64,000 nucleotides of DNA from the NCBI GenBank assembly GCA_963836185.1, contig CAWIIQ010000002.1, forward strand, positions 64,001-128,000, in the 5' to 3' direction. Both the position numbers and the translations under genes were made by a program. The notes under the pieces were generated by a model. It was not told the origin of the DNA and did no database searches. It saw only the letters and a list, made by a program, of their open reading frames with translations. This stretch comes from Candidatus Krumholzibacteriia bacterium. Its GTDB lineage: Bacteria; Krumholzibacteriota; Krumholzibacteriia; Krumholzibacteriales; Krumholzibacteriaceae. Positions 1-64,000 of this stretch are shown here, piece by piece; within the stretch, counting starts at the first letter, position 1, and each line of letters opens with the position of its first letter.

Positions 1-119
1 ATCTGGTAGCCGTACATCGGCCGGCCGGATGCGGAGATCACTCCGAGAAGAAGCAGCGCCGCAGTTCCCGATTTCAGCTCCTTTTCGAACTTTCTGTTAG
101 CCGATTCTGTATCGATCAA
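1..119 (-). CDS. PadR-family transcriptional regulator (5' part; runs off window start)
   Basis: Not in the ORF track. Manual translation from TTG at 119 gives MIDTESANRKFEKELKSGTAALLLLGVISASGRPMYGYQI, matching the PadR N-terminus (ELKxG..LL..L....YGYxI). GAGG SD upstream. Confidence 0.8.
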   Translation of the reverse strand, partial: MIDTESANRKFEKELKSGTAALLLLGVISASGRPMYGYQ

Positions 120-164
120 TTCGTCCACCTCGCTTCGCGATAATGCTTACTTGAGCATACTGTC

Positions 165-198
165 TGATTAATACTACTATTAAATTCGTATTAGTCAA
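165..198. promoter_or_regulatory. Inverted repeat TGATTAATAC-N13-GTATTAGTCA overlapping the probable padR promoter (candidate PadR operator)
   Basis: Arms match 9/10. A minus-strand TTGACT (198-193) lies at its edge. Confidence 0.5.
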
Positions 199-249
199 GG
201 GTATTGTTTCAATAAATTGTTAAATATTTGCGAAACAATGCATTTTCAC

Positions 250-329
250 TTGCGTATCAGGAATATGAATGTATATTCACACGAAAGTTCATAAAATGAA
301 TTGAAGTTCAATACATGAATCAGTCTTCA
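250..329 (+). promoter_or_regulatory. tetR-RND operon promoter with three TGAA-N6-TTCA operator-like palindromes
   Basis: TTGCGT (250-255), 16 nt, TATATT (272-277). Palindromes at 266-279, 297-310 and 316-329. Confidence 0.6.
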
Positions 330-353
330 GAAGGCTGAAAGGAGGCCCTGAGA

Positions 354-1007
354 ATGGATGCCAACGAACAGGATCCCGGACGCCTCTCGCGCCGGGAAAG
401 AACGAGGCAGCAGCATCGCGACGAGATAGTCGCGGCCGCTACCGACCTGTTCGCGCAGCACGGCTACGAAGGCACCAGCATGCAGATGATCGCCGACCAG
501 ACAGAGATATCGGTCGGCAAACTCTACCTCCATTTCGAGGGCAAGGAAGACATGTACCGGAGCGTCATCGAATTCCATGCCGGGGCGATCAGGGATAAGG
601 CCAGCAAGGCGGTCGATCCCAAGGCGTCCCCCATCGACAGGATCCGTATGCGGACCATGGCGGTGATCGACTACATGGATGAGCATGACGAATTCGTCCG
701 CTTCTATGTCAGTGAGATGGAAGGTATGGGCAAGGGATGTTGTCAGAAGGACAGATCTGAGCACGGGATGCACCTGCAGGAGTTCGCCGTACTTATCAGA
801 GAGGCGATCGACAGGGGCGACATCCCGGACGAGGATCCCGAGATGATCACGGCGATGATACATGGTGCGGGGCACTCGATGATGGCGCTCGTCATCGAAA
901 GAGGCGACATGCCCTTCAGAACGGTAGCCGAGTACGTGGACAGGATGATACTGAGACCACTGGAGGATAGAAAACGTGAGGAAAAATCAAAAGGGGGCGG
1001 GTCATGA
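354..1007 (+). CDS. TetR/AcrR-family regulator
   Basis: N-terminal HTH (IVAAATDLFAQHGYEGTSMQMIADQTEISVGKLYLHFEGKEDM). AGGAGG SD. Confidence 0.95.
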   Translation: MDANEQDPGRLSRRERTRQQHRDEIVAAATDLFAQHGYEGTSMQMIADQTEISVGKLYLHFEGKEDMYRSVIEFHAGAIRDKASKAVDPKASPIDRIRMRTMAVIDYMDEHDEFVRFYVSEMEGMGKGCCQKDRSEHGMHLQEFAVLIREAIDRGDIPDEDPEMITAMIHGAGHSMMALVIERGDMPFRTVAEYVDRMILRPLEDRKREEKSKGGGS

Positions 1008-2407
1008 ATCCTAGAATGAGGCTGTCAGTGGCCGCTCTCATTATGATAGTGACTGCATCAGGCCCCTTGGCCAGTACATCTTTCGCCCAGGGTGGGAAGA
1101 TGACCCTCTCCCTGGATAAGGCTATCGAGCTCGGCCTGGCTAACGACGAGACTCTCAAGCAGGCCGGCGAGGCTCTGCTGGGCGCGGAGGCGTCGGTAAG
1201 GGAAGCGAAATCGGGAAGGATCCCTACCCTGGGCTTTACCGCTCAGTACGGCAGGAACATCCTCAAGCCGGTGATGTTTCTTCCGTCTGACATGGCCGAG
1301 GCCTTCGGGGGTGTGACGAAGATAGAGCTCGGCGAGGACAATGACGTATCGGCGATCGCAAACCTCAGATGGAACGCCTGGACAGGCGGAAGGGTATCGT
1401 CGGCGATAGGCGTGACGAGTGCGATCGCGGAGGCCGTAGCCAGCGGAGAGATAGCGGTGGCTGATTATGTCAGGTTCCAGCTGCAGGACGCCTATTTCGT
1501 CGTCCTTCTCAATAGCGCTATCCTGCGAATAAACGAGGCCGCATACGAGACTACACTCGAAGCTGTCAGGGTAGCAAAGGCGGGACATGATAATGGAACG
1601 GTAAGCAGGTTCGATCTGCTCCGTTCCGAGGTAGAGCTCGAGAACAGGGAAACGCCGATGATCGTCGCGCGTAACGATCTCGAGCAGGCCCTATATACAT
1701 TGAAGCGCCGCTGTGGAATCGATCCGCACGTCGAACTGGCGCTGTCCGATTCGCTCGGCTATGTCGAGCAGCCCGAGGATCTCGAGATGCTGCTGGCGAG
1801 GATGAGCAGGACCAATCCCGAGATCATCGCGGTCGGACACCAGATCAAGGCTGCCGAGATGAACATCAAACTCGAGAAGTCGTCCAGATGGCCGGGGCTC
1901 CAGCTCGGGGCGAACTACCTCGTACAGGGGCAGTGGTCGGACGACACGAATCCAAGTACCGATAATCTGGCGCATTCGTCGGCGATCACAGCTGCGTTCG
2001 TCTGGCCTATATTCGACGGCCTCCAGACGAAAGCACGGGTGGACAAGGCCAATGCGGAACTTCGCATAGCGGAGGTCGAGCTCGGGCGCGTCTCAAAGGA
2101 CAAGGAACTGGCAGTAAGGGTCTCAAGGCTCACCCTGGTAAACGCGATCACGGCCCTGCAGGGTCGCGAGGACGCGGTAGATCTGGCGGAAGAGGCGTAC
2201 AGGCTCGCTGAAGTCAGGCTGATAAACGGACTGGCGACTCCGCTCGAGCGTCTCGACGCCGAACTGGCAATGACGACGGCAAGGGGGCAGTACGCGACCG
2301 CGCTGTACGCCGCGAATATCGCGTCGGCGGCTCTGGAGTTGACCCTTGGAGGAGGCACCGCCGGGAAATATCCATCGGCGGCACGAAAGGAGAATGGCGA
2401 TGAGTAA
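1004..2407 (+). CDS. TolC-family outer membrane efflux protein
   Basis: Signal peptide, LSLDKAIELGLANDE and two OEP helical repeats. Overlapping start/stop with tetR. Confidence 0.92.
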   Translation: MNPRMRLSVAALIMIVTASGPLASTSFAQGGKMTLSLDKAIELGLANDETLKQAGEALLGAEASVREAKSGRIPTLGFTAQYGRNILKPVMFLPSDMAEAFGGVTKIELGEDNDVSAIANLRWNAWTGGRVSSAIGVTSAIAEAVASGEIAVADYVRFQLQDAYFVVLLNSAILRINEAAYETTLEAVRVAKAGHDNGTVSRFDLLRSEVELENRETPMIVARNDLEQALYTLKRRCGIDPHVELALSDSLGYVEQPEDLEMLLARMSRTNPEIIAVGHQIKAAEMNIKLEKSSRWPGLQLGANYLVQGQWSDDTNPSTDNLAHSSAITAAFVWPIFDGLQTKARVDKANAELRIAEVELGRVSKDKELAVRVSRLTLVNAITALQGREDAVDLAEEAYRLAEVRLINGLATPLERLDAELAMTTARGQYATALYAANIASAALELTLGGGTAGKYPSAARKENGDE

Positions 2408-3512
2408 CGGAAACACGAAGAAGGGCCACGGACGGCTGATCGTCATCCTGATCGTTGTCGCATTCATAGCGGCCTTCGGGATAAGGTTCGCCGTCCTCGG
2501 CCAGAAGGACTCGGTGGCGAGCATCCGCTCGATCCAGGAGAGCGAAGGCATCCCGGTCGAGGCAGTGTCCGCGGTAACGGGGGACATCGAGGTATGGAAC
2601 ACGATGGCCGGTACGGTCGAGGGAATAGTCCAGTACCCTGTCGTTTCGACAAACTCGATACAGGTGATGGATGTCCTCAGGCGCGAGGGCGACCATGTGA
2701 ACAAGGGCGACATCATCATCAGGCTGGAGAAGACATCTCCCAACCCGATGCTTCACTCGTATGCCCGTTCGAAGGCTGTTTACGACGACGCGCTGAGCGA
2801 CGTGCGCAGGATGCGGGTTCTCTACGAGGAGGGAGCGATTTCAGCGCAGCAGCTCGAAAAGGCCGAGATGGGGCTGAAGATCGCCGAGTCGGACCTGGTA
2901 AACGCACGTGCGGGTACCGACCTGGTCGCCGACCGCGAGGGGATCGTCACCAGTGTGATGGTCAATCCCGGCGACATGGCTGATAACGGCAAGCCTGTCG
3001 CATGGGTCGCCAGGACCGACACGGTCATCGTCAAGTTTTCCGCCGGAAGCAGGCAGGCGATGGTCCTGGAGAAGGGCCAGCGTGCGGTATGGTTCGCGGA
3101 AGAGACAGGTGAGAGAGGCGAGGGAGTCGTTTCGAGGCTCGATCTTTCCGCCGACCCTGACACGAGGCTTCTCGCCGGTGAGGCGCTCTTCGCGAATCCC
3201 GACGACAGACTCATGCCCGGCGTTCTCGTTTCGTTCGGTGTCCTGACTGGCGAGAGGCGCGGCGTGGTCAAGATCCCGGTCGGCAGCCTGATTCTGAAAG
3301 GCGACCAGTTCAGCGTGTTCGTGGTCGAGGGCGACGGGACCGGAAAGAGGATCTCGAAGTACCGCGCCGTAGTGCCGGGACTCAGGACATCCGATGAGGT
3401 CGAGATACTCAGCGGCCTTGAAGCGGGTGAGAGCGTCGTGCTCTTCGGCCAGACGAGGATAGAGGACGGCAGCTTCGTCAAGGTCATCAATGACGGAGAG
3501 GGGGAAAGATGA
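2400..3512 (+). CDS. RND efflux periplasmic adaptor (membrane fusion protein)
   Basis: N-terminal TM, REGDHVNKGD lipoyl-like motif, coiled hairpin, LMPG, EILSGLEAGESVV. Start moved to ATG 2400 after the AGGAG SD. Confidence 0.92.
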   Translation: MSNGNTKKGHGRLIVILIVVAFIAAFGIRFAVLGQKDSVASIRSIQESEGIPVEAVSAVTGDIEVWNTMAGTVEGIVQYPVVSTNSIQVMDVLRREGDHVNKGDIIIRLEKTSPNPMLHSYARSKAVYDDALSDVRRMRVLYEEGAISAQQLEKAEMGLKIAESDLVNARAGTDLVADREGIVTSVMVNPGDMADNGKPVAWVARTDTVIVKFSAGSRQAMVLEKGQRAVWFAEETGERGEGVVSRLDLSADPDTRLLAGEALFANPDDRLMPGVLVSFGVLTGERRGVVKIPVGSLILKGDQFSVFVVEGDGTGKRISKYRAVVPGLRTSDEVEILSGLEAGESVVLFGQTRIEDGSFVKVINDGEGER

Positions 3513-6500
3513 ACATCTTCCGTTTCTTCGTCAGGCGTCCGGTCCTGACGACGATGATACTCGTCGTCCTCATCGTCATGGGTCTCTACTCTTACCAGAG
3601 GCTCGTGATCGAGATGATGCCGAACGTCGAGTTTCCTTTCATCATCGTCACGACGGTATACCCGGGGGCCTCGCCGGCAGAGATAGAAAGCCAGGTGACG
3701 AAGAAGATCGAGGACGAGATCGCGACGATCGCGAACGTCAAGAACCTCACGTCGTATTCGCAGGAGAACGTCTCTCTCGTGCTCGTCGAGTTCGAGCTCG
3801 AGACGAGCGTCGACCTCGACGCGATCGACGTGAAGGACAAGGTCGACGCGATACTCTTCGATCTTCCAGACGGCGTGGAGAAGCCGGTCATCCAGAAGTT
3901 CGACATAGGGGCGTTCCCCGTCATGGAGCTCGCCGTATCGGCGCCGAGGCCTCTTCAGGAGGTCTACGAGGTCGCCGACAAGGTCGTCAAGGAGCGGCTG
4001 AGCCGCATCAACGGCGTCGGCGAGGTAGAGGTGACGGGCAAGCGCGAGAGGGAGATCAGGGTAGAGATAGATCCCGGGCGTCTTCGCGCATACGGGCTCA
4101 CCCTGATCGACGTGGTCGGTTTCGTCGGGATGGAGAACCTCAACATCCCGGCAGGGCATATAACGAGAGGCGCGACCGAGACGACCCTGCGTCTGATCGG
4201 GGAATTCTCCGATCCGAGTGAGATCGCCGATATCCGGCTTCCGCTGCGGTCGGGCGGGAATATTCCTCTCTCCGAAGTGGCGGAGGTACACGATACGATA
4301 GAGGAGCTCCGCGAGTCCTCGACATACAACGGACAGCCCGTGATCGGCCTCTCGATCATCAAGAGATCGGACGGGAACACTGTCGAGGTGGCCAACGGCG
4401 TTAACGAGGCACTCGAAGATCTCGAGAAGATACTCGACAGCGACATCGATGTCACTATCACGAGTGATTCGTCGACATTCGTCTTCGACTCGGTCAACGA
4501 CGTGCTGTCGAATATCATGATCGGGATCCTGCTCACTTCGATCCTGCTCTTCATGTTCCTCCATGACTGGAGACAGACGGTCGTGGCCGTCATCTCGATG
4601 CCCGTTTCGGTAATAGCTACATTCATGCTCATCGAAATGGCCGGGTTCTCGATCAATATCATGACATTGATGGCGCTCGGTATCTCGATCGGCACGCTCG
4701 TGACCAACTCGATCGTGGTCATCGAGAACATCACCCGTCACGTCAAGGCGGGGGATGACCCGTACATCGCGGCGGAGAAAGGGACCGGCGAGATCGCCGT
4801 GGCGGTGCTCGCGTCGACACTTACCAACATCGTAGTATTCACGCCGATCGCTTTCATGAGCGGGATCATCGGGAGGTTCTTCCTCCAGTTCGGAGTGACT
4901 GTTGTATTCGCCACGCTCTTCTCGCTGATAATCAGCTTCACGATGGTCCCGATGCTCTCGGCAAGGCTGCTTCGGGCCAAGGCCGGCGATCAGCACGACG
5001 AAGGACATATATGGACGAAGTTCACCTCAGCGTGGGACAGGGCGTATGACGGGATGGCGAACGGGTACAAGTCGCTGCTGGCCATATTCCTCGAGAGGAG
5101 ATGGATACCGATAACAGTCAGTGCGCTGATGTTCTTCTTCGCGATTTTCCTCTTCGGATCCGTTGGGGGAGAGTTCATGCCCGTGATGGACCAGAACATA
5201 GTGATCATCCAGCTCGAGCTTCCCGCCGGAACGAGCCTCGAGCGCACCCAGGAAGTGGCGTCGAGGATCGAGGGAAGGATGCGCGCCCATGACGAGGTGA
5301 TAGGCGTCATCACCAAGATCGGCGGCGGCCAGAGAGGTGTGGAGGATGCTGCCATCACACTCAGGCTGACGAAGGGCAATGAGCGCGAGATCAAGATCAA
5401 GGAATTCATGAACCTTGTCAGGACAGAACTCGCAGATCTTCCGGACGCCGCGATATCGGTAGTCACAGAGGGCGAAGGAGGCGGCAGCAATTCGGACCTT
5501 CTCATGGAGGTCCTCTCGAGCGACCAGGAGAGCCTGTCCCTGATAGCGGGGCAGGTCTACGAGATCGTCCGCAACACCGAGGGGCTCGTCGAGGTGCAGT
5601 CGAGCGAGAAGGCGGGAAAGCCCGAGATAGTGATCCGGCCGAAGCGCCGTCAGCTATCCTGGCGCGGCCTCAATCCGATGACCGTCGGGATGATACTGAG
5701 GACCGCCTACGAAGGTGAGGAGGCCGGTGTCTATCGTGAACACGGTGAAGAGTACGACATCAAGGTCAAGTACGAGGAGAGCGCGCGGAAGGACCCGGCG
5801 TTCCTCAGGGACCTCCCGGTAGGGATGCCGGGGGGAGGGACCGTTCCCCTGTCCGACGTGGTGACACTCGAGAACCGGACTGGCGAGTCGGAGATCAGGC
5901 ACAAGGACAAGCAGCGGATGGTCGAGATCACCGCCAACGTCTCCACGGGAAGCCTCTCCGAGGCGCGAGCGCTGATCGACGCCGAGATAGCGAAGCTCGA
6001 TATCCCTTCCGGAGTCAGGATCAGTTATGGCGGGATGGCGGAGATCCAGGACGAGTCGTTCGCGTCGATACAGACGGCGATGATCCTCGCGATCATCTTC
6101 ATCTATATCGTGATGGCGGGCATACTGGAAAGTTTCATCCACCCGGTGACGGTAATGATAACTCTGCCGCTCGGACTGATCGGCGCCTCGTTCGGCCTCT
6201 TCTTCTCGGGGCAGACGATCAATATCATGTCCCTGATGGCGATGGTCATGCTTGTCGGGATCGTGGTGAACAACGCTATCCTCCTTCTCGACTACACGAA
6301 GCAGCTCAGAGAAAAAGGGATGGCGATAAAGGAGGCCCTGCTCGAGGCGTGTCCGACGAGGCTGCGCCCGATCATCATGGCGAACCTCGCAATCGCGATA
6401 GGGATGATCCCGCAGGCGATGGGGGGGGCGGGAGCCGAGTACAGGGTTCCCATGGCCGTCGTCCAGATCGGCGGAGTCCTGATGTCGTCGGTATTCACCC

Positions 6501-6592
6501 TGTTCGTGATCCCTGTCATGTACACGATCCTGGACAGGATGACATTCGCCGGCAGGAAGGCGAGAAAGGCGCGCAGGGCCGAGGCCCTCTAA
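3509..6592 (+). CDS. AcrB/AcrD/AcrF-family RND permease
   Basis: 1027 aa with RRPV start, YPGASP, GIVVNNAILL and RLRPIIM motifs. Confidence 0.96.
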   Translation: MNIFRFFVRRPVLTTMILVVLIVMGLYSYQRLVIEMMPNVEFPFIIVTTVYPGASPAEIESQVTKKIEDEIATIANVKNLTSYSQENVSLVLVEFELETSVDLDAIDVKDKVDAILFDLPDGVEKPVIQKFDIGAFPVMELAVSAPRPLQEVYEVADKVVKERLSRINGVGEVEVTGKREREIRVEIDPGRLRAYGLTLIDVVGFVGMENLNIPAGHITRGATETTLRLIGEFSDPSEIADIRLPLRSGGNIPLSEVAEVHDTIEELRESSTYNGQPVIGLSIIKRSDGNTVEVANGVNEALEDLEKILDSDIDVTITSDSSTFVFDSVNDVLSNIMIGILLTSILLFMFLHDWRQTVVAVISMPVSVIATFMLIEMAGFSINIMTLMALGISIGTLVTNSIVVIENITRHVKAGDDPYIAAEKGTGEIAVAVLASTLTNIVVFTPIAFMSGIIGRFFLQFGVTVVFATLFSLIISFTMVPMLSARLLRAKAGDQHDEGHIWTKFTSAWDRAYDGMANGYKSLLAIFLERRWIPITVSALMFFFAIFLFGSVGGEFMPVMDQNIVIIQLELPAGTSLERTQEVASRIEGRMRAHDEVIGVITKIGGGQRGVEDAAITLRLTKGNEREIKIKEFMNLVRTELADLPDAAISVVTEGEGGGSNSDLLMEVLSSDQESLSLIAGQVYEIVRNTEGLVEVQSSEKAGKPEIVIRPKRRQLSWRGLNPMTVGMILRTAYEGEEAGVYREHGEEYDIKVKYEESARKDPAFLRDLPVGMPGGGTVPLSDVVTLENRTGESEIRHKDKQRMVEITANVSTGSLSEARALIDAEIAKLDIPSGVRISYGGMAEIQDESFASIQTAMILAIIFIYIVMAGILESFIHPVTVMITLPLGLIGASFGLFFSGQTINIMSLMAMVMLVGIVVNNAILLLDYTKQLREKGMAIKEALLEACPTRLRPIIMANLAIAIGMIPQAMGGAGAEYRVPMAVVQIGGVLMSSVFTLFVIPVMYTILDRMTFAGRKARKARRAEAL

Positions 6593-6800
6593 GGTGCGGA
6601 AATTGTGGCGCGGAAAGGGAAGTGATGGTATCATGGCGGTCGATGCGGCAAGCCGCATAGCCCACCGCTAACAGGATATAAACCGGCCGGTCGGGCCGTT
6701 GCAATGAATCGTTGGATCCAGGCGTGACGGTTGACAGAGACCGGCTGTCAGGGGCGGGTAATATGCCCGCCCCGTTTCAGGTACAGGGGGTTCGGAGGAG

Positions 6801-7973
6801 TTGGCTGTCTCGATTACCGGAATCATCAAGCGCCTGTCACGCAGAAACGCCGCACTGCTTCTGATCGTATCGATCTCGCTTGTCATCAGGCTCTTCCTCG
6901 CCTTCGACTGCACCGCCGTCCCCGATTTCAGCGACATGGAGACATACAATATGCTCGCGCTGCAGGGAGGCATCAGTGTCGCGCCTCCACCTGGATATCC
7001 TCTCTTCCTGCGCGCGATATATGACGTCTTCGGTCCGCGAGACTACCTCGCCGTCTTTATCATCCATGGGATCATCAGTGCTTTGACGGTCGGACTGATC
7101 TTCCTCGTAGCCGAGAAGGTCGCTGATTTCAGGGCAGCGGTAATAGCCGCCGTGACGGCTGCCGTTTTCCCGAATTTCCTTGTCTATAATCTCATGACTA
7201 TGAGCGAGACACTGGGGCTCTTCTTCGCCGTCCTGATAATGTACCTTCTCGTCTCCGATATGGGAGACATGAAAAAGGCTGTCGGCGGCGCGCTGCTGCT
7301 CGTAGCGGCCTGCGCCGTCCGTCCGGTGCTGATATTTTTCTGGCCCGGCATGCTGGCCGGTCTGAAGAAACGTACCGTCTTCATCGTCGCGACGATTCTG
7401 CTCGTATCGCCATGGGTGATCTACAGCGCGTCGATCGGGAAGGTGACGAACAGGCCGGGCAGGGCGTTCTACAAGACATACAATCCGGAATCGAACGGGA
7501 AGCAGTTCGTGAGCATAGAAAACACACCGCTGTCTGCTCCAGATATACCGAACGGGGTCTATTTCAGGGAGGCATTCGATTTTATCATCCACAACAAGTG
7601 GAAGACGATGAACATCATATATAACAAGGCGGCGATGATCTTTTCGAGGGGATGGGACCTGCATTTCATGCAGCGGATAGTGAGGAACGGCTCGTTCTGG
7701 GGGTTCCTGATGATCTATTCCTTCATCCCTGTCATGCTGCTCGGCATGGCGGGTGTGATAATCGACTGGGATGAAAAAAACAGGATGCTGGCATATCTGC
7801 TGATAAGCTATCTTGCCGCCTTTGTCTTTCTGGCGATATTCAAGGTAAGGTACAGGTTTCTTGTCGAACCCATATTCATCATCTTCAGCGCGATCTTCAT
7901 CGACCGGGTGATCGGGAATCACCGGGCGGCGGGAGTGATGGCCGGAGAAGAAGAGGTGGTGGATGATGGGTAA
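6801..7973 (+). CDS. GT-C fold membrane glycosyltransferase (ArnT/PMT-like)
   Basis: Multi-TM protein with PDFSDM loop, PPGYPLFL, MSETL, VRP and RYR motifs. Confidence 0.75.
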   Translation: MAVSITGIIKRLSRRNAALLLIVSISLVIRLFLAFDCTAVPDFSDMETYNMLALQGGISVAPPPGYPLFLRAIYDVFGPRDYLAVFIIHGIISALTVGLIFLVAEKVADFRAAVIAAVTAAVFPNFLVYNLMTMSETLGLFFAVLIMYLLVSDMGDMKKAVGGALLLVAACAVRPVLIFFWPGMLAGLKKRTVFIVATILLVSPWVIYSASIGKVTNRPGRAFYKTYNPESNGKQFVSIENTPLSAPDIPNGVYFREAFDFIIHNKWKTMNIIYNKAAMIFSRGWDLHFMQRIVRNGSFWGFLMIYSFIPVMLLGMAGVIIDWDEKNRMLAYLLISYLAAFVFLAIFKVRYRFLVEPIFIIFSAIFIDRVIGNHRAAGVMAGEEEVVDDG

Positions 7974-9105
7974 GAGCAAGAAGAGAGAGAGACGGGAGCA
8001 ACAGAAGAAGCTCGAACAGAAACGGAAGCGGAGCTTCAGGGAGATGCTGCCGCCTGACTGGGAGATCCTGTCGGTGATCCTGCTGCTTGCGCTCGTGCTG
8101 AGGATCTGGTTCGCCTTTTCTTATGACTCGACACTCTACGACCAGGCCGGAGAGGGCATCAGGTATATCGGCCAGGTCAAAGGAGGGCCCGTCGACTCGT
8201 CGTCGCCCCCTCTATATATATTGTTCCTCAGGGTCTGCCTGGGGATCTTCGGCCGCGGCGCCGCGAAAGCGGCTTTTGTCTTCAAGGGGATCATCGGCAC
8301 GGTCTCCGTGGCTCTGATCTACTATATCGCCAGAGAGATATCAGACAGGACTACGGCCGTTATCTCCGCGGTTATCGCCGCCATCTATGTCCACTACATC
8401 ATGGCGGCCCTGGCGCTCTCGCCGAGAGTCCCGGGTATCATGGTCATTCTGGCAGTCACGCTTATCCTGATCAGGGTGAAGGAAGGAAAGAGAGGCAACG
8501 GGTTGGCCGGAGCCATTCTTGGCCTCGGTATCCTTGTCGATCCATACCTTCTCCTGTTCGTACCGGGATTTCTGCTCGTGTCCCGGAAGAGATCGTTTTT
8601 CGCGGCCGCGCTTCTCGGCGTCGTGATGCCCTGGATGATAAGGAATTCCGTTCGGGAAGGTGCCATCATGCCCGTATATGCCCCGGATGCACTGGAACTG
8701 GATCTCTCGACGTGGGTGGTCAGGGAACTGGAAGGTCTATACCTTTTCGTGGACAAGATATATGTGAACGCGGCAAGCATTCCGTCAAGAGGTGCGGGGT
8801 GGGTCGAGCCATCCGGTTCCGTGGTCGATGAGAAGATACGGAACATTTCGATGTTCGGAAATTATTTCTACATGGTTACAGTCCTGTGCGGTCTCGTCGG
8901 AATGCTGCGGTACCACTCGAAGGAGCAAAGGCTGCTCCTATTACCAGCGCTCATCTATCTGGGGCTTCTTGTCCTCTTCTCCACGTGCAGGAATTCGAAC
9001 AGGCTGCTTGCCGAACATATAGCCATATTCTACGCGGCCATCCTGTTGACCCGTATTTTCAGCCGGCTCACGAAGAGATACTCCGGCGAGGCCCGTTCAC
9101 GGTGA
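7963..9105 (+). CDS. Second, divergent GT-C fold membrane glycosyltransferase-like protein
   Basis: PPLYILFL and PWMIRN motifs, multi-TM, same layout as the upstream gene, highly basic N-terminus. Confidence 0.65.
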   Translation: MMGKSKKRERREQQKKLEQKRKRSFREMLPPDWEILSVILLLALVLRIWFAFSYDSTLYDQAGEGIRYIGQVKGGPVDSSSPPLYILFLRVCLGIFGRGAAKAAFVFKGIIGTVSVALIYYIAREISDRTTAVISAVIAAIYVHYIMAALALSPRVPGIMVILAVTLILIRVKEGKRGNGLAGAILGLGILVDPYLLLFVPGFLLVSRKRSFFAAALLGVVMPWMIRNSVREGAIMPVYAPDALELDLSTWVVRELEGLYLFVDKIYVNAASIPSRGAGWVEPSGSVVDEKIRNISMFGNYFYMVTVLCGLVGMLRYHSKEQRLLLLPALIYLGLLVLFSTCRNSNRLLAEHIAIFYAAILLTRIFSRLTKRYSGEARSR

Positions 9106-9190
9106 TTCCCCGGTCAGGATAAAACGATTGAATGGACTGGCGCCGTTTGGATAGTATCGGGCGTGTCGTAACGTGAACCTGTGAGGCGTG

Positions 9191-10134
9191 ATGTACAACA
9201 GCAAGACAGTGACAGTGGTCATCCCCGCTCTTGACGAGGAACGGGACCTGGGCGCGGTGATCGATTCGATCCCCGAGTTCGTCGATTCGGTCGTCGTCAT
9301 CGATGACGGATCGACTGATGGTACCGCTCGCTGTCGCGCGTGAGAGAGGGGCCGAGGTGATAAGCCACGGCCGCAACAGGGGTGTCGGGGCCGCGTTCGA
9401 GACCGGCAGGCGCAGAGCTCTGGCCCTTCATTCCGATATAATGGTCAATATGGACGGGGACGGGCAGTTCGATCCGGCCGATATCGTCAAGCTGGTAGGG
9501 CCCGTCGCGGATGGCAGCGCTGATTTTGTCACCGCTTCGCGCTTCAAGGATCCGGACCTCTACCCCGAGATGAGCAGGACGAAGTTTCTCGGCAACAGGA
9601 TGATGTCACGCCTTATCAGCAGGCTGACCGGCCGGCGGTTCCATGACGTCTCATGCGGATTCCGGGCATACTCGAGGACGGCTCTGCTGAGGCTGAACCT
9701 GTTCGGAGAATTCACATATACACAGGAGACATTCCTCGAGTTCGCCTTCAAGGGGATGACGATACTGGAGGTTCCGGTAGAGGTAAGGGGGCGGCGGGAA
9801 CACGGCAGCTCCAGGGTCGCCTCGAACCTATTCAGGTATACGTGGCAGACGATGAAGATCATCGTCAGGACGATGCGCGATTACAAGCCGCTGAGGCTTT
9901 TTGCCGGCGTATCGGCGCTGCTGCTCGCGGCCGGACTTGTCCCGGCTGTATTTCTCATGATCCATTACGGCAGCACGGGCATGTTCACTCCTCACAAGTG
10001 GGCCGGATTCCTCGCCGGCTTTCTCTTCATACTATCGGCGTTGAGCTTTCTTCTCGGATTCATCCTCGACATGTTCGCCAGGATGAGGATCAACCAGGAG
10101 GAGATCCTGTCGATCCTCAGGAAGCAGGGACTGA
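9191..10134 (+). CDS. GT2 polyprenol-phosphate glycosyltransferase (DPM1-like); apparent +1 frameshifts near 9326 and ~10129
   Basis: MYNSKTVTVVIPALDEE...VIDDGSTDGT from ATG 9191 joins the 9303 frame (NRGVG, DGDGQ, DVSCGFRAY) by removing one base. Removing one G in GGG (10127-10129) gives TGA at 10132-10134, abutting the convergent gene. Confidence 0.8.
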
Positions 10135-11061
10135 TCATTTCACACGGCGCGCGGCGAGCGCGCCGAATATCCCGGCAAGAGACAGTTCGGCGGCGATCAT
10201 TACGAGCCGCAGCAGCAGGGCCGCGATGATCGCCGATTCCGCCGGCACCAGCAGCGGGAGGACGAGCATCAGGATCCCCTCCCTTACGCCGAGCCCCCCC
10301 GGAGCGAATACGGCCAGCATACCGGCGAGACCGGCAGTATAGTAGACCCCGGTTATCGCGAGGTAACTGCCCGGCGGCACCGGACCGAGCGAGACAAGGA
10401 GCACGTAGAGCCCGACTCCCTGCAGCAGCCCAGGTATGATATAGAGGGCGGTCAGTCCGAGCATCGTGCCGTATCCCGGAAGGTTCCCCGGCCGTTCCCT
10501 GCCTGTCAGCCTGAAGATCAGTCCCGCGAGCCTGTGCAGCACGGGTGGAGAGAGCAGAGCCAGGGTTAAGGCGATCCCTGCCGGAGCGGCATATTTCAAC
10601 CATGGCGGGAAGGCGCCCGGAGCTGAGACGATACCGCAGAGCATCAGTATAAGAGCGGCCGAAAGGGCGGTTACGAGTTCGGTGCCGGTCGCTAGTGCGA
10701 CACGTCCGGCGGGTTGCGGCCTGTATGCCTCGATCCTGATGAGCGCGAGGCCGAGTTTGCCCGGGATATATCTGCCGAGGACAGAGAGGAAATATGCCCT
10801 GCCCGCTTTCACGGCATGTGCATGGAGGCCGAAAAGTGATGCGAGGCGGGTCCAGGCGGCGAATCTGGCGAGATAGCCAGCCGCCACAGCGAGGAAGGAG
10901 AGCAGTACGGCCCAGGCCCTGATCTGTGAAAAATATCCCGCGAGCCTGTCCGCGTTTATCCATACAAACCAGGTCACGGCTCCCAGGGTCGCCGCGAAGA
11001 GGATCCAGCGGTATATCCTTCGGCCGCTTCCTTTACCAGGCTGATTTCCGTTCTCGTCCAA
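10135..11061 (-). CDS. UPF0104 / lysylphosphatidylglycerol-synthase-TM flippase-like protein
   Basis: LGRYIPGK and PGGLGVREG motifs; multi-TM. Confidence 0.85.
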   Translation of the reverse strand: MDENGNQPGKGSGRRIYRWILFAATLGAVTWFVWINADRLAGYFSQIRAWAVLLSFLAVAAGYLARFAAWTRLASLFGLHAHAVKAGRAYFLSVLGRYIPGKLGLALIRIEAYRPQPAGRVALATGTELVTALSAALILMLCGIVSAPGAFPPWLKYAAPAGIALTLALLSPPVLHRLAGLIFRLTGRERPGNLPGYGTMLGLTALYIIPGLLQGVGLYVLLVSLGPVPPGSYLAITGVYYTAGLAGMLAVFAPGGLGVREGILMLVLPLLVPAESAIIAALLLRLVMIAAELSLAGIFGALAARRVK

Positions 11062-11089
11062 GGTCCGCCTTTCGCCGACCGGTACGCGG

Positions 11090-13441
11090 TCAGAAGTTAA
11101 GGAATGTCTTCTGGCCCAGCATATATATGTAATGCAGGGGCCATGGGAGCCTCAGCATGACGGGCCTCATCCTGCCGGCAAAGGCCTGCCGGGCAAGAAG
11201 TATCATGAATGCCGATACGCGGTCGTTCCATCTTGCCGGGAACCTGCCGGACCCCTTTATCCTGAGGCCGAAGATCCTGGAGATCTTCTCCCTGCCCGCG
11301 GTGCCGTAAGTATGCCATATAACGGCCCGCTTCTGGGCCTGAACGGCGAGCACGGGAGGGATCTCTGATACGAGAGCCCGGCGGGAGGAAGCGAGTAGGC
11401 CGCCTGCCTCGTCTCCTCTGCCGGTAAGCGATACGGCCATCGAATGCTTGATCCGGCTCCTCTTCATCTCTGGTAGCCATGCATCGCCGAAACTGATGTC
11501 CGAGTCGTCCGCGAAGTGGTCCTCGCAGGAGAGGCAGCGTCCCATGCAGTCCGCGTACAGGTTCTGCAGCAGGCCGTAACCATGGTTGAACGGGATACTG
11601 ACAGTAGAGCCGCCGTTCATCAGTATCTCTGTCGTGCCCCTCCATCTCCCTTTCCTGTACCAGAAACCTCTGATATCGCTCCTGTCCACCGACCGGCAGT
11701 CGAGGAAATCATCCACGAGGCGCCTGTGGGTCGCGTGCCCGCACCAGAGCCCGATCCTCAGTGTGATCTCTCCCCTGCGGGGGCGGTTGCTTTTGAGCCA
11801 TTTATCGATCGATGTCCACTGGCAGGGGAGGGCGACGGCCGCGAACCGGCCTTCGGTCTCCTTGAGGATCTCGATTATTCCCGCCGAGTGGCTGAAATCG
11901 CTGTAGATGCTTGTGCGGCAGTCGAGTATATCGGCCGATGTCCTGCACAGGACCGTTTCGAACTCGAGCCCGCCCTCGCCCGGCACCGTCCTTGCGGTGA
12001 TCGCTCCATCTATATCACCTCTTTCGAGGAGTTCGGTCAGGAGCGTCGAGACGAGCCCTCCGGAGGCTGCTCCATCGCGGATATCCACGTCCGCACTGTA
12101 TCCCATCCAGGCTCCGCGGAGCCTTTTCCTGTATATATCCCGGTAAAGCCGGGCCGATGTCTTCCCTGTCCTGACCGGTATCTCCGCTTTTTCGAGAAGA
12201 GCCGCTGCATATTCGAGCTGGGACCGGGAAGATTCCCTGACAGCGGGAAGAGAGGCCTCTATCTTCCGCCTGATCTCCTCCCTGCCGGTGAGCGTTGTCC
12301 TGACCGCTCCGGCGAGGCTGTCGATGTTCAGGCCGGTCATATCGATGACAAGGTCCCCCAGCCCGAATTCATCCATCACCTCCCTGTACTTGTGGCTCCA
12401 CGCGGGAACCACGCATGGAACACCGACGCAAAGAGACGAGATCATCGCGTGGAACCTGCAGGCGACGAACGAGTCGAAGCCCGAGATGACCTCTCTGAGT
12501 CCGGCGGCGGAGAGCTCCCTGTCGATAAAAAAAGCCCTGTCCCTGTTGCGCATCTGTTCCAGAACTGCCGAGCATATATGGTAATCGTTGTTACGCGACC
12601 TCTTTTCCGGCCCCAGCCAGCTGTGCGCGATCAGCACGGCCCTGCCGCCGGTCTCCTCTATCATGCGGTCGAGGAGGGAGGCAAGCAGGCCGGCGAGGTC
12701 GATCCCCGCTGCCGAGAGGTTGTCCGCGAGGACCTGGCTCGGCGCCGCTCCTATGACGGTACCTTCGCCCTGCGGGATCGCGGCTCCTGATACTTCTTCA
12801 GGCATTGTTTCATCGAGGATGAAGGCGAGATCGGCTGCGGGCCTGAAACGGGTGATCCCCGCGCTTTTGAGCTGTCCGGCCGTGGCCGGGCCCCTTGCGA
12901 AGGTCATGCGGCATCTCTTCAGGATAAATCGTGCCGTATTCCTGTTGAAAAGGCCCTTGAGGGGGCCTATGGCTTGTGAGAGCCTTATGACGGGGGTGCC
13001 GCACAGTATCCCGGGCAGGCTGCAGGCCGCATTATAGAGGAGGGCGGCCGGCCTGCCGTCGACGAAAGAGATACCTTCGATATCGAGAATAGCGTCGGCT
13101 GACGCGATCGCGTCCAGCAGGGGCCATTTTCTCATAAATCCGCACGGGAGGCGGAGTCTGCGCAGAATAGCGTAGCAGGCTGCCGCGAGGGGCAGTATGA
13201 ACACGAGGGCGAACGGTGGGGCCGCGACGAGGCTGGTACCCGGCGGCTGCGTCCGCTGCCCGTCCTCTTCGGGATAGACACTCAATACATCGATATCGAG
13301 CCGTCCCCCGAGCATTTGGCGGAGGTTGTATATCGTGCTCTCGAGCATCGCTGAGGCGCCCTTGTTCCCCGAGTAAGAGCCTCCGATGACAGCGATACGC
13401 CGAAATCCGGGTCTTTTGATCATATTTATCGTCTTTCCCAC
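11090..13441 (-). CDS. Polysaccharide pyruvyltransferase fused to a coenzyme F420 hydrogenase beta-subunit (FrhB)-like domain
   Basis: N-half: GNKGASAM, SQAIGP, ADLAF, RFHAMI, SHK. C-half: AASGGLVS, ALPCQ, GLWCGH, CLSC..DISFGDAW. Confidence 0.85.
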   Translation of the reverse strand: MGKTINMIKRPGFRRIAVIGGSYSGNKGASAMLESTIYNLRQMLGGRLDIDVLSVYPEEDGQRTQPPGTSLVAAPPFALVFILPLAAACYAILRRLRLPCGFMRKWPLLDAIASADAILDIEGISFVDGRPAALLYNAACSLPGILCGTPVIRLSQAIGPLKGLFNRNTARFILKRCRMTFARGPATAGQLKSAGITRFRPAADLAFILDETMPEEVSGAAIPQGEGTVIGAAPSQVLADNLSAAGIDLAGLLASLLDRMIEETGGRAVLIAHSWLGPEKRSRNNDYHICSAVLEQMRNRDRAFFIDRELSAAGLREVISGFDSFVACRFHAMISSLCVGVPCVVPAWSHKYREVMDEFGLGDLVIDMTGLNIDSLAGAVRTTLTGREEIRRKIEASLPAVRESSRSQLEYAAALLEKAEIPVRTGKTSARLYRDIYRKRLRGAWMGYSADVDIRDGAASGGLVSTLLTELLERGDIDGAITARTVPGEGGLEFETVLCRTSADILDCRTSIYSDFSHSAGIIEILKETEGRFAAVALPCQWTSIDKWLKSNRPRRGEITLRIGLWCGHATHRRLVDDFLDCRSVDRSDIRGFWYRKGRWRGTTEILMNGGSTVSIPFNHGYGLLQNLYADCMGRCLSCEDHFADDSDISFGDAWLPEMKRSRIKHSMAVSLTGRGDEAGGLLASSRRALVSEIPPVLAVQAQKRAVIWHTYGTAGREKISRIFGLRIKGSGRFPARWNDRVSAFMILLARQAFAGRMRPVMLRLPWPLHYIYMLGQKTFLNF

Positions 13442-13566
13442 TATTTTTTTCTCCCGGCCGGCTCCCTGAAGGTTGCCGGTGGCATCTTATCATTCCCCGG
13501 CGTTGCCAGTAAACCCTCCTGTACTGTTAAGAACTTGTTTTAGTAGTATTATGGCGATTTTCGGGG

Positions 13567-13596
13567 TTGACATATCCAGCTCCATTGTGCTACAAT
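13567..13596 (+). promoter_or_regulatory. Strong sigma70-type promoter of the surface-protein operon
   Basis: TTGACA (13567-13572), 18 nt, extended -10 TG-C-TACAAT (13588-13596). Confidence 0.75.
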
Positions 13597-13699
13597 TCCC
13601 ATTGTCGAGTAAGTTAACGGTATCTCCAACTTAATAGGCGGAAGGGGGAAGTGACTAGCCCGGTTCTACTTAGTTTACCTTTAAGGTCCCAAACCTTTT

Positions 13700-13714
13700 A
13701 GGAGGTTTAGGAGG
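13700..13714 (+). promoter_or_regulatory. Tandem Shine-Dalgarno (AGGAGG x2)
   Basis: AGGAGGTTTAGGAGG 8 nt upstream of ATG 13723. Confidence 0.7.
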
Positions 13715-13722
13715 TTAACACG

Positions 13723-14367
13723 ATGTTCAAAGGAAAAGTCCTGCTTTTCTCTTTGCTGCTGGTTTTCGCAACCTCCCTTCACGCCGGTGACGTGGATGTG
13801 TGTACAAGTGACGCTGGAACGAGCTGTGCTCTGAGAGTATCGATCTGTCCGGCTGGCGACTTCGAATTCATCCGTACTGGTTGCGGCGGCGACGCAGATT
13901 ATATCTGGGTCGAGGTCAAGGATGCTGCCGGTGTTGGCATTGCTGGTGTTCCCTGGACAGATTACTGGATGAATGCCTGTGACGGCGCCCAGGAACTCTG
14001 CCTCTGCGCGAGCCCCATCGTTGCTGATTCACTGACGAACATTTATGGACGCACAACGTTCTCCGGTCGTATGGCAGCCGGTGGCTGTATACTCACTGGC
14101 GGTCTCTATGTTGCGTGCCAGGGTAAGGTTTTCCTGGATGTTGCTACCTGTACTGATCCGATCTGTATTGACGTTGTAATAGTCAGCCCGGACATGACCG
14201 GCGACTGCCACGTCAACCTTTCGGACTTTAGCTTCTTCGGGGATTCTTACAACAAGCAGCTCGGTGATGCTGGTTACAGTTCCTGCGCTGACTTTAACGA
14301 CGACGACTGGTGCAACCTGAGTGATTTCTCGTTCCTGGGTGAGCATTATCAGCACGCGTGCTTCTAA
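13723..14367 (+). CDS. Secreted Cys-rich protein with C-terminal dockerin-like double Ca-binding repeat
   Basis: Signal peptide (...SLHA), about 15 Cys, repeats DMTGDCHVNLSDF and DFNDDDWCNLSDF. Confidence 0.75.
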   Translation: MFKGKVLLFSLLLVFATSLHAGDVDVCTSDAGTSCALRVSICPAGDFEFIRTGCGGDADYIWVEVKDAAGVGIAGVPWTDYWMNACDGAQELCLCASPIVADSLTNIYGRTTFSGRMAAGGCILTGGLYVACQGKVFLDVATCTDPICIDVVIVSPDMTGDCHVNLSDFSFFGDSYNKQLGDAGYSSCADFNDDDWCNLSDFSFLGEHYQHACF

Positions 14368-14392
14368 ATTTGTTTGCTGCTAATCTAGCGAA

Positions 14393-14416
14393 CCCTTAAG
14401 ATGTGACATCTTAGGG
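14393..14416 (+). other. Intergenic hairpin (possible mRNA-stabilising element)
   Basis: CCCTTAAGATG / CATCTTAGGG arms with one bulge. Confidence 0.5.
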
Positions 14417-14441
14417 CTGCATTTTGAAAGGGAGTTGGATT

Positions 14442-14992
14442 ATGAAGAGAGTACTGCTGACAGTTGCTGTAGCTCTCCTGATCCCCTCAATCCTGATGGC
14501 TGCTCCGGTGACTCTCGGTGTGTATTTCGAAGGAAGCCTCGCTTACACGCCTCAGAGTCCCTCGACAACCTTCCTAGGCGGTCTGTACATAGTACAGAGC
14601 GACTATTACGTGACGGGCGTGGAATACCAGTCTGTTCAAGCCGGATTACAATCTGGCTCTGATCATCCTGGTCATATCCGCCCAATCACGCACTGCGATA
14701 TAGGTGATCCTTTCGGTGGCCACTCGGTCACGTTACTGGCCGCCTCTTACAGGTTATCCCTGACGGCTATGATCTCCTTGTGAATTATGAGTTCATGCTT
14801 GTGGTACCCTGTTCTCAGGCGACTAACTACACGATCGAAGTGGGACCGAATCCGGGTTCAGGGTATCTGCGAGGGACTTATGCCCCCGACAACGACTTCT
14901 TCGATATTATCGGCCTCACTTCGTACTTATGTCCGGAGGGAGTCGCTACAGAGGAAGAGAGCTGGGGAGCTATAAAGTCCATGTACAGGTAA
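14442..14992 (+). CDS. Secreted protein with C-terminal TEEESWGAIKSMYR tag (broken by several apparent indels, ~14631-14761)
   Basis: Signal peptide MKRVLLTVAVALLIPSILMA. Frames rejoin as ..GDPFGGHSVT-YWPPLTGYP-DGYDLLVNYEFM.. if single bases near 14733 and 14761 are removed. Confidence 0.7.
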
Positions 14993-15013
14993 GGAAAGAA
15001 AAGTCGCAGGTCA

Positions 15014-15162
15014 TGGCTGGATGAATTCCTCATCCAGCCAGGGGCCGTGCGGGGAAGGGAGGTGGTGAGTAGAGCTGGTATCTGCTTTAAAACTGCTCAG
15101 CACCGTTGATCTTCCTGCTACCGATTAAACGGGCTGAATAAACTGAATTGGTTATCTTCAGC
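15014..15162 (+). other. Structured intergenic region: three consecutive stem-loops
   Basis: TGGCTGGATGA/TCATCCAGCCA (15014-15040); GGTG.TGAGTAG/CTGCTCA.CACC (15061-15104); GCTGAA/TTCAGC (15133-15162) abutting the AGGAG SD. Confidence 0.6.
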
Positions 15163-15177
15163 AGGAGTGAGACAGAG

Positions 15178-15719
15178 ATGAAGAAAATTCTATTGACAAT
15201 CGCAGCGATCGCTCTGTTCGCTGTCCCGGCGTCGGCTCAGGTTTACAGTATCTGGAGCGATGCAGAAATGACAGTTGTGCTGTTACAGCGGCACCGTACG
15301 GACAGTACCAGGTCTTCCTCGTAGTGGAGCCGGGCCCGACAGGCGTTATCGCCGTCGAGTACCAGTTCGTTGGACCCGCTGACCAGGTCGCTCTGGCATC
15401 AATCCCCATCGATGATATCAACCTTTCAACGGGTACGCCTTACAACGCACCCGGGATGACTATCTCGCTGGGTTCGTGCTACTACGATCCGTTCGTGCTC
15501 TACACGTTCACATTCATGAACACGAATTCCGATCCTACGTACACGGCGTACATGATGGTGGAGCCTCACGGCGAAACCGCCAAGCTGATCGTCGCAGAGT
15601 GCCCTGGCGATCGTATTGAGCTTCCCGCCACCCTTTACAACCACTTGGGTCTGAATACCGGTTGTGTGGTCGGAACAGAAGAGTCGAGCTGGGGAGCCAT
15701 CAAGAGCATGATGGACTAG
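15178..15719 (+). CDS. Secreted protein with C-terminal TEESSWGAIKSMMD tag (one apparent missing base near 15272)
   Basis: ATG 15178 gives MKKILLTIAAIALFAVPASA|QVYSIWSDAEMT, which joins SCAVTAAPYGQYQVFLVVEPGPTG in the 15324 frame. Confidence 0.8.
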
Positions 15720-15744
15720 TCGAGACTCTGTTTTGATAGAATGA

Positions 15745-15776
15745 AGGGGGAGCCCTCACGGGCTTCCCCTTTTTTT
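15745..15776 (+). terminator. Rho-independent terminator
   Basis: AGGGGGAGCCC-TCAC-GGGCTTCCCCT followed by a T tract. Confidence 0.9.
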
Positions 15777-15811
15777 ATCATGATCCTTTTCTGGAAAAAT
15801 CCTGCTGAACA

Positions 15812-15820
15812 TGTTATAAT
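15812..15820 (+). promoter_or_regulatory. Extended -10 promoter
   Basis: TG-T-TATAAT upstream of the third WGAIK gene. Confidence 0.55.
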
Positions 15821-15925
15821 GCAGCCGTAACAGGGATTCATCAGTAACACATCTCCGGCCCGATCATCAGCACATACATCCGGATACTGCCGCAATGTCG
15901 CCAGGTTTCTGTCAGGAGGCTCGTC

Positions 15926-16463
15926 ATGAGCAGATTTCTTGTCGCGGCCGTTCTGGTCTGCGTCCTTCGCCGTGCCCGCGCATGGGCAGTATTTCAGCTT
16001 GTGGGCGGATGAGGGGAAGACAGCGTCCGAGTTCTGGACTTCGTCGCCCTATCAGGCCTTTACGATCTATGTATTTCTCGATCCTGGTTCGGACGGAGCT
16101 TACGGGGCGGAGTACAAGATGACAGGGCCCGCGGGCCATTTCTCGACAGGGAATACGCCTGCTCCCTTCATCAACAGCGCCATGATTGGTACTCCTTACG
16201 GCGCTCCGGGTATCAGCGCCGTATTTCTGAGCTGTCAGGAAGATACTGTATGGCTCTTCGCCGTAGACTGCATGGCAGGCAGCGTCGAGCCGGGGGTCTA
16301 CTCGATCGTGGAGAACGATAACAGCAGCTTCTGCGGGATCGCTACATGTGAAGAGCCCGGTAGGCCCCTGTGCGATGCGACGACATACAACAGTTTCTGC
16401 TATAACAAGAGCGATGACAGCACAGAGGAATCTACATGGGGGGCGATCAAGATACAGTTCTGA
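15926..16463 (+). CDS. Secreted protein with C-terminal TEESTWGAIKIQF tag, paralog of the previous gene (frameshift in the signal peptide near 15959)
   Basis: AGGAGG SD, then ATG 15926 MSRFLVAAVLV joins ASFAVPAHG|QYFSLWAD. Colinear with the previous protein (S.W.D, PY, EY..GPA, GTPY.APG, AT.YN). Confidence 0.78.
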
Positions 16464-16530
16464 TAACGGGATCCTGCCTCTCAGCCTGATTCGTACAGTG
16501 ATTTTTCATTGGGTATCAGCGCCTCCGGTT

Positions 16531-16539
16531 TGTTATAAT
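16531..16539 (+). promoter_or_regulatory. Extended -10 promoter for the C25 gene
   Basis: TG-T-TATAAT about 60 nt upstream of the start. Confidence 0.5.
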
Positions 16540-16600
16540 TACTGAAGAATACGATATCCCCCGGATCCCCGTCCCAACCCCTGGGAGAAGGAGAGATCAC

Positions 16601-19600
16601 TTGAAAAGAGTAGATGCTGGATCCGTGTCCAGACGGATTATATATACGTTCCTCTTAACGGCTGTTTTCTTCATGGCCGGATCCTTGTTTTCATCGCGCG
16701 GAGCCTGCGCTGCCCTGGCAGGCGTAAAGGTACTCCGCTCCGACGGGTCCTCAGTCACTTTCGAGATATCGGTGCCCTCTCCACGTGTAGAGAGCGGCAG
16801 TGACGGTTCGAGGGTCGTCCTCGACGGATACGGCACATTTTCTCCTCCCGGAGCGCTTCTGTTTCCCGCGAGGACCTTTCATGTCGCGGTGCCCGCTCTG
16901 GGCGAGCCTTCCATTTCCTGGACAGTCACCGACAGTGAAGCGATAGGTCCCCTCACGCTTTCCCGTGTCATGGGCGAAAGGTTCATAAGGTACGGAGATG
17001 ACGGCATCCCCGTCACGGAGACATATCTTCCCGAAGATCCATGGAGCGGCGGTCCGCCCATGGAAGTCGTCACCTCTGTGCTACCTGCGATGATGGGAAG
17101 GCAGAGAGTCATGCCGGTACGGGTGAGCCCGTTGACCGAGCGCGACGGCAGCTTCACCCTTGCGAGGAAGATCACCGTCACAGTCTCTTTCGGCACTGCC
17201 TCCGGTTCACTGCCGGAACGGTCCGATCCGTCTGCGTCGCCGGCGCTCTCGGGCGCGTGGAAACGTATGTACGACAGGGTCCTTGTCAATCCCGCGGACA
17301 CCGAGCGGTTGATAAGCCCGGTAAAAGACAGGGCCGTGATGCGTTCACCTATGGCTCCGGGGAAGAAACTCAAGATAAGGATCCCCGAGACAGGGGTGTA
17401 CTCTGTGCGCGCCGACTCCCTCATCGCTTCCGGGCTTTCCCCTTCGCTGTCCAACAACGGATTCGCGTTGAAGAAGCTCTTCTACGACGATACAGAGCCC
17501 GACCTGGCCAGGGAGGTCGATATCCCTTACCGGGTGATCAAGGGTTCCGGCTCGGCAGCCGATATATTCGAAGGCGACGATCTGCTCGTCTTCTTCGCCA
17601 TGGGGATAAAGGACGACGTGGATGCCGGCGACACCATGGCTGTTTTCAATACTTACAACCTCATATGGCTCGTAGAGGATGAAGCGGGGGCAGTGATGCA
17701 GGACGGCGCCGGGTTCCCTTCGGGCTCAGGGACGCGGCAGACTGATTTCCTCCATGTAGAAAAAGCGAGGAAGGATACCTGGTACAACAAGTATGTCAGG
17801 GCGGGCATGAAGGACTTCAACTTTATTGCCGGCCCGGTAAATGGCGAGAACGCAGTTGCCGTCACTATCCGAAACGTTTCGCCCGGCACGATCTACTCTG
17901 TTCACGTGCGTATTGCTGGAAACGAGAAGAGCAACGCGAGCCAGGACCTCGATTTTTATCTCCGCAATCCCCTGGGTACCCGGCTGCTCGGAAGCGGTGT
18001 AATATCCGAGACGAAGGAAATGGTATTTGATTTTAACAATATGATCTCTTTCTCGCTTACCGAGGGTACTAACGAGATCGTCGTCACGAGTCGTGAAGAG
18101 ACATATGGGTTCCTCATAAACGATCTCGCCGTGAAATACATGAGGGAGACGGCGGTGCATGATGATTACCTCGATTTCACGGTGGGGCAGGATGCCGGAA
18201 ACAGAGAGATCGAGATCACTGGATTCAGCGGGCAGGACGGATATCTTGTCGAGCTGACCGATCCTTTTGTGCCGGTCTTCCACGATATGCCGGCCGACTC
18301 ATTCATCGCTGACGGGGGATCGTACACTCTTCGACTCACTGTCCCCGCGGCGACCGACAGGCATTTCGTGGCCCTGGGCCGCGGCGCGGGGATGCACATC
18401 AACAATATCTGGATCGAGCCCGAAGCGGATGCCGCGAACAGTCTGCTGACAAGCCCCGGTCCCTACAACACGCTTGTGATCGCGCACCCGGACTTTCTCC
18501 CGCCGGTCAGCGACTATCTCTCACAGTATGTCTCGTGGAGAGAGGCGCAGGGGTACAGGATCCTCGTGGCCGATGTGGTGGATGTCTACGATGAATTCAA
18601 CGGCGGACTGGTATCAGCCGAAGCTATCAAGAGATTCATCAGGCATGGAGTCGAGACCTGGGGCGTTGAGTTCGTGCTTCTGGTAGGCGACGCGAGCGAG
18701 GACCATCGCAGGATCTTCATCGGTGATCCGCCCGATGTCAACGGGTCGGCGCCGGACTATGTGCCCTCATATACATACAGTGTGAATGTTATCGGCAGGG
18801 ATGATGACGAGGTGGTCGCCGCAGACAAGTATTACGAGTTTCTCGACGAGGCGCCCCCCTCCGGGTACGGCTCTCCTCCTTCAGGGTTACAGTACGCTCC
18901 GGCTGCCGCGTACCCCGACGTCTTCGTCGGCAGGCTGCCCGTCGGGCGCGAGGTCGAACTCAGGGCCCTTCTGACGAAGATGTACAGATTCGAGGAGCCT
19001 TCCGGCTACGATGCGTGGCGCAGGTCGATAGCGCTCTTTTCCGACGACGCCTGGTCGGGATACCTCTCGACGTATGCCTTCAACGACATAGAAAAACATT
19101 TTGAGTACGGTATGGACTCTGTAGCCGTCAAGATCGAGGAATCGCTGCCCGGAGGATTTGCCGTCAGCAGGCTTCATCTTTCCAAATGGACGGACGGGGT
19201 GCATGACGATCCTACTGCCGGTGGTTCCGATATCCTCAGAGAGTCTACCGACTCTACACGCCGGTATTTCACGCCCTACCTCAACAGGAAACTCAACGAC
19301 GGCTGCCTCTTTTTCTCTTTCCAGGGGCACGCGTCGAGGTCGAACTTCTCGACGGAAGCAGGTTTTTCCAACTTCAGCCAGTATCAGGATGTAGACAGCC
19401 TTCGCACAGACAGAAATCACATATTTTTCGGTGTCGGATGCCATATCAGCGATTTCGCGCGTATGCTCGAGTATTCCCGTTCCGGACTCGATGGACCGAA
19501 CGGGGACTGCATAACCGAGCAGCTCCTGTTTAAATCAAGGGCCGGCGCGGTCGGAACGTACGCCAGCACGGGATTCGAGTATCTGCTGGAGAACAAGTAT

Positions 19601-20740
19601 CTCTGCACAACGATGCACGAGGTGTTTTTCCAGAGGCCCCCGTCAGACCTGATCCCGCCGGAAAACGGTCAGACAGGGGCGAGATGGATCCTCGGCGAGG
19701 CATTTACGGCGGGCGAGATCGAACATCTAGGGTCGTCGTCATCATATGCTTACGGGCAGATCTACAGGTATGTCCTGCTCGGCGATCCGATGCTCAAAGT
19801 CGATCCGGGACCGCCGCTGATGACTGTGTCGGCAGACTGGGGAGACGGGATGAGTGAGCTTCCCGCCGATACGCTTCGATCCCGGAACAGTACCAATACG
19901 TGCAGCCTCATGTTCAGCGCGAGCGATGTGGTAGGCCTCGGCGATATCACCTTCGAGGTCGATGGAGAGGACAGGAGCGGCGACCTGACAGTTACGCCGA
20001 CCGTGGATGAGGACCTCGATTTCGCGAGGGGTTACGAGGCGAGGGTAGACTATACGGTCAACCTCGAGGAACATTCGCTCGTATTCAGCACACATTCTCC
20101 TGACGGACGTGAAACAGGCATGACCGAACTCCATGTCGCCCTTTCGATGATGCTGTACAACGGTTCGCTGGCGATCCCGCCAGGTGGAGATTCACCATCC
20201 GAGGGAGGCTTCCTGCTCAAGATGCAGTTCCCGGTCTGGCTCGATGAAGCCCCGGAGATCAGTTTCGACGGGCTCCTTCTCGACGGTGTGTCGGTCACAG
20301 TCCCCGACTCCCAGGATTCTACTCTCTGGGAGGCAAGGTTTACGCAGACACTGGCAGCGGGCAATCATGTCCTGACCGTGGCCGTGGGAGAGTTTGAGGC
20401 CGACTATCCCTTCTCGGTAGGGGGAAGCGGTCTGGTAATGGATGCTTTCAACTTCCCGAATCCGTTCGACGGCGGCACGAATATCTGCTATTCGCTCAAT
20501 GTCGATGCTGATGCCGGAATCATTATGATCTACAACGTCAGCGGTATCCTGATCAGGGAGGTCACGCTCCCGCGCGACCTGCTCGGAGCTGCGCCTCCCG
20601 GAGCTCCGAACGCATACTGGTGGGACGGCAGGGACCTTGCGGGCGATAATGTCGCCAACGGGACATATATCTATATGATCGAGATCGAGAAGGATGGCGG
20701 AAAAGTCAGTTATACGGGCAAGGCCGTCCGCCTCGAGTAG
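16601..20740 (+). CDS. C25 (gingipain/PorU-like) cysteine peptidase with propeptide-like N-terminus and FlgD-Ig/T9SS-like C-terminal domain
   Basis: ETGVYSV, VYDEFNGG, VLLVGDAS, VGRLPV, catalytic-like QGH and VGC, YVLLGDP, then NFPNPF...WDGRD..G..VANGTYIY. Confidence 0.9.
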   Translation: MKRVDAGSVSRRIIYTFLLTAVFFMAGSLFSSRGACAALAGVKVLRSDGSSVTFEISVPSPRVESGSDGSRVVLDGYGTFSPPGALLFPARTFHVAVPALGEPSISWTVTDSEAIGPLTLSRVMGERFIRYGDDGIPVTETYLPEDPWSGGPPMEVVTSVLPAMMGRQRVMPVRVSPLTERDGSFTLARKITVTVSFGTASGSLPERSDPSASPALSGAWKRMYDRVLVNPADTERLISPVKDRAVMRSPMAPGKKLKIRIPETGVYSVRADSLIASGLSPSLSNNGFALKKLFYDDTEPDLAREVDIPYRVIKGSGSAADIFEGDDLLVFFAMGIKDDVDAGDTMAVFNTYNLIWLVEDEAGAVMQDGAGFPSGSGTRQTDFLHVEKARKDTWYNKYVRAGMKDFNFIAGPVNGENAVAVTIRNVSPGTIYSVHVRIAGNEKSNASQDLDFYLRNPLGTRLLGSGVISETKEMVFDFNNMISFSLTEGTNEIVVTSREETYGFLINDLAVKYMRETAVHDDYLDFTVGQDAGNREIEITGFSGQDGYLVELTDPFVPVFHDMPADSFIADGGSYTLRLTVPAATDRHFVALGRGAGMHINNIWIEPEADAANSLLTSPGPYNTLVIAHPDFLPPVSDYLSQYVSWREAQGYRILVADVVDVYDEFNGGLVSAEAIKRFIRHGVETWGVEFVLLVGDASEDHRRIFIGDPPDVNGSAPDYVPSYTYSVNVIGRDDDEVVAADKYYEFLDEAPPSGYGSPPSGLQYAPAAAYPDVFVGRLPVGREVELRALLTKMYRFEEPSGYDAWRRSIALFSDDAWSGYLSTYAFNDIEKHFEYGMDSVAVKIEESLPGGFAVSRLHLSKWTDGVHDDPTAGGSDILRESTDSTRRYFTPYLNRKLNDGCLFFSFQGHASRSNFSTEAGFSNFSQYQDVDSLRTDRNHIFFGVGCHISDFARMLEYSRSGLDGPNGDCITEQLLFKSRAGAVGTYASTGFEYLLENKYLCTTMHEVFFQRPPSDLIPPENGQTGARWILGEAFTAGEIEHLGSSSSYAYGQIYRYVLLGDPMLKVDPGPPLMTVSADWGDGMSELPADTLRSRNSTNTCSLMFSASDVVGLGDITFEVDGEDRSGDLTVTPTVDEDLDFARGYEARVDYTVNLEEHSLVFSTHSPDGRETGMTELHVALSMMLYNGSLAIPPGGDSPSEGGFLLKMQFPVWLDEAPEISFDGLLLDGVSVTVPDSQDSTLWEARFTQTLAAGNHVLTVAVGEFEADYPFSVGGSGLVMDAFNFPNPFDGGTNICYSLNVDADAGIIMIYNVSGILIREVTLPRDLLGAAPPGAPNAYWWDGRDLAGDNVANGTYIYMIEIEKDGGKVSYTGKAVRLE

Positions 20741-20819
20741 AGAAAAATCCCTTTACCAGCTCTCCGACTCTTCCGTAGAATGATGATGTTCATTTAATGG
20801 CATCAACACGGAGGTCGTC

Positions 20820-21527
20820 TTGGAAGAACGGCTCGAACTCTTGAAGAACAGCAGGGAGAGGGTGATCGTCGGTATCGAGACGGGCAGTGTGCCCGGCAGG
20901 ATCGGCGCCGTAATAGTGGAAGTGAGCGGCAGCGGCGCGGATACCGTTCTCGATCTACATTCTTTCCAGAGCGTCGAGTTGTCCGACGGACTCATATCCG
21001 CGCTGGAGGCCGTCGATGAGGAGTCGCAGATCGACGTTCAGGAACAGGCAGATGTCAATTTTCTGATCCTTCATCAGTTGAACACACTTTTTTTCGATCT
21101 TCTCGAGGCGGCACAGGTCGATCCCGGACAGGTAGATCTCATCGGACTCAAGGGCATGGAGATCGGAGGGATGGAATTCCCCGATGATCCCGGGGCCCTC
21201 AGTGAGCTGACCGGATGTATTGTCACCGCCTGCTTCAGGATCGGTCCCGAGAAAGGGAAGGGCAGCTGGCTCCCCGTGAAAGAAGCGATACTCAAGGGCA
21301 TGGTAGAGGCGATGGTTGAGAAATACGATCTCGACGCAGAGGCGAGAGAGGCTGTTGCGGTCGCGCTTCTGGCCAACGAGTCGGTTTATCACGAGACACT
21401 TCCGGCAAAATGCTCGGACGGGGACGATCCCGGAGACGATAAGTCTTCACCTCGCACGGTAATGGTTAAGGGTGGAGGAGACGGTGAGCCGGCCCTTCAC
21501 GGAGAGTTCTATTTCCCGGCTGACTGA
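20820..21527 (+). CDS. Shortened, degenerate AnmK (anhydro-MurNAc kinase)-like protein
   Basis: VIVGIETGSVPGRIGAVIVEV, VDLIGLKG and EAREAVAVALLANE echo the AnmK N- and C-termini; only 235 aa; sits next to SpoIID and NagZ. Confidence 0.55.
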   Translation: MEERLELLKNSRERVIVGIETGSVPGRIGAVIVEVSGSGADTVLDLHSFQSVELSDGLISALEAVDEESQIDVQEQADVNFLILHQLNTLFFDLLEAAQVDPGQVDLIGLKGMEIGGMEFPDDPGALSELTGCIVTACFRIGPEKGKGSWLPVKEAILKGMVEAMVEKYDLDAEAREAVAVALLANESVYHETLPAKCSDGDDPGDDKSSPRTVMVKGGGDGEPALHGEFYFPAD

Positions 21528-22861
21528 TGAAAACTATCTTTCGATATTTTCCATTCAACAGATCCCGCGCATTGCTGGCTGGCGCCTTGATCACGGGGGC
21601 GTCGCTGGTGATGATCACCTCCTGCGCCGCTCCGGACAAGGGTGCGTATCCACCCGTGGAGACTTTGCCGGAGACTGAGATAGACCTTCCGGGCGGCGAA
21701 GACGTTCCCATGGTCCGGGTGCTTGTCCTCGAGACGGGCGACAGGATAAGGATCGAGGTTCCCGGCGGTCAGGTCGCTGCAAAATCAGGGGATGGGCAGA
21801 CGATCGGGAGATTCGAGGTAAGCGGAACCCTCGCAATATCGAAGACAAAGAACGGTATTCGGCTGAAACAGAGGGACAGGCCGGTCCACGAGGCCCCTGT
21901 GATGGAGATCCGGCCTTCGGGGGATACCGGATTTACGATCGATGATATGCCGTACAGGGGAGGCATTCTCCTCCGCCTGCGCGACGGGAAGAAGATCCTC
22001 GCGATAAATGTCATCGAGATCGATGATTACCTCAAGGGGGTCCTGCCCTCCGAGATAGGATACCTCAAGGAAGGTCAGTACGAGGCGTACAAGGTGCAGG
22101 CGATCGCCTCGCGCTCCTATGCCCTGAGCAAGCTCGAGGAGAAGAAGAACGAGCCTTACGACATGAGGGCCACTATCATGGATCAGGTCTACAGGGGTAT
22201 CAAGGGAGAGAACAGGATCGCCTCGGAATCTGTCGAGAAGACAAGAGGAGTAGTCGGCATCTGGGAGGGTGAACCGATAAGGGCATATTATTCCGCATGC
22301 TGCGGTGGGCATACATCTGATATCCGCGTGGGCTGGCCCTGGAAGACCCATTATCCATACCTCTTCGGGCGACGGGACGCCGCGGGAGAAGGCGGGAGCT
22401 CATTCTGCAGATCATCGAGACACTTCAGGTGGGAGGTCGTCTGGAGCGGAAGCGACCTCGCGAGGATCACGGGAAAGACCCTGCCGGCGGAGTTGGGCGG
22501 CCGGGTGCCGCCGTTCAATGTCATCCGCGACATCCGGGTGGCCGGGTACTCCTCGAGCGGCAGGGCGAGGGCTGTCGAGATCGTGACCGATAACGGAACT
22601 CACAAGGTCGAAGGCGACAGGATCCGGTGGGTCCTGAGGCCCGAATCATCGAAGGGAGCGATCCTCAGGTCGACTCTCTTCAAGATGGAGGTCACCAGGG
22701 GTGGAGGACGGGTAAAGCAGGTCAGCCTGAAGGGTGGTGGGAACGGCCACGGTGTGGGCATGTGCCAGACGGGCGCGATCGGGATGGCGACCGAGGGTTA
22801 CAGCGCCGAGAGGATACTCGCCCACTACTACCCTGGAGTGACCCTCGTCAGGATCTACTAG
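21527..22861 (+). CDS. SpoIID/LytB-domain lipoprotein (lytic transglycosylase-like)
   Basis: Lipobox-like ITSC, YLKGVLPSE, KVQAIASRSYA, DQVYRG, GHGVGMCQ.GA, ILAHYYPG. Confidence 0.93.
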   Translation: MKTIFRYFPFNRSRALLAGALITGASLVMITSCAAPDKGAYPPVETLPETEIDLPGGEDVPMVRVLVLETGDRIRIEVPGGQVAAKSGDGQTIGRFEVSGTLAISKTKNGIRLKQRDRPVHEAPVMEIRPSGDTGFTIDDMPYRGGILLRLRDGKKILAINVIEIDDYLKGVLPSEIGYLKEGQYEAYKVQAIASRSYALSKLEEKKNEPYDMRATIMDQVYRGIKGENRIASESVEKTRGVVGIWEGEPIRAYYSACCGGHTSDIRVGWPWKTHYPYLFGRRDAAGEGGSSFCRSSRHFRWEVVWSGSDLARITGKTLPAELGGRVPPFNVIRDIRVAGYSSSGRARAVEIVTDNGTHKVEGDRIRWVLRPESSKGAILRSTLFKMEVTRGGGRVKQVSLKGGGNGHGVGMCQTGAIGMATEGYSAERILAHYYPGVTLVRIY

Positions 22862-22896
22862 GAACGCCGGCGAAAACGATCCATGGAGATGACCCG

Positions 22897-24429
22897 ATGC
22901 CAGTTCAGATCAGCGATATTCACCGGCTGCTTGCCCCGGTTCTCGTAACGGGCCTGGCCGGCCACGGATTAACGCCTGCAGAGCGTGAGATACTTTCCGA
23001 AGCCCCGCCCGCCGGGGTGATCCTCTTCCATCGAAATGTCGAGAGTGTCGAGCAGCTCCGCAGGCTCACCGGCGATATCAGAACGATCGTCGAAGAGGCT
23101 TCAGGGATGAGGCCTCTGATAATGGCCGACCACGAGGGCGGAAGGATCTCCGTGCTTGCCGGGGCAATAGGCGCGCCGCCCTCCCAGATGGCCGCATGGA
23201 AGCCACGCTCCGCTAAACTCCTTTCTGCTGTCGTCGCCGGTACAGCCCTTGAGATCAAGCGCTGCGGGATCAATCTCACTCTTTCGCCCGTCGCGGACAT
23301 CGTTTCCGAGGTCCTCAATCCAGTGATCGGTTCGCGGTCTTTCGGTCAGGACAGGGATTCTGTCTCTGAAGCGGTGAGGATCGCCGTACGGACGATAGCC
23401 GGGGAGGGCCTGCTGAGCTGCCTGAAACATTTCCCGGGACATGGGGCGACAGTTTTCGACTCGCACCTGACACTCCCTGTGATCGGGAAGACTGTCGATC
23501 AGCTTCATGAGCTGGAACTCTCCCCGTTCATCGCCGGGATAGAGGAGGGCGCCGACACGGTCATGACTGCTCATATCGCCCTTGCCGAAGGCGATCCGCC
23601 CGCTTCTCTCGACCGGAGAATAGTCACAGGGCTTCTGCGGGAGAAACTGGGATTCAACGGCGTGGTCATCACTGACGCGCTGGAGATGGCCGGGGCGCTC
23701 CCCGACGGGATCGCCATGAAGTCTATCGATCCGGCGGCAGCTGACAAGGCGGGCGATGCTGTGCCTGCAGCGATCATTGCACCGGCTCTGGAGGCGGGGA
23801 ATGATCTGCTCCTCATGTCGAGGCCGCTGGAGGAGATATATGACGAGCTGACCGTACATGCGGCGCCTCTCGGAGAGGCGATCTCGGCCTCTGTGCGTTC
23901 CGGGCATATGAAGAGGGCAGCGGCAAGGATAGCCACGATGAGGGAGAAAATGGCGGCGAAAGGAACGGAGGGATCCAGGGAGAGTGTGACGATGGAGACC
24001 GTCCAGGGAGATCCGCTCGAGCCTGCACTGCCTGTCTTTCTGGGAGCGGGACATGATTTCGAGAACTATGTAGTCAGAAGATTCATCTTCAGGCTGCTTG
24101 AAGGGCTCGGGGTGCAGCCAGATGGGCCGAGGCAGATCAAGGCTGATGAGCTCGATCCTGTTCTCACAGATGACGGCAGGGAGACCGGATTGTACCTCTT
24201 TGAGCCATACAAGAAACCGGCCTCAAAGCGCTCCCTGGTCATGCTTTGCAGAAAACCTCCGCCGGGAAATGTCGTCCGGGCCATCGCTTCCAGCTGTGAT
24301 TCGGTGGTAGCGGCGGAGAGACCGATGGATGCCGGGTTGCTTGGGCCGGATATCCCCGTGGCAGTGACGTACGGGATATATGATGCTGCCGCCGACGATC
24401 TGGCGAGGATGCTCCGAGGGCCCGTTTAG
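22897..24429 (+). CDS. nagZ: GH3 beta-N-acetylhexosaminidase
   Basis: GVILF.RN, DHEGG, RSFG, KHFPGHG....DSH, MTAH, ITDALEM. Start moved to ATG 22897. Confidence 0.85.
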   Translation: MPVQISDIHRLLAPVLVTGLAGHGLTPAEREILSEAPPAGVILFHRNVESVEQLRRLTGDIRTIVEEASGMRPLIMADHEGGRISVLAGAIGAPPSQMAAWKPRSAKLLSAVVAGTALEIKRCGINLTLSPVADIVSEVLNPVIGSRSFGQDRDSVSEAVRIAVRTIAGEGLLSCLKHFPGHGATVFDSHLTLPVIGKTVDQLHELELSPFIAGIEEGADTVMTAHIALAEGDPPASLDRRIVTGLLREKLGFNGVVITDALEMAGALPDGIAMKSIDPAAADKAGDAVPAAIIAPALEAGNDLLLMSRPLEEIYDELTVHAAPLGEAISASVRSGHMKRAAARIATMREKMAAKGTEGSRESVTMETVQGDPLEPALPVFLGAGHDFENYVVRRFIFRLLEGLGVQPDGPRQIKADELDPVLTDDGRETGLYLFEPYKKPASKRSLVMLCRKPPPGNVVRAIASSCDSVVAAERPMDAGLLGPDIPVAVTYGIYDAAADDLARMLRGPV

Positions 24430-24467
24430 AGATGCCGGGGGCCTTTATTGGCTCCGTAAAAATTGGA

Positions 24468-24496
24468 TTGACTTGGACCTGAGTACCTGTTATAAA
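24468..24496 (+). promoter_or_regulatory. tRNA promoter
   Basis: TTGACT, 17 nt, TATAAA with extended TG. Confidence 0.65.
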
Positions 24497-24584
24497 TAGA
24501 GCACTGACGGCGGAGGCCGCTTTTTTTTCTATAATATCACTCGAACGGCGGCGCTTTCGGCGGGTCAGTTTAAACGAATATTGC

Positions 24585-24659
24585 GGGGTCGTAGTTCAGT
24601 TTGGTTAGAACGCCTGCCTGTCACGCAGGAGGTCGCGAGTTCGAGTCTCGTCGGCCCCG
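24585..24659 (+). tRNA. tRNA-Asp(GTC), CCA not encoded
   Basis: Acceptor GGGGTCG/CGGCCCC, anticodon stem CCTGC/GCAGG with GTC at 24620-24622, T-loop TTCGAGT. Confidence 0.97.
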
Positions 24660-24673
24660 TTTTTTTTACAGGA

Positions 24674-24701
24674 AGAAGGCGGGACATCTGTCCCGCCTTC
24701 T
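24674..24701. terminator. Bidirectional terminator-like hairpin
   Basis: AGAAGGCGGGACA / TGTCCCGCCTTCT perfect inverted repeat between convergent tRNA and RRM genes. Confidence 0.8.
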
Positions 24702-24749
24702 CTGTATTTATAATATTTAGGGCCTGTGGGCCTTCAGGAGACCTGGCTT

Positions 24750-25025
24750 CTAGTAGCCGCCACCGCCACGACGGTCCTCGCGGGGCTTTGCCTCGCTGGC
24801 CTTCAGGGGGCGTCCGTCGAGATCCTTGCCGTTCATCTCGGCGATAGCCTTGTCAGCTTCAGCGTCATTTTCCATCTCGACAAAGCCGAAGCCTCTCGAG
24901 CGCTCGGTGATCCTGTCCTTGATGACACGGGCGGCAGTCACTGTGCCGTAGGGGGCGAACAGATTGTTGAGCTCTTCGTCGGTCGTTGAGAAGGGAAGGT
25001 TCCCCACGTAGATGTTCTTGGCCAT
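24750..25025 (-). CDS. RRM RNA-binding protein (Rbp family)
   Basis: RNP2 IYVGNL, RNP1 RGFGFVEM, Gly/Arg tail. Confidence 0.95.
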   Translation of the reverse strand: MAKNIYVGNLPFSTTDEELNNLFAPYGTVTAARVIKDRITERSRGFGFVEMENDAEADKAIAEMNGKDLDGRPLKASEAKPREDRRGGGGY

Positions 25026-25515
25026 TTTCTTTCGGGTCCTTTCGAAGCTAAAACAATTCTAGACGGTCGGTTCCTGCCGCGGGGCGGCAGTCAGATTGCT
25101 GTCGGGTTCAGGAACCACCTCTCTTTCATCTGCGGTTTGTCGCTGTTCAAGACCGGAAGTCACTTACGCACGCAGCTGCGGTATGCTTCCCCGGTTCGAG
25201 GCAGTCATCGATTCAGATTAGTCCTGGAAAAGATGAGGCAGGAATCCGAACTGTATCGAATGGCTCCTGGAATGGGCCGATCTTGGAAAGTGAGAATAAT
25301 CTTTTGACGATCTCCTTGTTCGTACTGAATACTGTTTTGAATATACACTATCACGTCAAGCCGTTTCCATAAAAAAACATTCCAGCCCGTCGCTGTTCCT
25401 CCCAAATACCCGTGCGGGCCGGCTGGGGCCTGATTACAGTTGCCCGGGCATGCTCTGGCTGATATCCTCGGCCGGTATACTGATATCGGGCATCCACACC
25501 ACCTGGAGGTATTCG

Positions 25516-27086
25516 TTGAACGGAAGAATGATGACCGCTGTCGCCGCCGTCCTTCTCCTGGCGGCCCTTCTCCCCTCGGCCCTCGACGCCTGCACGACGA
25601 TAATGGTCGGAAGGAAGGCTTCGGTCGACGGCTCAGTGACCACTTCCCATACATGCGACAGCAGGATCGACAGGACATGGTTCGATCTCGTTCCACCCGG
25701 GAAGCATCGCGGAGGATCTGTCTGCGGCGTCTATTCCGGGCTCAGATTCATGAAATTCCCCGGTGACACGGCCGGTGTGAGGCTGACCGTGGAGATCCCG
25801 CAGGTCGAAAGGACTCACGGGTACATCAATACTTCATATCCCTGCATGAACGACCGCCAGCTCGCAGTCGGTGAATCTACTTTCGGAGGAAGAGAAGAGC
25901 TGAGGAACAAGTCGGCAGGATTCGCCTGCGAGGAATTGTGCCGAATCGCCCTTGAAAGGGCGGCGACCTGCAGGGAGGCGATCAGGGTCATCGGTGAACT
26001 TGTCGCCGAGTACGGTTACAACGACGGCGGAGAGTGCCTCACATTCGCCGACCCTCAGGAGGCGTGGGAGTTCGAGATCATCGGCTGTGGCGAGGACTGT
26101 GTCGGCGCCGTATGGGTGGCGCAGCGGATCCCCGACGATCACGTCGGCGTAAATGCCAACGCCGCGAGGATCATGGAGATAGACCTCGACGATGCCGATC
26201 ATTTCATGGCGTCGGACAACATATTCGACGTGGCGATCGAGAGGGGATACTGGGATCCCGATTCCGGCGAGCCGTTCAGGTTCGCGTACGCTTATAATCC
26301 CGGCGGGCGCAGGAGCATGGCGTCGAGGCGCAGGGAATGGAGGGTCTTCGATCTGCTTGCCCCGTCGCTGGAATTGGATCCTGAACGACCAGGACTACCC
26401 TTTCTCGATAAAACCCGACACTCTCGTTACAATCGCGCAGACTGATGGAGATATTCCGCGATACATTCGAGGGGACCGAGTACGACATGACGAAGTTCAT
26501 GTACGTCGAGACAGAGCCGGGCAGGTTCGAGAAGAGCCCATACGCCAACCCGTTCATGCACTACGATATGATGCCACTTTTCAAGATCAATGGCGGCTGG
26601 AACAGGATGGGTGAGAGGTGCATCGCGAGGTACTACTGCACTTACATAACGATCACGCAGTCGCGCTCATCGCTTCCCGACCCTGTCGGAGGGCTTGTCT
26701 GGTTCGGGTGGGACAATCCGGCCCAGGCGGCGTTCGTGCCGGTCTACTGCGGGATCACCGACATCCCCGATTCGTGGAAGCGCTGCGGCCGGCCGGCCTT
26801 TGACCGCGAATGTGCGTGGTGGGCCTTCAACAGGGTATCCGACCTCTCGGCGCAGAAGTGGGGACTGATGAGGGTCGATGTCGACTCTGTCAGGACCGCC
26901 TTCGAGGAGGAAGCATTCGCGAAGCAGGCCGAGGTGGAGAAGAAGGCTGCCGGGCTCTACGCGAAGTCTCCGAAGAAGGCGCGGAAGTACCTGACAGGAT
27001 ATACTGGAGAGTTTGCCAACAGGGCCACGAAGGCATACTGGGACCTCGGCGATCATCTCTTCTGGAAATATACGGGCAAGTTCTAG
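25516..27086 (+). CDS. Secreted C69-family dipeptidase (apparent +1 insertions near 26383 and 26441)
   Basis: GGAGG SD and TTG start, signal peptide followed directly by the nucleophile CTTIMVG, MN..QL..GEST, WVAQRIPDDH. Frames join as ELDP-NDQDYPFSIKPD..AQ-LMEIFRD. Confidence 0.85.
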
Positions 27087-27158
27087 TTGCATCAGCGGAC
27101 CGGTTCGCCGCATCATGGTGGTGAAACGGAAGACGCAAACAGGAAAGGGAGAGTGAAT

Positions 27159-28454
27159 ATGACCGAAGCAGCAGTCCCCGAAGAGAAGCGCTGGTACCGG
27201 TGGCTGATCCTTCTGATCATCAGCATGCTGATGTTCGGCTCATACTACGTCTATGACGCCATGAGCCCGATAAACGACTACATCCAGACCGAGATGAAGA
27301 TCGACAATACGAAATTCGGGCTGCTGGCCACATTTTATTCGCTGCCTAATCTCCTGTTCCTTGTAGTAGTGGCGGGGTTTATCCTCGACAGGATAGGGGT
27401 GAGAAAGGCCGGGACACTCTACGCCTTTCTCATCCTGTTCGGGTCTCTGCTGACTACGATAGGGGCAGGCAGATCGTTCGTACTCATGCTGGTCGGCCGT
27501 GCCATCTTCGGAATCGGGTCGGAGGCGGCGATCCTTGTTACGAACAAGGTGATAGCGAGGTGGTTCAAGGGCAGGGAGCTTGGATTCGCCTTTGGCCTGA
27601 ATATAACGGTGATGCGCCTCGGTTCGATACTCGCGCTGAACAGCGCGGCACAGATAGCCGATACGTTCGGAGGCTGGAGATACGCGCTCTGGGCCGGAAC
27701 GGCCGTTACACTTGTCTCGTTCCTTCTCTTCCTCGTCTACCTGATGGTGGACCGCAGCGTCGATTCCGCGATCGAGGGCGGCACCGAGGAGAAGATCAAG
27801 GTAAGTGATCTCAAGAAGCTCGGTTCGCCTTTCTGGCTCATATCGTTCCTCTGCGTGACCTTCTACTCGGCGGTGTTCCCGTTTACCGTTCACGCGCCGA
27901 GGTTCCTTCAGAAGAAGTTCAATATGAGCCCGGCGATGGGAGGGCAGTACACCTCCTACATCATGACCGCTTCGATGATATTCACGCCGATCCTCGGGCT
28001 GCTCGTCGACAAGTTCGGGCGCAGGGGGAGGATGATGATCGTAGGCTCACTGATGATAATTCCTGCTCACCTCCTGCTCGGACTGACGGAGGTACACCCG
28101 GCCGTCGGCTTCATACTGCTCGGGTGCGCCTTCTCTCTGGTGCCGGCTGCGCTGTGGCCGGCCGTGCCTATCCTGGTCAGGGAGAAGTTTCTCGGGACGG
28201 CGTATGGGATAATCGGCTGGGTCCAGAATATCGGATTGACGATATTCCCCTTCCTTGCCGGCTATATCGTAGATCAGCAGGGAGACAATGTCGTGCAGGG
28301 CTACACGAACATGGAGTGGATGTTCGCGTCGCTGAGCATCGCCGGACTGGTCTTCGCGATAATGCTCCTCGTAGTCGATAAGAAAGAAGGCACCGGCCTC
28401 GAACTGCCGACGAGACTCGCGCAGTCGAAAGCCGACGATTCCATGGGGCAGTGA
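27159..28454 (+). CDS. MFS transporter, MFSD1-like
   Basis: About 12 TM with FGSYY.YD, YSLPN, GRAIFGIGSE, WFKGRELGFAFG, AALWP, GTAYG...QNIG. Confidence 0.9.
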   Translation: MTEAAVPEEKRWYRWLILLIISMLMFGSYYVYDAMSPINDYIQTEMKIDNTKFGLLATFYSLPNLLFLVVVAGFILDRIGVRKAGTLYAFLILFGSLLTTIGAGRSFVLMLVGRAIFGIGSEAAILVTNKVIARWFKGRELGFAFGLNITVMRLGSILALNSAAQIADTFGGWRYALWAGTAVTLVSFLLFLVYLMVDRSVDSAIEGGTEEKIKVSDLKKLGSPFWLISFLCVTFYSAVFPFTVHAPRFLQKKFNMSPAMGGQYTSYIMTASMIFTPILGLLVDKFGRRGRMMIVGSLMIIPAHLLLGLTEVHPAVGFILLGCAFSLVPAALWPAVPILVREKFLGTAYGIIGWVQNIGLTIFPFLAGYIVDQQGDNVVQGYTNMEWMFASLSIAGLVFAIMLLVVDKKEGTGLELPTRLAQSKADDSMGQ

Positions 28455-28489
28455 ATATAACCGATGCAGCAAAGCTGCATCCGCATAGC

Positions 28490-28531
28490 AATAACAAAGG
28501 CGGAGGGCCTGAACCCTCCGCCTTTGTTATT
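28490..28531. terminator. Bidirectional terminator (18-bp perfect stem)
   Basis: AATAACAAAGGCGGAGGG-CCTGAA-CCCTCCGCCTTTGTTATT between convergent genes. Confidence 0.9.
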
Positions 28532-28552
28532 ATTCCTGTGATCGGCTGAGGA

Positions 28553-31500
28553 TCACTTTTCCGTGATCTTCAGGAGGTCCTCCTCGAGGGCGCCCTCGGG
28601 TGTTTCTTCGATCCTTCCCAGCTCCTCGCTTCCACGGTAGAGGATTATCGTAGCGACTCTTTCGACGGTGTAGTATTTTTTCACCGCGTCTGACCAGTCG
28701 AGCAGCTCCTGGTCTATCCCCATCTTCGAGGTGAACCTGGAGCTTCCGACAGCCATCATCTCTACATCGCCGACCGGGTATCCGATCTCCTCGAGTATCT
28801 TCCAGAGGCGCGGTATCTCTCGGCGCGAGTCACCGCACCACGTGCCGAGGACGACCCTGATGTCGACGTCGAACATGTTATCCTCGAGTTTATCAACGGT
28901 CTCACCGTCCGGCTCGTACACGAAGTACTCCGTGTCCCATTCGCTGATATGAGAGGTGATATCCTCCCTGGTCACGTTCCCGAAGAGGACCGTTCCTCGT
29001 TCCTCGATCTCGACCGCTGTCGCTTCGATCTCTTCCGGTTCTTCAGCCTCGTCGACAGGCGGGTAGGTGGCGTCCCACCACTCCGGTTCTTCCTTGAGGT
29101 ACTTGTCGAACCACGAGATGATCGCGTCGCTCCAGATCTCTCTCTTTTCGTAGTCGAGGATGAAATGGTTCTGTTCGGCGAAGCGAAGGTACTCGACCTC
29201 TCTGCCGAGTATCTTCAGCGCTGTGTACATCTGTTCGCTCTCGCCGGGCGGTACGTTAGTATCGGACCCGCCATGAAGGAGCAGGAGAGGTGTCACTATC
29301 TTGTCCGCATGGAAGAGTGGGCTCTGATCGACGTATATCTCCCGGTTGTTCCATGGATAGCTCTCCGCCGCGGAGACGGCGTTGTAACCGTATCCCCAGT
29401 ACCCTTCGCCCCAGTAGCTCGGGATCATGCTGATGCCGGCGTGGGAGATGGCGGCGGCATAGATATCGGTCTTTGTGACGAGTAGCTGTGTCATGAATCC
29501 GCCGAATGAGGCTCCGATGCATCCTACCCTGTCCGGGTCTACGAATGGATGAGCCTCCAGGAACTTTTTCGTTCCCTCGATGATCTCGTCGGCGACGATG
29601 ATCCCCCACTCGTTGACATGCCTCGCCGACCACTCCTGCCCGAATCCGGTCGCTCCGCTCGGCTGCAGCACATAGACGACATAGCCCATGGCGGCCCAAA
29701 GGTTCTTCGGGTACCTGCCGCCGAACGTCCTGTCGACAGGGGAGGTGCCGCCGTAGTAGTAGACGATGCAGGGGTAGGTCTTCTCCGCGTCGAAATCTGG
29801 TGGATAGTGGACACGGCCGACGATCTCATACCCCGCGGAGGTCTTGAAGTGCCACGGCTCGACCTTTCCGAGCTTCACGTGCCTGAACAGCTCGGCAGCG
29901 GGTTCGTCGATGATCCTGGCATCCGGCTTCGATGACTTGAGTTCGACCGAGTAGATCCGTTGCGGGTGGGTGGCGCCTGAGCCTGTGAATACACCGACCG
30001 GTTTTGTCTCGGCGATATCGCCGGACCTGATCACTTCGACTCCGAGATCGAACTCGGTGAATTTTTCTTTCTTCGGGTCGTACCTGAAGACCTTCACATA
30101 CTCTGTGTCTTCGGCGATGATATAGATCTTTTTGTCGAACTTAGCCCAGAAAGCCCTGTTGACGGCGGGGTCGAACTCTTTCGTGATCGCTTTGACACCT
30201 TTCGTCTCCGGGTCGAATATGTATACCTGTATGTCGTAATCGTTGGGTGTGACCCCCTCCGGCAGGTCCCTGCCGCTGTCGCCGAATGTAGAGGGCCCGG
30301 CCGTGACGAGGATCCTGTCGCCATCTGGGGACCACTGAGCCGATCCGAACCATTTCCCCTCGAAGAGCTGCTCTACGCTCTGGTCGCTGAGGTCCATCAG
30401 GAGGAGCTCGGAGGTTCCGAACGGCCTTCCGGAAAGATCCTCCCACCTGCGTCCGAGCAGCACCCGGTCGCCGTCGGGATGTATGTCGTAGACGTACGAG
30501 CTGTGCCTGCCGGCTGCGATCTGTCTCGACACCCCGCCGGGTATCGACATTATGTGCAGGGACGATCTCGATCTGCCGTAGTCCGTCCTGTCATATATTC
30601 CAAGGTGTCTCTTGACGCCATTCTTGTCCTTTTCCGGCTTCTTTGTCATCGAGTAGATTATCCAGTCGCCGGCCGGGCTCCAGTCGTACCCGCCGAAGTC
30701 CTCGCCGAGGTCCTCGGCGAGTGTCTCCGTGTATCCGGTGTCCATGTCGAGCGACCGGAGACGACCGCCGGAGACGTACGATATCTTCCTGCTGCCGGGT
30801 ATCCACTGGGTACTCCCGATACTGGTATCCATGATCCTGCTGATGAGGTCACCCTTCGGGAGGCTTCGGATCTCTATCCAGCTTTCCCGCTTCCCCTCGG
30901 GAGGGACAAAACGGCTCTTGTTTATCAGGACGAGGCTTCCATCCGGGGAGACGTCGACACCGCGTGCGCCGGGGACGTCCATTACCTGGGCCAGCGTCAT
31001 CCCTGCCGTCGGATCGAGCGAGACGACGGGCGCTGCCTCAAAGTCCTTCCCCGCGGCGAGACTGGCGTCGAAATTCCAGGCCCTGGCGGTGTCGGCCGGT
31101 ACGTAGACAGCTTTTGCGAGGATGAGATGCTTCCCCTTCTCGAGATCGACATCTCCGCTCTTTTCCTCTCCGCCGCCACTGGCGCTTTTTATCACCGATT
31201 TCCCATCGATGAAGAGCTCGAAAGGATCGCTCGAACTGGCCTTTATGTCGACCTTCATCCATCTCGGCACCTCGACCCAGGCGGCCAGCCAGGTCACGCC
31301 GGGAGCGGTTCCTTCATGAGAGAGGACGACGCCGCCCGTGTCGGCTGCCGAGACGCTCCATGCCGCCTCGCCGGAACCGGGAACGCCCTTGACCGCGCCT
31401 TTGACCGGGATCAACCCTGACATGTGGAGATGGTCGTAACCGAGCAGCCAGGATGCGTCGAATTTCTCCTTCGATTCATCGTGAAAAGCTGGAAGGGGAA

Positions 31501-31639
31501 CGGGGACTGTGCTGAGGACGAGCCAGTCCGTGATCCTCTCGAATCTCTCTGCCGCTTTCTCCTCCGCTGCCGCAAATGACGGAACTGCCGCCAGTATGAT
31601 CAAGGCTGCTGCGAGGGATCTTCTCGTGAAGGACGACAT
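28553..31639 (-). CDS. Secreted S9 prolyl oligopeptidase-family peptidase with C-terminal thioredoxin-like (WCGDS) domain
   Basis: Signal peptide from ATG 31639, beta-propeller repeats (WSP.G), GASFGG, DTNVP, QNH triad, then LGTWCGDSRREIP..VATII. Confidence 0.9.
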   Translation of the reverse strand: MSSFTRRSLAAALIILAAVPSFAAAEEKAAERFERITDWLVLSTVPVPLPAFHDESKEKFDASWLLGYDHLHMSGLIPVKGAVKGVPGSGEAAWSVSAADTGGVVLSHEGTAPGVTWLAAWVEVPRWMKVDIKASSSDPFELFIDGKSVIKSASGGGEEKSGDVDLEKGKHLILAKAVYVPADTARAWNFDASLAAGKDFEAAPVVSLDPTAGMTLAQVMDVPGARGVDVSPDGSLVLINKSRFVPPEGKRESWIEIRSLPKGDLISRIMDTSIGSTQWIPGSRKISYVSGGRLRSLDMDTGYTETLAEDLGEDFGGYDWSPAGDWIIYSMTKKPEKDKNGVKRHLGIYDRTDYGRSRSSLHIMSIPGGVSRQIAAGRHSSYVYDIHPDGDRVLLGRRWEDLSGRPFGTSELLLMDLSDQSVEQLFEGKWFGSAQWSPDGDRILVTAGPSTFGDSGRDLPEGVTPNDYDIQVYIFDPETKGVKAITKEFDPAVNRAFWAKFDKKIYIIAEDTEYVKVFRYDPKKEKFTEFDLGVEVIRSGDIAETKPVGVFTGSGATHPQRIYSVELKSSKPDARIIDEPAAELFRHVKLGKVEPWHFKTSAGYEIVGRVHYPPDFDAEKTYPCIVYYYGGTSPVDRTFGGRYPKNLWAAMGYVVYVLQPSGATGFGQEWSARHVNEWGIIVADEIIEGTKKFLEAHPFVDPDRVGCIGASFGGFMTQLLVTKTDIYAAAISHAGISMIPSYWGEGYWGYGYNAVSAAESYPWNNREIYVDQSPLFHADKIVTPLLLLHGGSDTNVPPGESEQMYTALKILGREVEYLRFAEQNHFILDYEKREIWSDAIISWFDKYLKEEPEWWDATYPPVDEAEEPEEIEATAVEIEERGTVLFGNVTREDITSHISEWDTEYFVYEPDGETVDKLEDNMFDVDIRVVLGTWCGDSRREIPRLWKILEEIGYPVGDVEMMAVGSSRFTSKMGIDQELLDWSDAVKKYYTVERVATIILYRGSEELGRIEETPEGALEEDLLKITEK

Positions 31640-31871
31640 GCGGGCCCTTTCTGTTGAAGAGACGGCCGGCCTGCCGAATGCGGGAGGGCCGGCTGAAATC
31701 CATATATGGCGGATGATCACCGCCGTGGTCACAGGATAATACAGGCCGGGAGCCGTATTTTCAAGCCGGAGATGGATGCCGGCGCTGTAAAGTGGACTTG
31801 TACAACAGGGCACCGGTCGATATATTTCCCGGGTGACTTTAATAGAGGAAGATGCCGGAAAGGAGCCGCGG

Positions 31872-32408
31872 ATGGCTTTCAAAAGGATAACGCTGCTGAT
31901 GATAACTGCCGTGACGCTCGCGGGTTGCGGCGGCGGTGATATCGAGGCAGTCGACAAGACTGGAAAGATCGTGGAGGAAAATACCTGGATGTCCTTCGAT
32001 AACGGGATGGCGCTCGCCAGGGATATGGGCAAGCCGGTGGTCATCGATTTCTATACATCGTGGTGCCGGTGGTGCAAGGTGATGGACAAGGAAACGTTCA
32101 AGGATGAAGAGGTGGCCTCGTACCTCAGCGCGCACTTTATCTCTATAAAACTCAACGCTGAGCAGACGAACACAAAGATCCAGTACGGAGGGCGCACGTA
32201 CACTCCCGCCGCCCTCGCCAGGGCGTTCAAGCTGAGGGGCTACCCCTCGGTAGCCTATCTCGACGAGAAGGGCGCGCTGATCTTCGTCGATACAGGGTTC
32301 AAGAAGGCCGGCCAGTTCATGGTCAACCTCAAGTATGTAAAAAGCGGGTGCTACAGCAAGGGTGTGTCTATCGAGGAGTTCAGGAGGCGCGGAGGGAAAT
32401 GCGACTGA
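31872..32408 (+). CDS. Thioredoxin-fold lipoprotein (SoxW/DUF255-like, CRWC)
   Basis: Lipobox LAGC, DFYTSWCRWCKVM, GYP cis-Pro motif. Confidence 0.9.
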   Translation: MAFKRITLLMITAVTLAGCGGGDIEAVDKTGKIVEENTWMSFDNGMALARDMGKPVVIDFYTSWCRWCKVMDKETFKDEEVASYLSAHFISIKLNAEQTNTKIQYGGRTYTPAALARAFKLRGYPSVAYLDEKGALIFVDTGFKKAGQFMVNLKYVKSGCYSKGVSIEEFRRRGGKCD

Positions 32409-32507
32409 ACGGTCCAGTGACAAAACGTTGACTTGCGCCCGGACGCTGTTCGGGCATATGATACAGTAGTCATGTGATTCACCGACATTTAAACGAGGAA
32501 GGCAAAG

Positions 32508-33590
32508 ATGAGGATAGGAGTGCTTACAGGCGGTGGAGACGCTCCCGGGCTGAATCCGGCGGTGGCCGGAGTAGTGGAGCGGGCGACGATGTACGGTTAC
32601 GAAGTGTTGGGACTGAAGAGGGGCTGGGAATCGATCTCGGTAAGGGAGAACGATGGTCATGTGGTGGAGCTGGGTCCCGAGATCATCAGGGAATACAGCA
32701 GGCTCGGTGGAAGCAAGCTGCAGTGCAGCCGTACCAATCCTGTCTCAGAGGATAACGACAGGACCGACATAGTAAAAGAGAACATGAAGAAGCTGAAGCT
32801 CGACGCGATAGTGGCGATAGGCGGGGAAGACACACTCGGGGCCGCTTCCGTTCTTTTCGACCGGGGGATTCCCGTCGTCGGTATCCCCAAGACTATAGAC
32901 CGTGACCTGTACGGCACTGAATACTCCCTCGGATACGATACAGCTCTCAACGTCATCTGCGAGAGCGCACAGCGCATCGCTCATTCGGCCGAGTCTCACC
33001 AGACGATCTTCTTCCTCGAGGTCATGGGGAGGCACGCAGGATGGCTCGCCCTTCGCGGCGGGGAAGCGGCGTTCGCCGACATCATCCTTATTCCCGAGCA
33101 TCCCTTCAGCGTCGGCCATCTCAAGGATGTCCTCCGCGAGCAGCTCGAGATGAGCCGCGACCAGGGATTCGACCAGATCTACAAGATGATCGTCGTATCG
33201 GAAGGATCGCATATCGAGGGCGAGGAGGAGGTCCGCAAGGATACCAAGCTCGACGAGTTCGGGCATTACAGCCTCGGCGGGGTGGGCAACTACCTCAAGG
33301 GACTTCTCGAGCACGATTTCCGCCTGACGAGATATACCGCCCTCGCCTACCTGCAGCGCGGCGCTCAGCCGACCCAGAAAGACAGGGCGATGGGAAGACG
33401 TTTCGGCCATAATGCCGTCGAGATGATAAAGAACGGAGACTACGGGTTTTACGTAGGGGTCCAGAGGGCGAGGCTGGTCAAGGTGCGGATGCCCGAGATA
33501 AGGAAATCCCCCAGCCTGGTCGATGTCGAGAAGCATTACGACACGAAGAGGCTCAACGTAAAGCAGCAGTGGACCGACATGGAGGATTGA
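32508..33590 (+). CDS. pfkA: 6-phosphofructokinase (group III, PPi-type signature)
   Basis: LTGGGDAPGLN, GGEDT, PKTID, EVMGRHAGW. Confidence 0.92.
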   Translation: MRIGVLTGGGDAPGLNPAVAGVVERATMYGYEVLGLKRGWESISVRENDGHVVELGPEIIREYSRLGGSKLQCSRTNPVSEDNDRTDIVKENMKKLKLDAIVAIGGEDTLGAASVLFDRGIPVVGIPKTIDRDLYGTEYSLGYDTALNVICESAQRIAHSAESHQTIFFLEVMGRHAGWLALRGGEAAFADIILIPEHPFSVGHLKDVLREQLEMSRDQGFDQIYKMIVVSEGSHIEGEEEVRKDTKLDEFGHYSLGGVGNYLKGLLEHDFRLTRYTALAYLQRGAQPTQKDRAMGRRFGHNAVEMIKNGDYGFYVGVQRARLVKVRMPEIRKSPSLVDVEKHYDTKRLNVKQQWTDMED

Positions 33591-33604
33591 CCGCCCGGTC
33601 TTTG

Positions 33605-34762
33605 TCAGTCGCGCCTGAACAGGGCCACCGACTCCACGTGATATGTCCCCGGGAACATGTCGATGAGGTGTATCTCGGAAGGCGTCCATTGCGCCTCGAC
33701 GAGTCTCGCCGCGTCGCGCGCGAATGTCGGCGCGTCGCATGAGACCATGATGATCTCTCTCGGGCGCAGCTTGATTATCGATTTCAGGACGCTCGCCGGT
33801 ATCCCGGACCTGGGCGGATCAGTCAGGACGAGATCGATCTCCCCTATCCTGGAGAATCCCCTCTCGGCAGTTTCCCTTATGAATTTGACATTGGCTGCCT
33901 TGTTCAGCCTGGCCGATGCGACGGCGTTCTTGTGGGCCTGCCGCTGGACCTCGATCCCCACCACGTCTATCGCTCTGCGGGCCATCGGGAGGGAAAAGAA
34001 ACCGACCCCGCAGTAGAGGTCGAGAAACTTTTTCGCCGTCTGTGTCGGGAGGGATACAGCCAGATCCATCAGAGAGTCGTTGAGATAGCGGTTTATCTGG
34101 AAGAACGCCTCCGGATAGACGGGGAAGCTGAAATCGCCCGCCTTCATAAGGATATCGGGCGGGCTGATCACGCCTTCGACGCCCCAGAAATGAATGGCGC
34201 CGAAACTGTCCAGCCTTGACCTTACCTTTGTGCCCGGCGTCAGCGCTTCCGGATCGAGTGCCGATATGGCCTCTCTCATCTCGGGCGGAAGCAGAAGGCA
34301 TCCCTGAGCGGGAAAGGGGACGATCTCGCTTGATTCCCTCTTTGAGAAGCCGGCCACACCGCCGGAGCCGACCTTGAACAGGGCGTGATTGCGGTAGCCG
34401 AAGCGTTCCGGGCATGGAGTATACGAGGCGATTTCCATATCGATCTTGCCGATGCGCTTCAGCGTCGAAAGGAATGTCTCTTTCTTGATCCTCGTTTCTT
34501 CCTCGTAATCGAGATGGAGGAAATGGCACCCTCCACACCGGCCGAAGACCGGACATTGCGCTTCCCGCCTCGACGGGGAAGGCTCTACTATTCCCGTTAT
34601 CTCGCCGAAGAGACAGTTCTTCTTTTTCTTTGTGACGGTGAATTCGACCGTATCGCCTGAGGCGGCGTAAGGCAGAAACAGGGTCATGTCCTCGAACCAG
34701 GCCAGCCCAAGGCCTCCGTATACGACTTTCTCTATCCTTGTTTTTCCGGTTTTTCCTTCCAT
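33605..34762 (-). CDS. rlmD: 23S rRNA (uracil-5)-methyltransferase RlmD/RumA family
   Basis: TRAM domain, C..FGRCGGC, FFQIN, DLYCGVG, DPPRSG, VSCD..TFARD, DMFP.T.HVE. Confidence 0.88.
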   Translation of the reverse strand: MEGKTGKTRIEKVVYGGLGLAWFEDMTLFLPYAASGDTVEFTVTKKKKNCLFGEITGIVEPSPSRREAQCPVFGRCGGCHFLHLDYEEETRIKKETFLSTLKRIGKIDMEIASYTPCPERFGYRNHALFKVGSGGVAGFSKRESSEIVPFPAQGCLLLPPEMREAISALDPEALTPGTKVRSRLDSFGAIHFWGVEGVISPPDILMKAGDFSFPVYPEAFFQINRYLNDSLMDLAVSLPTQTAKKFLDLYCGVGFFSLPMARRAIDVVGIEVQRQAHKNAVASARLNKAANVKFIRETAERGFSRIGEIDLVLTDPPRSGIPASVLKSIIKLRPREIIMVSCDAPTFARDAARLVEAQWTPSEIHLIDMFPGTYHVESVALFRRD

Positions 34763-34891
34763 GGGGAATACTATATGTCAATGGCCTCCTGAAATCTACA
34801 CTTTACCGCCCGGCCTCCTGCGCATATTATTCTCCAATACGTCTTACACGCATTACGGCGGCACTGGGCGCCAATTCAGCGGGAGATTTAT

Positions 34892-36103
34892 TTGCGCATC
34901 GGAATGGTGCTTCAGACGACTATACCTCCGCACGATATCCGGGTGGAAAAGGAAGCAGGGACCCTCATCTCGGAAGGGCACGAGGTCCATCTCCTCCTGG
35001 AGGGTGCCGGGGGGCAGCCTCGCGAGGAGATGTGGGAGGGGATGCATCTGCTGCGCGGAGTGAGGATGAGCAGCGCGAGGGAGAAATTTCACAGGTACAC
35101 TTTCAATTTCACCTTCCGGGACAGGCTCTGGCGGCGGGCGATGACCGATTTCGTAAGGAGCAGGAAGATAGATGTCCTGCACGTGCACGACCTTCCGCTC
35201 GTCGGCGAGGCTGTCCGCGTCGGAAGGGCCGAGGGCATACCCGTCGTTGCAGACCTCCACGAGAACTTTCCCGGGGGGCTGCAGGTCTGGTATACCAGCG
35301 GGTGGAAAAAGAAGACGATATACAATTTCGGCCGGTGGTCGCGTTACGAGAGGGAGATCCTGGGAGAAGTCGACGCGGTGATCGCCGTTGTCGAGGAATC
35401 AAAGAAGCGGCTCGAGGGGATCGGGGTGCCCGGCGAAAAGATATTCGTCGTATCGAACACGGCACACCGCAAGGGGGAGGAAACCCCCGTAGATCTCGAT
35501 ATCCTCGAGAAATACCGTGACAGGTTCGTGATCTCGTATGTAGGCAAGTTCTCGGCTCACCGGGGACTCGATGTGATAATCGGCGCGATGCCTGAGCTGC
35601 GCGAAAAGGTGTCCGATATACTTCTTCTTCTGGTCGGCGACAGGAACAAGCCGTACATGGATTACCTGGTCCGCCTCGTTGACAGGCTGGGATGCGGTGA
35701 CGTCGTAGAGATGACCGGCTGGCAGACCTTCGACAGGATCTGGAGCTACATACACGCGAGCGATGTCTGCCTTGTTCCGCACCAGAGGAATCCGCATACC
35801 GATACGACTATTCCTCACAAGATATTCCAGTACATGATGCTGGGCAAGCCGGTGCTCGTTAGCGACTGCCCGCCCCTTGCGAGGGTGATCACAGATTCAG
35901 GCGGCGGGCTGGTCTTCAGATACGACGATCCGGATGATTTCGCCGCGAAAGTCAGGCAGCTGCGTGACGATGCGGACCTTCGCGTGAAGGTCTCCGAAGC
36001 GGGGAGAGAAGCGTTTCTCGACAGATACAACTGGGAAAAGACAAGCGGGGAGCTGATAAGGCTGTACGAAGGCATCGGCCGCAGTCAGGGAGGAAAAAAT
36101 TGA
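34892..36103 (+). CDS. GT4 glycosyltransferase
   Basis: [32 protein letters not shown]. Confidence 0.9.
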
Positions 36104-37203
36104 AGGTAAAACTGCTCGATCTCACAGCTCAGTATGAAAATATTCGCGCAGAGGTGATGGAAGCGGTCACTGAGGTCTTCGATTCGCAGTACTTTATCAT
36201 GGGCCCGAAGGTGGCGGAGCTCGAAAAGGAGATCGCCGGATACTGTGACACGAAAGACGCAGTCGGCGTGGCATCGGGCAGCGACGCGATCCTCCTCGCC
36301 CTCATGGCGCTCGGGCTCGGCCCGGGTGACGAGGTGATAACTACGCCCTATACCTTTTTCTCAACGGTCAGCAGCATTACGAGACTCGGTGCCCGGCCCG
36401 TTTTCGCCGATATCGATCCCATCACGTACAATATCGATCCGGCCGCTGTTGCGGCCGCTGTCACAGACAGGACAAAAGCGATCCTCATAGTCCACCTTTA
36501 CGGGCAGATGGCAGAGATGGACCCGATACTCGAAGTCGCGGGCGCGCGCGGGATACCGGTCATCGAGGATGCCTGCCAGGCGATAGGTGCTGAATACAAG
36601 GGACGCAAGGCAGGTTCGATCGGGCTTGCCGGTTGTTTTTCCTTTTTCCCCTCGAAGAACCTCGGCGGGGCCGGCGACGGCGGCATCATAACTACGAGCG
36701 ATGAGAAGCTCGCCGGGGACCTGCGCCGGCTGCGGAATCATGGAGGCAGGGAGAGGTACTACCACGACGAGGTGGGTATCAACAGCCGCCTCGATGCCCT
36801 GCAGGCGGCCGTCCTGCTCGTCAAGCTGAGGCACCTCGACGCCTGGAGCGACGGCCGTATCTCGAATGCGGCCCGGTATGACCGTATGCTTGGCGGTATC
36901 GAGGGGGTTACGACTCCGGCGGTCAGCGAGGGAAACCGCCATATCTACAACCAGTATGTGATCCGGGCCCGGCGGCGCGACGATCTCAAGTCTTTCCTGC
37001 AGGAGAACGATATCGGATGCGAGATCTATTATCCCGTTCCGCTTCACCTTCAGAAATGTTTCTCTTTCCTTGGCGGGGCCGAGGGAGATTGTCCCGAGTC
37101 GGAAAGGGCGGCGCTCGAGACGCTTGCGCTTCCGATCTTTACCGAACTGACACCTGAGATGCAGGAGTATGCCGCGGGGAAGATCGTGGAGTTCTACCGG
37201 TAG
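36100..37203 (+). CDS. DegT/DnrJ/EryC1/StrS sugar aminotransferase
   Basis: [27 protein letters not shown] (PLP Lys), [10 protein letters not shown]. Confidence 0.95.
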
Positions 37204-37235
37204 GCGACAGCCTGCCCGCATCAGTTGGCCGGACA

Positions 37236-38387
37236 GTGGAGGCTCTCTTGAAGATCGTCTGTTTTTCGGAGATCCAGTGGCACTATGTCAGGACGCGCAA
37301 GCAGCAGATCCTGTCGAGGTTCCCGGATGACCGCAGGATCCTCTTCCTGTCAACGGTAGTCAGGGGAAGGCGAAGCAATTTCAGGCCCGAGAGGGACGGC
37401 AATGTCGTGCATGCCTGTGTCCCAGTTCTCAAGAATTTCCCGCAGAAATGGGCCAGGGCTCTCTTTTCTTTCCCTCCGGCGAGGTTTCTCTGGAACGTGA
37501 TGCTTTTCGTATGGCTGAAAATACTACTGCGGGCGACCGGATTTCATCGAAGCGACCGGGTATTCTACGTATCGAACGTTTACTATGCCCCTGTCCTTCC
37601 CCTGCTTTCGAGAAAGCTCATGCTTTACGACTGCAATGACGATCCGGCCTCTTTCCCGAATGTGCCGGGATGGGTCCAGGGCTGCTTCGAGAGGGTCGCG
37701 CGTGATGCTGACGTCGTGACGGCGGTCAGCGCCGGACTCGTCGAAAGGCTCAATGAAGCGGGCGCTGGAGACGCGGTGCTTCTGGGGAACGGCGTCGATT
37801 ACGATATGTTCCAGAGGTCCGCCGCGGCCGGTATCCCGGACGATATGAATGTCCTGGGGCGCCCGGTGATCGGATATGTGGGCGCCATCGCGCAGTGGTT
37901 CGATTTCGAGCTGGTTGAGATGATCGCGAGGAGGTTCCCGGGGGCGTCGATCGCCCTGATAGGGCCTGTCTTCCGGGAAGTGGAGGAGGCGGCGCGACGG
38001 CTAGCGGAAGAGAGAAAGAATGTCGTCTTCATGGGCGAGAAGAAGTATGACGATCTCGGGGCTTACCTTTCATCGATGGATGTATGCATGATTCCGCTCG
38101 AGGTAAACGAGCTTCGCCGCCTGGCGGATCCGAATAAACTCTACGAATACGCCGCCGCGGGCAGGCCGATCGTCACCATGGCCTTTTCTGAATATGTCGA
38201 ATCTCTCGATGGACTCGTATATGTGGCGCGTTCGCGCGGGGAGTTTGCAGACAAGGTCGAGGAAGCCCTCGGAAAGGGAGATGATTCGGAGGCCCTGCGG
38301 GAATTCGCACGCGCGAGAAGCTGGCAGAGCCGGGCCGATGAGATGACCGGGCTTATCGATGAGGCATTAGAAAAGAAACTGAATTGA
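37236..38387 (+). CDS. GT-B glycosyltransferase (TuaH/GT4-like)
   Basis: W...RTRKQQ, YDC.D, NGVD, IGYVGAI..WFD, PNKLYEY.AAGRP. Confidence 0.88.
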   Translation: MEALLKIVCFSEIQWHYVRTRKQQILSRFPDDRRILFLSTVVRGRRSNFRPERDGNVVHACVPVLKNFPQKWARALFSFPPARFLWNVMLFVWLKILLRATGFHRSDRVFYVSNVYYAPVLPLLSRKLMLYDCNDDPASFPNVPGWVQGCFERVARDADVVTAVSAGLVERLNEAGAGDAVLLGNGVDYDMFQRSAAAGIPDDMNVLGRPVIGYVGAIAQWFDFELVEMIARRFPGASIALIGPVFREVEEAARRLAEERKNVVFMGEKKYDDLGAYLSSMDVCMIPLEVNELRRLADPNKLYEYAAAGRPIVTMAFSEYVESLDGLVYVARSRGEFADKVEEALGKGDDSEALREFARARSWQSRADEMTGLIDEALEKKLN

Positions 38388-38414
38388 ATCCGGACTTATC
38401 ATGAAAGGAGCAGC

Positions 38415-39659
38415 ATGAAAAAGATCATTTCGCTAGCGGCGGCCATGGCATTAACGGTGGCCGTCATCTTCGTGGCCGGTATCCTGCCGTCCTGTTCAGG
38501 CGAAAAGGATACTGGCGGCACGTCGGACCTCTATCTCCTCGAGGAGCTGGAAACTGCCCGCTCGGTCGAGGATCCGGACAAGAGGATCGAGAGGCTCGAG
38601 ATCTTCGCGGCCAACAATGAGGGTCACCCATACCGGTCCATGGCGCTCGAGAGCATCATGGAGACGATGGCTGTCGATAAGGGTGACGTCGAGGGAGCGC
38701 TCGCTTTTTTCGATGTGTTGATGGATGAAGAGACTGACCCTGCGATCCGCGGGAAGCTTCTTTTCGCGAAGTTCGAATTCTTCTGGGAATCTGATTCGCT
38801 GCAGTCGGTCGCTCTCGCGAAGGATGTGATCGACAGCGAAGAGACTGATTTCAGGCTCCTTATGTACATGGCCTATTACCTGATGGGAGCGGAGGGACAG
38901 GAGGAGGTCGCCGACGCCGTATTCTCGCGGCTCATCGAGGTGACGGACGATGAGCACAGGAAGAATCATGCCCGCACTATCTATGCCGAGTTCCTCGAGG
39001 CCGGGGAGCGCGGGGAGGAAGCGGCAGCGGTGCTCGAACTTGCCTCGTCATATACCTTCGCCAACGCTCCCCTGGGGCGCATGCTCTGGGATGAAGGAAA
39101 CCGCGAAGAGGCTCTGGAGAAATATATATCCCTGTCGGCCGGGGCTCCCGGATACCGGAAATATATCAAGCTGGACAGCCTATACGCGATAGTCCATCCG
39201 GAACCGAACGATCTCGAATCGAGGATTGCGGAGCTCAGGATAATCGATGGCCCGCAGATTCCGGACAGGGAGTTTGTCGATATCCGGGGGATGCAGCATT
39301 CGATCTCCGGCTACCGCGGGACGAAGATGGTGATAACAGCCTTCAGCCCCACCTGACCTCCCTGTATTGCGGAGTTGCCGCAAATGGAGGAACTGAAGAA
39401 GGAAGAAGAGACCCTCGGGTTCAAGCTGCTTCTGATAGACGGGAAGGGGATGCTCGGAAAGACCCGCGGTATCATGGATGACAAGGGAGTCACGATACCG
39501 GTGCTTCTTGACAGCCATCAGTATTCACGGGAGGTACTCGGTACGATGTATACCCCGACTACCTACGTGATCGACGCGGCGGGAATGGTGAGGTGCCGGC
39601 TCGTCGGGCATTCGGATGATTTCAACGGGATAATCGCCGATGTACTGAGCCGGATATAG
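38415..39659 (+). CDS. Predicted selenoprotein: lipoprotein with helical/TPR-like region and C-terminal TlpA-like redoxin, UGA (39354-39356) read as Sec in a UPPC motif
   Basis: The two ORFs are in frame: AFSPT-TGA-PPCIAELPQM...YTPTTYVID. Lipobox-like LPSC. SECIS-like hairpin downstream of the UGA. Confidence 0.88.
39367..39383 (+). promoter_or_regulatory. Candidate bacterial SECIS element
   Basis: TTGCGG-AGTTG-CCGCAA hairpin beginning at the 11th nt after the UGA. Confidence 0.7.
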
Positions 39660-39671
39660 CCGATTCCGGAC

Positions 39672-39794
39672 AAAAAAAAGGCGGGGACCGTGCCTGAAAA
39701 AAGGGGTGGGGTTCTCGTCACGTTGTCTGTCGAAGTTGCTTCGCAGTCCAGACGAGAACCCCGGAGGGGTGTTCCCCGAACAATTGGGTCTCGC
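39672..39794 (-). ncRNA. Candidate ~120-nt small RNA: one long hairpin with a C-rich central bubble
   Basis: Promoter directly upstream. 5' GCGAGACC pairs with 3' GGTCCCCGC; 12-bp perfect inner stem (39708-39719 / 39751-39762); U8 tract at the 3' end. Confidence 0.6.
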
Positions 39795-39800
39795 ATCTAC

Positions 39801-39828
39801 AAGATAACAAAGAATCGTTATAAGTCAA
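39801..39828 (-). promoter_or_regulatory. Promoter of the candidate sRNA
   Basis: TTGACT (39828-39823), 16 nt, extended -10 TG-T-TATCTT (hexamer 39806-39801). Confidence 0.65.
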
Positions 39829-39891
39829 GAATTATTATGTGACAAAATCTGTCAGTTATTCCAGTTATCCTCGTATCAGCTATATATTCAG

Positions 39892-41493
39892 TTAGATACC
39901 AACTCCAACAGGTTCTCCGGCAGTGATAGTGATCATCGCTTCCGATACCTGCTCATGGAGCTCATGGGAAATTTCGAGTTTTTCCGCCCTTTCGAGGACC
40001 GCGACCGCTTCCCTGCTGTCTCCCATTTCTGAATCGAGGACTTTCGCAAGGGCTATCGATGACTTGGCGGTCACCGAGGGAACATTGTTGCACGTGATGA
40101 TGAACCTGTGGATGTCTACCGCCTCGGGAAAATGACCCTGCGACGAGAGCCATTTCGCCGACCTGAGCAGCAGCTGGGGATTGACGTCGACCGACGCGGG
40201 GGACCTGTCCTCGATTATCTCCAGCGCCAGTCTCGCCGCTTCCTCGTTACGGGATTTGAGCAGCAGGTTCTTCAGCACCTTCTCGTTTATCTCGCAGCAC
40301 TCGTCGCTCATCCCATGTTCCCTGTAGAGGACCGCGATGTCCTGCTGAAGTCCGAGGTCCTGCGGACGCTCGCTGACAAGAGTGCCGAAGAGAAGTCTGG
40401 CCCGCTCGATGTTGCCCGAGGAAAGGAGCTCGCATGCCTCGTCGAATCTCGGATCCTTGAGCACCCCGTTGTCGACCCTCGCCTTCTGGACCGATGGATC
40501 GATCCATTTCGCTTCGACTCCCGTCGCCTTGAATACGAGCGCCGTGACAACTCCTCCCATGTATCCGGCAATGTGCGCTACGTATGCCACTCCGGAACCA
40601 CCCATGAAATCGGAAAGTTCTTTGAACGCGACCTGTTGTATGAACCAGAATGGCAGGAATACGAACGCGGGCAGGTAGAAGGTTCCCCAGAACGGCCGGA
40701 ATAAGAGAAGGAAAAAGTAGAAGAACTTTATCTTTGTCATGAAATGCCTGACCGTGAACGCGCCCATCGCCGCGGCGATCGCTCCCGACGCGCCGATCAT
40801 CGGAACTGTCGATCCTGAATCGGATAGGCAGTGCGCCAGGCCGGCGAAGATCCCTCCGAGGAGGTAGAATCCCAGGAATGTCTTTCTGCCCCAGGTGTCC
40901 TCCAGAAGACATCCGACTACCCACAGAAAGAGCATATTTCCGAGGAGGTGCCAGATGTCGCCGTGCAGGAACATATGCGTGATAAATGTGTGGACCCTTC
41001 CCATCCTGCTCGGAACGAGGCCGAGTGCGTAGTTGACATGGCTGTCCAGGACCTTTGCCTCTCTTTCCTTGAGTCTCTTCCAGTCGGTAAAATCGCTCGC
41101 TTCCTGGCTGAATTCCGGGTAGTACGATTCGCCCCTCTCGGTAAGGTCCAGTCCGAACGCTTCGATATCTTTGAACGCGTCGTAAGATCCGCCCATTGCC
41201 GCCATCAGGCCGATCTCGAGATCGTAGTAGTCTTCGGCGTACTCCATTCTCTCGATCCCGCTCGCCTCTTCGGGGCTGATGTACCCGGGCAGGCCGCTTT
41301 CGCCGTTCTTTTCCATGACGTACAGGCGTACCTGCTGGGTATAAAGGTCCCGGTGGACCCGGAACATATCTTCCCCGGTCTGCCCCGACATCGAGGTCGC
41401 GATGATATGCACTACTACGCATGCAGCGATAAGTCCGATCGTGATTTTAGGCTTGAGTGCCAGATCGGCCTTGGTTCCTATGGGGATGATCAT
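39892..41493 (-). CDS. Rhomboid intramembrane serine protease with a large loop insertion and C-terminal TPR-like region
   Basis: MIIPIG start, HMFLHG..WHLLGNM, GASGAI, AHIAG. Confidence 0.9.
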   Translation of the reverse strand: MIIPIGTKADLALKPKITIGLIAACVVVHIIATSMSGQTGEDMFRVHRDLYTQQVRLYVMEKNGESGLPGYISPEEASGIERMEYAEDYYDLEIGLMAAMGGSYDAFKDIEAFGLDLTERGESYYPEFSQEASDFTDWKRLKEREAKVLDSHVNYALGLVPSRMGRVHTFITHMFLHGDIWHLLGNMLFLWVVGCLLEDTWGRKTFLGFYLLGGIFAGLAHCLSDSGSTVPMIGASGAIAAAMGAFTVRHFMTKIKFFYFFLLLFRPFWGTFYLPAFVFLPFWFIQQVAFKELSDFMGGSGVAYVAHIAGYMGGVVTALVFKATGVEAKWIDPSVQKARVDNGVLKDPRFDEACELLSSGNIERARLLFGTLVSERPQDLGLQQDIAVLYREHGMSDECCEINEKVLKNLLLKSRNEEAARLALEIIEDRSPASVDVNPQLLLRSAKWLSSQGHFPEAVDIHRFIITCNNVPSVTAKSSIALAKVLDSEMGDSREAVAVLERAEKLEISHELHEQVSEAMITITAGEPVGVGI

Positions 41494-41708
41494 GAGCGGA
41501 CCTTTCTTCCAGTCGCCTTTCCTCGCGGAAGGTGGACGTTGCAATATGAGACTGCCCGTAGGGCAGCCGGAAATATCACTGCCGGGCGTGCTGTATAACC
41601 GCTTGTAATCAAATATCTTGTTTAGCTGTTCCCGTCCCGGCCGACCGTTTCGTGAAGTAATCTGCAAGAAGGATTCCAGACCCGTGCCGGAAGGTGGAAG
41701 AGGGGCCT

Positions 41709-42344
41709 CTAGCGGGAGCCGGCCGCCTTGTGGGCCATCGCGAGGGGCACGGGAATGCGGTACTTCGGTGAGCAGGCGAGGACTGTCAGTATCGCAGTGT
41801 GAAGGTCTATCATGTGCCCCGGTGAGACGTAAACGGGCCTTACTCCCGTTCTTGTCCTGAGCACGGATCCTATCACCCGGCCGGACCGGTCCTCGACCGT
41901 GGAACTGTCCCCACGCTCCGGCCCCGGCTCATCGTGCCTGCCGAAGAGGTGCGACTTGGCGCAGCCGATCGATGGTATGCCGAGGTCGATGCCGAGATGG
42001 CTTGCCATGCCCAGGCCCCTCGGATGTGCCGTGCCGTGACTGTCGCAGAGGATCAGGCCGGGGACCGTACGAAGCTCTTTCCACGCTTCCAGTATCGGAG
42101 GTATCTCACGGAACGAGAGCAGGCCGGGGATGTAGGGGAAAGATGTCGGTGAATCCCGTACGACAGTCTCGACCGGTTCGAGGCCGGGGAAGGTGACGAC
42201 GACCAGCGCGGCCCGCGAGGTCTCGCGCCGGGGGAAATGCACGTCGGCCGCTGCGATCGTGGCGACCCTACGTCCGTCCCATTTCGTGCTGACCATCCCG
42301 CTGAGGTTTTTCTGGAGCTCTATTGCCTCGGAAAGGGTAACCAT
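41709..42344 (-). CDS. nfi: Endonuclease V
   Basis: FPYIPGLLSFRE, DSHGTAHPRGLGMASH, GCAKS, PVYVSPGH. Confidence 0.95.
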   Translation of the reverse strand: MVTLSEAIELQKNLSGMVSTKWDGRRVATIAAADVHFPRRETSRAALVVVTFPGLEPVETVVRDSPTSFPYIPGLLSFREIPPILEAWKELRTVPGLILCDSHGTAHPRGLGMASHLGIDLGIPSIGCAKSHLFGRHDEPGPERGDSSTVEDRSGRVIGSVLRTRTGVRPVYVSPGHMIDLHTAILTVLACSPKYRIPVPLAMAHKAAGSR

Positions 42345-42362
42345 TGCCTGACCTGCGACGCG

Positions 42363-43475
42363 TCAGTGGCTCGGTTCATCGTCTGCGACCAATAACGCGA
42401 GCTTGAAAATCAAACCATCTTTATCGATATGATTTTCACAATTAGTGAAAATTATAAAATGAATATCGCTGTCCGGGAAGTACCAGTGCATCGACCAATA
42501 GCCTGGACCACCACCCGCATGCGCGATGGTCCGATAACCATTGAATACGCGAGGCTGAACACCATATCCATACCCGGTATCTTCACCATTTAAAAGATGA
42601 TAACCGGTTCGAGCTTTCTCCAGGTTCTCTCTGGTCACGATCTTATAAGTATTAAGTGCCTGATAATATCTGTTGAAGTCGCCAACGGTGCTGACTAGCG
42701 CACCTGCTGAATATAAGACTGAAGGACTTACATATTCCGCGTTTTCAAAACCCTCCGGTCCTTTCATATATCCCTTTGATCTCTTCGTGATGATCCTGTT
42801 ATAGTCGTTGTAGTATGTATTTTCCATTTCAGCAGGCTCAAAAATGGATTTCTCCAGATACTCCTGATATGACATCCCTGATGCTTTTTCAATGATGTAC
42901 CCTAGTAAATAATAACCGGAATTGCTATATCGGTATTCTGTCCCAGGCTCGAAATCCAATTCCTCATCGATAAATAGATCGATAAATTCAGAGGGGGTAT
43001 GGTCCCTTCTCCAGACTGACTGGTCAAAATCCTCTGATGACAGGTAATCAGGAATTCCCGATGTGTGTGTCAGGAGATGTTCGATTGTTATTGTATTTCC
43101 ACCTGTCGGATAGTCAGGAATGAACCTCGTTATCGGGTCCTGCAGAGATACTTTCCCTTGTTCGGTCAAAAGCAAAACGGCTGTTGCTGTAAATTGTTTT
43201 GTATTTGATGCTATCTCAAATACATAGTCAGGTGTAAGGGGAACGCCCAGTTCCATGTCTGCCATTCCAAATGCTTTTTCATATATGATCTCACCTCTTC
43301 GCGATATTAAAACAGAACAGCCAGGCTCGTCTGATTTGAATTCTTTTGATAGAGCAGTATTGATCTCATCGATTACCGCTTTTTCATCAATCGAGAATGG
43401 GCTGGCGCCTGAAAGCATAAAGAGCGTCAGGCAGATCAACACGAGGAAACGCGATCTTATCCTGCAATGTACCAA
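42363..43475 (-). CDS. Serine hydrolase, beta-lactamase/PBP-like (S12); AT-rich
   Basis: SNTK (SxxK), LLTHTSG, YSNSGY (YxN), HAGG. Confidence 0.9.
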   Translation of the reverse strand: MVHCRIRSRFLVLICLTLFMLSGASPFSIDEKAVIDEINTALSKEFKSDEPGCSVLISRRGEIIYEKAFGMADMELGVPLTPDYVFEIASNTKQFTATAVLLLTEQGKVSLQDPITRFIPDYPTGGNTITIEHLLTHTSGIPDYLSSEDFDQSVWRRDHTPSEFIDLFIDEELDFEPGTEYRYSNSGYYLLGYIIEKASGMSYQEYLEKSIFEPAEMENTYYNDYNRIITKRSKGYMKGPEGFENAEYVSPSVLYSAGALVSTVGDFNRYYQALNTYKIVTRENLEKARTGYHLLNGEDTGYGYGVQPRVFNGYRTIAHAGGGPGYWSMHWYFPDSDIHFIIFTNCENHIDKDGLIFKLALLVADDEPSH

Positions 43476-43495
43476 TGGATTTCACTTTCTGAATA

Positions 43496-44893
43496 TCAGC
43501 TTATCTCCACTTCCTCGCCCGGCTCGGGCAGGTGCGCCGGGTAACCCTCCGCGATAAGGGTGTTGAAGAGCTCGCGGGACTGCTCTTCCTCACCGTGCAC
43601 GAGGAATATCCCTTTGACAGTGTCCTTAAGGGGTTTTACGTACTCGAGCAGATCGTTGCGGTCGGCGTGAGCACTGAAGGCGTTCATGATCTCTACCTCG
43701 GCCTTCAGGCCGTATTCCTCGCCGAAGATCTTTACGACGGGCTGTCTTTCGGCGATCTTGCGGCCCAGGGTGTTTCTGGCCATGTAGCCTACGATGAGAA
43801 TGGTGTTTCTCGGATCGCCGATATTGTTCTTGAGGTGATGGAGGATCCTGCCGGCTTCGCACATACCCGACGCGGAGATGATTATCATCGGCCTGTCATC
43901 GCTGTTCAGTTCCTTGGACCGCTCAACATTCTTGACGTACTCGAAGTTGAGCGTTCCCAGCGGATCCTCGCCCGTGTTGAAAGACTTGTACATCTCTTCG
44001 TCATATACCTGCGGATGGTGTGAGAAGATCTCGGTTATCTTCGTGGCGAGCGGGCTGTCGATTATCACGGGGATATCGGGGAGCCTGCCTTCGAGACGCA
44101 GCTGGTTGAGGAAGTAGACGATCTCCTGCGTCCTCTCGAGAGCGAAGGACGGAATGATTATCTTGCCGCCCCTCTTGACCGTCCGGGAGACGCAGTCGGC
44201 CAGCTTTTCCTTGCCTGTCTCGGCAGGATCGTGTACCCGTCCTCCGTAAGTGCTCTCGAGGATGAGCCAGTCTATCTCGGGAGGCTGTTCAGGGTCGTTG
44301 AGTATCGGGATATCCTTCCGTCCGAGATCGACGGCATAAGCCAGCTTGACCTTGTTGTCATCATCCCCGATCTCGATAAGGGGAGTTGCAGATCCGAGTA
44401 CGTGACCGGCATCGTAAAAGGTCACATCGATATCATCTGTGACGTTGACCCTCTGGTTGTAGGGATGGCCCGTGAAAAATTCCAGGGATTCCTGGGCCTC
44501 TTCCTTCGTATAGATAGGCTTTACGGAAGGGAGGCCTTTCCTTTTGTGAAGCTTGCTTACATATTTGGCGTCTGATTCCTGGATGTGCCCGCTGTCGGGG
44601 AGCATGGCAGAGCAGAGATCCCTCGTTGGATCCGTAGTGACGATCCTCCCTCCGAAGTCCTGCTTTACTAGGTTGGGGATGTTGCCGCTGTGATCGATAT
44701 GAGCGTGGGAAAGGATGCATGCGTCGAGTTCGCCCGGCACGAAGTCGAACGTTGAGTTTTTCTCGAAGAAATCCTGCCGGCGTCCCTGGAACAGTCCGCA
44801 ATCGATGATGACCTTCGAGTTTTCCGTTGTGATGAGGTGATTCGACCCGGTTACTTCCCTGACCGCTCCCAGAAACTTCAGCTTGATTCCCAT
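43496..44893 (-). CDS. MBL-fold beta-CASP ribonuclease-like protein
   Basis: GAVREVTGS, DCGLFQG, SHAHIDHSG, AGHVLGS, ESTYG, FSAHAD, VHGE. Confidence 0.93.
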   Translation of the reverse strand: MGIKLKFLGAVREVTGSNHLITTENSKVIIDCGLFQGRRQDFFEKNSTFDFVPGELDACILSHAHIDHSGNIPNLVKQDFGGRIVTTDPTRDLCSAMLPDSGHIQESDAKYVSKLHKRKGLPSVKPIYTKEEAQESLEFFTGHPYNQRVNVTDDIDVTFYDAGHVLGSATPLIEIGDDDNKVKLAYAVDLGRKDIPILNDPEQPPEIDWLILESTYGGRVHDPAETGKEKLADCVSRTVKRGGKIIIPSFALERTQEIVYFLNQLRLEGRLPDIPVIIDSPLATKITEIFSHHPQVYDEEMYKSFNTGEDPLGTLNFEYVKNVERSKELNSDDRPMIIISASGMCEAGRILHHLKNNIGDPRNTILIVGYMARNTLGRKIAERQPVVKIFGEEYGLKAEVEIMNAFSAHADRNDLLEYVKPLKDTVKGIFLVHGEEEQSRELFNTLIAEGYPAHLPEPGEEVEIS

Positions 44894-44941
44894 TGTTCTC
44901 CCTTCAACGACCTTCTATCAGCGTTTGATGCCGGTTGTTGA

Positions 44942-46801
44942 CTAAATGTACGGCTCAAGTTCGATCGTTGCACTCTTTTTCTCGTTGTCTCTCCTGAACT
45001 CGACCTCGACCTTTTCTCCACTTTCACCATGGAAGAGCGAAAGGATGCGGTCGATGTTCTCATCCGTGGCCACGGCGCCGCCTACAGTTTCGAGGATATC
45101 TCCGGGCCGAATGTCGGCCCTGTCGGCCGGTGAGTCCGGTATCACCAGCCTCACGATGAGAGCGCCTTTGTCATCAGCGGAGATCTGCATACCTGAACGG
45201 TCCGGCCAGAATGGATCGCCGGAGGAATCGTTCGGCAGCAGGACGGCAAGCTGGTTCCCATAGTCGAGCCAGGCAGTGAATCTTTCAAGGATGTCGTTTC
45301 CTATCACCCCGGCGATCCCCTCGAAAGCGCCGATTCCCTTGCCGCCGAGAGGCACGGTGAATACCGGACCAGAGAGCTCCGACTCCCCGATCTTTATCGA
45401 TTTGAACCGCGCGACTGCTGCACGGTCCTCGCCTCCCGCTCCTGCCACTACGATATCGACTGTCTTCCTGTCATCCAGAAGGCCGTTAGCGTCTACGAAC
45501 GGTTTCTGCAGGACGGATGAATTCGCGCCTGTGTCTATCAGGAACGTACCCTCGTGCTGCCCGTCCAGAATGGCCGCGGCTGAGAATATCTTGTGCATGA
45601 GGGGAGCCTGTATCGTGTCACCACCTTCGATGGAAGGTTGTGAGCCGGGCCTGAAAAATGTGATAAGTCTTTTTTCGTAGTCGATCCTCGTTACGAATCT
45701 GCTCAGGAAATCGTATCCGAGTACTCCGCCCGCCTCGATGCCCGAGTAGCTTCCTGTCAGGGCGGATATCGGGTAGATGATCGCGGTCTGTTCCTCGAAC
45801 TCGATGCCGCCGGTACTGAATCCAGGAAGCCGCGTCATGCTGAAATCGGTCATCCCGCCGGCTCCGGCGCCGGGAATCTGCCCGTCGGACTCGAAGCCCA
45901 TCGCTTCGGCCAGATCCTCATCGATCATCGTCATTCCAGCGCCTGAATCGAGAATGAAAAGCCGCTCAGGTCCGCCATCCTTTATCCGTACAGGCAGGTA
46001 TATGTGCCTGTTTACGTAGAAGAACTCGATCGTCGCTGAGTCGCCTTCCGAGACGAACCTGAAATCGTCCGCGAGGTCGCCGGGAGGGAGGAAGACAGCG
46101 GGGTCGATCACCGTGTTGATCTCCACGTCGAGCGTTCTGACCTCGAGCGCCTGGCCGATAGCCTTCTGTGAAGTCACGCTTCTGAACGGTATCATTATCC
46201 CGCTGCTCTCGCGGTAATCATGGAACCTCTGCTCGACTGTGCCGGTCATCGATTCGATCTCGATCATCATGATGAGGTATGAAGAGGGATCGATGAAGAT
46301 CCTGCAGGGGTAACCTTCTTCCGGGGTGAGAGCCAGCACATGGTATTCAGACGAATCGACGGCGGCAGTTCCCGCATATTCGAGATCGAATCCATCGATG
46401 CGCGATACATAACCGAAGCTTTCAAGAAGACAGGTCGTGATCTGGTTCTTTCGCGAATCCTCATCGCGCCTTATCTGAAGCATGCCGTTGGGTCCGACCA
46501 TCCAGCTCCGCTCACCGTCGAATCCCTGTCTGATCGTAAATAGCCCGAGCTTCGCTTCCGTCAGGGAGAGGCACGGCATCAGTATCACCGACCTGATACT
46601 GCCCTTCATGCCGGTAGATATCATCTCTACCTCTCCGGTCGATACGACAGAGCGGATCCCGTCAAGCGCATCCCGTCCCCCCAGAGCTTCAACGTGTCTC
46701 TCCAGGAGGACATCCAGGGTGATCTCTTCGGTTCCGGCAGGCGATGCCAGGACTGCCGCCAGAAGGGCGATCGTCACTGAAAGACAGGTGGTTCTACCCA
46801 T
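44942..46801 (-). CDS. Secreted aspartyl protease (two retropepsin-like domains) with C-terminal PDZ
   Basis: Signal peptide, ILDSGA, LIDTGA, GVLGYDFL/GVIGNDIL, SPADRADIRPGD. Confidence 0.88.
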   Translation of the reverse strand: MGRTTCLSVTIALLAAVLASPAGTEEITLDVLLERHVEALGGRDALDGIRSVVSTGEVEMISTGMKGSIRSVILMPCLSLTEAKLGLFTIRQGFDGERSWMVGPNGMLQIRRDEDSRKNQITTCLLESFGYVSRIDGFDLEYAGTAAVDSSEYHVLALTPEEGYPCRIFIDPSSYLIMMIEIESMTGTVEQRFHDYRESSGIMIPFRSVTSQKAIGQALEVRTLDVEINTVIDPAVFLPPGDLADDFRFVSEGDSATIEFFYVNRHIYLPVRIKDGGPERLFILDSGAGMTMIDEDLAEAMGFESDGQIPGAGAGGMTDFSMTRLPGFSTGGIEFEEQTAIIYPISALTGSYSGIEAGGVLGYDFLSRFVTRIDYEKRLITFFRPGSQPSIEGGDTIQAPLMHKIFSAAAILDGQHEGTFLIDTGANSSVLQKPFVDANGLLDDRKTVDIVVAGAGGEDRAAVARFKSIKIGESELSGPVFTVPLGGKGIGAFEGIAGVIGNDILERFTAWLDYGNQLAVLLPNDSSGDPFWPDRSGMQISADDKGALIVRLVIPDSPADRADIRPGDILETVGGAVATDENIDRILSLFHGESGEKVEVEFRRDNEKKSATIELEPYI

Positions 46802-47092
46802 TTTTTCTCCCGCCGGAAGAGGCCTGTTCACTTCGGAGACTGTCTCTGCGCGGCATGAACTGCCAGCCTGAGGCGATCATACCGCTTTTCGGCGATGTTA
46901 TCACAGCGTGTGGCGGTCCGAGAACCGGTTTTGAATGAAAACCCCTATTTCTCGAAACCGGCTCGCCGGGGGAATAATCATTGCAGATTACAAGGGTGGA
47001 CCTTAAAGGACACCTTTGGACAGATCAAAACAAGGTTCTTCCTGAAGCGCTTGAAGGCGAGGCCGGGAATGGGGCCCCGGTCCTCGCCGCGC

Positions 47093-48436
47093 TCAGGTTC
47101 CACTGACAGTCATCGAATCGATGCGCAGCGTGGGGCAGTTGATAGACCCACGCCACTCCAGATCGCTTCCGACCATCGCTATTCCCGAGAGCATCTGAGC
47201 GAATGTGCCTGTGACAGTGAACTCGCTGACCGGCTCGGCGAGTCTCCCTCCGCGGATCCAGATACCCTGGGCTCCCTGCGAGAAATCTCCCGTGCTCCAG
47301 TTTGCGCCGGGGCCCGACATGGATGTGAGGTAGAGTCCGTTGTCGACTCCGGCGATTATCTCTTCGGGCGACTGCTCACCCGCTTTCATGTAAAGATTAG
47401 AAGGTCCGCCTGCGTTTCCCGTTGTCTTCAGCCCGAGCTTCCTTGCCTGGTAACTGCTGAGGAGATAGTTCTCGAGCCTTCCGGCATCGATGATCGTCTT
47501 GGTGCGTGATCTGACTCCCTCTCCGTCGAAAGGCCTGCTTCCGGGCCTGCCTTTTATGAGGGGATCGTCGATGACTGAAACGAGGGGTGAGCCGATTTCC
47601 TTTCCCAGCATATCGACCAGAAATGACGATTTACGGTATATGCTCGATCCGCCGGCCGCGCTCGCGAGGTACGAGAGAAGCTGCCTGGCTGTGACGTCAT
47701 CGAATACTACCGGCACTTCGCAGGATCTCGGTTTGACGGCGCCGAGTTTTCTCAGTGTCCGCTCTACCGCCCTGGAAGCCACTTTCTCGACCGGATCGAG
47801 ACCGGAGAACGAGATCGACGTCGAGTACCACCACGAGGACTGCTTCTTGCCCTTGTTCTCCCCTGAGGATGGATGGTCCTCGGCGGCGCACGAAACACTT
47901 ATCGAGCTCGAGGTCCTGTCGAAGGACTCGCAGAATCCCAGTGAGTTCGCGAGGACGCTCGTAAGTGTGACAGTCGAGCAGGAGGCGCCGTCGCTGATTA
48001 TCCTGTCATCCATTTCGGCCGTAGCCCGCTCGAGCCTCATCGCCATGTCTATCTTTTCCGCGGCTGTGACCGTGGATGTCTTCTCGTCGAATGATCCAAG
48101 GTCCCCTTCGGCGGCGCCGAGCTCTTCCTTGTCGGGCAGGCCGGCGTATTCGTCATGGTCCATGATCCGGGCAAGCTCGACACCCTCGGCGATCAGCTGC
48201 ATGATACTGTCTTCGGAGATATCGGTAGATGTGATGACCGCTTTTCTTCCTCCGATGTAGATATCGATAGCTATCCTTCGAGAACCGGATTCGATCAGGT
48301 TCTCTATGGAGCTGTTGCGTACCGTCACAGAGAACTCGGTGTCCCGGAGCAGGGATACCTCGGCCGAGTCCGCGCCCCGCGAGAGGGCTGTCTCGACCGT
48401 CTTTGCCGCAAGATCCTTGAGCTGTTCTTTATCCAT
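47093..48436 (-). CDS. pmbA: PmbA/TldE
   Basis: SRPFDGEG, TTGNA, TGDFS. ATG 48436 overlaps the tldD stop. Confidence 0.9.
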   Translation of the reverse strand: MDKEQLKDLAAKTVETALSRGADSAEVSLLRDTEFSVTVRNSSIENLIESGSRRIAIDIYIGGRKAVITSTDISEDSIMQLIAEGVELARIMDHDEYAGLPDKEELGAAEGDLGSFDEKTSTVTAAEKIDMAMRLERATAEMDDRIISDGASCSTVTLTSVLANSLGFCESFDRTSSSISVSCAAEDHPSSGENKGKKQSSWWYSTSISFSGLDPVEKVASRAVERTLRKLGAVKPRSCEVPVVFDDVTARQLLSYLASAAGGSSIYRKSSFLVDMLGKEIGSPLVSVIDDPLIKGRPGSRPFDGEGVRSRTKTIIDAGRLENYLLSSYQARKLGLKTTGNAGGPSNLYMKAGEQSPEEIIAGVDNGLYLTSMSGPGANWSTGDFSQGAQGIWIRGGRLAEPVSEFTVTGTFAQMLSGIAMVGSDLEWRGSINCPTLRIDSMTVSGT

Positions 48437-49863
48437 CACTGGAGCTCGCTTCCTCCCACGGTGATCTCCGATATCTTTATAGTCGGAAGGCCGACGCCGA
48501 CAGGGGCCTGCTGGCCCTTTCCGCAGGTCCATCGTCCGTCGCTGAACGAAAAATCGCTGCCTGTCATCGTTACCCGGGTCAGGACATCGGGTCCGTTCCC
48601 TATGAGCGTCAGGTTCTTGACGGGCGCTGTAATACGGCCGTCTTCGACGAGATATGCCTCGATCGGCACGAAAACAAAATCGCCGTTGGAGATATCGACC
48701 TGTCCTCCCCTGAATGATTTGCAGAAGACGCCCTTTTTCGTTGATTTGAAGATCTCTTCCGGATCGGATTCTCCCGCTGCGAGATAGGTGACAGTCATCC
48801 TCGGCAGTGGAGGGCTCTTGTACGATTCGCGTCTGCCGTTACCGGTAGGCTTGACCCCGAAATGATCCGCGCTTATACGGTCATGCATGAATCCTTTGAG
48901 GATACCCTTCTCTATCAGTACGGTAGGTGTCGGGATCGTCCCTTCATCGTCGAAGTTTATCGATCCGCGGTCGTTCATGATCGTTCCATCGTCGATCACG
49001 GTGACGAGGTCGCTTGCGACCCTGTCGCCGACACGGTCGGTATATGTCGATGTCCTTTTTCTTATAAAATCCGCTTCAAGGGGGTGCCCGACCGATTCGT
49101 GCAGGAGGACGCCTGATTCCGCCGGAGCGAGGATGAGTTCCATCGGGCCGGCCGGAGCGTCGATGGCTTCGAGAAGGAGAACAGCCTGTCTTGCCGCTTC
49201 CTCGCCGTGCTCCGCCGGTGTCATCCCCGTGGTGAAATAACTGCTTCCCAGCCTGCCGCCGCCGCTCGATATCCCTATCTGCCTGTTCCCTTTTGATTCC
49301 GCGACTACGCTTACTGAGATCCTGATCATCGGTCGGGTATCCCTCAGCAGCCTGCCCTCAGAAGTGGCTATCTGAATGGTGCTGAGGCTGTCGGCAAGCG
49401 ACACTGTCACCTTGATCACGCGCGGGTCGTGTTTTCTTGCTGCCTCTTCCGCTTCTTCTATCCAGGCTATCTTCTTCTCGAGCGGTATGCCGGTGACCGG
49501 GTCCTCGACAGGATACCTGTTCGTGAAGGGAACCTCGCTGATCGCGACCGGAGGGGGAGAGGCTCCCGTATCGGCGATCGCCGCGGCGGTCAATGCGGCC
49601 TGTTTCATCTTCTCGAAGGAAAGGTCCTCGGTGTAGGCGTATCCTGTCCCTTCACCCTTTACTGCCCGTATTCCCGCGCCATGGGAGATCCACTTGATCC
49701 CCTCCTTGACGATTCCTTCCTCCATGGTGAGCTGGTTCTCGACAGCATGCTCGAAAAAGATATCGCAGTACAGCGCTCCCCTGGACAGGGCGGCCCCCAT
49801 GACCCTTATCATCTTCTCGTCGGGAATCCCGAAATAGTCGGTGTAGGAAAGCACCGCGAGCAC
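48436..49863 (-). CDS. tldD: TldD metalloprotease
   Basis: HESVGHPLEAD, FDDEG, TGNGRRES, PRMT, CGKGQ..PV..G.PT. Confidence 0.93.
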   Translation of the reverse strand: MLAVLSYTDYFGIPDEKMIRVMGAALSRGALYCDIFFEHAVENQLTMEEGIVKEGIKWISHGAGIRAVKGEGTGYAYTEDLSFEKMKQAALTAAAIADTGASPPPVAISEVPFTNRYPVEDPVTGIPLEKKIAWIEEAEEAARKHDPRVIKVTVSLADSLSTIQIATSEGRLLRDTRPMIRISVSVVAESKGNRQIGISSGGGRLGSSYFTTGMTPAEHGEEAARQAVLLLEAIDAPAGPMELILAPAESGVLLHESVGHPLEADFIRKRTSTYTDRVGDRVASDLVTVIDDGTIMNDRGSINFDDEGTIPTPTVLIEKGILKGFMHDRISADHFGVKPTGNGRRESYKSPPLPRMTVTYLAAGESDPEEIFKSTKKGVFCKSFRGGQVDISNGDFVFVPIEAYLVEDGRITAPVKNLTLIGNGPDVLTRVTMTGSDFSFSDGRWTCGKGQQAPVGVGLPTIKISEITVGGSELQ

Positions 49864-49950
49864 CTCCGAATGCCGCGCGAAAGACTTAGTATTCAGTTTT
49901 ATCCTCCGGGAATGCCCTTGACCGGCGAGACAGCAACGGACAGGGCGGCG

Positions 49951-49979
49951 TTGCCCCCGGAAATAATAGGTGGTATACT
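49951..49979 (+). promoter_or_regulatory. Promoter of the M28 gene
   Basis: TTGCCC, 17 nt, TG-G-TATACT. Implies a start downstream of the ORF-track start. Confidence 0.55.
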
Positions 49980-50014
49980 ATAATGAAAGGCCCCATTTGG
50001 AAAGGAATTTCCGG

Positions 50015-52219
50015 TTGAAACGCTACGTGACGCGGCAACTGCAGCATGGACCCGGCATCGAGGCGGCACCTGCACCGTTTCTTCTCCTGACAATCATATT
50101 CATCATTCAATCTGCGATGGCGGGCAGCAGCCCCGTTTCTGCCCAGGCGTGCGGATTGTGCGAACTGGCCGGGAGAATAGAGCGTGAGGAACTTCTTGTC
50201 ACGGTCAGGGAGTTGAGCGGAGCCGATTCGGTGACAGTCGGCGGCACAAGAACATGTATCGCGACCAGATCGACCCTTCTGCCGGAAAAGCTCATCGCGA
50301 GGGATTACCTGCTCGAACGGGTAGCGGAGCTGGGATACAGCGCAATACGCCAGCCCTTCTCCCTGAGTGTATACTATCCCGCTCTGATCGCCGCCGAGGT
50401 TTCTGTTACCGGGGAGACGTTATGGACAGGCACTAACGAGGGCGAGATATACATGATGACAGCCGCGGAGGACTGGAATACCGCGAGAGTCGTCTCAAGG
50501 ATAGACGCGAGGATATACGATCTGGCCCTCGACCGTTTCGGCACTCTCTGGGCTGCCTGCAAGACGAAAGGGGTGGGGTTCGGGGAACTTCATTATTCCG
50601 AAGACGGCGGAATGACCTGGAATGACAAGGTCATCGGCGACGTCACGAACAGTATCTTTGCGCTCAGTTCGATCGTATTCCTTGAGTCTGACGCGGCGAT
50701 CGTCTCCGGTTCGTTCGGAACGGCGTTCAGGATGCAGTACGCCATGGGTGACTGGCACCTCAGCGCTCCTTTCGATCCGGCTGATTTCATACACAGGCAG
50801 CTGAACGGCTCCGCGTCTTCGGGGCCGATGCATGTCTGGATAGTCTCGGTCGACGGAACGATCTTCGAGAGCGAGAATCTCGGCGCAACGTGGACCAGTA
50901 TCAATCCCGGTTTCGATACTCTCTGGGACATAGAGTTCTCGGGCCCGGACAGGGGAATAGTTGTCGGAGATGGAGTGACTTACCACACTACTGACGGGGG
51001 CGATACCTGGAACACGGTCGCCGTTCAGTCATCGCTTTACACGGTGACGATGATCGATTCCCTCAACGCGGTCGCTGCGGGAATCGGAGGCGATGTGTGG
51101 AGCACGGAGGATGGAGGAGCGACATGGTCGCCGGTCGTATACGATTGCGCCCGTGACGAGGATATCAGGGAGACTGTCTTTTCTCCATCCGAGACGGTCT
51201 GGGCGGTCGGGATGAACATGCCGCTGAAGCTCGAACTGGGAGAGACACAGGTCACCTGCCGCCAGTGGGAGCTCTCAGACACTATCTGGGGCGAGAACCT
51301 GATCTTCAGCAGCGAGGGCCGGACACTTCCCGATGAGAAGATCGTCGTCTGCGCTCATTACGACTCGAGGAACTGGCAGGACCCGTATTGCGCCCCTGGC
51401 GCCGATGACAACGCAAGTGGATGCGCCGGAGTGCTGGAGATCGCGAGGGTCTTCGCCGGAGCGTCATTCGACAGGTCGATCGAGTACATCCTGTTCGACG
51501 GAGAGGAGACGGGGCTGGTGGGCAGCAGGCACTATGTCGCTGTGAGGGACACCGATCTTACAGTCGGCGGCGTCATCAATCTCGACATGATTGGCAGGGA
51601 TTACAGCGGGGGAGTCACGGTAGAGGTGGCAGGCAGGGAGGACCCCCTTGATTCGGCGCTGGCCGCTCTGATAATCGACATGTCGGCATCTCTCCAGCTC
51701 GACCTCGACTGCAACTATATGTTCAATTATTCTCCTACGAGCGACCACAAACCGTTCTGGGAGATTCCGGGCGTTCCCGCGATACTGCTGATTGAGAAAG
51801 AGTATTTCAACAACCCGAACTACCATGCATGTTCCGATGTCGCCGCTAATATCGATTTTGATTACATGACCGATATCGTCAAGGTGGCTGCGGGCTCGGC
51901 GGCGCAGCTGGCAGGGTTGATCAGCGCCGATCCTTTACCCTCGACGGTAGTCCTGCATCAGAATTTCCCGAATCCTCTATTCAACCATACGAGGGTCAGG
52001 TTCGAGCTCCCCTCGCGGCTGCCCGTGGACCTGACGCTGTTCGACCTGACCGGCAGGCGCGTAGTCGCGATGATTACTGATACTCTCGATGAAGGCAGGC
52101 ACGAGTACGCCTGGGACGGAAGAGATCCCTCGGGAGACGCCGTGTCAAGCGGAGTCTATTTTCTCAGGCTGGAAGCCGGAAGTACCGTTCTTGTCAGAAA
52201 GGTCGTTATCGTACGATGA
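50015..52219 (+). CDS. Secreted M28 aminopeptidase with inserted BNR/YCF48-like propeller and FlgD-Ig/T9SS-like tail
   Basis: AHYDS, GADDNASG, GEETG, NLDMI, SDH, YH ligands; S/T-x-D-G-G-x-T-W Asp-boxes; QNFPNP..WDG..SGVYF. Confidence 0.88.
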   Translation: MKRYVTRQLQHGPGIEAAPAPFLLLTIIFIIQSAMAGSSPVSAQACGLCELAGRIEREELLVTVRELSGADSVTVGGTRTCIATRSTLLPEKLIARDYLLERVAELGYSAIRQPFSLSVYYPALIAAEVSVTGETLWTGTNEGEIYMMTAAEDWNTARVVSRIDARIYDLALDRFGTLWAACKTKGVGFGELHYSEDGGMTWNDKVIGDVTNSIFALSSIVFLESDAAIVSGSFGTAFRMQYAMGDWHLSAPFDPADFIHRQLNGSASSGPMHVWIVSVDGTIFESENLGATWTSINPGFDTLWDIEFSGPDRGIVVGDGVTYHTTDGGDTWNTVAVQSSLYTVTMIDSLNAVAAGIGGDVWSTEDGGATWSPVVYDCARDEDIRETVFSPSETVWAVGMNMPLKLELGETQVTCRQWELSDTIWGENLIFSSEGRTLPDEKIVVCAHYDSRNWQDPYCAPGADDNASGCAGVLEIARVFAGASFDRSIEYILFDGEETGLVGSRHYVAVRDTDLTVGGVINLDMIGRDYSGGVTVEVAGREDPLDSALAALIIDMSASLQLDLDCNYMFNYSPTSDHKPFWEIPGVPAILLIEKEYFNNPNYHACSDVAANIDFDYMTDIVKVAAGSAAQLAGLISADPLPSTVVLHQNFPNPLFNHTRVRFELPSRLPVDLTLFDLTGRRVVAMITDTLDEGRHEYAWDGRDPSGDAVSSGVYFLRLEAGSTVLVRKVVIVR

Positions 52220-52225
52220 CGACGA

Positions 52226-52813
52226 TCACGCTATGATCACCTCTACGTCACCGAATACCTGTGAGCAGGCTATGACTAGTGTGCTTTCATCTCCTTCTCC
52301 ACCGGGGGAACGATAGCATTTACCATCGGTACTGCCCCCCTCGGGAGCCTTGAGTTCGCCGAAGACGCCGTTGCTCCTGATCTCGACAGGCATGCCTGCC
52401 GGAACTCTCAGCGAGATATCGCCGAAGACCGTATGGAGGTCGAGCTGCCCGTACCCGACTATTCTCCTGACATCGGAAAGGTCGATCGATATCGTGCCGA
52501 AGACCGTGCTCGCGCTCCCGCCCGAAAATTCCTCCGTGCGGACCCTTATGCTGATGTCGCCGAAGGCGCTGGAGTGCTTTACGTAAGGCGAATCGGATGT
52601 TTCCACGGTATCGCCGAACATCCTTCTGCCGCTGTGCCCCGAAGATTTCCCCCTCTTTCTCAGCAGGCTGAATCCCCAGACGATCAGGATGACCGGCCAG
52701 AGTCTCCAGAAACCTCCCCAGAGGTCGATGACACCGAAGCCGTCGAGCAGGGCGAGGATCCCGATACCTATCAGGGCCAGCGCCCATCTGTTTTCTTTGG
52801 TTCTCAGGTTCAT
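52226..52813 (-). CDS. LiaF-like membrane protein (DUF5668 TM + DUF2154-like beta domain)
   Basis: LWPVILI.WG TM hairpin followed by repeated (V/A)FGD/E motifs. Confidence 0.8.
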   Translation of the reverse strand: MNLRTKENRWALALIGIGILALLDGFGVIDLWGGFWRLWPVILIVWGFSLLRKRGKSSGHSGRRMFGDTVETSDSPYVKHSSAFGDISIRVRTEEFSGGSASTVFGTISIDLSDVRRIVGYGQLDLHTVFGDISLRVPAGMPVEIRSNGVFGELKAPEGGSTDGKCYRSPGGEGDESTLVIACSQVFGDVEVIIA

Positions 52814-52814
52814 T

Positions 52815-53312
52815 TTATTGCTCCCGGTTATTGTTGTCAGAGCCGGACCTGGTGAGGGCAAGGACACCAGCGCTGATCAGAAGAAGCGGCCAGATAAATT
52901 TCAGCACGGGAATACTTCCCATCAGAAATATCGTTCCGACTATCGACAGTATCGCTGCCGGCACGAGTATGCCCCTGTCCCTTTTCCCGAACAGGTACAT
53001 CGCGAAGAACCCGAAAGCCGGCGCCAGGATGAAGAAGGGCCAGAGGTGATCCATATGAGCCCAGTCGTATCGTGCGTTGATATTAAAGACCACACCGATT
53101 GTAAGCAGTATCGTTCCCGGCATGATCAGGCCGTCTTTGGTGCGGTCAAATATGAATCCAAGCCAGAAGATGACTCCCATAACGATCAGGATCCATGTCC
53201 AGAGCACTTCCCAGTCGAGATCGAGAGCGCCGAAATTGCCCAGCAGGAATACTATCCCGACCATGATCATGATCAGGCCGGGAACTACCTGTCTCTTTCT
53301 TCCATCACTCAT
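52815..53312 (-). CDS. LiaI/LiaF-TM-like (DUF5668) membrane protein
   Basis: GLIMIMVGIVFLLGNFG, LWPFFIL, WPLLLI. Confidence 0.75.
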   Translation of the reverse strand: MSDGRKRQVVPGLIMIMVGIVFLLGNFGALDLDWEVLWTWILIVMGVIFWLGFIFDRTKDGLIMPGTILLTIGVVFNINARYDWAHMDHLWPFFILAPAFGFFAMYLFGKRDRGILVPAAILSIVGTIFLMGSIPVLKFIWPLLLISAGVLALTRSGSDNNNREQ

Positions 53313-53316
53313 CGTT

Positions 53317-53883
53317 CTGCCTCCATTTCACGCCGGCCGCATCCCGCGTCACGCGTCTGCCTGCCCGCCCGGTATATCGATTTTTTTCTCGGGATTTACG
53401 ATTATGAACACGCCCGCCGCTACCGTCAGGATCGGCCATATGTATTTGAATACGGGAACGCTGTTCAGAAGGAATATCAGGCTGATCAACCCCAGCACGG
53501 CGGCGGTTATCAATATGCTCCTGTTTTTCTTGCTCAGCAGGTATGTGAAGTAAAGGCCGAGAGCGGGGGCCAGGATAAAGAGAGGCCCCATATTTTCGAT
53601 CGATGCCCATGTATATTTAGTTATCAGAAAGAACACTACACCGTAGATCACGAGGATCGTCCCCGGCATGATCAGGAAGTCACGGCTCCTGTCCATCAGG
53701 AATCCCACCCAGAAGACCACTCCCATTATCATGATCATCCATGTGAAGACCACTTCCCAGTCGGGATGGAAAGCTCCGAAATTTCCAAGGATGAAAAGCA
53801 GCCCGATAAGAATCAGCGCCAGCCCCTGAAGTATCGGTCTTGACCTGAGTTCGCTCATTGTCCTGCCTCCGTTTCACGCCGGC
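53317..53883. repeat. Duplicated 21-nt leader/RBS of the two paralogs (53317-53337 and 53863-53883)
   Basis: CTGCCTCC[A/G]TTTCACGCCGGC, 20/21 identical. Confidence 0.85.
53349..53858 (-). CDS. Paralogous LiaI/LiaF-TM-like membrane protein
   Basis: Colinear with the previous gene (LGNFGA..DWEV..W, IMPGTIL, FILAPA, PV.K.IWP). Confidence 0.75.
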   Translation of the reverse strand: MSELRSRPILQGLALILIGLLFILGNFGAFHPDWEVVFTWMIMIMGVVFWVGFLMDRSRDFLIMPGTILVIYGVVFFLITKYTWASIENMGPLFILAPALGLYFTYLLSKKNRSILITAAVLGLISLIFLLNSVPVFKYIWPILTVAAGVFIIVNPEKKIDIPGGQADA

Positions 53884-53885
53884 TG

Positions 53886-55032
53886 TCAGCTGCCGGCGGC
53901 AGTCTCAAGAACATGTTCGCATTCCTCTTCCGTATTGTACATATGCGGGCTCAGGCGCACCGCCCCTTCCCTGAGGCTGCAGACGATCCCGGCGTCCCGC
54001 AGCCGCGCGAAGACAGGCTGAGCCTCTTCTTTTTCGCTGTCGAAGCAGAGTATACCTGATTTTTCCCCGTCTCCCAACGGACTCTTTATCCTGAATCCTC
54101 TTTCCATGAGGCCGGCGGCGAGCCGGCCGGTCAGTGAAAGTATCCTCTTTTCGACCGCGTTCTTTCCCAGTCTCAGTATCCTGTCTATCGAAACTCCCAG
54201 CGCGTATATCCCGTGAAGGTTCGGAGAGCCTTCCTCGAACCGCTCCGCCGAATCGCGGTATGTGAAGTCGTAGTCAATAAAATCCCTTGGATCGACCACT
54301 CCGGTCCAGCCTGGGTTCCAGATATCGATCTGGTCGAGAAGTTCCCTGCGGACAGAAGAATATCCCGACTCCCGGAAGACCCATCATCCACTTGTGGCCG
54401 CCGGCGGAGAGGAAATCTATCTTCGATCTCCCGACATCGATCTCGAGAGCGCCCAGTCCCTGTATGGCGTCGACGTGGAGAAAGATGCCCCTGCCGCGGC
54501 AGAAATCACCGAGCGCGTCGAGATCGATCCTCTGTCCTGTAGAGAACTGGACCTGGCTGACGGTGACAGCCCTGGTGCGGGAGTCGCAGACTTCGGCCAG
54601 CATCTCCGCCGTGACCAGTCCGTCGGCGGGTTCGACCATCCGGAGTTCGACGCCCCTTCGCCACAATCCCATCCACGGGTATACGTTGGCGGGGAACTCG
54701 ATTGAGGGCATGACGACGTTGTCGCCATCTTTCCACCGTATTCCTCCGGCGGCTATCTGTACCCCGTGGGTCGTGTTCTTGACGAAAGCGATCTCGTCCG
54801 CCGCCGCGCCTGTCAGTTCCGCGGCCGCGGACCGGACCTGCGCGACCCGCCCGAAGATCTCCTCTTCAGCAAGGGCGCCGCCGGCCAGCAGGGCGGACAG
54901 TCCGTCCAGGGCCTGGCGGGAAGTCAACGAGAGCGGACTTATGGCGGCGTGATTGAAGTAGGCGATATCGCCGGAGGTGGAGAACTCGCTCCTGACATCG
55001 TTCCATATGCCCGTCTTATCGTTACTATCCAT
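53886..55032 (-). CDS. Class V PLP aminotransferase (apparent +1 frameshift near 54351)
   Basis: YFNHAAISP, EFPANVYPW, DAIQ, GGHKW. Removing one base gives FFCRRELLDQIDIWNPGW..., continuing to RFEEGS and RLSPH.YN. Confidence 0.85.
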
Positions 55033-55100
55033 TTTATCCTGCCTCCGGGGGAATCTTCTCAGAAGAAAAGCGGGGTGTACAGTTTAAATAAGGCGCTCGA

Positions 55101-55790
55101 TCAGACTGTCGCCGTATGGATGGCGACGACGCCGAACATCAATTGCTGCCATGTGACACGGGAAAAGCCCGCTTCCGATATTTCAGAGGCTAGTGCGGCC
55201 GGTCCGGGGAACGACCGTATCGAACCGGAGAGGTAGGCATACCCTTCCTTCTCCCCGGTAAGCGTTTTCCCGAGCCTTCCGATGACAAGGCCGGCGTAAG
55301 TATGAAGGATACTTCTGACCGGAGCGGCCTCGGGCTGGCTCGTCTCGAGGTTCACAAAGACCCCCCCGGGCTTCAGTATCCGTCTTATCTCCCTTAGAGA
55401 ACCGGCGAAGAGCCCGCTGCGGCTCCGGAGGTTTCTCGCCGCGAATGTCACCGTAACGAGATCGAATGTTCCGGCTGGAAAGGGAAGGGCGTCCGCCGAA
55501 GCGGCGGCCGGGACTAGCGCTTCGCTGCCTCGCCGCCTTATGCCCTCGCGCAGCATCGGGACGGAGAAATCAGCCGAGATGACAGCCGTGCCGGCAGGTG
55601 AGCGGCGTGAAAGGAGAAGAGAAGTCTCGCCCGTACCGCTGCACATGTCGAGCCAGGTACCCCCTCTGGCGGCGCGTACCGCGATATCGGCGGCGATCCT
55701 TCTCCATATCATGTCGAGACCGAAAGTCAGCAGATGGTTGGTACTTTCGTAACGGCGGGGGATATTTCTGTAAACGTCCTGGAGGTCCAT
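55101..55790 (-). CDS. UbiE/MenG-family methyltransferase
   Basis: Y...NHLLTFGLD..WRR, LDMCSGTG, DFS..ML, LPF, Y.YL..SI..FP. Confidence 0.88.
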   Translation of the reverse strand: MDLQDVYRNIPRRYESTNHLLTFGLDMIWRRIAADIAVRAARGGTWLDMCSGTGETSLLLSRRSPAGTAVISADFSVPMLREGIRRRGSEALVPAAASADALPFPAGTFDLVTVTFAARNLRSRSGLFAGSLREIRRILKPGGVFVNLETSQPEAAPVRSILHTYAGLVIGRLGKTLTGEKEGYAYLSGSIRSFPGPAALASEISEAGFSRVTWQQLMFGVVAIHTATV

Positions 55791-55814
55791 GATCGCCGAT
55801 CTTTCTGACGCGGG

Positions 55815-56495
55815 TCAATCCACGCGGTTACTGTCTCCGGGAAGCATTCCCTGTTCTTCCCATAACCCCCGGCGCACAGTGATCACGGAACCCTTCCATA
55901 CTATGTCGCCCCTGTCGCGCAGCCGGAGTATCAGCCTTGAGAGAGTCTCGGGGACCGTGCCTATCGCGGCCGCGATCTCCTTCTTGGGGATCTCGACGGT
56001 GAATGTCTCTTCCGCTCCACACTGTTCGTACAGGAAGCGGAAGAAGCGCTGCTCGACATCGTAGGCGGTCAGGTAGTGGATCCTCTGTGAGAGGTATCGA
56101 AGCCTCCCGATTATCGTCGAGATGAACTCGCGGCGAAAGGCCCTGTCCTCCAGCAGTGCCTGGAAGTTCGAGCCCGAAATGGCCCAGGCAACGGAATACT
56201 TTGTCGCGATCGCGCTGACGGGATAGCGACCCTTGTCGAAGAATGCGACCTCCGCGAAAGCTTCGAAAGGGCTGACGAGCTTCACGGTCGTCTCCTGGCC
56301 GTCCTCTGCCAGCTTGTAGAGCCTGATGCCTCCTTCTTCGAGGACAAATAGGGAGCTGCCTTCATCCCCTTCGAAGAAGAGATGCTCCCCGCGGGCGATC
56401 TCGATCCTACGCCCGCCCTCCGAGAGCTTCGAGAGCAGCTGCTCGCCGAGATCGCGGAACAGGGCCGTTTTCATCAGTATACCCGTCACGTTCAT
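55815..56495 (-). CDS. Crp/Fnr-family regulator (HcpR-like), divergent from hcp
   Basis: LFFEGD, G.IRLYK, FAEVA, HTH IAAAIGTVPETLSR. Start uncertain (56495 or 56513). Confidence 0.9.
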   Translation of the reverse strand: MNVTGILMKTALFRDLGEQLLSKLSEGGRRIEIARGEHLFFEGDEGSSLFVLEEGGIRLYKLAEDGQETTVKLVSPFEAFAEVAFFDKGRYPVSAIATKYSVAWAISGSNFQALLEDRAFRREFISTIIGRLRYLSQRIHYLTAYDVEQRFFRFLYEQCGAEETFTVEIPKKEIAAAIGTVPETLSRLILRLRDRGDIVWKGSVITVRRGLWEEQGMLPGDSNRVD

Positions 56496-56570
56496 AGTCT
56501 TGCTATCCTGCATGACAGGCGGTACAATATCAACAGGCGAAATCACAAAAAATACAAATATCCGCCGGAA

Positions 56571-56584
56571 TTGACCCCGGTCAA
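56571..56584. promoter_or_regulatory. Crp/Fnr-type box TTGAC-N4-GTCAA
   Basis: Perfect palindrome between the Crp/Fnr gene and hcp. Confidence 0.75.
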
Positions 56585-56682
56585 GGCAGCATATCCTTGT
56601 GTCGGTTATTATTCGGTTCCGGTGACGCGTGGAAGATATCGGCGCGGACCGGATAGCCCCTGATGGAAAAGGAGACCTGACA

Positions 56683-58320
56683 ATGAACATGTTCTGTTAC
56701 CAGTGCCAGGAAACAGCCGGGAACACAGGCTGCACGAAAGCAGGCGTCTGCGGCAAGTCGCCGGAGACCTCTGCGCTCCAGGATCTGCTCATCTTCGTTT
56801 CGAAAGGTGTTTCGATACCCGGTTCGAGGGCTGTCGAGGGGAGCGACGATTTCATGGCCGCGGGCAGGTACCTGTCAGGTGCGATGTTCGCCACCATCAC
56901 CAACGGCAATTTCGATGACAATCGCTTTATAGAGCTGATCGATGAGGGGATCGCCCTTCGCGACAATCTGATGAAAAAATATTCCGGTGAACTCGAGGGA
57001 ACGATACACGAAGCAGCAGCGTGGTCGCCCGCGCCAGGCGCAGACATCAGGGCCAAGGGACTCGAAGTCGGTGTGATGTCGACGGGGAACGAAGATATCC
57101 GCTCGCTCAGAGAGCTGCTCGTGTACGGCCTCAAGGGCATCGCCGCCTACGCTCACCATGCCTGGGTCCTCGGGTACGAGAGCGATGAGATCTACTCGTT
57201 CATCATGAAGGGCCTCTCCGCGACGACGCGGGATCTTTCAGCCGAAGAGCTCACGGGGCTCGTGCTCGAGGCCGGCAAGTGCGCCGTCGATACGATGGCT
57301 CTGCTCGACAAGGCAAATACGGATACATACGGCAATCCCGAGATTTCGACAGTCAAGACCGGCGTGCGCGGCAATCCCGGCATACTCGTCTCGGGCCACG
57401 ATCTGAAGGATCTCGAGGAACTCCTCGAGCAGACAGACGGGACAGGCGTCGATATCTACACACACGGCGAGATGCTGCCGGCTCACTATTACCCTTCGTT
57501 CAAGAAGTACGGCCACCTCGCCGGCAACTACGGCGGTGCCTGGTACAGTCAGGGCAAGGAGTTCGATTCGTTCAACGGCCCGATCCTGATGACGACCAAC
57601 TGCATCACGCCCGTAAAAGATGGATACAGGGACAGGATATTCACCTCGGGCCTGGCGGGATATCCCGGCATCAGGCACATCGCCGATCGCGCCGATGGTG
57701 GAAAGAAGGATTTCTCGGAGATCATCGGGATAGCGAAGAAATCGGCCGCTCCCGAGCAAATCGAGGACGGGCAGATCGTCGGCGGATTCGCTCACGCCCA
57801 GGTAACAGCTCTGGCAGGTGACATCGTCGAGGCCGTCAAATCGGGTGCCATCAAGAAGTTCGTCGTAATGGCGGGCTGCGATGGAAGGCAGAAGGGACGC
57901 TCTTACTTCACCGAGGTCGCCGAGAACCTTCCGAAGGACGCCGTGATACTGACCGCCGGATGCGCGAAGTACAGGTACAACAAGCTCGATCTCGGTGATA
58001 TCGGCGGTATTCCCAGGGTCCTCGATGCCGGACAGTGCAACGATTCGTATTCGCTTGCCGTCACGGCGCTTAAGCTGAAAGAGGCGTTCGAACTCGAAGA
58101 CGTCAACGACCTTCCGCTGGCGTTCGATATTGCGTGGTACGAGCAGAAGGCCGTGGCTGTGCTGCTGGCCCTGCTTCACCTCGGATTCAAGAACATCAAG
58201 CTCGGGCCCACGCTGCCGGCGTTCCTGTCGCCGAACGTGGTAAAGGTCCTCGTCGATACCTTCGGCATAGCGCCGACAGGTGACGCCGCGGACGATGTGG
58301 CTTCGATCATGGCCGGTTAA
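56683..58320 (+). CDS. hcp: Hybrid cluster protein (hydroxylamine reductase), class I
   Basis: MFCYQCQET....GCT..GVCGK, SGHDL, THGEMLP, TTNC, GCDG, GCAKYR, GQCNDSY, WYEQKA. Confidence 0.97.
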
Positions 58321-58348
58321 TGACCGGTTATTCGAGACAGTCCGTTCC

Positions 58349-58387
58349 AGGCCCGCCCCGCACTCGCGGAGGCGGGCCTTCTTTATT
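58349..58387 (+). terminator. hcp terminator
   Basis: AGGCCCGCC...GGCGGGCCT stem followed by a T-rich tail. Confidence 0.7.
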
Positions 58388-58462
58388 GCGAGGCAGCACT
58401 TTACACTTGCGCTTTAAACCTGTAGATTGCTGATTATACCTACACTTTCTCCGGACAGGATT

Positions 58463-60260
58463 ATGAAGAATATCAGGAATTTCAGCATAACGGCCCATAT
58501 CGACCACGGGAAATCGACCCTCGCCGACAGGCTTATCCAGGGCGCGGGGCTGGTAACCGCTCGTGATTTCCACGACCAGATGCTCGACACGATGGATATA
58601 GAACGCGAACGCGGTATCACGATCAAGAGCCAGACCGTGGCTATCCCGTACAAAAGCAAGTCGGGCGAAGAATATGTGCTGAATCTGATCGATACGCCGG
58701 GGCATGTCGATTTCTCCTACGAGGTCTCCAGGGCGCTCGCTTCATGCGAGGGTGTCCTGCTGCTGGTCGACGCCAGCCAGGGTGTGGAGGCCCAGACGGT
58801 GGCCAACCTGTACCTGGCCCTCGAGCATAATCTCGAGATCATTCCCGTGATAAACAAGATCGACCTGCCATCGGCCGACGTGAATATGTCGAAGGAGCAG
58901 ATCGAGCTCGAGCTGGGACTCGATTCGGACGATGTGCTTCTCTGCTCAGCCAAGACCGGTATCGGCATCGAGGAGATACTCGAAGCGGTCGTCGAGAAGA
59001 TCCCTCCGCCGAGGGATACTGAAAAGGAACCTTTGAGGGCCCTGATATTCGATGCCCAGTACGATCCGTTCCGCGGGGCGATCATCCACTGCCGCGTGAT
59101 GGACGGCAGTATCAAGCCGGGCGACTCGATAAGATTCATGTCACTGGGAACGATCTACAAGGTCGAAGAGGTCGGGGTCTTCAAGCTGAAACATGTGAAG
59201 CGTAAAAAGCTCTCCGCCGGAGAGGTCGGGTATATCATCGCCGGCGTCAAGACGGTCAGCGACACGAGGATAGGCGATACGGTGGTCCACGAGGGCGATA
59301 ACGTCTCCGAGCAGCTGCCCGGGTTCAAGGTGGTCAAGCCGGTCGTATTCTCCTCGATCTACCCGATCGACTCCAACGACTACAACGCCCTGGCCGACTC
59401 GCTCGAGAAATACAAGCTCAACGACGCCTCGCTGATATACCAGAAGGACTCCTCGGCGGCCCTCGGCCACGGATTCAGATGCGGGTTTCTCGGGCTGCTG
59501 CATCTTGAGGTCTTCCAGGAGAGGCTCGAACGGGAGTTCAACCAGTCGATCATCATGACCTCTCCGAGTGTGCTGTACAAATTCATCCTCGACGGCGGGG
59601 AGGAAGTCGCGGTCGACAACCCGGAGTACTATCCCGATCCTGCTCATATCGAGAGCGCGCTCGAGCCCTACATCCGTGCCAGCATCCTCTTTCCCGGAGA
59701 AATACATGGGAGCGGTGATGCAGCTCTGCCTTAACCGCCGCGGGGAGAACTCGCATTTCAGCTATCCCGCGCCGGGCAGGATCGAGCTTCTCTTCGACAT
59801 GCCGCTCGCCGAAGTCATCCACGATTTTTACGATAAGCTCAAGACGATCACGCAGGGTTACGGCTCTTTCGATTACGAGCTGACAGACTACAGGAAGAAC
59901 GACCTCGTCAAGATCGATATCCTCGTCAACGGCGAAAGGGTCGACGCCCTGGCGATGATCGTGCACAAGGACAGGGCGAGGCCGAGGACCAAGCAGGTAT
60001 GCGACAGGCTGCGCGATGAGATACCGCGGCACATGTTCAAGATCGCCGTGCAGGGCGCTATCGGTGGAAAGATCATCGCGAGATCGACGATCCAGGCGAT
60101 GCGCAAGGACGTGCTGGCGAAGTGCTACGGGGGCGATATCTCGCGTAAGCGAAAGCTGCTCGAGAAGCAGGCCAAGGGAAAGAAGAGGATGAAGACGATC
60201 GGCAAGGTGTCGATCCCGCAGACAGCTTTTGTCGCCGTACTGAAGACCCAGGATGAATGA
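58463..60260 (+). CDS. lepA: Elongation factor 4 (apparent extra G near 59696)
   Basis: IRNFSI.AHIDHGKSTLADR, DTPGHVDF, GFRCGFLGLLH, then ILFP-EKYMG across the frameshift, RKDVLAKCYGGDISRK. Confidence 0.96.
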
Positions 60261-61368
60261 TTCTCCAGGCATATATATCCACGTTCCTTTCTGCAGGACA
60301 AAATGCGCCTACTGTGATTTCTATTCCGTGACAGATTGCGATACTGCCGAAAGGTACATTCGCGCCGTTGAGACAGAGGCAGAACTGCGGGGCGAGGAGA
60401 TCTCCGGGCCAGCCGGGTCGCTCTATGTCGGAGGGGGGACTCCCTCGGCGATCGACCCGGAGCTTGTCTCGATGTTGCCGGGGATCGTATCCCGGTCGCA
60501 CGGCCTCGAGTCCGGAGCGGAAATCACGATCGAGGTCAACCCCGACGATATAACGCCGGCCGCGCTCGAGGCGTATCTCGCCGCCGGATTCAACCGGATA
60601 AGCATCGGTGTCCAGTCGTTCGACGACGAGGAACTGGCGTTTCTCGGAAGGCGCCACGACGCCTCTGGAGCCGCGGCGGCGATTGAAGCGGCCAGAGGAG
60701 CTGGCTTCGGAAGTATCGGGATCGATCTTATCTTCGGGTCCGCGCGGCAGACTGTCGAGAGCTGGAGAGAAAGCCTGGACAGGGCTCTCGGATTCGAACT
60801 CGAGCACATCTCGTGTTATCAGCTCACACTTGAGCCAGGTACGCCTCTCGGAGAGAGGATGCTGGCCGGCGATTCAGTCTGCGCTGAGGAAGAGGTCCAG
60901 AGGGAGATGTTCCTTGAGGCTTCGAGTGTGCTCTCCGGCGGAGGCTATACTCACTACGAGGTCTCGAACTTCGCCCGGGGCGGGGAGAATCGCTCGAGGC
61001 ACAACACACGTTACTGGAGCAGGGTGCCGTATCTCGGCCTCGGCCCTTCGGCACATTCGTTCGACGGCCGGGTCAGGCGCTGGAACCACAATTCTGTGGA
61101 CATGTGGCTCGGTGCGCTTGAAAGGGGAGAGATCCCTCTCGGTGGTGAGGAAGAGCTCACCGTTGATCAGGTAAGGGCCGAACGGCTGATGCTCGGGTTC
61201 AGGACGGTGCTGGGCGTCGAGACAGAGCTTCTCAGGGAACACCCCGGCTGGGAGGAGACTCTCGAGGAGCTTCTCGAGATCCCCCTCGCGACTGTCGAAG
61301 ATGACCGGGTCGTTCCGAACGTCGAGGGATTCCTCGTCGCCGATCAACTGCCGCTTCTGTTCATGTGA
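60253..61368 (+). CDS. hemW: Radical-SAM heme chaperone HemW
   Basis: YIHVPFC..KC.YCDF, GGGTPS, RISIGVQSF, HYEVSN, HNTRYW; follows lepA. Confidence 0.92.
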   Translation: MNDSPGIYIHVPFCRTKCAYCDFYSVTDCDTAERYIRAVETEAELRGEEISGPAGSLYVGGGTPSAIDPELVSMLPGIVSRSHGLESGAEITIEVNPDDITPAALEAYLAAGFNRISIGVQSFDDEELAFLGRRHDASGAAAAIEAARGAGFGSIGIDLIFGSARQTVESWRESLDRALGFELEHISCYQLTLEPGTPLGERMLAGDSVCAEEEVQREMFLEASSVLSGGGYTHYEVSNFARGGENRSRHNTRYWSRVPYLGLGPSAHSFDGRVRRWNHNSVDMWLGALERGEIPLGGEEELTVDQVRAERLMLGFRTVLGVETELLREHPGWEETLEELLEIPLATVEDDRVVPNVEGFLVADQLPLLFM

Positions 61369-61462
61369 CCCTGGATTTCTCTCATTGTCATATTGGATGA
61401 TATCCGATAAAGTGCCGGGCGGAAAGACGCAACAGCGGCGGGGACAGCTTTGCAGGGGGATC

Positions 61463-62242
61463 ATGTCCGGAACGATGCAGGCCAAGGAAACAGTATCCTT
61501 TGAGGAAGTGATCTCCAGGCTGCCTGCCGCCTTCCGCCTCGCTGAGTTGCGGTTGAAAAGGCTCAGATCTCTCATCGACATACCGGATAACGCCAGGCTG
61601 CTTGATATCGGAGCGGCGCAGGGAGAGTACGTAGCCGCGTACAGGAACCTTGGATATGAGGCTGTCGGCGTCGAACCCTGGGATGAGGCGAGATCGGTCG
61701 CGGCCCGGCTCTCGGAACACCTCTCTGTCCCGCTCGAGATAAGGAAGGGCAGGGCGGAGGAGCTGCCTTTCGAAGACGGGACATTCGATGTCGTGATATG
61801 TACTTCCGTGCTGGAGCATGTCGAGGATCTGGACGCGACGATCTCCGAGGTATACCGGGTGCTCGGGCCGGGCGGCATCTTCTGGTTCAACACTGCCAGC
61901 TCGATATGCCCCCGGACGTCAGAGATAGCCGGATTCCCCCTTTTCGGATGGTATCCCGACCGTCTCAAGATCAGGATAATGAACTGGGCGAAGGTCAAGA
62001 GGCCGGAACTTGTCGGTTATACGGAGAATCCGGCGATACACTGGTTCACTCCCTGGAAAGCCCGGAGGATCCTCAGGAAGCACGGGTTCAGGGAGGTCTA
62101 CGACAGGTGGGATGTCAGCAGGGCCTATACCTCTGCCGGGACCAGAGCGTTTGTCTTCAAGGTGATCGCGGGGGGCGGGAGAATCACGAAATTTCTCGCC
62201 GATGTGATCAAGACAGGATGTAACTACACGGCAGTCAAGTAG
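61463..62242 (+). CDS. Class I SAM-dependent methyltransferase
   Basis: LLDIGAAQG, AEELPFEDGTFD, SVLEHV, RVLGPGG. Confidence 0.88.
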   Translation: MSGTMQAKETVSFEEVISRLPAAFRLAELRLKRLRSLIDIPDNARLLDIGAAQGEYVAAYRNLGYEAVGVEPWDEARSVAARLSEHLSVPLEIRKGRAEELPFEDGTFDVVICTSVLEHVEDLDATISEVYRVLGPGGIFWFNTASSICPRTSEIAGFPLFGWYPDRLKIRIMNWAKVKRPELVGYTENPAIHWFTPWKARRILRKHGFREVYDRWDVSRAYTSAGTRAFVFKVIAGGGRITKFLADVIKTGCNYTAVK

Positions 62243-62250
62243 CGATCCCC

Positions 62251-64000
62251 CTACCTGAGAAGGATCATCTTCTTCGTAAGCGAATGCCCGCCCGATGTCA
62301 TCGTGCAGAAATATACTCCTGATGAGACAGGCCTGCCGTCCGAATCATTTCCGTTCCACACGGCCTCATGTGCTCCTTCCCCGAGACGTTCATCGACGAG
62401 TGTCCTGATGAGCACGCCGCGCGCGTCATAGATACGCAGCCGCACGGAGCCCTCTCTGTCGAGGCCGAAGCGGACCGTCGTCGAGGGATTGAACGGGTTG
62501 GGCCAGTTCTGGGACATGAACGGCAGGGCGGGAGGCGATATGCCCGAGGTGACATTGCTGTGGTCACAGAGGATCCAGCCGTCGGGATCGAACAGGACGG
62601 CTGTGGCAAGTTCCGCTGTCTCGATGATAAACGATTCCTCCGGCTCATCGATCCAGAGGACCGTATCTGCCCCGGCCGTTCCGTACGAGATCCGGAAATC
62701 GACAGGCATCGTATATGACGGTTCGACGAGCTGTCTCACATAGATGGAGAGGAAGTTGCGGCCCTCTTCCTCCCAGGAGTTCCATTGCCACTGGTAGGCA
62801 AGCCTGTCGACGCGGGTCAGCCATGGATCGAAGAACCAGTCAAGCTGTCCGCCGTAGAAGCCCTCGAAAAATGCCTCGAACTCTTCGCTGTCCGCGTTGC
62901 CGTAGCTGAACTGAGGGTCGGCGAGATATGCTCTAGTCGCGTCGAAGAAATCCTCGTCGCCCATCACATGCCTGAGCATGTGAACGATCCACGCGCCCTT
63001 GTCGTAGACTACGCGGTTGAAGTAGTACCACGGATCATCGCTGTCGGGATCGCGCAGCACAGGGCCGTCCCAGTAACCCGGCGTGTCCATCGTCTCCATG
63101 TATGCCTTCAGGTCCCCCGGGCCGCCGAGATGCTCGAACCAGAGGGCCTCGGTGTAACTCGCCCAGCCTTCGTTGAGCCAGATGTGGGTCCAGTCGGCGC
63201 AGGTGACCTGGTCACCGAACCACTGGTGCCCCAGCTCGTGGATCCAGAGCCAGTCGTACCTGTGATCGCCGGTCAGGAGCATCGATCCATAGCTCGTAAG
63301 GGTCTGGTGCTCCATCCCCCCGCCTACCTGGCAGATGGCGACGCCGTATTTTTCGTTGACGAACGGATACATCCCGTAGAGCGATGAGAAGAAATCGAGG
63401 GCTGGAACCGAGATATCCAGGTCGATCGCCGCTTGCGCCGCGAGGTGCGGGTATACGTAATTGGTCACCTGCATAGTCTCGCCGGGCGCGTAGATGAACT
63501 GATCGGTCAAGAGGGTGTATTCCGATGCCGAGATCGAGAAGAGATAGGTGGACATGTCGTAATTTTCTTTCCACGTGTACCGACTGAACGGCTCGCCCCA
63601 GCATATCGTGTCGGCCTGGCCGATGAAGTCACCGTTTGAAGCGGCGAACATGCCGGGCCTGACGGACAGGGCGATATCGAATGTCGCCTTGTCGTCGGGA
63701 TAATCCTTGCACGGCCACCACGTCCTGGCGCTCCACGGCTCGCTCAGCGAGTAGATGACCCGGCCCGAATCATGGGTCCTTATAAACAGCCCCGTATCCG
63801 GAGCCATAGTCGGACTGCCCTCGTAGAAGACCGTTACAGTCGTCCGCTCTCCCGAGGCGAGGCCGGCCGGCAGATCAACGGTGAGGACATCTCCGTTTCG
63901 CGAGAATCCGAGGGGCCCGGACCCTTCCTCCTCGACCGAGAGTATCGAAAGGACCGGATCGGCGTTGAGATCGATCTGGAAAAGGGAGTCGGCTGCGCTC
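62251..64000 (-). CDS. M1 aminopeptidase with FlgD-Ig/T9SS-like tail (5' end outside window)
   Basis: WWPCKD.P.DK, GGMEHQT, HELGHQW..NEG, YDKG, QNWPNPFNP...SGVYF. The frame appears open upstream of 63807. Confidence 0.92.
   Translation of the reverse strand, partial: SAADSLFQIDLNADPVLSILSVEEEGSGPLGFSRNGDVLTVDLPAGLASGERTTVTVFYEGSPTMAPDTGLFIRTHDSGRVIYSLSEPWSARTWWPCKDYPDDKATFDIALSVRPGMFAASNGDFIGQADTICWGEPFSRYTWKENYDMSTYLFSISASEYTLLTDQFIYAPGETMQVTNYVYPHLAAQAAIDLDISVPALDFFSSLYGMYPFVNEKYGVAICQVGGGMEHQTLTSYGSMLLTGDHRYDWLWIHELGHQWFGDQVTCADWTHIWLNEGWASYTEALWFEHLGGPGDLKAYMETMDTPGYWDGPVLRDPDSDDPWYYFNRVVYDKGAWIVHMLRHVMGDEDFFDATRAYLADPQFSYGNADSEEFEAFFEGFYGGQLDWFFDPWLTRVDRLAYQWQWNSWEEEGRNFLSIYVRQLVEPSYTMPVDFRISYGTAGADTVLWIDEPEESFIIETAELATAVLFDPDGWILCDHSNVTSGISPPALPFMSQNWPNPFNPSTTVRFGLDREGSVRLRIYDARGVLIRTLVDERLGEGAHEAVWNGNDSDGRPVSSGVYFCTMTSGGHSLTKKMILLR

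Follow-up and report, generated by a model that had tools for sequence, protein, structure and literature searches.

In the genome of an uncultured sediment bacterium of the Ca. Krumholzibacteriota, approximately 33 unrelated proteins share a 16-residue C-terminal tail (hereafter, the tag), and three of the tagged genes precede a gene for a C25 peptidase. What does such a tag do, and is it a substrate of the neighboring peptidase? The original prediction, made on the window (the whole stretch of 64,000 nucleotides that was analyzed), regarded the tag as a minimal export or anchoring signal processed by this enzyme. Judging from gene content, conservation, and predicted folds, the tag and the block likely mark a short route for surface anchoring. 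Nine rounds of literature searching, with subscription journals and supplements outside their scope, found no relevant published description of the tag.

The features of the block are listed in Table 1. The tagged trio and the C25 gene had been described for this range, whereas the gene of the Ig-dockerin protein, a fourth in addition to the trio, had been missed. The three tails were also found where they had been placed, although none of the three tagged genes is open from signal peptide to tail in the assembly. In RNA contigs from two studies, single bases at 14632, 14665, 14696, 14731, and 14757 are absent, which brings both halves of gene 1 into one frame. A one-base gap was observed in gene 2 against one RNA contig, and gene 3 had one surplus base relative to two relatives. 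Because relatives have intact genes, the frameshifts in the three tagged genes most likely stem from errors in the assembly. Contigs from three RNA runs mapped to 13451-15986 and none to the C25 gene; RNA depth was not used as evidence, because 13500-16700 had itself been used to find the runs and genes cannot be ranked from contigs. Expression inferred from codon use was likewise rejected, since EF-Tu, at 0.13-0.17, showed no bias relative to the genome mean of 0.155.

Table 1 Features of the block in the window; promoter-like sites rest on consensus match only (8 found against 4.6 expected).
Feature	Position	Strand	Remarks
Sigma-70-type promoter-like site, TTGACA-18-TACAAT, extended -10	13567..13596	+	Before the block; 11/12 consensus matches
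Secreted Ig-like and dockerin protein	13723..14367	+	214 aa; two EF-hand-like loops; invariant C-terminal Cys
Tagged cohesin-like gene 1	14442..14992	+	Five surplus single bases between 14632 and 14757
Tag 1, VATEEESWGAIKSMYR	14942..14989	+	Stop at 14992
Tagged cohesin-like gene 2	15178..15719	+	Frame changes near 15273
Tag 2, VGTEESSWGAIKSMMD	15669..15716	+	Stop at 15719
Terminator-like hairpin after gene 2	15743..15772	+	13 pairs, T tail; consensus match only
Second promoter-like site	15792..15820	+	Before gene 3 and the C25 gene; 10/12 matches, consensus only
Tagged cohesin-like gene 3	15926..16463	+	Single surplus base near 15963
Tag 3, DSTEESTWGAIKIQF	16416..16460	+	Stop at 16463
Second PorU-like C25 peptidase	16601..20740	+	1379 aa; propeptide-like N-terminus; own FlgD-Ig C-terminal domain

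The tag has the consensus [VIT]-[GAS]-T-E-E-[ST]-[ST]-W-G-x-I-K, followed by 3-6 residues to the C-terminus. A position-specific matrix derived from the genome gave 33 matches at 13 bits or more, all of which (33/33) lay within 12 residues of the stop, and no internal match was found genome-wide, as expected for a strictly C-terminal signal. A back-translated DNA pattern matched 29 times in this genome against 0 with the reversed control. The tagged bodies were indeed unrelated, including FG-GAP, thioester plus Big_1, lamin-tail, beta-helix, Temptin_C, and choice-of-anchor W (one protein, 185.9 bits) types. By a crude ATG-only rule, signal-like starts preceded 20 of 35 tagged ORFs, in line with the proposed N-terminal signal peptides, and a lipobox none; the remaining ORFs had other start codons or broken frames. 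The tagged cargo was small, with a median ORF of 236 aa versus 784 aa for cargo with type IX secretion system (T9SS) domains.

The tail itself matched no NCBIfam or Pfam model. It was modeled as coil with a short low-confidence helix (residues 153-159) behind a flexible linker (pLDDT ~50). Among 298 tails, the mean helical moment was 0.371 versus 0.293 for shuffled tails (maximum 0.315), and the net charge was mostly +1 to +2. The W/F-G-x-[IV]-K-x-x-aromatic half was better conserved than the linker half, and a beta-branched-[PAG]-[TV] triplet stayed in register across tags of both Krumholzibacteriota and Eisenbacteria. The acidic linker, however, did not hold as a general part of the tag, since Eisenbacteria often have T-P-T-R-N instead. 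In an alignment of 54 tagged cohesins, Lys was the sole invariant column, an invariance partly built in because the selection pattern mostly demanded Lys or Arg there.

The tag was present in 203 of 208 Krumholzibacteriota genomes and 60 of 61 Eisenbacteria, with 0-2 matches per genome for the control patterns, and in this genome it co-occurs with SprA, PorU, and PorV-family genes, as had been anticipated. A genome scan for loci gave 79, mostly from these two groups; five oddly labeled ones were probed, three carried tags, and one belonged to the Eisenbacteria set. Tagged genes were located upstream of the second C25 gene in all 24 order-level loci with upstream DNA (29 fetched), in 17 of 20 loci of other families (two with variant tails), and in 7 of 20 Eisenbacteria loci. 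The linkage was lost in family f5 (3/3 loci) and in the other 13 Eisenbacteria loci, three of which had short upstream DNA, and several lineages keep tags though the block is split. On the evidence of gene order, the dockerin-cohesins-C25 block is long conserved, and the linkage of the tag with this C25 clade is conserved too, despite its loss in family f5 and many Eisenbacteria. The tag was neither confined to a single family, nor internal, nor on cytoplasmic proteins, nor without a conserved C25 linkage, which are the computable findings named at the outset as speaking against the prediction.

Next to the tag, the bodies of the block point to its context. A homologue of the tagged body from another genome was modeled as a nine-strand jelly-roll (pLDDT 93), which matched solved structures with Z 12.4 and rmsd 2.3 over 121 residues, ranks 1-17 all being cohesins; Foldseek concurred (best match E 5e-4). 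The tagged bodies of the block are thus predicted to have a cohesin fold. At the sequence level, Pfam Cohesin matched none of the 54 members of the tagged family, and the family profile matched no PDB sequence; the nearest Atlas cluster, in which 16% of the members carry Cohesin, scored 0.89 and is a lead only. The first gene product matched a dockerin (2y3n_B, E 1e-7) and an X-module-dockerin (2b59_B, E 2e-7) by profile. In its model (pLDDT 94.9), the Ig part resembled FdeC (Z 8.2) and the dockerin part 2ozn_B (Z 7.2, rmsd 1.8 over 53), so that an Ig module followed by two predicted calcium-loop-helix repeats gives an X-module-dockerin layout. This family was present in 196 of 208 Krumholzibacteriota genomes, and the protein carries neither the tag nor a T9SS domain. 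A dockerin profile built from this family alone gave three matches in the genome, two stand-alone genes and a weak internal one; such few dockerin genes argue against an enzyme array. The predicted cohesin-dockerin complex scored 0.49 versus 0.00 for the best control, which is weak support and may reflect likeness to solved complexes; for comparison, at 0.60 or under, 18 of 157 solved pairs attained the mark, as did the two mismatches that got through. The runs shared at least 96% of contacts, with partner pLDDT of at least 93.

The bodies also hint at the class of the tag. The 150 best representatives of the cohesin family comprised 111 proteins terminating in the tag, 33 terminating in a T9SS domain, and six with neither, and no protein had both; the ratio of tag to T9SS domain is biased because the cohesin profile included the tag. 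In this genome, at least three proteins combine the cohesin domain with a C-terminal T9SS domain. The tag directly before a T9SS domain was found neither in this genome nor in the best 150 representatives. As far as these sequences tell, the tail substitutes for a T9SS domain on one cohesin family. Furthermore, its first half fits measured PorU cut sites, for which passages of PMC4560394 give PT/ATEQ in HBP35 and DD/SVED in CPG70, with the rule X/(GSA)(VLI). A small residue occupied the proposed cut place in 30 of the 35 listed tails of the genome, and a four-residue motif, defined after seeing both sets, occurred there in 21 of 35 tails versus 5 of 5824 body positions. A looser motif preceded the genome's own T9SS domains in 34 of 100 cases versus 6.7 for bodies and 9.5 for shuffled linkers. 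In more distant tags, Pro often directly follows the proposed cut (46% of tags in other Krumholzibacteriota families and 70% in Eisenbacteria), and the acidic pair fades. PorV is described as binding beta-strand motifs even in short signals of 43-55 aa (in passages of PMC11969387); the tag lacks the motifs B, D, and E of T9SS signals. The GldL/GldM motor, the GldN ring, and PorP (TIGR03513, PF12081, PF19841, PF11751) gave no match in the 92.5% complete genome, these models falling below cut-offs in control genomes too. As a dedicated reader beside the tagged genes, a PorV-family protein was rejected: the nearest of 11 paralogues lies 3 kb away on the opposite strand, and each of six more is preceded by a gene of its own whose product has an atypical T9SS-like end.

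The peptidase was compared with PorU. The ORF is present as predicted, with Peptidase_C25 (Pfam) at residues 625-1067 (188.8 bits) and FlgD_ig at residues 1289-1360 (26.2 bits, slightly below the cut-off of 27). His910 and Cys947 were invariant in 14 of 14 aligned C25s, and the pair was kept in all 60 extracted catalytic domains and in 41 of 41 members of the second-C25 clade. It is not the PorU of the genome, as its initial likening to PorU might imply: the PorU model NF033707 gave only 130.6 bits (cut-off 420) versus 553.8 for the porV-linked copy. By profile and neighborhood, the block enzyme is a second, PorU-like C25, and the true PorU sits elsewhere beside porV. Assignment to PorU2 (NF052324) was rejected, with 73.7 bits against a cut-off of 450 and a higher score for the canonical PorU (120.2). 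The single sequence matched nothing in the PDB; with a C25 profile, four stretches spread over the length of the enzyme aligned to PorU 6za2 (E 2e-56). In the tree, the second C25 grouped with PorU away from gingipain-like C25s (support 0.949), and a grouping of the second copies from the two phyla into one clade had a support of only 0.14. A porV gene followed 0 of 40 second-C25 clade loci versus 20 of 20 canonical porU loci, and no PorV-family gene adjoins the second C25.

An Arg 32 residues past the catalytic Cys (Arg722 of P. gingivalis PorU) is proposed as a hallmark of the PorU sortase in passages of PMC4560394. The second C25 has Gly991 at this position, and Gly, Ala, or Ser occupied it in 41 of 41 clade members. 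However, the equivalent was missing in 18 of 20 porV-linked PorUs of these phyla whereas 4 of 4 gingipain-like C25s had it, so that this residue does not discriminate sortases here. Close to the catalytic region, clade members share a conserved Glu (E993), and they have an active-site motif of their own, S-[ST]-G-[YF]-E, conserved in both phyla, which suggests a distinct substrate. The acidic linker motif preceded the enzyme's own C-terminal Ig domain in 1/20 and 0/15 clade members.

We tentatively favor the tag as a short T9SS-type sorting signal that is cut and anchored by the neighboring second PorU-like sortase, a reading we hold at somewhat less than an even chance. Tagged proteins would be exported by Sec through their putative N-terminal signal peptides, and the basic, mildly amphipathic W-G-x-I-K-x-x-aromatic helix would then be recognized by a receptor in the envelope, probably one of the SprA/PorV type. 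The second C25, which carries a T9SS domain of its own and is probably held at the surface, would cleave between x and [GAS]-T-E-E in the extended linker, some 15 residues short of the terminus, and couple the new C-terminus to lipid or glycan, by analogy with PorU chemistry and, for the cut, from the motif match. The anchored single-cohesin proteins could capture the Ig-dockerin protein, itself devoid of a sorting signal, to form a coat presumably at the surface; the folds are predicted, and the binding weakly so. Counting against cleavage by the second C25, gene order links the enzyme with the cohesin-dockerin block and not with the tag itself, a canonical PorU able to do the job is present, Pro is frequent at the proposed cut place in distant lineages, and the PorV beta-strand motifs and Arg722 are missing.

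These points raise the alternative, which we consider unlikely but worth weight, that the porV-linked PorU cuts the tag and the second C25 does other work on the coat, such as maturing or cross-linking it. The linker resembles the motif before the genome's normal T9SS domains, canonical PorU, SprA, and PorV are all encoded, most tagged genes (about 30) lie away from the second C25 block, and lineages with a split block retain tags. On the other hand, no tag, cohesin, or dockerin was found near porU-porV in 20 loci, the active-site motif of the second enzyme is its own in both phyla, and the tag is missing the beta-strand motifs recognized by PorV, the protein that brings cargo to PorU (according to passages of PMC11969387 and PMC5562754).

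Somewhat less probable still, the tag may remain uncut as a short amphipathic helix docking on a membrane leaflet or outer-membrane protein, and cohesin-dockerin assembly would add avidity. MinD docks to the membrane in this manner through its C-terminal helix, and the predicted helix behind a flexible linker, the raised moment and positive charge, the better conserved aromatic/Lys half, and the common Pro at the proposed cut are consistent with it. However, the moment is modest and the helix has only ~8 residues; plain lipid binding needs no in-register triplet; the conserved peptidase next door, with intact catalytic residues, is left unexplained; and docking gives no account of how thioester or beta-helix adhesin-type proteins cross the outer membrane. 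Finally, sortase-built pili are covalently cross-linked, and by analogy the Lys could accept another protein's C-terminus from the second C25; the sole invariant Lys and the conserved Glu of the enzyme are in line with this, yet it is very improbable, as that invariance is partly an artefact, no donor is evident, and a signal is the simpler reading of the exchange with T9SS domains.

If the second C25 is the sortase of the tag, Krumholzibacteriota and Eisenbacteria possibly have two parallel routes, although we would lean against it: PorU for large cargo with Ig-type signals, and a second sortase with a 16-residue helical tag for small cargo and a cohesin-dockerin coat, within a type IX system that may lack the known motor. 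A helical signal so short with its own sortase would mean that recognition and cleavage are reducible far further than described, the shortest type IX signals in passages of PMC11969387 being beta-sheets of 43-55 residues. A surface location would be assigned to thousands of hypothetical proteins from two uncultured phyla, a small tag for protein ligation or display would be available, and a cohesin-dockerin pair across a diderm phylum with no enzyme array would extend this module to envelope building.

Among known systems, the T9SS type A C-terminal domain (TIGR04183; FlgD-Ig-like here) is likewise combined with a signal peptide. One and the same set of passenger domains bears either signal, the small-residue/acidic linker of the tag resembles measured PorU cut sites, and SprA, PorU, and PorV-family genes are in the genome. 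In contrast, that domain is a beta-sheet of 43-82 residues, whereas the tag is predicted to be helical, and its linked C25 is a second copy with no adjacent porV. The second C25 resembles PorU of Porphyromonas gingivalis (6za2) in the four full-length stretches, the His/Cys pair, and a C-terminal Ig domain, there too with no acidic linker motif, and differs by its separate branch, Gly for Arg722, and cohesin/dockerin neighbors in place of porV. As with PorU2, a putative second sortase, two PorU-like genes occur together in one genome. PEP-CTERM, LPXTG, and other tripartite sorting signals are short C-terminal motifs on unrelated surface proteins with a transmembrane helix after the motif; the tag has no such helix, and the chain ends 3-6 residues past the Lys in most tails. 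The clostridial X-module-dockerins and anchoring cohesins (CipA XDoc 2b59; SdbA/ScaE type) share the Ig module with a two-loop dockerin, and they and non-cellulosomal cohesins (2vo8, 2xdh) share the cohesin fold with a C-terminal anchoring signal; here, however, the block lies in a diderm host, with 6-14% identity and no Pfam cohesin match in 54 members. A cellulosome needs many dockerin-bearing enzymes, whereas this genome has three dockerin matches only.

The three cohesin-like genes of the window end in a 16-residue tag, [VIT]-[GAS]-T-E-E-[ST]-[ST]-W-G-x-I-K plus 3-6 residues, and these tails, like the 1379-aa PorU-like C25 peptidase that follows them (the second C25), lie where the original prediction had placed them. 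A six-frame scan of the genome gave 45 matches to W-G-x-[ILVM]-K, 31 of which were 3-6 residues ahead of a stop. The tagged bodies were cohesin-like (about nine), FG-GAP, thioester plus Big_1, lamin-tail, beta-helix, Temptin_C and choice-of-anchor W proteins, together with many others without any family. A strictly C-terminal tag on unrelated bodies, named beforehand as a supporting outcome, was indeed seen, all 33 PSSM matches of at least 13 bits being terminal. The tail was covered by no Pfam or NCBIfam model in the tagged proteins scanned. The tag is phylum-wide: with a DNA pattern whose reversed control gave 0-2 matches per genome, 203 of the 208 Krumholzibacteriota genomes were positive, as were 60 of the 61 Eisenbacteria sampled. 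In the literature searched, neither the tag nor its gene block was described. Six protein representatives (P0010, P0068, P0106, P0127, P0142, and P0145) were long BACON-repeat stalk proteins with a C-terminal cohesin plus the tag, and the stalks resemble spacers that would keep the cohesin off the surface.

The FlgD-Ig domain of T9SS (the type IX secretion system) was carried by about 100 proteins of the genome. Of the best 150 cohesin-like representatives, 111 had the tag at their end and 33 the T9SS domain; 6 lacked both, and no representative combined the two. The tag occupies the place of a secretion signal and exchanges with the T9SS domain on this family. PorU cut sites that have been measured include PT/ATEQ and DD/SVED (PMC4560394), and the corresponding stretches of the window tails are V/ATEE, V/GTEE, and D/STEE. 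The cut-site motif fell in register in 21 of the 35 tails listed (one a spurious short ORF) versus 5 of 5824 body positions.

The dockerin-cohesin-C25 block is conserved; of 29 order-level loci, five had no upstream DNA, and tagged genes lay directly upstream of the second C25 in all the other 24. For loci of other families, an initial look showed this arrangement in 5 of 6, and a further set (picked from 33 genomes, long contigs favoured) in 17 of 20; among Eisenbacteria, 7 of 20 loci (picked from 61 genomes) had tagged genes within 10 kb. The 20 second-best matches used as a control were all porU-porV loci without any same-strand tag, cohesin or dockerin. Because kin are not independent, these counts represent one old association, which most lineages retain and which one family (f5) and many Eisenbacteria have lost. 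In six loci of one Eisenbacteria group (L126, L128, L133, L135, L136, and L145), the C25 was separated from the tagged genes by one or two opposite-strand genes; judged by eye, these resemble an alkaline-phosphatase-family enzyme and a UbiA-type prenyltransferase, and they could be relevant to the anchor.

The genome contained seven C25 genes, including the second C25, whose closest relatives in named records were from Ca. Krumholzibacteriota, with those of Ca. Eisenbacteria further off. Family cut-offs ruled it out as PorU or PorU2; it was alignable to PorU along its length, and all 41 clade members retained the catalytic His and Cys. In a tree built from 65 catalytic domains (383 columns; one PorU locus without a clean domain envelope was excluded), there was one clade each for PorU (0.999), for the Krumholzibacteriota copies (0.988) and for those of Eisenbacteria (0.924), and as a set the three separated from four gingipain-like C25s (0.949). 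A joint clade of the two second-copy groups was unsupported (0.14). At the position of Arg722, the proposed hallmark of the P. gingivalis PorU sortase, the second C25 has Gly, and the Arg is likewise replaced in most local PorUs. This Arg was present in all four gingipain-like C25s (L002-L005).

The first gene of the block belongs to an Ig-dockerin family found in 196 of 208 genomes, and a model of an intact homologue of the tagged bodies from another genome (G004) had a predicted cohesin fold (Z 12.4, the top 17 rows all cohesins). The predicted cohesin-dockerin pair scored 0.49 against 0.00 for the best control, in a calibration where the mark was reached at 0.60 or under by 18 of 157 solved pairs and by both passing mismatches. 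The pass may be due to likeness to solved complexes, and the model lends weak support to contact between the two proteins. Promoter- and terminator-like sites, matched by consensus only, suggest two transcription units, dockerin-cohesin1-cohesin2 and cohesin3-C25. Since the genome has no array of dockerin enzymes, the block is not a cellulosome. Genes similar to those upstream of the block also preceded it in two other genomes (G004 and G017). The downstream genes followed the C25 across the order and are likely involved in cell-wall turnover. A second Ig-dockerin gene, whose match contained one stop, came after T9SS cargo genes and had no tagged neighbours.

All three tagged genes were frameshifted in the assembly. 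In gene 1, five single bases were absent from RNA contigs of two studies, which restored one frame; gene 2 had a one-base gap against one RNA contig, and in comparison with two relatives gene 3 carried an additional base. Because relatives have intact genes (about 180 aa), the frame breaks were treated as assembly errors. Sequencing runs containing parts of the stretch were mostly from sediments.

The genome (3.5 Mb, completeness 92.5%) encoded SprA, split in two (329 bits), and a true PorU (553.8 bits) with a PorV-family gene behind it. There were 11 PorV-family matches, of which 6 were above the cut-off, and a weak PorZ-like match. GldL, GldM, GldN, and PorP gave no match in it, with models that were silent in the controls too. 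With SprA, PorU, PorV-family and cargo genes present and the models insensitive, the type IX system possibly has a different motor or none. Six PorV-family genes each directly followed their own gene with an atypical T9SS-like tail (products up to 5372 aa), an arrangement that points to dedicated pairs of cargo and shuttle.

Positions of the features described (G000, the bacterium's own genome; C1-C4, its contigs, the window being C2 64001-128000; L001, an extracted locus)
Sequence	Positions	Feature
Window	9303-13441	glycosyltransferase-like, membrane, and polysaccharide pyruvyl-transferase/FrhB genes
Window	13723-14367	Ig module plus dockerin
Window	16601-20740	second C25
Window	20820-24429	235-aa gene without Pfam match, SpoIID/LytB, GH3 glycosidase
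G000 C3	60498-61052	second Ig-dockerin gene
G000 C1	1230943-1235244	PorV-family/atypical-tail pair
G000 C4	3990-7343	PorV-family/atypical-tail pair
G000 C2	159664-161581	PorV-family/atypical-tail pair
G000 C1	1280399-1297334	PorV-family/atypical-tail pair
G000 C1	1969705-1975153	PorV-family/atypical-tail pair
G000 C2	136061-138589	PorV-family/atypical-tail pair
L001	4951-8253	gene after porU-porV; like T9SS-dependent M6-like inactivated metalloprotease (under the cut-off at 183 bits)

We tentatively favour the reading that a dedicated second sortase, the second C25, processes the tag; the tagged proteins would be exported across the outer membrane, cleaved by this enzyme and anchored. Processing by the canonical PorU is doubtful. 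One half of the tag is an extended linker, [VIT]-[GASP]-[TV]-E-E, and the other a predicted basic, mildly amphipathic helix; that this helix serves for docking and the tag stays uncut is unlikely, and the tag Lys is a very improbable acceptor.

The comparison of the tag with known T9SS signals also revealed differences. Pro occupied the small-residue position in 46% of other-family tags and in 70% of those from Eisenbacteria, and the PorV-binding strands described for short T9SS signals in PMC11969387 are absent from the tag. Both features count against the tag being a T9SS-type signal.

Follow-up and report, generated by a model that had tools for sequence, protein, structure and literature searches.

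The stretch at positions 38415-39659 of the window (the whole 64,000 nucleotides analysed here, from a Candidatus Krumholzibacteriia bacterium) raises the question of whether two adjoining open reading frames are two genes or one and, if they are one, which residue is read at the TGA codon between them and what the product does. A Shine-Dalgarno-like AAGGAG (38405-38410, + strand) is seen directly 4 nt ahead of the ATG at 38415, which opens 313 codons; these are followed by TGA at 39354-39356 (+ strand), 100 more codons, and TAG at 39657-39659. Read-through of the TGA gives a product of 414 amino acids containing AFSPT-U314-PPC317-IAELP and MYTPTTYVID. The first-pass annotation had placed the apparent stop of the 313-residue frame at the first cysteine position of a TlpA-like motif and had proposed that the downstream frame, lying in frame, completes a thioredoxin fold. 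Both points hold: the TGA is codon 314, the best solved relative (3kcm) carries an aligned cysteine in WATW-C-PPC-REEIP at the place of UPPC, and the Pfam families PF00578 (46.5 bits) and PF08534 (40.8 bits) both exceed their cut-offs across the TGA (residues 281-398). A scan for promoters and terminators around the gene gave results at chance level. It is very likely that the two apparent genes are a single coding sequence (38415-39659, + strand), whose frame is kept in homologues, and that its product is a single protein of 414 residues, for which export and lipid anchoring are predicted.

Comparison with relatives showed how firmly the TGA is kept. The codon at the predicted Sec site, the first position of a UxxC motif, is TGA in all 30 mapped loci (38-82% identity to the window protein), and three residues further on Cys317 (39363-39365, + strand), the second position of the motif, is invariant in 30 of 30 loci, encoded by TGT in 17 and by TGC in 13. 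The gene's own stop codon varies among the 28 complete loci (14 TGA, 8 TAA, 6 TAG), and it lies exactly 100 codons from the in-frame TGA in 25 of these. Since the own stop is itself TGA in half of them, TGA is also an ordinary stop codon in this lineage. Values of dN/dS were 0.08-0.27 after the UGA versus 0.12-0.34 before it (15 pairs, 6 genomes); purifying selection on the downstream part is the same as on the upstream part. Among the matches listed for four sequencing runs, the two records spanning 39354-39356 showed no differing letter there, an observation to which we attach no weight. A sequencing error or a recent pseudogene might be imagined in an assembly where tuf, selB, dsbD and a TlpA paralogue are frameshifted, but the TGA recurs in dozens of independently assembled genomes and the part behind it is under purifying selection; this conservation refutes the idea, to which we give practically no weight.

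The protein was matched in 30 of 41 genomes. A search of 208 genomes of the phylum matched it in 47 of the 52 genomes of the order, with one in-frame TGA in 46 of 46 spanning matches, the TGA position itself being mapped only for a subset of loci that overlaps those 46 genomes. In a family of another order, 7 of 12 genomes encode a distant homologue that is about 20% identical, is laid out alike and carries an FW[H/F]PT-U-x-x-C motif; all seven of these distant TPR homologues have TGA at the equivalent site. Locus L054 also has TGA at the Sec site. Four further distant TPR proteins (P0091, P0132, P0178, P0182) end exactly at NFWSPT, NFWHPT or NFMSPT; judging from where they end, they are probably additional members cut at the Sec codon.

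The same truncation pervades the databases. Among 35 close database proteins, 33 have lengths of 229-321 amino acids and reach no more than 76% coverage of the query, and in a profile search the best 17 matches all stop at profile position 283-284, just ahead of the Sec column, while orphan C-terminal halves turn up as separate entries. The suspicion that standard pipelines split this protein was thus well founded, as databases hold it cut at the UGA, and the annotation error is systematic: for a gene that 47 of the order's 52 genomes possess, most entries read "TPR/hypothetical protein" and are devoid of the catalytic domain.

Exchange between Cys and UGA at the site, suggested in the first-pass annotation as a check, does occur, both forms being present among homologues. 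The other two of the 35 close proteins, P0002 (a cluster of 5 members) and P0003, are full-length at 408 amino acids and read SPT-C-PPC. They group with the window protein inside the Sec clade (support 100/100), which suggests a recent Sec-to-Cys change; these two Cys forms are known here from their protein sequences. A DNA pattern with a Cys codon found 0 matches among metagenome contigs, and the two loci fetched with the Cys-form protein P0040 both have TGA. A genome scan found a Cys codon at one of the 33 loci covering the site, two of the 35 scanned loci lying outside it; this single case (L087:5842-6486) is a spirochaete (Leptonemataceae) redoxin of 214 amino acids with YSPT-C-PPCIAELP, which has neither the TPR region nor the hairpin. 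More distant proteins of about 400 amino acids that combine TPR and TlpA regions, one of them named from Acidobacteriota, carry WGxW-C-x-x-C and are stored full-length. Eight Cys-type TlpA proteins encoded in other families of the class differ in their N-terminal domain and are not orthologues; none of the eight has a contiguous stem of at least 6 pairs at the place of the hairpin, but in folding energy they overlap with the Sec forms.

The hairpin lies directly behind the TGA. The claim had been that a 6-bp hairpin with a G-containing loop starts at the 11th nucleotide after the UGA, and a SECIS-like upper stem-loop, UUGCGG-AGUUG-CCGCAA, is indeed found there (39367-39383, + strand), its loop following a 16-nt spacing and having G as its second nucleotide. 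Folding also predicts a lower stem, weaker than the upper one, at 39357-39361/39386-39390 (+ strand). Folding 47 nt from the UGA onwards gives -15.3 kcal/mol (z = -3.26), a value reached by 1 of 200 shuffles; shorter segments give -8.0 kcal/mol (25 nt) and -7.3 kcal/mol (the 17-nt stem-loop by itself). The bSECIS model, as given in the parts of PMC13188914 available to us, has a loop of 3-9 nt, an upper stem of 4-16 bp, G in the first two loop positions, a spacing of 16-37 nt and a minimum free energy of -7.5 or lower. The present element agrees with this model with its 5-nt loop, 6 bp, 16-nt spacing and the energy obtained with the lower stem, that of the bare hairpin lying just short of the limit. 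Hairpins of such a type follow 29 of the 116,182 TGA triplets in the genome, a count in which this site matches by construction as the pattern was built from the family, and genome-wide hairpin scans were too noisy for listing the selenoproteome.

Inside the hairpin, Ala319 is encoded by GCG, Glu320 by GAG and Pro322 by CCG at every one of 30 loci; elsewhere in the gene, codon identity reaches at least 0.9 in none of 86 other well-conserved four- or sixfold columns and at least 0.95 in one of 44 twofold columns. Across 47 distinct sequences, 97.9% of 282 cells are paired, and 18 two-sided changes fall at three of the six pairs, some of which replace the encoded residue (Gln by Arg or Leu; Ala by Val through the C-G to U-A swap); the set of 30 sequences had one pair with two-sided changes, in four cells. 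For paired cells, two-sided cells and the covariation score, 0 of 500 shuffles were as high and all slid controls were lower. Two of the five measures did not rise above the shuffles: 85 of 500 shuffles reached the observed number of pairs showing a two-sided change, and 109 of 500 reached that of further pair types. Because the sequences are related rather than independent, these shuffle counts are not probabilities. In one distant member (L099), the stem stands in a different register. The hairpin is under RNA-level constraint, and it may be the RNA loop rather than catalysis that keeps Glu320 unchanged.

These observations bear on the simplest alternative, in which the TGA is a true stop and the locus encodes a TPR lipoprotein with a separate small C-terminal fragment, or with negligible read-through. 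Database annotation takes this form, an ATG is present at codon 324, and selB is broken in the assembly. Termination would, however, cut the thioredoxin fold at its catalytic position, and it would leave a site that is always TGA in genes whose real stop varies, next to uninterrupted Cys homologues and a hairpin constrained as RNA; we consider it very improbable.

The Sec machinery was sought in the window's genome, which is 92.5% complete in 6 contigs. The selA, selB, selC and selD genes had been named as the check, and three of them, selA, selC and selD, were found, while selB is present but frameshifted in the assembly. Both selA (502.6 bits) and selD (356.6 bits) exceed their cut-offs, the latter with its own in-frame TGA in ASCSG-U-ASK. 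The tRNA-Sec(tca) scores 71.2 bits and has a G discriminator and a long variable arm; it is the sole tca tRNA among 47, and tRNA-Trp has cca. The selB gene (C1:47922-49806) is present end to end in several frames, its pieces ending with the C-terminal SelB winged helix, and does not exceed the cut-off as one piece. Among 41 genomes, selA was matched in all 41 (40 over the cut-off), tRNA-Sec was found in 38, and selB exceeded its cut-off in 37, including 6 of 6 genomes of the same genus. Because tuf (C1:71107-71980), dsbD (C1:780455-782309) and the TlpA paralogue (C3:168958-169963) are frameshifted too, we read the selB frameshift as an assembly indel, and the four cases together point to indels that were left uncorrected; caution is due wherever a gene looks broken in this genome. 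A second predicted selenoprotein is a peroxiredoxin (C1:692973-693368, locus L089) with TGA at the catalytic position, in DFTFV-U-ATE, and a hairpin with a GGUC loop at -19.2 kcal/mol. One genome of the same genus (G003) has a second, weaker tRNA-Sec match (C5:178264-178357, 53.8 bits).

The tRNA set also bears on whether the UGA is read as another residue, through genome-wide recoding to Trp or Gly or as Cys by a tRNA-Cys with a UCA anticodon. Such insertion of Cys at UGA exists elsewhere, and homologues here do have Cys at this position. On the other hand, TGA ends the same gene where relatives use TAA or TAG, the one tca tRNA is of the Sec type, tRNA-Trp is ordinary, and selA and selD are intact, so that a reading of this kind seems even harder to defend than termination. 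We consider it very likely, from the sequence evidence, that selenocysteine is the residue inserted at position 314. By the pattern of conservation and covariation and by the machinery present, SelB with Sec-tRNA would bind the hairpin 11-27 nt past the UGA and Sec would enter at 314.

The predicted protein has three parts. A predicted lipoprotein signal peptide (residues 1-26) precedes a putatively lipidated Cys27 in the context LPS-C (38415-38495, + strand), as judged by a sequence heuristic, and this N-terminal segment is the sole hydrophobic segment of the protein. By the same heuristic, a cysteine stands at the lipobox offset behind a hydrophobic stretch in all 28 loci with an N-terminus, preceded by G, A or S in 26 and by C in 2; none of these 28 loci has a twin-Arg motif. 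An all-helical TPR-like region follows (residues ~38-275; 38526-39239, + strand), and residues ~277-414 (39243-39656, + strand) form a TlpA/ResA-type thioredoxin-fold domain by Pfam and structure matches. The structure model (mean pLDDT 92.9, pTM 0.88) shows 15 helices and then the thioredoxin fold.

For the helical region, Pfam TPR_7 scores 14.3 bits against a cut-off of 27.9 in the window protein, and TPR families exceed their cut-offs in the distant homologues P0088, P0091, P0132 and L100; modelled as a lone domain it reaches a pLDDT of 66.8, and Foldseek returned weak TPR and 14-3-3 matches, none at E<=0.001. The closest structures to the redoxin domain are ResA, Etrx2 and DsbE-like proteins (Z ~20, rmsd 1.8-2.0 A, TM to target 0.83-0.88), with Etrx2 the top match in VIA-align, tied with ResA. 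Thr380-Pro381 (39552-39557, + strand), invariant in 28 of 28 loci, forms the predicted cis-Pro loop. The role of this loop is a known feature of the thioredoxin fold. No NCBIfam model exceeded its cut-off for the window protein or six homologues. The earlier proposal of a 414-residue, membrane-anchored periplasmic seleno-oxidoreductase is supported, and those of its suggested checks that were run all favoured it.

We regard it as probable that the product is a DsbD-fed extracytoplasmic disulfide reductase of the ResA/TlpA type with a TPR client-binding arm. The protein would be exported by the general secretory pathway through its signal peptide and then lipidated, a step that the heuristic makes highly probable. 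Judging from the fold, the selenolate of Sec314 would attack a client disulfide, Cys317 would resolve the intermediate, and the N-terminal domain of DsbD, a protein encoded in this genome, would re-reduce the pair; taken jointly, attack and re-reduction are likely, if a little less firmly so than the overall assignment. The TPR-like helices may hold the client or a partner, and apocytochromes c and mis-oxidised envelope proteins are candidate clients. The DsbD in this genome has its N-terminal, membrane and thioredoxin parts, and ResB, ResC and several multiheme cytochrome ORFs are also encoded. Across the 52 genomes of the order, DsbD was found in 49, ResB in 51 and CcsA in 51; being nearly universal, DsbD, ResB and ResC fit the proposed role but do not discriminate for it. 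A predicted complex between nDsbD of the window's genome and the redoxin domain of the Cys homologue P0002 scored a weak 0.35 versus 0.00 for the best control, with runs agreeing in at least 83% of contacts and a partner pLDDT of 83; of 78 solved complexes 51 reach the mark used, as do 2 of 108 mismatched pairs, and passes as low as this one are wrong more often than right unless the pair is likely beforehand. A similar complex, nDsbD-CcmG, has been solved (1z5y).

The selenoprotein could instead be an extracytoplasmic peroxidase, or an electron carrier for the repair of Met-sulfoxide or metal sites (Etrx2-, TlpA/Sco- or Prx-like), rather than a general disulfide reductase. Selenocysteine is suited to peroxide chemistry, PF00578 is common to peroxiredoxins, and Etrx2 shares the top structural match. 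Against this, the PxxxTxxC/U peroxiredoxin motif is absent from the alignment, the UxxC motif, E-x-P helix and cis-Pro loop are of the TlpA/ResA type, and the genome encodes separate peroxiredoxins, one with its own TGA; we therefore think such a role improbable.

A more specific version of the disulfide reductase reading is that of a selenium-dependent ResA with a built-in TPR chaperone, which would hold apocytochrome c and reduce its CxxCH disulfide for the ResB/ResC synthase. If true, selenium supply would in this lineage bear directly on the maturation of multiheme cytochromes c and on the DsbD electron relay. The near-universal DsbD, ResB and ResC, the lack of a resA beside resBC and the multiheme cytochrome ORFs speak for it. 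Gene linkage is missing, however: no redoxin was found among the ORFs scanned beside resB/resC on contig C4, and resB and resC were not among the scanned neighbours of the gene. Moreover, the five genomes of the order without the gene (61-97% complete) keep a Cys-type helical-domain TlpA homologue, the match in one of them being a contig-edge fragment. Because the gene does not lie beside resBC and these five genomes have the Cys-type TlpA, a dedicated ResA role is weakened, and we rate it as unlikely. The Cys-type paralogue could do the ResA job. In the window's genome it lies at C3:168958-169963 (L115:5959-6964) and has a signal peptide, a helical domain and a WATWCAPC TlpA domain, making it a candidate housekeeping ResA. 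Two further lipoprotein-like TlpA-fold proteins are encoded at C1:1055220-1055501 and C2:20510-20767, one lacking both active-site cysteines (YLATWNEDSK) and the other reading AATWCSVC.

The neighbourhood points to no client. The gene stands at the end of a co-oriented GT4-DegT-GT run that is kept across the order. A functional link to the upstream glycosyltransferase and DegT genes was considered and rejected: they are kept at 28-31 of 41 loci, but unrelated flanking genes are kept at 21-25 of 41, and at the 7 distant loci these genes are absent, the loci of the distant family having unrelated neighbours. Other features were observed nearby. A thioredoxin-like lipoprotein (window 31833-32408; FYTSWCRWC; DUF255/Thioredoxin_7) is encoded 6 kb upstream and lies near the gene in 5 of 32 loci, and the minus strand at 44942-46831 encodes a protein predicted to be exported, in which two aspartyl-protease domains are combined with a PDZ domain. 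Between the gene and a convergent rhomboid gene lies a conserved non-coding stretch (39660-39810), of which 39697-39796 is matched by contigs of other organisms.

Selenoproteins of the UxxC TlpA/AhpC-TSA type and exported selenoproteins have already been described. In the parts of PMC13188914 available to us, UxxC selenoproteins of cd02966, PF00578 and PF08534 are catalogued; the window protein resembles these entries in combining PF00578 and PF08534, in having Sec first in UxxC and in its in-ORF SECIS, and differs, by description only, in its lipoprotein signal, its ~240 residues of TPR-like helices and its [WF][SH]PT-U motif. The available text of that paper contains none of the terms "TPR", "lipoprotein", "periplasm" and "Krumholz". 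The same Prx-like classes and some fusions appear in the accessible portions of PMC9312934 and PMC2398784, the latter containing neither "TPR" nor "tetratricopeptide" there. Term searches of the accessible text of PMC13326102 (BSepDB) and PMC12013277 (deep-Sep) gave 0 matches, and "Krumholzibacter" is absent from the part of the BSepDB supplement examined; the family may already be listed in BSepDB. In our literature search, no paper turned up that describes a TlpA selenoprotein fused to TPRs, or any selenoproteins of the phylum Krumholzibacteriota. The TPR-lipoprotein form with the [WF][SH]PT-U motif, not found in the catalogue parts examined, is a real, modest variant.

Exported selenoproteins are represented by SaoB, SaoC and SaoX, in a study attributed to Haft and co-workers. 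The available part of that report (bioRxiv 10.1101/2022.07.06.499078) describes Sec behind signal or lipoprotein signal peptides in proteins missed by annotation, as in the present case. Unlike the window protein, SaoB, SaoC and SaoX are described there as ABC-transporter binding proteins with CU motifs, part of a nine-gene system and of unrelated fold. A parallel of another kind is offered by the CcmI and NrfG TPR chaperones of cytochrome c maturation, which, in the part of PMC3884852 available to us, likewise have TPRs in the periplasm with which an unfolded client could be held, homology not being implied; unlike the window protein, they belong to system I and have no TlpA-domain fusion.

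The closest functional models are Bacillus subtilis ResA together with CcmG/DsbE, TlpA and pneumococcal Etrx2, which the window protein resembles in its fold, its cis-Pro loop and its predicted membrane anchoring, with DsbD and ResB/ResC present in the genome. In ResA, E80 presumably has a functional role. The spacing of U314, C317 and E320 equals that of C74, C77 and E80 in ResA, by the residue numbers in PDB titles, though here the codon of the Glu coincides with the SECIS loop. Unlike ResA and TlpA, which have W-x-x-W-C, the protein has Sec for the first Cys and Thr for the preceding Trp, and unlike ResA relatives it has a large TPR-like arm and does not adjoin resB/resC. The NCBIfam ResA model (NF002854) scores 43.1 bits, below its cut-off of 170, with homologues at 50-75 bits. 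The ResA-like WAxxUGC (seleno)protein model NF041054 likewise describes a ResA-like fold with Sec in the active-site loop, but the present motif is UxxC (FSPT-U-PPC) and not UGC, and the score is 40.3 bits against a cut-off of 300. Neither the recoding mechanism nor the redox chemistry is new. Our findings add an exported two-domain member, with an unusually clean covarying SECIS, to the thioredoxin-fold selenoproteins, and its Sec form and close Cys forms make a ready pair with which to study the contribution of selenium to an extracytoplasmic relay of the DsbD type.
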